Origin: Candidatus Eiseniibacteriota bacterium
GTDB lineage: Bacteria; Arandabacterota; Arandabacteria; Arandabacterales; Arandabacteraceae
Direction of reading: 5' to 3'
Length of the DNA stretch: 19,798 nucleotides
NCBI GenBank assembly: GCA_043810925.1
Contig: JBDRNT010000064.1
Coordinates: 1-19,798, forward strand
Part shown: positions 1 through 19,798 of the stretch, piece by piece
Position numbering within the stretch: position 1 is the first letter of the stretch
Layout of the letters: every line of letters starts with the position of its first letter
Made by a program: the position numbers and the translations under genes
The notes under the pieces: generated by a model
What the model was told of the DNA's origin: nothing
Database searches by the model: none
What the model saw: the letters and a program-made list of their open reading frames with translations, nothing else

Positions 1-71
1 CGCCCATCGCCTTCCACAACACCAATACGGGTGTTGCTTGAATGAACATCCAATCCACCGTATAATTCCAT
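1..71 (-). CDS. IS110-family (DEDD) transposase/recombinase, N-terminal 23 codons; continues off the left edge
   Basis: Manual translation from ATG at 71 gives MELYGGLDVHSSNTRIGVVEGDG, matching the IS110 N-terminal YxG(L/I)D(V/L)H motif with the first catalytic Asp. SD AAAGGAGG lies just upstream. Not in the ORF track. Confidence 0.8.
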   Translation of the reverse strand, partial: MELYGGLDVHSSNTRIGVVEGDG

Positions 72-161
72 AGGGCACCTCCTTTGGTTGGTGGTAAACC
101 AGAGCATACCAGAGAGAAATCTCTCTTGGAATGCTCTGGAGGTGCCTCTTTATGATTATCA
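1..161 (-). mobile_element. IS110-family element, left end (non-coding end ~72-161); inferred boundary at TGA 159-161
   Basis: Transposase start plus ~90 nt of nested stems: 74-82/138-146, 99-107/131-139, 109-117/120-129. The junction interrupts one arm of a local inverted repeat. Confidence 0.65.
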
Positions 162-243
162 GAGCTAAAAACGTGCGGGCCCGGGGTCTGACCCCCACCA
201 GTCACTTTTTTAGCTCTGACCCCAAGGTTTCTTGACCCCAAGG
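159..243. repeat. REP-like cluster of TGACCCC motifs
   Basis: Palindrome GGGGTCTGACCCC at 183-195. Perfect 13-bp inverted repeat TCAGAGCTAAAAA (159-171) / TTTTTAGCTCTGA (207-219). Direct repeat TGACCCCAAGG at 217-227 and 233-243. Confidence 0.7.
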
Positions 244-248
244 GTTTT

Positions 249-2696
249 TTAGGAGCCGGCCTCCGTGTAGCCAGACAGATAATCCATCTGCTCAATCGGC
301 ATGAGCGGCATCGGCTCACCGTTGTGTTCCATCCGGAACTTGATGTGTTCAATCAGTTCGTTCTTCTCATACTTGATACCAAAGAGCTTCGGCATGAAGA
401 TATTGGGGTCGAAGAGCGGCACCTCGGGCATCTCCACTATATCTATCTTCTCATCCGCGGCAATACCTGCCTTAGCCTTCGCGATCTTGATCGCGGTCTC
501 AAGCCCACCCAGCTCGTCTATCAGGCCATTCTTCAGGCCGGCGGAACCCGACCACACACGGCCCTGACCCACTTCGTGGATCTCGTCATACTCCATATGC
601 CGGCCCTTTGCAACTTTCTCAACGAAGTGTTTGTAGAAAGTCTTGATGCTGTGTTCCACCTTCGAGCGCTCATCTGCGGTGAGGTTGCGATCCGGCACCT
701 GGCCGAGCAACGGTAGTGAGATCCCGAAGCCAAGATCCGCATGCTCGCCGATTTTCACCACATCCGTAGCCATGCCCAGCTTCTCCTTGATCCCCTTGTT
801 ATAGAACCACCCGCCGATCACGCCGATCGATCCGGTAACCGTCAGCGGTGAAGCCACGATCGTGTCCCCGTACATCGAAATCCAGTAGCCGCCACTCCCG
901 GCAACCATGCCCTGTGAGACGATTACCGGCTTCTTCTCGGAGCACTTCATCAGCGCGTCCGCAACCACATCGGAAGCGGTAGCACTGCCACCCGGCGAAT
1001 CAACCCGGAAGACCACGGCCTTGATATTGTTGTTGCCTGCGACCCCGTCAATCACCTTCGAAAGCGACCGCGCCTTAATGCCCTGGTCCATCGCGCAGAC
1101 ACCGAGGGCGTATATGAGTGCGACCTGTGGCCGCTTGCCCCAGTAATCGTCATGTGGGAGCCGGTACTTCGCTATGCCGCCGGGGCCCATCATGCCCTTG
1201 GCATCACCCTCAAGCGTCTCGATCGTTTTCTTTACGGCCTCCCAGCGACCGAGCGTATCAACCAGACCGGCCTCCAGGGCTTCCTCGGGCATGAAGAAGA
1301 GGTTTTCGTTAACCATCCGGTCGAACTCCTCCGGCGCAATTCCGCGTCCTTCAGATATCTCGGCCCTCATCTGGCCGTAGAAGTCTTCAAGAATCGCGAG
1401 GATCTGTTCTTCATCCCCCTCCGACATGCTATCCCTCGCAAAACCCTCGTATGCGGACTTGTACTTAAAGAAGCGCCACTCATCGAACCCAATCCCCAGT
1501 TTCTCCAGAGTGCCCTTGAGATAAGTCCGTCCGAGTCGCATACCCGGTAATGCTATCTCGCCGGTCGGGTCCATGACGATCTTGTCTGCGACAGACGCGA
1601 AGTGATAGGCGTACAAGCCCGCATCATCGACAAACACCACGACGTGCTTCCCGGCGGACTTGAAATCCCGGAGCTTTTCGCGGACTTCCCAGGCCATTTC
1701 AATACTCGCGAAACGCATGTCTGATGTATTTATGGCAATCCCCGCGACGGTCTCATCTTCTTTGGCGCCATCTATGGCTGAGAGCAACCCTGCAAGCGTA
1801 TTGGATTTGTCAAACATCTTGTAGCGTTGGTACTTGGTGAGCCCGGTTAGTTGGAGGTCCACATAGCGATGCCTTCGGTTCATAAGAGGTGTAAGAACGT
1901 TCCGGTCCATTGCCCCGAGCCGGACGCCATAGGTGTTGTAACCATGCACGCGCTCGTCGTCGAAGTGGGCCTGGCTTGCGAGCCCCATGTCACCGAGGCT
2001 GAAGTTGAGCCCCAGGCTGAATCCATGCGTATCGAAGTAGCGGCCCGTGAGGCGAATTCCTGGCAGGAGCTCGAGTGCTGCGCCTGTGCTCCAGTGACCG
2101 TCCTTTGGCTTCTCACCATTCTGAATGGCATAGTCCCCGAAAACGGCCACGACTTCATTGCCCAGCGGACGAACTGCGAGGTCGAACACCCCCTCCTTCG
2201 CACTTCCGGCTGTTGCAAACGCACCGGTTAGACCGACCGACAGATGAGGAATCGGCCGCGTAAGTGAACCTACAGTCAAGACCCTACCGCGGTTATACTC
2301 GCTGATGCTGCCCGCCGACCAGCCGTAGCCCACACCGAAACTCGAGCTCCGGTCACCGAACGCCAGCGATAACCTGTAGTCCGTCACGGCCCCCAGAGAG
2401 TCCTTGTTGCGGATCATACCGAAACCCATGTTGGGCGTGGGAAGTCCCGCAAATAGACCCCACCTGTCGAAATCGTTCCACTCGCCGGAAGCGTCCGACC
2501 AGGTGAACAGGATGTCCGGCCGCTCGACGTACTTAAGCAACGCCGGGTTAGCATACCCGTACAGGCCGAACCCCATTCCCCCCGGTGAGGTCAGGAGAAA
2601 ATCATTCTGACTGTGATAGGGCGGGATAACAGGACCGGCAGATGCCGTCAATGCTGATATCGAAAATAGCAACGTCAGGGCCGCGACCAATCTCAT
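249..2696 (-). CDS. sppA: Signal peptide peptidase SppA (protease IV, S49, tandem domains) with signal peptide and extra N-terminal beta-strand-rich domain
   Basis: KYKS (catalytic Lys region), RVDSPGG, GSGGYW (catalytic Ser), TGSIGV and GRVWSG motifs. Start moved to Met23 (2696) because AAGGAGGT precedes it and a hydrophobic signal peptide follows. Confidence 0.9.
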   Translation of the reverse strand: MRLVAALTLLFSISALTASAGPVIPPYHSQNDFLLTSPGGMGFGLYGYANPALLKYVERPDILFTWSDASGEWNDFDRWGLFAGLPTPNMGFGMIRNKDSLGAVTDYRLSLAFGDRSSSFGVGYGWSAGSISEYNRGRVLTVGSLTRPIPHLSVGLTGAFATAGSAKEGVFDLAVRPLGNEVVAVFGDYAIQNGEKPKDGHWSTGAALELLPGIRLTGRYFDTHGFSLGLNFSLGDMGLASQAHFDDERVHGYNTYGVRLGAMDRNVLTPLMNRRHRYVDLQLTGLTKYQRYKMFDKSNTLAGLLSAIDGAKEDETVAGIAINTSDMRFASIEMAWEVREKLRDFKSAGKHVVVFVDDAGLYAYHFASVADKIVMDPTGEIALPGMRLGRTYLKGTLEKLGIGFDEWRFFKYKSAYEGFARDSMSEGDEEQILAILEDFYGQMRAEISEGRGIAPEEFDRMVNENLFFMPEEALEAGLVDTLGRWEAVKKTIETLEGDAKGMMGPGGIAKYRLPHDDYWGKRPQVALIYALGVCAMDQGIKARSLSKVIDGVAGNNNIKAVVFRVDSPGGSATASDVVADALMKCSEKKPVIVSQGMVAGSGGYWISMYGDTIVASPLTVTGSIGVIGGWFYNKGIKEKLGMATDVVKIGEHADLGFGISLPLLGQVPDRNLTADERSKVEHSIKTFYKHFVEKVAKGRHMEYDEIHEVGQGRVWSGSAGLKNGLIDELGGLETAIKIAKAKAGIAADEKIDIVEMPEVPLFDPNIFMPKLFGIKYEKNELIEHIKFRMEHNGEPMPLMPIEQMDYLSGYTEAGS

Positions 2697-2728
2697 GTCC
2701 TTACCTCCTTTTTGAGCAGCGATTTTAC

Positions 2729-2757
2729 ATACTAACCACTGATTGAAAACTTGTAAA
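2729..2757 (-). promoter_or_regulatory. Putative sigma70 promoter for sppA
   Basis: TTTACA-N17-TAGTAT on the minus strand, about 30 nt upstream of the start codon. Confidence 0.4.
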
Positions 2758-3098
2758 GCCATTCAGGTGCGCCTGATTGAGTGAAGCCAGGCGGACGCGA
2801 ATGGACGGAGACATCCAGGTGAGAACATCGCAAAGTCCGTGCCACGGATCTTCACATGAACAACCCCTCTCATGTCCCGCGCAATGGGACTAACCGTCAG
2901 ATTTACCGGGCACTTAGCATCGCGGGAAGAATCCCGCCCTAAATCCGGTCGGCGCACGCGGGCGGATCGGCTTCTCCGTATGTGTCCAAGAGACACACAA
3001 CTGTGGGAAATGCGCCCTCACCATCGCCACACGGTGCCAACGACGGAACATGATCCGAGCCGGGCACGCCTCGCAGCCCAGCCAGGCGAAAATGGATG

Positions 3099-3635
3099 TC
3101 ACTCGGGCGGCGTGGCCCCCGCTCCCAGCTCTTTGAGGCGCTCCAGTCTCTCCGCCTCGTTGGCAACCAGCCATTGATCCTGTGACAGAATCTCATGTGC
3201 CTGACGGAAGTAGACCTGCGCCTCGTCGACCCTGCCGAGCGACCGGTAGGTTCGCGCAATCGTCCACTTCGCGATCCGTGTCCCCTCGACATCCCCGCGC
3301 TCCTGCCGGAAGGCCAGTGATTTCTCAAAGAGTTCAAGGGCTTTGTCATACTGACCCAGATCATGGTAGCTCCAGCCGGTGTTGTTGTAGGGTGGGCCCA
3401 ACCAGCGCCCGGCATGTTCGTCGGTTGTCTCTTCCGCAAGGGCCATGGCCTTTTCTGCCCACACGAGCTGCTGCTCCGGCGGTTCGACAATAGCCATCAT
3501 GTGTGCGGCATCAAGTGCATGGTCATCTTCGCCGGCGGCAAGCCCGGCTTCCCAGGCTTCAAGAAAGAGCGGTTTGGCCGCTCCCGTATCCTTCGAAGAA
3601 TTATAGACCCTGCCTCTCTCAAGCAGATACCGCAT
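3099..3635 (-). CDS. Tetratricopeptide-repeat protein, probably 5'-truncated (possible pseudogene)
   Basis: TPR signatures (YNNTGWSYHDLGQYDKALELFEKSL; IARTYRSLGRVDEA). ORF is open to 3770, but its first ~42 codons look non-coding and overlap the putative mscS promoter. Start uncertain. Confidence 0.65.
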   Translation of the reverse strand: MRYLLERGRVYNSSKDTGAAKPLFLEAWEAGLAAGEDDHALDAAHMMAIVEPPEQQLVWAEKAMALAEETTDEHAGRWLGPPYNNTGWSYHDLGQYDKALELFEKSLAFRQERGDVEGTRIAKWTIARTYRSLGRVDEAQVYFRQAHEILSQDQWLVANEAERLERLKELGAGATPPE

Positions 3636-3697
3636 CTTCGCCACGACGTTAGCGCAACCGGAGCCGCTCTTCAACATCCCAATCATGAATCGCGTTC

Positions 3698-3725
3698 TTG
3701 ACTTTGCGGCCCCCTGCATTATCAT
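3698..3725 (+). promoter_or_regulatory. Putative sigma70 promoter for mscS
   Basis: TTGACT-N16-TATCAT, about 85 nt upstream of the mscS ATG. Confidence 0.45.
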
Positions 3726-3809
3726 GACCATCAAAGCAACGGTCTCGGACAACCACATGAATCGAGACATAGTGTATCGGGGTATGAGGTAACGTCAGGA
3801 AGGTGCAAC

Positions 3810-4628
3810 ATGGAGCATTATTGGGGCCTTATCCAGGGCTATCTTGCTGCCTACGGCTTAAGAGTGGTCGCGGCGATCATCATATTCCTCGTCGGGAGAT
3901 GGCTGGCCGGTGTGATCGCCAGCGTTGTAGAGAAACTGCTGGTCAAGTCGGAGGTGGACACTACCCTGGCGACGTTCGCCAAGAAGATTGTGTATATCCT
4001 CCTCCTGGTATTTATAATCATTGCCGCCTTGAACAAGCTCGGGGTTGAGACTACTTCGCTCGTGGCCATTCTCGGTGCTGCCGGGCTGGCAGTTGCCTTC
4101 GCCCTTCAGGGGTCCCTCTCGAACTTCGCGGCAGGGGTCATGCTGATCCTGTTCAAGCCCTTCAAGGTCGGAGATTTCGTTGAGGCTGCGGGTACGCTCG
4201 GCTCGGTAGAGGCAATTCACATTTTCAATACAATTCTCAGCTCACCCGACAACCGTCGTATCATGATCCCCAACGGCCAGATCACATCGGACAAGATCAC
4301 CAACTTCACCGCCATCGACCGGCGCCGCATCGATCTGGTCTTCGGTGTTTCGTACGATGACGACCTCAAGAAGGCCAAGGACATCCTCCAGACTATCGTG
4401 ACGTCCGATGAGCGCGTGCTGAAGGACCCCGCACCTACGATCGGGGTTTCCGAACTGGGGGCCAGCAGCGTCAATATCGTATGTAGACCCTGGGTCAAAC
4501 CGGCCGACTACTGGAATGTCTATTTTGACACGCTCGAGAAGGCCAAGGCCCAGCTGGAGAGCAGCGGTCTCTCAATTCCTTACCCGCAAAGGGATGTCCA
4601 TATGTATGAGGAGAAGAAGGTCGCATAG
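3810..4628 (+). CDS. mscS: Small-conductance mechanosensitive channel
   Basis: 272 aa with three N-terminal TM segments. Motifs LGAAGLAVAFALQGSLSNFAAG, KPFKVGDFVE, IPNGQI, RRIDLVFGVSY, IPYPQRDVH. SD AGGAAGG. Confidence 0.95.
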   Translation: MEHYWGLIQGYLAAYGLRVVAAIIIFLVGRWLAGVIASVVEKLLVKSEVDTTLATFAKKIVYILLLVFIIIAALNKLGVETTSLVAILGAAGLAVAFALQGSLSNFAAGVMLILFKPFKVGDFVEAAGTLGSVEAIHIFNTILSSPDNRRIMIPNGQITSDKITNFTAIDRRRIDLVFGVSYDDDLKKAKDILQTIVTSDERVLKDPAPTIGVSELGASSVNIVCRPWVKPADYWNVYFDTLEKAKAQLESSGLSIPYPQRDVHMYEEKKVA

Positions 4629-4693
4629 GACTGATACATCCAAGGCAATACGGGATGTCATCGAGCCACGGAGACTCTGGTGGGATCACCCTA

Positions 4694-6013
4694 TCAGGTG
4701 GTGATTTCTCCGAGATCCATCTGCCGGCGCCGCTGATCTTTCCTGTACCTGTGCTTGAGGCAAATCACGTCCATTTCAAGGATCCGGCCCAGCGTTACAG
4801 CGGTAGGAACCTGATCGGGCAGCTGCGCAGCCTTTGTCCCCTTGCTGGCGGAAAACGCGAACGGTTTGAAGGAATGAAGCGGGTTCAGCTCGAGGAGCCA
4901 CTCGGCAAATTTCTTCAACTGGTTGAATTCTTCCCTGGTCTCGCCCGGATAGCCGATTATGAAATGCACATCCATGTAGAATGAGGGCGATGCGGCCGTA
5001 ATCGCCTCGAGACATCGTTTCAACCTGTCCAGATCATAACCGCGGTTCATGGACTTGACTATCCTCGGGCTTACATGCTGGACCGCGAGACAAAGCCGCC
5101 TTACCTTGCCCGTGGAGAAAACATCGGGGTATTCATCGCATAATACTATCATGTCTTTCGGATTCATGCTGTCAATCAGTAGACCGAAATCGCCTTCTAT
5201 GCTGATTATCTCGCGCAACAGGGTACCAAAGTCGAGCTCGATATCCCTGCCGTAGACGCCGTTGTCCTCGGCGATCAGCGATATCCACTTGTATCCCTGC
5301 TTTACTCCCTGCCGTGCGCTCTCGATGATCTCTTCAAGGGGTTTGCTTCTCAATCTACCCTTGGCGATTCTGCCGACACAGTATGAGCAATTCCCGAGAC
5401 AGCCCTCCGACGTAATTATGCACCAGGTGTCATCTCCCATCTGGTAGTAGTCGAATGGGTATACGCCACGGTTTACATCGGTGAACAGCGTTCCGTTGAT
5501 GGTCCCGTAATAAGCGGATATGGACCAGTGTATCACCTTTCTTACAATACTCGCAACTCTAACAATATCGACGCTTTTCTTGTCCCGGACGACTGACATT
5601 ACCCTTTCCCTGGTTCTCACGCGGGTCCGGACGGGAATGTCAAGGATGCTTGTTGTCGCGTTTATCACCTCATCGAACTTCTCTATCTCCCGGGGCCCGA
5701 ATGCCGGACCACTGTGAATCGCCTCGATATCAGCCCTGTACTGGCTCGGGATACAGCCCGTCACGACAAACACGGGATCATCCTTGCGCGGAGCAAGCTG
5801 CTTGTTCACAGCTTTGATGATGCGGAGTGTTTCCCTTCTGTTCTTGTTCATCAAACCGCAACCGAGGTGCGCGACCAGGTCGGCTGATGCCACCTCCTCA
5901 CTCGAACCGATATCCCAACCGTTGGCCTTGAGGTAGTCCTCGAACCTGAGCTTGAGAAGCATATTCCTTGGACAGCCTATAAAGTCGATTAGCAAAACGG
6001 CTTTCTTCTTCAT
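4694..6013 (-). CDS. MiaB/RimO-like radical SAM methylthiotransferase-family protein lacking a TRAM domain
   Basis: N-terminal UPF0004-like Cys motifs (GCPRN, LGCG, VVTGC), CxxxCxxC (GCLGNCSYC), YGRD, MNRGY, FIIGYPGET and FSxxxGTKAA. The protein ends soon after, leaving no room for TRAM. Confidence 0.85.
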   Translation of the reverse strand: MKKKAVLLIDFIGCPRNMLLKLRFEDYLKANGWDIGSSEEVASADLVAHLGCGLMNKNRRETLRIIKAVNKQLAPRKDDPVFVVTGCIPSQYRADIEAIHSGPAFGPREIEKFDEVINATTSILDIPVRTRVRTRERVMSVVRDKKSVDIVRVASIVRKVIHWSISAYYGTINGTLFTDVNRGVYPFDYYQMGDDTWCIITSEGCLGNCSYCVGRIAKGRLRSKPLEEIIESARQGVKQGYKWISLIAEDNGVYGRDIELDFGTLLREIISIEGDFGLLIDSMNPKDMIVLCDEYPDVFSTGKVRRLCLAVQHVSPRIVKSMNRGYDLDRLKRCLEAITAASPSFYMDVHFIIGYPGETREEFNQLKKFAEWLLELNPLHSFKPFAFSASKGTKAAQLPDQVPTAVTLGRILEMDVICLKHRYRKDQRRRQMDLGEITT

Positions 6014-6086
6014 CTGTCAATTCCCTTGAAGACAGTACTATCCCCTGTCATTGACCTCCTGGGACCGTCACCTCGCGACTCCCCGG

Positions 6087-6115
6087 AGTATACCATTTTC
6101 CTATTTGTGAGTCTA
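6087..6115 (-). promoter_or_regulatory. Putative sigma70 promoter (extended -10) for the radical SAM gene
   Basis: TAGACT-N17-TATACT with TG before the -10 (TGGTATACT). Confidence 0.55.
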
Positions 6116-6223
6116 CGTCTATCCATGATATCCAATTCCCCAATACTTACTTCGGCCAACAGTGCCAAAAAATGAACGAAATCTTGCAAGATGGGGAAGT
6201 CTCCATCATCACCCTATGGGACC

Positions 6224-6808
6224 CTACAGATCAAAGTACCAGATCAGCATTACTTCGTGGGCAAAGTCGGGGTGTCGTCGATAGGCGTAACTATCGATCT
6301 CACCGAGGTGACAGCCCTGTTTCGCATAGAACCTGCAGGCCGGGACATTGATATTCTGCGTTTCAATCTTAAGCTGCCCGGCCCCACGCGTACGCGCCCA
6401 GCCGACCGCGCGCTCAAACAAGGCAGACCCGATTCCCGACCGTCTCACGCCGGGATGGACCCGAATATCCCACAATACGGCAAGGTCCCGTCGTCCGGCC
6501 AGCATGTGAACGCCAGGGGTGGCAAAAGCGACTGCCGCGCCTCCGACGGGGCGGGATTTCTCACGTGCCAGCAGGAAGCCCCAATTCCGGACGTCGAACC
6601 GCCCCGGCCAGGCTAATGGGCCTCCATCGTCGCAGGCATCGTAGTCCTTTATATAGGGTGGCTGAACGGTCTTCTCCCTGAACAGGATGCCACCCAGACC
6701 GCCGTCGACGGAATCCATTGAGAGTACAGAAGTTACCATAAATGCAGTGGGGACTTGCGAATACTCATTCAGGCGCTCAGGACCAATCTCATCAATTGCG
6801 GCAGCCAT
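6224..6808 (-). CDS. GNAT N-acetyltransferase, streptothricin acetyltransferase (Sat)-like
   Basis: Acetyl-CoA motif VHPGVRRSGIGSAL. LKIETQNINVPACRFYAKQG resembles the Sat ETQxxNxxACxFY motif. Start taken at Met15, 10 nt after the fusA stop. Confidence 0.8.
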   Translation of the reverse strand: MAAAIDEIGPERLNEYSQVPTAFMVTSVLSMDSVDGGLGGILFREKTVQPPYIKDYDACDDGGPLAWPGRFDVRNWGFLLAREKSRPVGGAAVAFATPGVHMLAGRRDLAVLWDIRVHPGVRRSGIGSALFERAVGWARTRGAGQLKIETQNINVPACRFYAKQGCHLGEIDSYAYRRHPDFAHEVMLIWYFDL

Positions 6809-6818
6809 GCTCTGGACC

Positions 6819-8912
6819 CTATGTCTTCTCCCTGGCCTTGCGGCGAGCACTTACTATGTCTTCTGCAAGGGCATATGGCACTGCCTCGTAACGCTCGAAA
6901 TGCATGCTGAATTCACCACGTCCGCTGGTGGCGTTTCGCAGTTCGGATGCATATCCGAACATGTCCGCCAGTGGTACACGGGCCGTGAGGATACAGGTTT
7001 TGCCCTTTGCTTCCATGTTGACTATCTTCCCGCGCCGCGAACAGAGGCTCGAGGTGATGGCACCTGTGTGGTCTTCCGGCATTACGACTTCAACGCTCAT
7101 CACGGGCTCCAGAAGCTCAAGACCGGCCTTCTTGCAGGCATCGCGGAAACCCGTGGCCCCGCACTGGCGGAATGCTTGTTCGGAGGAGTCAACGTCGTGT
7201 GCCGAACCGTCGAATATTGTGACTTCGATGTCTACCATTGGAAATCCGGCATATGGCCCCTCTGCCATGATGTCGATAATCCCGCGCTCAATCGCCGGGA
7301 GGTATTCGCGCGGAATGCGGCCTCCGACAACCTCGGGCTTGTAACGGAGCCCCGAACCGGGTGTCCCGGGCTCGACCCGCATGCAGACATGGGCGTACTG
7401 CCCGTGGCCTCCTGTCTGCTTGACATGCTTGTGTACGTGCTCAACCGAACCTATGATGGTCTCGCGATATGCTACCTGGGGTTTGCCAACCGAGACGCCG
7501 ACGCCGAATTCGCGCCGCAGCCGATCGGAGATGACCTCAAGATGGAGCTCCCCCATGCCGGATATTATGACCTCACCGGTTTCAGCGTTGCTCCTGACCG
7601 TAAAGGTCGGGTCTTCCTCGGCAAGCCGGGCCAGCCCTCTACCAAGCTTGTCGCTATCCGCCCGGCTTTCCGGCCTCACAGCCACTCCTATCACCGGTGC
7701 CGGAAACTCAATCGATTCAAGCACGATCGGGTGATCTTCTGAGCAGATCGTGTCCCCGGTGTGTGTGTCTGCAAGTCCGATCACGGCCCCGACATCTCCG
7801 GCGTGCATGGTTTCGCATGCAAGCCGTTTGTTGGCGTGCATCTCGAAGAGACGGCCTATACGCTGCCTCTTGTCCCTGCTGGAGTTGTAGACAAACTCCG
7901 CCGACTTGAGAACGCCTGAATACACACGTACATATGTGAGTTTACCCATGTGCTTGTCTGCCTGGACCTTAAAGGCGAGAGCCGCAAGCGGTGCATCATC
8001 ACTGGGACGACTTATGATCTCGTTCCCTTCGCCGTCACGCGTGCCAATTACAGGGGGTCTGTCCACGGGAGACGGAAGATAGTCTATGATGGCATCAAGC
8101 AGCCGCCGTATTCCCTTGTTTCTGAGCGCCGCGCCACACAAGACGGGAATAATCCGGCCGTCGATGGTGGCCTTGCGCATAGCCCTGACGGCATCATCCC
8201 GCTCAGGAATCTCACCCTCGATGAACTTCGCCATCAGGCGATCATCTTCCTCGCTGATGCGCTCAATCATGACCTTCTCGGCCTCGCGGGCTTTCTCAAG
8301 CAACGCTTCCGGGATTGCTTCTTCCCTGATCATTATCCCATCGGGTGTATCATCGTAGTAGACCGCTTTCATGTCCACGAGATCGATGATGCCCTCGAAA
8401 TCAGATTCTGCACCGATCGGGATCACCACCGGCACGACATTGGCTCCGAGCTCCCGCTTTATCTCTTCAACGACCCCCTCGAAGTCGGCTCCCGTCCGGT
8501 CCATCTTGTTTATGAAGGCTATGCGTGGCACCTGGTACTTTTCGGCCTGTCGCCACACGGTCTCGGATTGGGGCTGAACACCGCCCACGGCGCAGAAGAG
8601 CGCGACTGTTCCGTCAAGCACACGCAACGATCGTTCCACCTCGGCGGTGAAGTCGACATGGCCGGGGGTATCAATGATGTTGACCCGGTGGCCATTCCAG
8701 TAGGTCGTGGTGGCGGCCGAGGTAATCGTGATGCCGCGCTCCTGCTCCTGCACCATCCAGTCCATGGTGGCCTCACCATCATGAACTTCGCCCATCCTAT
8801 GACTCTTGCCCGTGAAAAAGAGGATCCGCTCGGTCACGGTGGTCTTCCCCGCATCGATGTGGGCCATTAAGCCGATGTTACGGATCTTGCTTATGTCTAC
8901 TTTCTGAGCCAT
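6819..8912 (-). CDS. fusA: Elongation factor G (copy outside the rpsL-rpsG-fusA-tuf operon)
   Basis: [47 protein letters not shown] and LLEPVM motifs. Start at Met38 (8912) after GAGAGG gives 697 aa. Confidence 0.95.
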
Positions 8913-9207
8913 TATCCTCTCACATTCCTCGCAGGCTGTTTTCCGGCATGTGGCCATGTCTCTTGACTGACCTTCAAGCACCACTGTAGCAGCCGACTGG
9001 AAATAGAGATAACCTATTACCATCGCATCGAAAAATCAAGAGGCTCCGGTGTTATATCGCTATTCGGGCTATAACTATCCCCCGGTTGGGTTTTTTCAAA
9101 TTCTGTCGTAAACGATCGAACTCTAACTTCAGGCCTCGATCGCATTTACCAGGCCATGCCGCCAAACCGACCGGGCTCCCGGCAAGTCCAGCGCTGGACC
9201 ACCACCT

Positions 9208-9549
9208 CTACGGCGGTCCAATCAGCATAACCGGAGACGAGGCCTGGCCCTCTGCGAAGTCGTCGTCACCCTCACAGTAAACTCCATAATGGTAAGTGAC
9301 TGACTCGGACCCTACCGCCAACTCCTTAGCAACCGTCAATTGCGGCGATTGCTCGTTCGGACTCAGGTCAAGCACCATGTACCACTCGGCGTGACCGAAT
9401 AACTCGTCGGCATGCGGTATCACAATCAGTGTACGCACGTCACCAGCACTGAATCGAATCTGATCTTTGTACGTCAATTCGACCGGTGCGATCCTGGCTA
9501 CCTGCTTGGTAAACGTCCCGATGGATACCGTCTTGCTTTTCACCGTCAC
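9208..9549 (-). CDS. Small hypothetical protein (~113 aa) downstream of the kinase
   Basis: Strong SD AAGGAGGTG 6 nt before GTG at 9549. Co-oriented with the kinase and fusA. No family recognised. Confidence 0.65.
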   Translation of the reverse strand: MTVKSKTVSIGTFTKQVARIAPVELTYKDQIRFSAGDVRTLIVIPHADELFGHAEWYMVLDLSPNEQSPQLTVAKELAVGSESVTYHYGVYCEGDDDFAEGQASSPVMLIGPP

Positions 9550-9624
9550 AAATCTCACCTCCTTCTCGTTTCGTGCCCAACAACAAGTAACGTGAGAACG
9601 GAGACCGGCTTAACACATCTTTGC

Positions 9625-12381
9625 TCAGGAACGGTCTCCAACCTGCTCCAACAGATCTTGAAATCGCTCGTCAGCTCGCAGTTTACTCAATCCGGGGTAG
9701 CACATAATCCTCGCAAGTGATGCCCCCTGCACCAGCGCCCGCGAAATCCACTCGAGCGCGGCTTCTCTATCACCTATCATCTCATAGGCCTCTGCTATAT
9801 GCAAGATTACATCTTGCGCTGATGGCTCGCATGCGACTGCCGCCTTCACCAAAGCCTTTGCCTTGGAATGATCACCCAGCCTGCTGTAGTAACCGGCCAA
9901 ATCGGCCAGTACGGACGGGTCATCCGGGTTCACATCCATTCGTGCTTCCGCCAGTTCGATAGCTCTACTGAAAGATCTGGCTGCCGCATCCTTCTGGCCG
10001 GGGTTCCAGTAGTATGCCTCACCCAGGTGACCCCAGCCGACGTAGTGACCGGGTGCCAGGGCCACGGTCTTTTCATACATCTCGGTAGCATCAGCGTAAC
10101 GCCAGTTCCAGAAGTAGAGAGTCCCCAGATTCGAGCAGGCCATGTAAGTCGTGTCGATATCCAGTGACTTCTCGAACATCGCAATGGCTTCTTTCTGGTG
10201 TCCAAGTCCGGCATGTGCGGCACCGACGATATTGTACGACTGGGGGCTTTCCGGCCTGAGCTCCTTGACTTTCAAGAATGGCTCAAGTGCGCTCTCGCAA
10301 TCATTTTGGAAGTAGTACATCTCCCCCAGAGCATAGTAAGTCCTCCAGTCCCTCGGCCGCGATTCCACCACCTTGTGATATGCAGCTGCCGCCTCGCTGT
10401 TCCTGCCTGCCGCCCGGTAAACATCACCCATCTCCCTGCGGGCTTCAAAGTCACCGGGATCCAATTCGAGCGCTCTTCGAAGCGACTGTAATGCGTCTTC
10501 GTGCTGCCCGATCATTGAAAAGACCTTACCCAGCATGATATGCGCGGATACGATCCCGGGGTCCAACCTGATAGCATGCCGGCATGCTGCCACTGCATTT
10601 CTTGCCCATTGAGTGTCCTCAGTGGCAGAGTACATCTCCAAATAGGCTTCGCCCAGACCAACGTGCGCCAAAACGTATGATGGATCTCGCTCGACCGCCT
10701 GACTCAGCAGATCGATTGCAAGGTCACGGTCACCTTCGCCGTGAGCAGGGTAGAGATAACCACGTCCCCGAAGATACAGCTCGTACGCGTCAGGCACTGC
10801 CGTGCCGCGTGCAATCAGCAGCCGGCGCACCTCGGGCTGCATCTCGACTCCAAGCAACTCTGCCGTGAGTATGACCACACTGTCCTGCCACGTTTGAAGA
10901 TTAGCAATGGGATCAGTAATCGGCGGGGCTTCCTTGAGGTGCACGATAGATGTGTCGACGTCATCCGCGATTTTGGTGGACAGATCATTGCGGACCAAGG
11001 TCAGTTCGATTTCATCACCACGGGATCTCATTGTTCCCGTTATCGCTATATTCGCTACCAGAATCCGTCTCGCCTCGCCGGGACTTCTGATTCCCCCGGT
11101 ATGGACCTCGCTGTACGGCACAACCCAGAACGACTCTACGACCCGTTCCAGCCTGGCGATCTTACTGGTTATGCTCTGTACCAGACCGTCGCTGAAGGCC
11201 TGTTCCGCCGAGTCTCCTTCAGCAACCGTGAAGGGCAGGATCGTAACCCACTTCTCCGTTACTGATGGGCGTCCCCCCATGAGATTCCGGAAGCGGCCCC
11301 CCCCCAGAGTCAGCACCACCACCACAGCCACGCTTGCCACTACCGCAGGAAGAAACATCCTGCGCAAATCCCGGGTGCCGGCGAACCGCGCCGCCATCGT
11401 GCGGCCGGTAGAAACCTGCCCCGAGCCCGCACTCGCCCCCAGCTTCTTGATGTCTGCAGATAGATCCGCGACAAACTGATATCGCTCAGCGGGGTCCTTG
11501 CGAAGACACCTGTCTACTACAGCTCCCAATTCGAAGGGGATAGCTGGGTTTATCTCGGTAACAGGTTCCGGTTTCTCATTAAGGATCGAGTAGATGATCG
11601 CCTGTGCCTTTTCACCCTTAAACGGCTGCTGACCGGTCAGCATCTGGTGGAGTACAACTCCCAGGGACCAGATATCGGTTCGGTGATCTACTTCACGGCC
11701 CCGAGCCTGCTCGGGGGACATATAGGCAACGGTACCAACCGTCGTGCCCGTCTTGGTGAGATCCCTTTCACCGGCAAGTTTGGCGAGACCGAAATCCATG
11801 ATCTTAGCCACACCGCCGGTCTTCACTATGATGTTGCCCGGTTTGATGTCACGGTGAACGATGCCCTTCTTATGCGTTTCCTCAAGCCCGTCGGCAACCT
11901 GACCGGCTATGCGGATGGCCTCCTCAATCTCAAGCGGTCCCCGCTTGATCTTGGCCCTGACTGTCTCGCCTTCGTAGCAGGCCATCGATATGAAAAGCTG
12001 GCCGCCCGGTTCCTCATGGATCTCGTGGATGGTGCATATGTTTGGATGGTCAAGTCCCGATGCTGTCTGCGCTTCGTGGATGAAGCGTTCCTTGGCCTCA
12101 GCATCCCGGGTGAACTCCGACGGGAGAAACTTCAGGGCGACATCTCGCCTGAGCTTCGTGTCGCGGGCCTTGTAGACGACGCCCATGCCACCCTTGCCGA
12201 TTTGCTCAAGCAGCCTGTACCTCCCGGCAAAGAGGTCTCCCACGACCTGCGCTCGCGTGCTCTGCTCGAGGGACTCCGTATCGAGGAACGAGGTTTCATC
12301 ACGAGGCGGCAGCTGGCCGCCGCAGATCCGGCAGAAATGACTGTCATCACGAGTATTAGAATGGCATTTGGGGCATTCCAT
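9625..12381 (-). CDS. Hanks-type Ser/Thr protein kinase with N-terminal zinc ribbon, TM helix, TolB_N-like domain and C-terminal TPRs
   Basis: CPKC...CRICG; IGKGGMGVVY, VALK, HRDIKPGN, DFGLA, YMSPEQ, DIWSLG; TM segment FLPAVVASVAVVVVLTL; VTILPF...FSDGL; AYELYLRGR followed by multiple TPRs. Confidence 0.95.
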   Translation of the reverse strand: MECPKCHSNTRDDSHFCRICGGQLPPRDETSFLDTESLEQSTRAQVVGDLFAGRYRLLEQIGKGGMGVVYKARDTKLRRDVALKFLPSEFTRDAEAKERFIHEAQTASGLDHPNICTIHEIHEEPGGQLFISMACYEGETVRAKIKRGPLEIEEAIRIAGQVADGLEETHKKGIVHRDIKPGNIIVKTGGVAKIMDFGLAKLAGERDLTKTGTTVGTVAYMSPEQARGREVDHRTDIWSLGVVLHQMLTGQQPFKGEKAQAIIYSILNEKPEPVTEINPAIPFELGAVVDRCLRKDPAERYQFVADLSADIKKLGASAGSGQVSTGRTMAARFAGTRDLRRMFLPAVVASVAVVVVLTLGGGRFRNLMGGRPSVTEKWVTILPFTVAEGDSAEQAFSDGLVQSITSKIARLERVVESFWVVPYSEVHTGGIRSPGEARRILVANIAITGTMRSRGDEIELTLVRNDLSTKIADDVDTSIVHLKEAPPITDPIANLQTWQDSVVILTAELLGVEMQPEVRRLLIARGTAVPDAYELYLRGRGYLYPAHGEGDRDLAIDLLSQAVERDPSYVLAHVGLGEAYLEMYSATEDTQWARNAVAACRHAIRLDPGIVSAHIMLGKVFSMIGQHEDALQSLRRALELDPGDFEARREMGDVYRAAGRNSEAAAAYHKVVESRPRDWRTYYALGEMYYFQNDCESALEPFLKVKELRPESPQSYNIVGAAHAGLGHQKEAIAMFEKSLDIDTTYMACSNLGTLYFWNWRYADATEMYEKTVALAPGHYVGWGHLGEAYYWNPGQKDAAARSFSRAIELAEARMDVNPDDPSVLADLAGYYSRLGDHSKAKALVKAAVACEPSAQDVILHIAEAYEMIGDREAALEWISRALVQGASLARIMCYPGLSKLRADERFQDLLEQVGDRS

Positions 12382-12581
12382 GGCGCATCGCTCTCTGACA
12401 AGCTGATTCTACCACAGGGGCTCCCGCTTGAATAGCTAAAACTCTCGATGTGCCACCGTAACAACCCCCGGGCGCGCCACGGCCACGCTTCGCGATGTTG
12501 TCGGACCCCGGCCGCCGTCACCTCCCGTGATTGCGCGCTCCCATGCTGCCCCGGTTCGACCCCTCCCGACCCCGCTTCCCA

Positions 12582-12610
12582 TTGATAACACGGCTGCAAT
12601 GTGGTAAAAT
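12582..12610 (+). promoter_or_regulatory. Putative sigma70 promoter (extended -10) for the glycoside hydrolase
   Basis: TTGATA-N17-TAAAAT with TGG immediately before the -10. Confidence 0.6.
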
Positions 12611-12732
12611 GGGGGGTAATGAGACATCGCTGAGAAGACGAACAGGCGGACTCTTGCCGGCCTTCTGGAACACGTCCTCACACGATCAGCCCGGATCAAT
12701 CATAATCCGGGCTGGGTGATCGGAGGCATATA

Positions 12733-15558
12733 TTGTCGCGGCGGATTTCGAAGAGAATTCTCGCTCTTGCGCTGATCGCGGGCGTATTCAGCCCAGGTGT
12801 GCAGCTTGCGGCTCCGGTTCATACCACATATCTCTGGCATATGCACCAGCCGATCTACTGGCCGGACGGAAGCACATGGACTCCGTCAAGATATGAAACC
12901 GCATATGAGACCATAACCCTCGGCCACTCCGAGAGCGATGTCTTCAGCATCTTCAACAAAGACGACCGTGTCAGCGACTACCAGAGCTATCCGAGGGACG
13001 CCATCAGCTCTATCCTCGATCTGCCGGATGCAGGCGCCCAGATGAGTTTCGCGGCAGCCCTGATCGAAAACGTGACGAGCCTGGCCGATGCAGGATGGAA
13101 TGGCGGCCGTTATGCCCCGAACTGGTACAATGACTACCGGACCGCCCGGTCGTGGACGACCTCCGGCGGCCTGCCCCGGCTTGACCAGGTCCTTGTCGCA
13201 GCGCATCACCCGATTGCGCCTCTGATGGACGAGAACGCATTCCGGAAGGAGATCGAGGTCGCCAAGGTTGCGTACCGGGCTGCCTGGGGAGATACGAGCT
13301 TTACCGGCGGCTACTTCCCAGCTGAAACCTGCTTCTCCGAGCGTATGATACCAGTGCTCGCCGAGCTGGGTATCCAGTGGACGATTGTCGCCGACGTACA
13401 CATATCGCGCGCCTGTAGTGACTACCCGTACGTCGCAAATCTGGATAACTGCGATCCTCCCAATCCTGCAGACCAGCTCAATCCGCCCCAGGGCTACTAT
13501 GACAACATCACTATTAGCCGGGGGGTAACGGTTAAGACCCCGCCACCGTACGGATTCAGACCGCACTATTCCAGGTATGTGGACCCTGCCACGGGCGAGG
13601 TGTTTTCGATCATTGTGGTTCCGGCCGCCAACGCCCAGAGTTGGAACGAGGGATATGGTCTTTACGGTACAGGCGAGATCGATGCCATCGCGTCGTATAA
13701 CGATCCCGCTCATCCCATGCTGATCCTCTTTGCCCATGACGGCGACAACGCCTGGTCGGGTGGGTACTCGTACTACAATGAAAATGTCACAGGCTTCGCA
13801 CATGCAGCCGCGTCACATGGCTACGAACCCACGACGATCGCCGAGTACCTGGCCGATCACCCGGTCGATACCTCGGACATCGTTCATGTAGAGGACGGAG
13901 GCTGGGTCAATGCCGACGGTGACTTTGGATCACCCCAGTATATCAACTGGAACTGGCCGCTTGTAAATTCATACGGCGATTTCGACATCCCGGGTGGATG
14001 GGCGGAAGATGAGCGAAACTGGGCAGTCCTAACAGCTGCTGAGAACCGGGTGGAAACAGCCGAGGCGATTTCAGGGACCGCACCCGACCCGGCCAAGATC
14101 TACGACCCCGCGACCGGTGCCACCGGCGTTGAGAAGGCGTGGCACCACCTGCTTTCAGGCTACGAGAGCGGATACATGTATTACGGAACGTCGCTTGATA
14201 TGGAGATCAAGGCCACCCTGGCTGCAAACGCTGCGGTGATGTATGCCGACCCCGTAATCACAGGCGGAAGCGACACCGTGGCTCCCACCATCTGGCTACC
14301 CCAGCGACTCCCCTGGAACCCCGGGGGCAGAGGCGGCGGATCGCTCTGGGGATATCCAGGCGGCGAGGGCGCTGAGATGGAGAGCGACTTCTGGGTGTGG
14401 ACTTTCGCCTACGACGTCTCGGGCATCGCGCGTGTGGATCTTAAGTACCGTACCGATCTGGACGGCTTGAACTCCACGGCAAGCGACCAAAATGAGACCT
14501 ATACCGGGGGAGCCGAGGTCGGGGCCTGGCAGACGATATCCATGAGCTACCGCGATTTCCCCAGGGGTAATTTCTTCGGAGATCCCGGCATCAATTTCTC
14601 CGTGTTACCCGATTACATAGCGGATGAATACCACGTGCAGGTAACCGGACTCTCGGAGGTCCTCATTGACTACTATGTTGAAGCCGAGGACTCGCTCGGG
14701 TACATCAAGCGAAGCCCGATCCAGCACGTATGGGTCGGCGAGGGCGGCGGCAGTGCTTCTCATGTGATCGACGGCAATCTTGATTCTGCATCGACACTTG
14801 TGGCTTCAAGCGATGACCTGTGTCTCTATGCCGATTGGGACGGCGAGTATCTCTACCTGGCGGCAGAGGGTGTCGGCGTGACGGGATCATGGGATCACTT
14901 CATTATTATAGGGACCGATCTCTCAAGCCCCGTAGCGGCTCCCTGGGCAAAAACGGGCACCGTTGCCGACAAGACGACGTTCCTCGGAAATGAAGATTCC
15001 AACAACTGGTGCGGCTGGTTCGATGACATGGAAGCGGTTGTCACGACCGATGTCGATTGCGCATCAGGATTTTATCTTGAAGGGATCGTGAGGCTGGGCA
15101 CATATCTCGGGCTCCCGCTTCCCGACGGCATCTATCTTGCGGTTGGTGGATATCAATCCCCCGACGGTGGATCGCTCGAGGCCCAGGCACCGGCTGGAGA
15201 TGTTAGTGGCGACATCGATCAATCCGAATACGTCTGGTTCCCGCTATCAACAAGCAGGATAGACCCGCGTCAGCCCGAAGGCGAGACCGTCTTCCTTTCG
15301 GCCGGACCCAATCCTTTCAGCACGCATGTGAGAATCAGCCTGTATCTCCCCCGGCCGGAAGTAGTCTCGCTTACGGTCTATGACCTGACGGGCAGACAGG
15401 TAAGAGCGCTGGCCCACGGCCCGGTCGCTGAGGGGACGCATTGTTTTGTCTGGGACGGCACCGACGCCAGCGGTAGCCGCGTTTCACCCGGTATCTATCT
15501 CATCTCGCTCGATTGCAGCGGCCGATCGCAAGCCCACAAGGTGATACTCACCAGATAA
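12733..15558 (+). CDS. Secreted alpha-glucan-active glycoside hydrolase of GH119/GH57 type, with a CBM9/DOMON-like module and C-terminal FlgD-Ig/T9SS-like domain
   Basis: TTG start with GGAGG SD and a signal peptide. WHMHQP, YFPAETCFSERMIP (nucleophile Glu region), AHDGDN (acid/base Asp region), IDGNLD...YADWDGEYLYL, and tail PNPFS...VYDLTGRQV...WDG...GIY...KVIL. Confidence 0.75.
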   Translation: MSRRISKRILALALIAGVFSPGVQLAAPVHTTYLWHMHQPIYWPDGSTWTPSRYETAYETITLGHSESDVFSIFNKDDRVSDYQSYPRDAISSILDLPDAGAQMSFAAALIENVTSLADAGWNGGRYAPNWYNDYRTARSWTTSGGLPRLDQVLVAAHHPIAPLMDENAFRKEIEVAKVAYRAAWGDTSFTGGYFPAETCFSERMIPVLAELGIQWTIVADVHISRACSDYPYVANLDNCDPPNPADQLNPPQGYYDNITISRGVTVKTPPPYGFRPHYSRYVDPATGEVFSIIVVPAANAQSWNEGYGLYGTGEIDAIASYNDPAHPMLILFAHDGDNAWSGGYSYYNENVTGFAHAAASHGYEPTTIAEYLADHPVDTSDIVHVEDGGWVNADGDFGSPQYINWNWPLVNSYGDFDIPGGWAEDERNWAVLTAAENRVETAEAISGTAPDPAKIYDPATGATGVEKAWHHLLSGYESGYMYYGTSLDMEIKATLAANAAVMYADPVITGGSDTVAPTIWLPQRLPWNPGGRGGGSLWGYPGGEGAEMESDFWVWTFAYDVSGIARVDLKYRTDLDGLNSTASDQNETYTGGAEVGAWQTISMSYRDFPRGNFFGDPGINFSVLPDYIADEYHVQVTGLSEVLIDYYVEAEDSLGYIKRSPIQHVWVGEGGGSASHVIDGNLDSASTLVASSDDLCLYADWDGEYLYLAAEGVGVTGSWDHFIIIGTDLSSPVAAPWAKTGTVADKTTFLGNEDSNNWCGWFDDMEAVVTTDVDCASGFYLEGIVRLGTYLGLPLPDGIYLAVGGYQSPDGGSLEAQAPAGDVSGDIDQSEYVWFPLSTSRIDPRQPEGETVFLSAGPNPFSTHVRISLYLPRPEVVSLTVYDLTGRQVRALAHGPVAEGTHCFVWDGTDASGSRVSPGIYLISLDCSGRSQAHKVILTR

Positions 15559-15762
15559 GGCCATGTGTCGGCGCGCGTCTGTATTCCCCAGGCAACCCGA
15601 TCTAACCACACTAGAAGTTCTAGTCCTGTTTGGGGACCCGGACGGGATGCTAACGCGATCATGGCGAACTCGTGAGAGTCACCCATGGAACACTACTCAG
15701 GAAAGAATCCGCAAGAGTCCTGGTCAAATCACGGCCGTAACTCTTTACTCTGTATAACGATT

Positions 15763-15814
15763 TGACCTGTCCCCGGTAGTAATACCACTCATCTATACAG
15801 TTTTTCAAGTACTG
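15763..15814 (-). mobile_element. Orphan IS3-family right-end remnant
   Basis: 41/52 ungapped identity by hand to the IS3 end at 19251-19302, same orientation. Encodes VLEKLYR* versus VLEKLYS*. Confidence 0.75.
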
Positions 15815-15886
15815 AGGTGCCCCTGAAATCAGACGCAGCGACGAGGCAATCTCCCGAGAGTTCGTGGGCACCTGGAAAAGGGCATG

Positions 15887-16073
15887 GTGGGGATGTTGAA
15901 AAAGTCACTTCAAGCGAATGTGTGCATCAGGAAACAGAATTCTAGAGAGGACGACCGTTTAGAAACCCTGCATGTCTGAGGGCTTTAGCCCGAGTTCACG
16001 GTTTCAGGGAGTCCTCTTGAGAATTCCCGATACGCTCAGCGGAGCCAGAAGGGGTCTTTTTCAACAGCCCCAC
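15887..16073. mobile_element. MITE-like fold-back element (187 bp)
   Basis: Terminal inverted repeats GTGGGGATGTTGAAAAAG / GTGGGGCTGTTGAAAAAG (17/18). Internal arms 15937-15952/16011-16026 and 15962-15970/15997-16005, apical hairpin 15980-15991. No ORF and no clear target duplication. Confidence 0.7.
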
Positions 16074-16238
16074 AGAACCCTTTTTCCTCCTCTATCGAGG
16101 ATGATTGCCGATCGTCTTTCTAACTCGTTGATGTGATATGAACCGCGCCCTTGCCTAGGGCTGGAACACCAGAGTAGAATCCGTACCGCAAAATCGGGCT
16201 CACGGAGTGGCCGGCCAGCAATGGCGAGGCACTAGATC

Positions 16239-17255
16239 TTACTGTGCATCGATGATGCTTATCAATCCCTTGTGGCAATTGAAACATGCGTTGGAGATGG
16301 GCACCTTCACGACCTTCCCATTTGCCCGAGGCATAGTGATGACACCAGACATCAGGCCTCTCGCAGGGTCCGTAGGCATCACCAATAGCGGATGCCATTG
16401 GTCCCAGCCACACTTGTGGCACAACAAACGGTCGGGTGGTCTTACTTCACTGCAGTTGCAGCAAACAAGCAGAGGGGGCTCAGTGTAAGGCAGATCGAGG
16501 TCGCATTGCGAGCAACGCACACGCTTCGCCGTGCGCGCAGCAACGGCACGCCAGTCAGGAGGAGTTAGGGGCTCATCTAAGTACTCCACAAGCACGTTGA
16601 GGCTATCCCCATAGTCAGAATGCTCCCGAAAGTCCACCATGGGAAAGAGCCAGTGTTCTGCCCTGGTATGGAATCTGTTGCCTTCACGCAGCACGGAAAT
16701 CACGCGCTTCGGTCCCTTCTTCATTAGGCACCTCAGGACTACCTGGAATTCCTCGAGAACCCAGCCAGCCTCGAATTCATCCTCCTCGCTTGCAGTCTCC
16801 GCAAGATAGCGCACGGTATTAATCAGAATGATGCTATGGCACACCGGTATGAGAGCGAAGACGCGCGCTACGTCAAGGTAGCGATCCCATTCAGGCGGCA
16901 AATCCGTTGGGACAGCAGGTGATGGCCTGACGATCATCCCTCCTGGCAGCCGGCGTGCAGGTCTCTGCGAACTTCCAAGATAGTCGGCAGTTCTCGCATA
17001 CATCTCGTACTTGAGCTTCTCATACCAATCAGCATCCTCGCCGGGAGGCGGTGGCTTAGGATTCTCCTCGAAATCTATGGCGACGTCAAAACCCTGTTGC
17101 CTAAGATCTTGCCACAGGCGCCACACCCATGCCATGTGTGACTTATCTCCATGCGCGTAGGAAACAAATACGGATCGGCCACTACTGGCAAGCTGTTGCG
17201 CTCGTTCATCCATGCTCTCTGACTGCGGGATTTGACCATCGCCAATGTCGGTCAA
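16239..17255 (-). CDS. SEFIR/TIR-domain protein with C-terminal four-CxxC (double zinc ribbon-like) domain
   Basis: VFVSYAH...H..WV..L...LR..GFDV.ID (SEFIR/TIR box 1), IILINT..Y, GWVLEE, RVISVL and DF...Y...L. Tail CSQC, CCNC, CHKC, CFNC. TTG start after GGAG (alternative ATG at 17213). Confidence 0.8.
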   Translation of the reverse strand: MTDIGDGQIPQSESMDERAQQLASSGRSVFVSYAHGDKSHMAWVWRLWQDLRQQGFDVAIDFEENPKPPPPGEDADWYEKLKYEMYARTADYLGSSQRPARRLPGGMIVRPSPAVPTDLPPEWDRYLDVARVFALIPVCHSIILINTVRYLAETASEEDEFEAGWVLEEFQVVLRCLMKKGPKRVISVLREGNRFHTRAEHWLFPMVDFREHSDYGDSLNVLVEYLDEPLTPPDWRAVAARTAKRVRCSQCDLDLPYTEPPLLVCCNCSEVRPPDRLLCHKCGWDQWHPLLVMPTDPARGLMSGVITMPRANGKVVKVPISNACFNCHKGLISIIDAQ

Positions 17256-17391
17256 ATCTGCTCCATCCTCCGAATAGGTCGCGCCGCACGATCATCGCGC
17301 AGTTAACAGTGCGCCCAGACTGCCATGGATCGGTGGCCACTAAGCAGCCCCCGCACAGACGGTATTGACGCACTTGTCGAGCCCGAATCAA

Positions 17392-17400
17392 ATTGTATCA
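17392..17400 (-). promoter_or_regulatory. Possible extended -10 promoter for the TIR gene
   Basis: TGATACAAT on the minus strand. The -35 region is poor. Confidence 0.3.
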
Positions 17401-17685
17401 TGGTAATACTCTGTTCGCAGCAACGTTATCCCTTTTCTGCTCCTCGTTGCCCTCTGAGAAAACAGTCTGATCCGACAAAGTGGGCGCCGCTTGTATTACT
17501 TGTGACAGGTGCCTGCATCGATCGTGAACGAGGTGGAGAGTCCATGTGTCGCGAAACGAAGCCTATCCCTATGTCAGATTAGTGACCACCTGCACCAACT
17601 TGGCACATTCCTCACTCATCAGAAAGTTGCGAAGATCGTTCTGTTTGGGGAGACCACCTGAATGTCGCCCTGAAAGTTCTGCCTA

Positions 17686-17709
17686 TGGTCCAGTTTGGGG
17701 AGGTAAGCA
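17686..17709 (+). mobile_element. Possible IS3-family terminal repeat remnant
   Basis: Reverse complement TGCTTACCTCCCCAAACTGGACCA has the TG..CCCC..ACCA layout of the two other IS3 ends in the window. Confidence 0.4.
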
Positions 17710-17787
17710 AGTCAGACAGCCTTAGAGCACCAGTGCGAAGCTCATAATGGCTCAAGATGCCTGACCGCTGTGATAATGCAGCCGCTA

Positions 17788-17886
17788 TCACTTCATGAGG
17801 AGCAACTTGTTCCTGGCCGTGATCTCGCCCACCTTCTCAGCGTACCGAAAGACTCTGAGTTTACGTTTTATCTCCCTCTCTGTCAT
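17788..17886 (-). pseudogene. Transposase N-terminal HTH remnant (IS481-like)
   Basis: MTEREIKRKLRVFRYAEKVGEI resembles remembered transposase N-termini (xREIxRKLRxLxxAExxG). The expected TCRYFG continuation is absent and a stop follows at codon 33. Confidence 0.45.
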
Positions 17887-17905
17887 CGGTCGGTTTAAAA
17901 CCAGC

Positions 17906-19250
17906 GTGCGCTGGGCTAAGTCAGCGCCATCTTGCGGGTGAGAGTCCCGCCCAGCCAAAGCATAGCGGGCAGGCTGGTAGCGAGTCTTGCGGGTGCCCAT
18001 GGTAACGTGGGTGTCCGAAGCGTAGACAGCAGCTGCATGGGGTATGTGGTTGAGCCACGAAATTGAATGCGTCGCGGAGGCCGAGACTGTGCTGGTAAGC
18101 GAAGGCAACATGAGTGATGCCGCTATCGCGAGGCACCACCGCTCCGCCGGGGTCGAAGAGCATATCACGTGCAGAAGGAAGGCGCTGGAACCCAGGAAGC
18201 CCCACCGGGTCCTCCAGATGGTCACTGGAGGGAGTACAGAGCAAGGGGAGACCGGAGCTCTGTGCTATACCGGATTGGGGTGGCGGACCGAGGTGTAGTA
18301 CTGATGATACCGTCGAAGGCAACGAGACGCGAGGAGGGAAGACCTCGGCCAGAGAGGAGCTCGGTTGAGAGGGCGCGGGTCCGGACGCAGAGCCGGGTAG
18401 CCTGTCCAGCCCATCTCGGCCGGGTGAACGAGGCGGCGCGGCGATCGCGCCGGACTCGGTTCACCGCATTATTGCATCATGTAGACGTCGAAGCGTTGAG
18501 ACGTGCCTACAGGCGTCAGCGTAAGAGAGCCAGCCCAGGAGTCGATGGCGTTACGGTGGAGGAATACGGTCAAGGTCTGGAGCGAAATCTCCAGGATCTC
18601 TGCGACCGTGTACACAGCGGGCGATATCGGCCACAGCCGGTACGCCGGGTGTATATTCCCAAGCCAGATGGAGGAGAGCGTCCCCTTGGTGTTCCTGCGC
18701 TTGAGGACAAGATTGTCCAGGGCGCGGTAGCCGAGGTGTTGAGCGCTGTCTATGAGGTCGACTTCCAGGGCTTCTCCTATGGCTTTCGCCCGGGGCGCAG
18801 TGCTCATGGGGCTTTGGACGCGCTTCAGACAGCTATCATGACGCAGAAGGTGGATTGGGTGCTCGATGCGGACATCCGCAGCTTCTTCGACTCGGTGGAC
18901 CACGAGTGGTTATTGCGGATGGTCTCGCACCGGATCGCTGATTGGAGAATCCTGCGCCTGATAAGGCAATGGCTCCGGGCAGGGATTCTGGAGAGCGGCG
19001 AGTGGAGGGAGGTGGATGCAGGGACGCCTCAAGGGGCGGGCATAAGCCCGCTACTCGCTAATATTTATCTGCACTACGTCTTTGATTTGTGGGTCAAGCT
19101 GTGGCGGCGGACAGAAGCAAACGGGCAGGTAATTGTGGTCCGCTACGCTGATGACTTCGTACTGGGTTTCCGGTATGAGGCCGACGGACATCGCTTCCTA
19201 TCTTGTCTCAAAGAGCGGCTCTTGAAGTTCGGACTTCGGCTGCATGAGGA
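17906..19250 (+). mobile_element. Group II intron, 5' part (domains I-IV), interrupted at 19251
   Basis: Starts GTGCG. Contains GGGTGAGAGTCCC, CGAAGCGTAGACAGC, GCCGA...GAAGGCAAC around the EBS1 loop, GGAACCCAGGAAG (18187) and GTAGTAC (18295-18301). The RT ORF follows. Domains V/VI are not in the window. Confidence 0.9.
18304..19250 (+). pseudogene. ltrA: Group II intron reverse transcriptase/maturase, truncated by IS insertion
   Basis: FTALLHH, SPGVDG, RRVYIPK..G.RPLG.P..EDKIVQ, SYGFRPGR, DADIRSFFD, GTPQG..ISPLLANIYL and YADD. Native sequence stops at GLRLHED, before the thumb/X domain, and the frame reads on into the IS to 19398. Start uncertain. Confidence 0.9.
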
Positions 19251-19798
19251 TGACCTGCCCCCAATAACGGTACCACTTAGCTATACAGTTTTTCAAGCAC
19301 CGGAGCTGTTCGAAGCGCCCCGATCTTTGCCTTCATCACCGGCCAGGACCACGTCTCCGGTGCCGGCGGTCGATACCCCAGTGAACTGTGCGGCCTGATC
19401 GCATTGTACTCCCGCCTCCACTGCTCAAGAAGCACCTGAGCCTCCCACAAGGTGTCGAAGAGCTCACCATTTAGTAACTCATCCCGTAACTTCCCGTGAA
19501 AACTTTCCACGTATCCGTTCTCCCAGGGACTACCCGGCTCTATGTACAGTGGTTTCACCTCAAGCGTCTCAAGCCAACTCTTCACTACCTTCGCTGTCAG
19601 TTCAGGGCCATTGTCACTACGTATATGCTCCGGCACACCACGCCTCATGAACAGATCATCCAATACCTCAAGGACTTCTTCTGACGTAAGACTCCTCTCT
19701 GCCCTCAATGCCAGGGACTCACGAGTAAATTCATCGAGCACCGTCAAGATCTTCACCGCTCGACCATCTCGGGTCCGATCGAAAATGAAGTCGTAACT
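19251..19798 (-). mobile_element. IS3-family insertion sequence (IS407-group-like), right part
   Basis: End sequence TGACCTGCCCCCAATAACGGTACCA begins exactly where RT homology stops. OrfB follows. Confidence 0.92.
19277..19798 (-). CDS. IS3-family transposase OrfB (DDE integrase core), 5'-partial
   Basis: SYDFIFDRTRDGR, DEFTRE, IRSDNGPE, PGSPWENGYVESFHGKLRDE and YNAIRPHSSLGY. The frame is open to the window edge. Confidence 0.93.
   Translation of the reverse strand, partial: SYDFIFDRTRDGRAVKILTVLDEFTRESLALRAERSLTSEEVLEVLDDLFMRRGVPEHIRSDNGPELTAKVVKSWLETLEVKPLYIEPGSPWENGYVESFHGKLRDELLNGELFDTLWEAQVLLEQWRREYNAIRPHSSLGYRPPAPETWSWPVMKAKIGALRTAPVLEKLYS

Follow-up and report, generated by a model that had tools for sequence, protein, structure and literature searches.

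We found that the first 158 bases of the DNA analyzed here very probably form the left end of an insertion sequence (IS) of the IS110 family that is active, present in multiple copies and RNA-guided and has an IS1111-type layout: subterminal inverted repeats, a transposase of about 339 amino acids and, downstream of its gene, an extended non-coding region. The window, by which we mean the whole stretch of 19,798 nucleotides, is the first 19,798 bases of contig C64 of the source genome (hereafter G000, 185 contigs). The element is truncated at the contig edge, because the window begins where C64 begins and the minus-strand open reading frame leaves it leftwards. The element is of an ordinary kind, and its one unusual point is that the window copy sits in a REP family that differs from that of its sister copies. 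RNA-guided IS110/IS1111 elements that target REPs are well known, and the main use of the finding is to annotate the edge of a contig.

An initial annotation of this DNA, made from its letters, had placed an IS110 element at the TGA of a TGACCCC repeat that it called REP-like. All of the strings on which that proposal rested are present in the window. The minus strand at 149-172 reads TTTTTAGCTC-TGA-TAATCATAAAG, the intact arm lies at 207-223, and TGACCCC recurs at 189-195, in the loop region of the hairpin, and at 233-239. Read outward, the left end (LE) of the IS runs ...GGAGGTGCCTCTTTATGATTA, and on the IS strand the element begins TAATCATAAAGAGGCACCTCC. The coordinates of the features are collected in Table 1.

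Table 1. Features at the truncated IS end, the adjoining REP and the neighboring gene (window coordinates unless a contig is named).
Feature	Position	Strand	Remarks
Left end (LE) of the IS, cut by the contig start	1..158	-	sequence recurs at 6 contig ends
Transposase, first 23 codons (MELYGGLDVHSSNTRIGVVEGDG)	3..71	-	includes the first Asp of the DEDD motif
Subterminal inverted repeat AGGTGCCTCTT	140..150	.	8 nt from the LE tip
Core TGA, common to IS junctions and target	159..161	-	second copy at C52:133-135
REP hairpin	162..223	.	interrupted arm 162-171 (GAGCTAAAAA)
Intact arm and head	207-223		TTTTTAGCTCTGACCCC; unoccupied second target site
Two tandem 16-nt units, TGACCCCAAGGTTTCT and TGACCCCAAGGGTTTT	217..248	+	between the REP and the S49 peptidase stop codon
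S49 peptidase gene	249-2762	-	837 aa, two S49 stretches (PF01343, 2.9e-61), resembles SppA

To count the copies in G000, we clustered its contig ends and searched the genome by BLAST with window 1-260, which gave two clusters. The first cluster has eight ends, and six of them hold the window sequence up to ...TATGATTA-TCA; these six LE copies are at the starts of C64, C95 and C87 and at the ends of C124, C151 and C60. The end of C45 and the start of C78 were rejected as LE copies, as their matches cover the REP only and the IS is absent. The second cluster represents the other end of the IS (right end, RE) and comprises nine ends, on C115, C124, C151, C162, C163, C29, C37, C45 and C52. Every one of the nine reads ...CCTATTGACAGGTGCCTCTTAATGGG-TGA-CCCCA (...AATGGG-TGA-CCCCA) before the sequences diverge. 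The order along the IS strand is left flank, TGA, TAATCAT...TTAATGGG, TGA and CCCCA. These six LE and nine RE junctions bear out the proposed insertion at the TGA of a TGACCCC repeat, with boundaries at 158/159 and 161/162 in the window.

Genome-wide, the RE-tip 11-mer occurs only at the nine contig ends, and the LE-tip 10-mer occurs at the six junctions, in two related remnants (C26 and C101) and in four unrelated matches. The subterminal repeat listed in Table 1, read outward, recurs 6 nt inside the RE tip on C52 and on the eight other contig ends, and the G000 element thereby has the subterminal inverted repeats that PMC11187229 gives as a hallmark of the IS1111 group. Over the 56-138 nt that they hold, the LEs of C87, C124, C151 and C60 are identical to the 161-nt LE of the window copy, and that of C95 differs at 1 of 161 nt. 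The 132-nt RE of the window copy (C52) is identical to those of C29, C163, C162, C115, the start of C151 and C45, and the unpaired RE ends at the start of C124 and on C37 each have two bases different from it. This multi-copy IS accounts for 15 breaks in the assembly.

G000 also contains LE remnants of related elements that are 80-95% identical (C99:10607-10704, C101:16936-17096 and C26:16608-16645). They sit at AGACC-TGA and TGACC-TGA sites and lack a matching transposase gene; the remnant on C26 is followed by a different IS110-family gene with an internal TAG.

We asked what kind of repeat received the element. Folding window 155-250 as DNA gave a hairpin at 159-219 with an energy of -23.4 kcal/mol (z = -5.6). 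Sites of the type AGCTC-TGACCCC number 79 in G000 against 0.69 expected and are the most abundant type, followed by AAGCC-TGACCCC with 58 (also 0.69 expected) and AGACC-TGACCCC with 22. One of three Y1-transposase genes in the genome, C15:6403-7284, scores 84.3 bits with NF047646 (REP-associated tyrosine transposase, RAYT), whose cut-off is 80. It is bracketed by inverted copies of the TTTTTAGCTCTGACCCC arm, two per side (C15:6275-6330 and 7295-7340; L130). The repeat is thus a short imperfect palindrome with many intergenic copies and with a RAYT gene flanked by inverted copies of its own arms. We conclude that what had been called REP-like is a true REP in the classical REP-RAYT arrangement.

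At least three REP families with different palindromes and one head, CTGACCCC, are present in G000 (the AGCTC, AAGCC/GAATTC and AGACC types counted above), and a fourth REP type, GGTACC-TGACC, occurs at a contig end of C6. The common head may be a RAYT recognition feature. The two further Y1-transposase genes are on C14 and C115, and the one on C115 is flanked by a different repeat (TTTCGGTGACACC...). In the window, the REP and the IS lie immediately downstream of the stop codon of the S49 gene. A genome of the same genus (G001) has one 16-nt unit where the window has two. Right flanks often carry two tandem TGACCC(C) units 11-16 nt apart, as on C124, C151, C162, C163 and C45 and at window 217-248, and such units are also found in relatives from other phyla (L060, L079, L083, L089 and L117).

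The open reading frame at the window's left edge begins with an ATG at 71-69 of the minus strand, preceded by a GGAGG Shine-Dalgarno sequence at 76-80. The Shine-Dalgarno region (GGAGGTGCC on the IS strand) is perfectly complementary over 9 nt to the LE subterminal repeat (window 74-82 and 138-146), which could occlude the ribosome site in a transcript; the motif also occurs near the right end. In the 23-aa fragment, 20 of the 23 residues are identical to the N-terminus of P0001, the closest near-full-length relative. P0001 matches PF01548 (3.3e-16) and PF02371, and it scores 167 bits with NF033542, "IS110 family RNA-guided transposase", for which the cut-off is 140. The relatives L012 (PF01548 at 1.7e-14) and L040 match PF01548, PF02371 and, above the cut-off, NF033542. 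The fragment from the window, which is too short for such a search, matched no Pfam family by itself. The proposed check of the family with IS110 HMMs thus succeeded for the relatives, and the assignment of the G000 element rests on relatives whose ends are 78-87% identical, the full ORF of the window copy and its PF02371 part lying outside the assembly. LE-like ends that are 78-95% identical were found in metagenome and relatives' loci with IS110-family transposases.

When P0001 was aligned to IS621 (8wt6; E = 6.5e-8), its GLDVH fell on GIDTA, and the Ser of the ESG motif of IS621 aligned with the Ser of MSN in the relatives, where Asn follows and not Gly. Full-length relatives come from a genome of the same order (L012) and from metagenome contigs, and their proteins are 339 aa long. 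The gene of the relatives is preceded by about 90 nt of non-coding sequence, and some 390 nt follow it in L012, L028 and L035. In the window copy the upstream region measures 87 nt (72-158), and downstream sequence, partly assembled, is seen up to 144 nt. A short upstream and a long downstream non-coding region, together with subterminal inverted repeats, make up the IS1111-group layout as given in PMC11187229. Other IS110-family matches in G000, on C26, C44, C88, C59 and C65, were set aside as different elements; the gene on C26 starts GIDVAK.

We then searched for the interior of the element, which comprises the greater part of the transposase gene and all of the target loop. No G000 contig holds it, and among 18 genomes of the phylum and 41 relatives nothing was closer than 80%. 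A pattern scan of metagenomes returned 22 contigs, none with the interior of the G000 element; the closest were L024, with 95% LE identity and only 680 nt of the element, and L040, with 87% and the last ~43 nt missing. A scan of viral contigs gave 0 matches. Three sequencing runs contained small shares of the window's words and, compared with L040 at 80% likeness, yielded only short diverged pieces. A genome-collection scan found no protein above 66% identity; the clade comprises 576 confirmed loci among GTDB species representatives. Rfam 15 contains no family that matches L012 or window 1-1662. Among the listed titles of papers on TGACCCC and insertion sequences, none concerned this element, and a named relative may exist in ISfinder or in the supplements of PMC11187229. 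The interior of the G000 element lies outside the assembly, and we presume that the window copy carries an intact transposase and guide. Its first 23 codons and Shine-Dalgarno sequence are intact.

Evidence on the guide comes from the relatives. Directly after the stop codon, all of them have one structured module. It opens with an outer stem and ...GAACC, followed by a stretch that varies; TGG-loop-CCA and two more bases lead to a 5-mer, also variable, and then to TGA and TTGG, after which the stem closes. The initial annotation had looked to the joined ends for guide loops; in the relatives the loops lie instead in this non-coding region. The stem structure was set by eye and its pair counts were then tested on the alignment: 87.7% of cells pair, against 30-50% with the partners slid, both partners have changed in 12 of 17 stem pairs, and such values were reached in 0-1 of 500 shuffles.

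In the module, the 5-mer of the loop and the TGA after it repeat the element's own left flank and TGA. The left guides are AGCTC in L012, GTACC in L028 and L035, GGATC in L029, AGAAC in L027 and, by eye, AGTGG in L034. Both flanks were available for 57 elements; no loop was picked in five of these, and the other 52 gave 42 distinct guide/flank combinations. On average the left guide matched 4.12 of 5 bases of its own flank and 1.86 of 5 bases of the flanks of other elements, and none of 10000 permutations reached the observed mean (n = 42). The match to the own flank was 5/5 in 18 combinations, 4/5 in 15, 3/5 in five and 2/5 in four, the last class including L034, which was mis-picked and is 5/5 by eye. 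Because positions -6 and -7 carry no signal, we take the left guide to be 5 nt plus TGA.

The bases that precede TGG are complementary to the right flank, as with CTGGGGT and ACCCCAG in L035, CGTAGCGTTG in L034 and GCGGGGACA in L033. This right-guide signal is modest, weaker than that of the left guide but significant, and its register shifts by one base among subgroups: 3.25 of 6 bases matched in the own flank and 2.51 of 6 in others, with 0 of 10000 permutations reaching the observed value (n = 36). In the relatives, the complement of the top strand appears to lie 5' of the complement of the bottom strand, which is the order described for IS1111-type seekRNAs in PMC11187229. Farther downstream lies a donor guide, an 8-mer followed by CTGGTGCA. 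Among the 17 loci in which this context was found, it reproduces the last five bases of the RE (ATGGG) in 16 of 17, and its junction triplet, TGA or TGC, is matched in 15 of 17, including two TGC cases. Its motif is also present in G000's own RE (ATGGGTGA, end of C29). A search by eye for a right donor guide, the complement of the LE start, gave none that was convincing. The guide layout (left 5 nt + TGA, right ~6 nt, donor ATGGG+TGA) can be read from sequence, and it provides a rule for target prediction in hundreds of elements from uncultured bacteria.

We propose that the element moves by RNA-guided DEDD/Ser recombination. A seekRNA or bridge RNA encoded just after the transposase gene would carry a target loop, whose 3' strand would repeat the five bases to the left of the insertion point plus TGA and whose 5' strand would complement the right-hand bases (ACCCCA). 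Recombination would take place at the TG(A) common to the IS junction and the target, so that TGA would come to flank both sides without true duplication. The target in G000 would be the CTGACCCCA head common to several REP families. The window copy entered an AGCTC-TGACCCCA arm of the REP that follows the S49 peptidase gene, and its other end lies on C52. A promoter would form only in the excised circle, from TTGACA in the RE, a 17-nt spacer and a GATAAT -10 made of the core GA and the TAAT of the LE. We infer this circle-specific junction promoter from a -35-like TTGA[CT] hexamer: each of the 70 loci with an RE (80 examined) has one, ending at a distance of 14-17 nt from the RE tip.

None of the copies elsewhere in the genome sits in unrelated sequence and all RE flanks are TGACCCCA, but five of the six left junctions lie at GAATTCAAAGCC-TGA (AAGCC-TGACCCCA), a site of a different REP family. 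The window copy is alone in lying at TTTTTAGCTC-TGA, in an AGCTC-TGACCCCA arm. AGCTC and AAGCC have just 2 of 5 positions in common, and base pairing by itself does not account for both sites. Occupancy does not settle which site is cognate: five AAGCC sites are occupied against 58 free (5/63) and one AGCTC site against 79 free (1/80; Fisher p = 0.087).

On balance, we think that the element behind the five AAGCC copies also made the window copy, as a "half-match" insertion in which the left guide was mismatched. It is also quite possible, although we say so with some reserve, that the element has an AAGCC-fitting left guide and entered AGCTC-TGACCCCA through the right guide and the TG(A) core only, perhaps with the REP stem-loop. 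If so, the real specificity determinant of the clade would be the CTGACCCCA head common to several REP families, and mismatch tolerance would let one element colonize several of these families without guide reprogramming.

Alternatively, a variant with guide AGCTC could have made the window copy by inserting on target, its sisters having guide AAGCC, so that two sub-lineages of one IS track different REP families. Such variants do occur: L012 has guide AGCTC and sits at GAGCTC-TGA-CCCCG, and in one MAG two guide variants of a single IS each match their own flanks (L050/L052 and L051/L053). The AGCTC type is moreover the commonest site in G000. However, the guide-differing sub-lineages in that related MAG, which has six copies, diverge at 38-48 of ~1515 positions and at 7-9 in the first 162 nt, whereas the 161-nt LE and the 132-nt RE of the window copy equal those of the AAGCC-site copies at every overlapping base apart from the single nucleotide in C95. 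A guide variant would thus require three of the five guide bases to have changed without any other change in the ends. Two precedents bear on the half-match reading: the MAG copy L054 is one base from its sister yet sits at a site matching 3/5, and the near relative L040, with guide TGATC, sits at TTTTTTAGCTC-TGA, also a 3/5 match. Given the near-identical ends and these precedents, we favor the same element at a left-mismatched site and consider the guide variant unlikely.

We compared the window with G001. This genome is collinear with window 233-2764 and then directly with G000 contig C52 from base 197. C52 opens with the other IS end, ...CTCTTAATGGG-TGA-CCCCACTAG, and TGACCCCACTAG follows the right end. 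At the orthologous place, G001 holds the uninterrupted palindrome GGGGTCAGAGCTCAAAATTTGCACGCG...CGCGTGCAAATTTTGAGCTCTGACCCC, ending ...TTTTGAGCTCTGACCCC, with the uninterrupted site GAGCTCTGACCCC. From the synteny of C64 and C52 and this uninterrupted site, we conclude that the empty site was ...GCTCTGACCCC with one TGA, exactly as the initial annotation had predicted; its further prediction, that CCCC would resume beyond the far end of the IS, is realized on C52, which is joined to C64 through this synteny. The element itself gave 0 matches in G001 (86% complete). The other five LE ends likewise pair with five RE ends by synteny with G001 (C95-C115, C87-C29, C124-C163, C151-C162 and C60 with the start of C151, in addition to C64-C52). 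For these five AAGCC copies G001 was usable for pairing only, as it has other REPs or none at the corresponding places.

Were there no real insertion, the contig edge would show either an IS end on its own or a chimera of the assembly. Such a reading would fit a contig that stops 158 nt into the element and a genome in which solo related left ends occur (C99, C101 and C26). We regard this as very improbable, since six LE and nine RE ends that are identical or differ at one or two positions are the usual sign of a collapsed multi-copy repeat, all six LEs pair with an RE by synteny, and the start of the gene is intact. The ends of the paired copies are identical save for the one nucleotide in the LE of C95, and G001 lacks the element, which points to recent activity.

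The initial annotation had also proposed a core of TGA, or else of TG or GA. TGA stands for G000, where it is found at 6/6 LE and 9/9 RE junctions and once in the empty site of G001, but in the wider clade only TG is shared. The LE starts with TGATAAT in 58 of 61 clade loci, and the right-junction triplet in 69 loci is TGA in 31, TGC in 18, TGT in 9 and another in 11. Only TG is generally common to both junctions across the clade, a pattern that is not a target duplication and agrees with the short shared core of IS110 elements, with left and right triplets that often differ. The alternative of a common 3-bp target-site duplication, left by a transposase whose protein itself would recognize TGACCCC with no RNA guide, is hardly credible. 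G000 does show TGA at both junctions of every copy and one TGA in the empty site, as a 3-bp duplication would, but the clade's triplets are often not duplicates, the triplet after the RE is specified within the element's own non-coding region (TGC matching TGC in two loci), the left flank covaries with the internal 5-mer, and the proteins belong to the RNA-guided IS110 family. TGACCC is the right flank in 23 of 69 loci, with relatives in several phyla.

We compared the element with known systems. Judged by its relatives, it resembles IS621 in being a DEDD + Ser recombinase with an aligned catalytic Ser, at the weak protein similarity given above, and it resembles IS621 and the IS110 group in having separate target and donor guide loops and a short core shared by donor and target. 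The natural targets of IS621 are reportedly REP elements. Its core is said to be CT, and its RNA is said to lie 5' of the gene with a guide order reversed relative to the clade described here. In our analysis, all members of this clade came from uncultured bacteria.

With the IS1111-group elements ISEc11, ISPa11 and ISKpn4, as described in PMC11187229, the element shares the subterminal inverted repeats and probably, to judge from its relatives, also the size of the transposase (~339 aa) and the extended non-coding sequence downstream of it, and in that group too each element has its own site-specific target. It differs from that description in its ends (TAATCAT... and ...TTAATGGG), its TG(A) core, its left guide of 5 nt + TGA and its Ser motif, which is SN and not SG, TG or TA. 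In Pseudomonas putida, ISPpu9 and ISPpu10 are multi-copy IS110-family elements in REPs or conserved intergenic stem-loops, according to PMC12288879 and 10.64898/2026.03.19.712850, and for ISPpu10 the latter reports a stem-loop beside the target that adds specificity. The left half-site here is likewise an arm of a REP hairpin. Compared with the ISPpu elements, the host phylum and the sequences are different, and the G000 copies occupy two REP families whose left half-sites are not alike.

Half-match recombination by IS621, in which insertion occurs at sites matching half of the guide, is reported for cell-free and engineered systems in 10.64898/2026.08.31.748434. By analogy, this could account for the window copy, a natural one, whose right half and core would match and whose left half agrees at 2/5 with its sisters. 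The half-match reported for IS621 and the stem-loop determinant reported for ISPpu10 would fit the left-mismatched insertion. What is apparently one element in two REP families offers a natural test case for the mismatch tolerance of the recombinase, which is otherwise not known to be under study except with engineered IS621.

Several minor observations concern the turnover of REPs and of IS ends. The places in G001 that are orthologous to three AAGCC-type insertions (L138, L140 and L141) hold other REPs, some of them nested, such as an AGCTC-type REP within a GCAAGCC-type REP, and L143 and L145 hold no REP. Since these places differ in their REPs, REP content turns over quickly between species of the genus. 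L012 and L030 carry a single element and have an identical left flank (GCATTTTGAGCTC-TGA), and the right flank of L030 is CGCCAATC... and not TGACCCC, which suggests a rearrangement between copies or a chimeric contig. At seven loci (L059, L064, L065, L068, L069, L076 and L097), the last 14-15 nt of the RE (TGCC...AATGGG) are tandemly duplicated just outside it, as though this end had itself served as a target or had stayed behind as a footprint.
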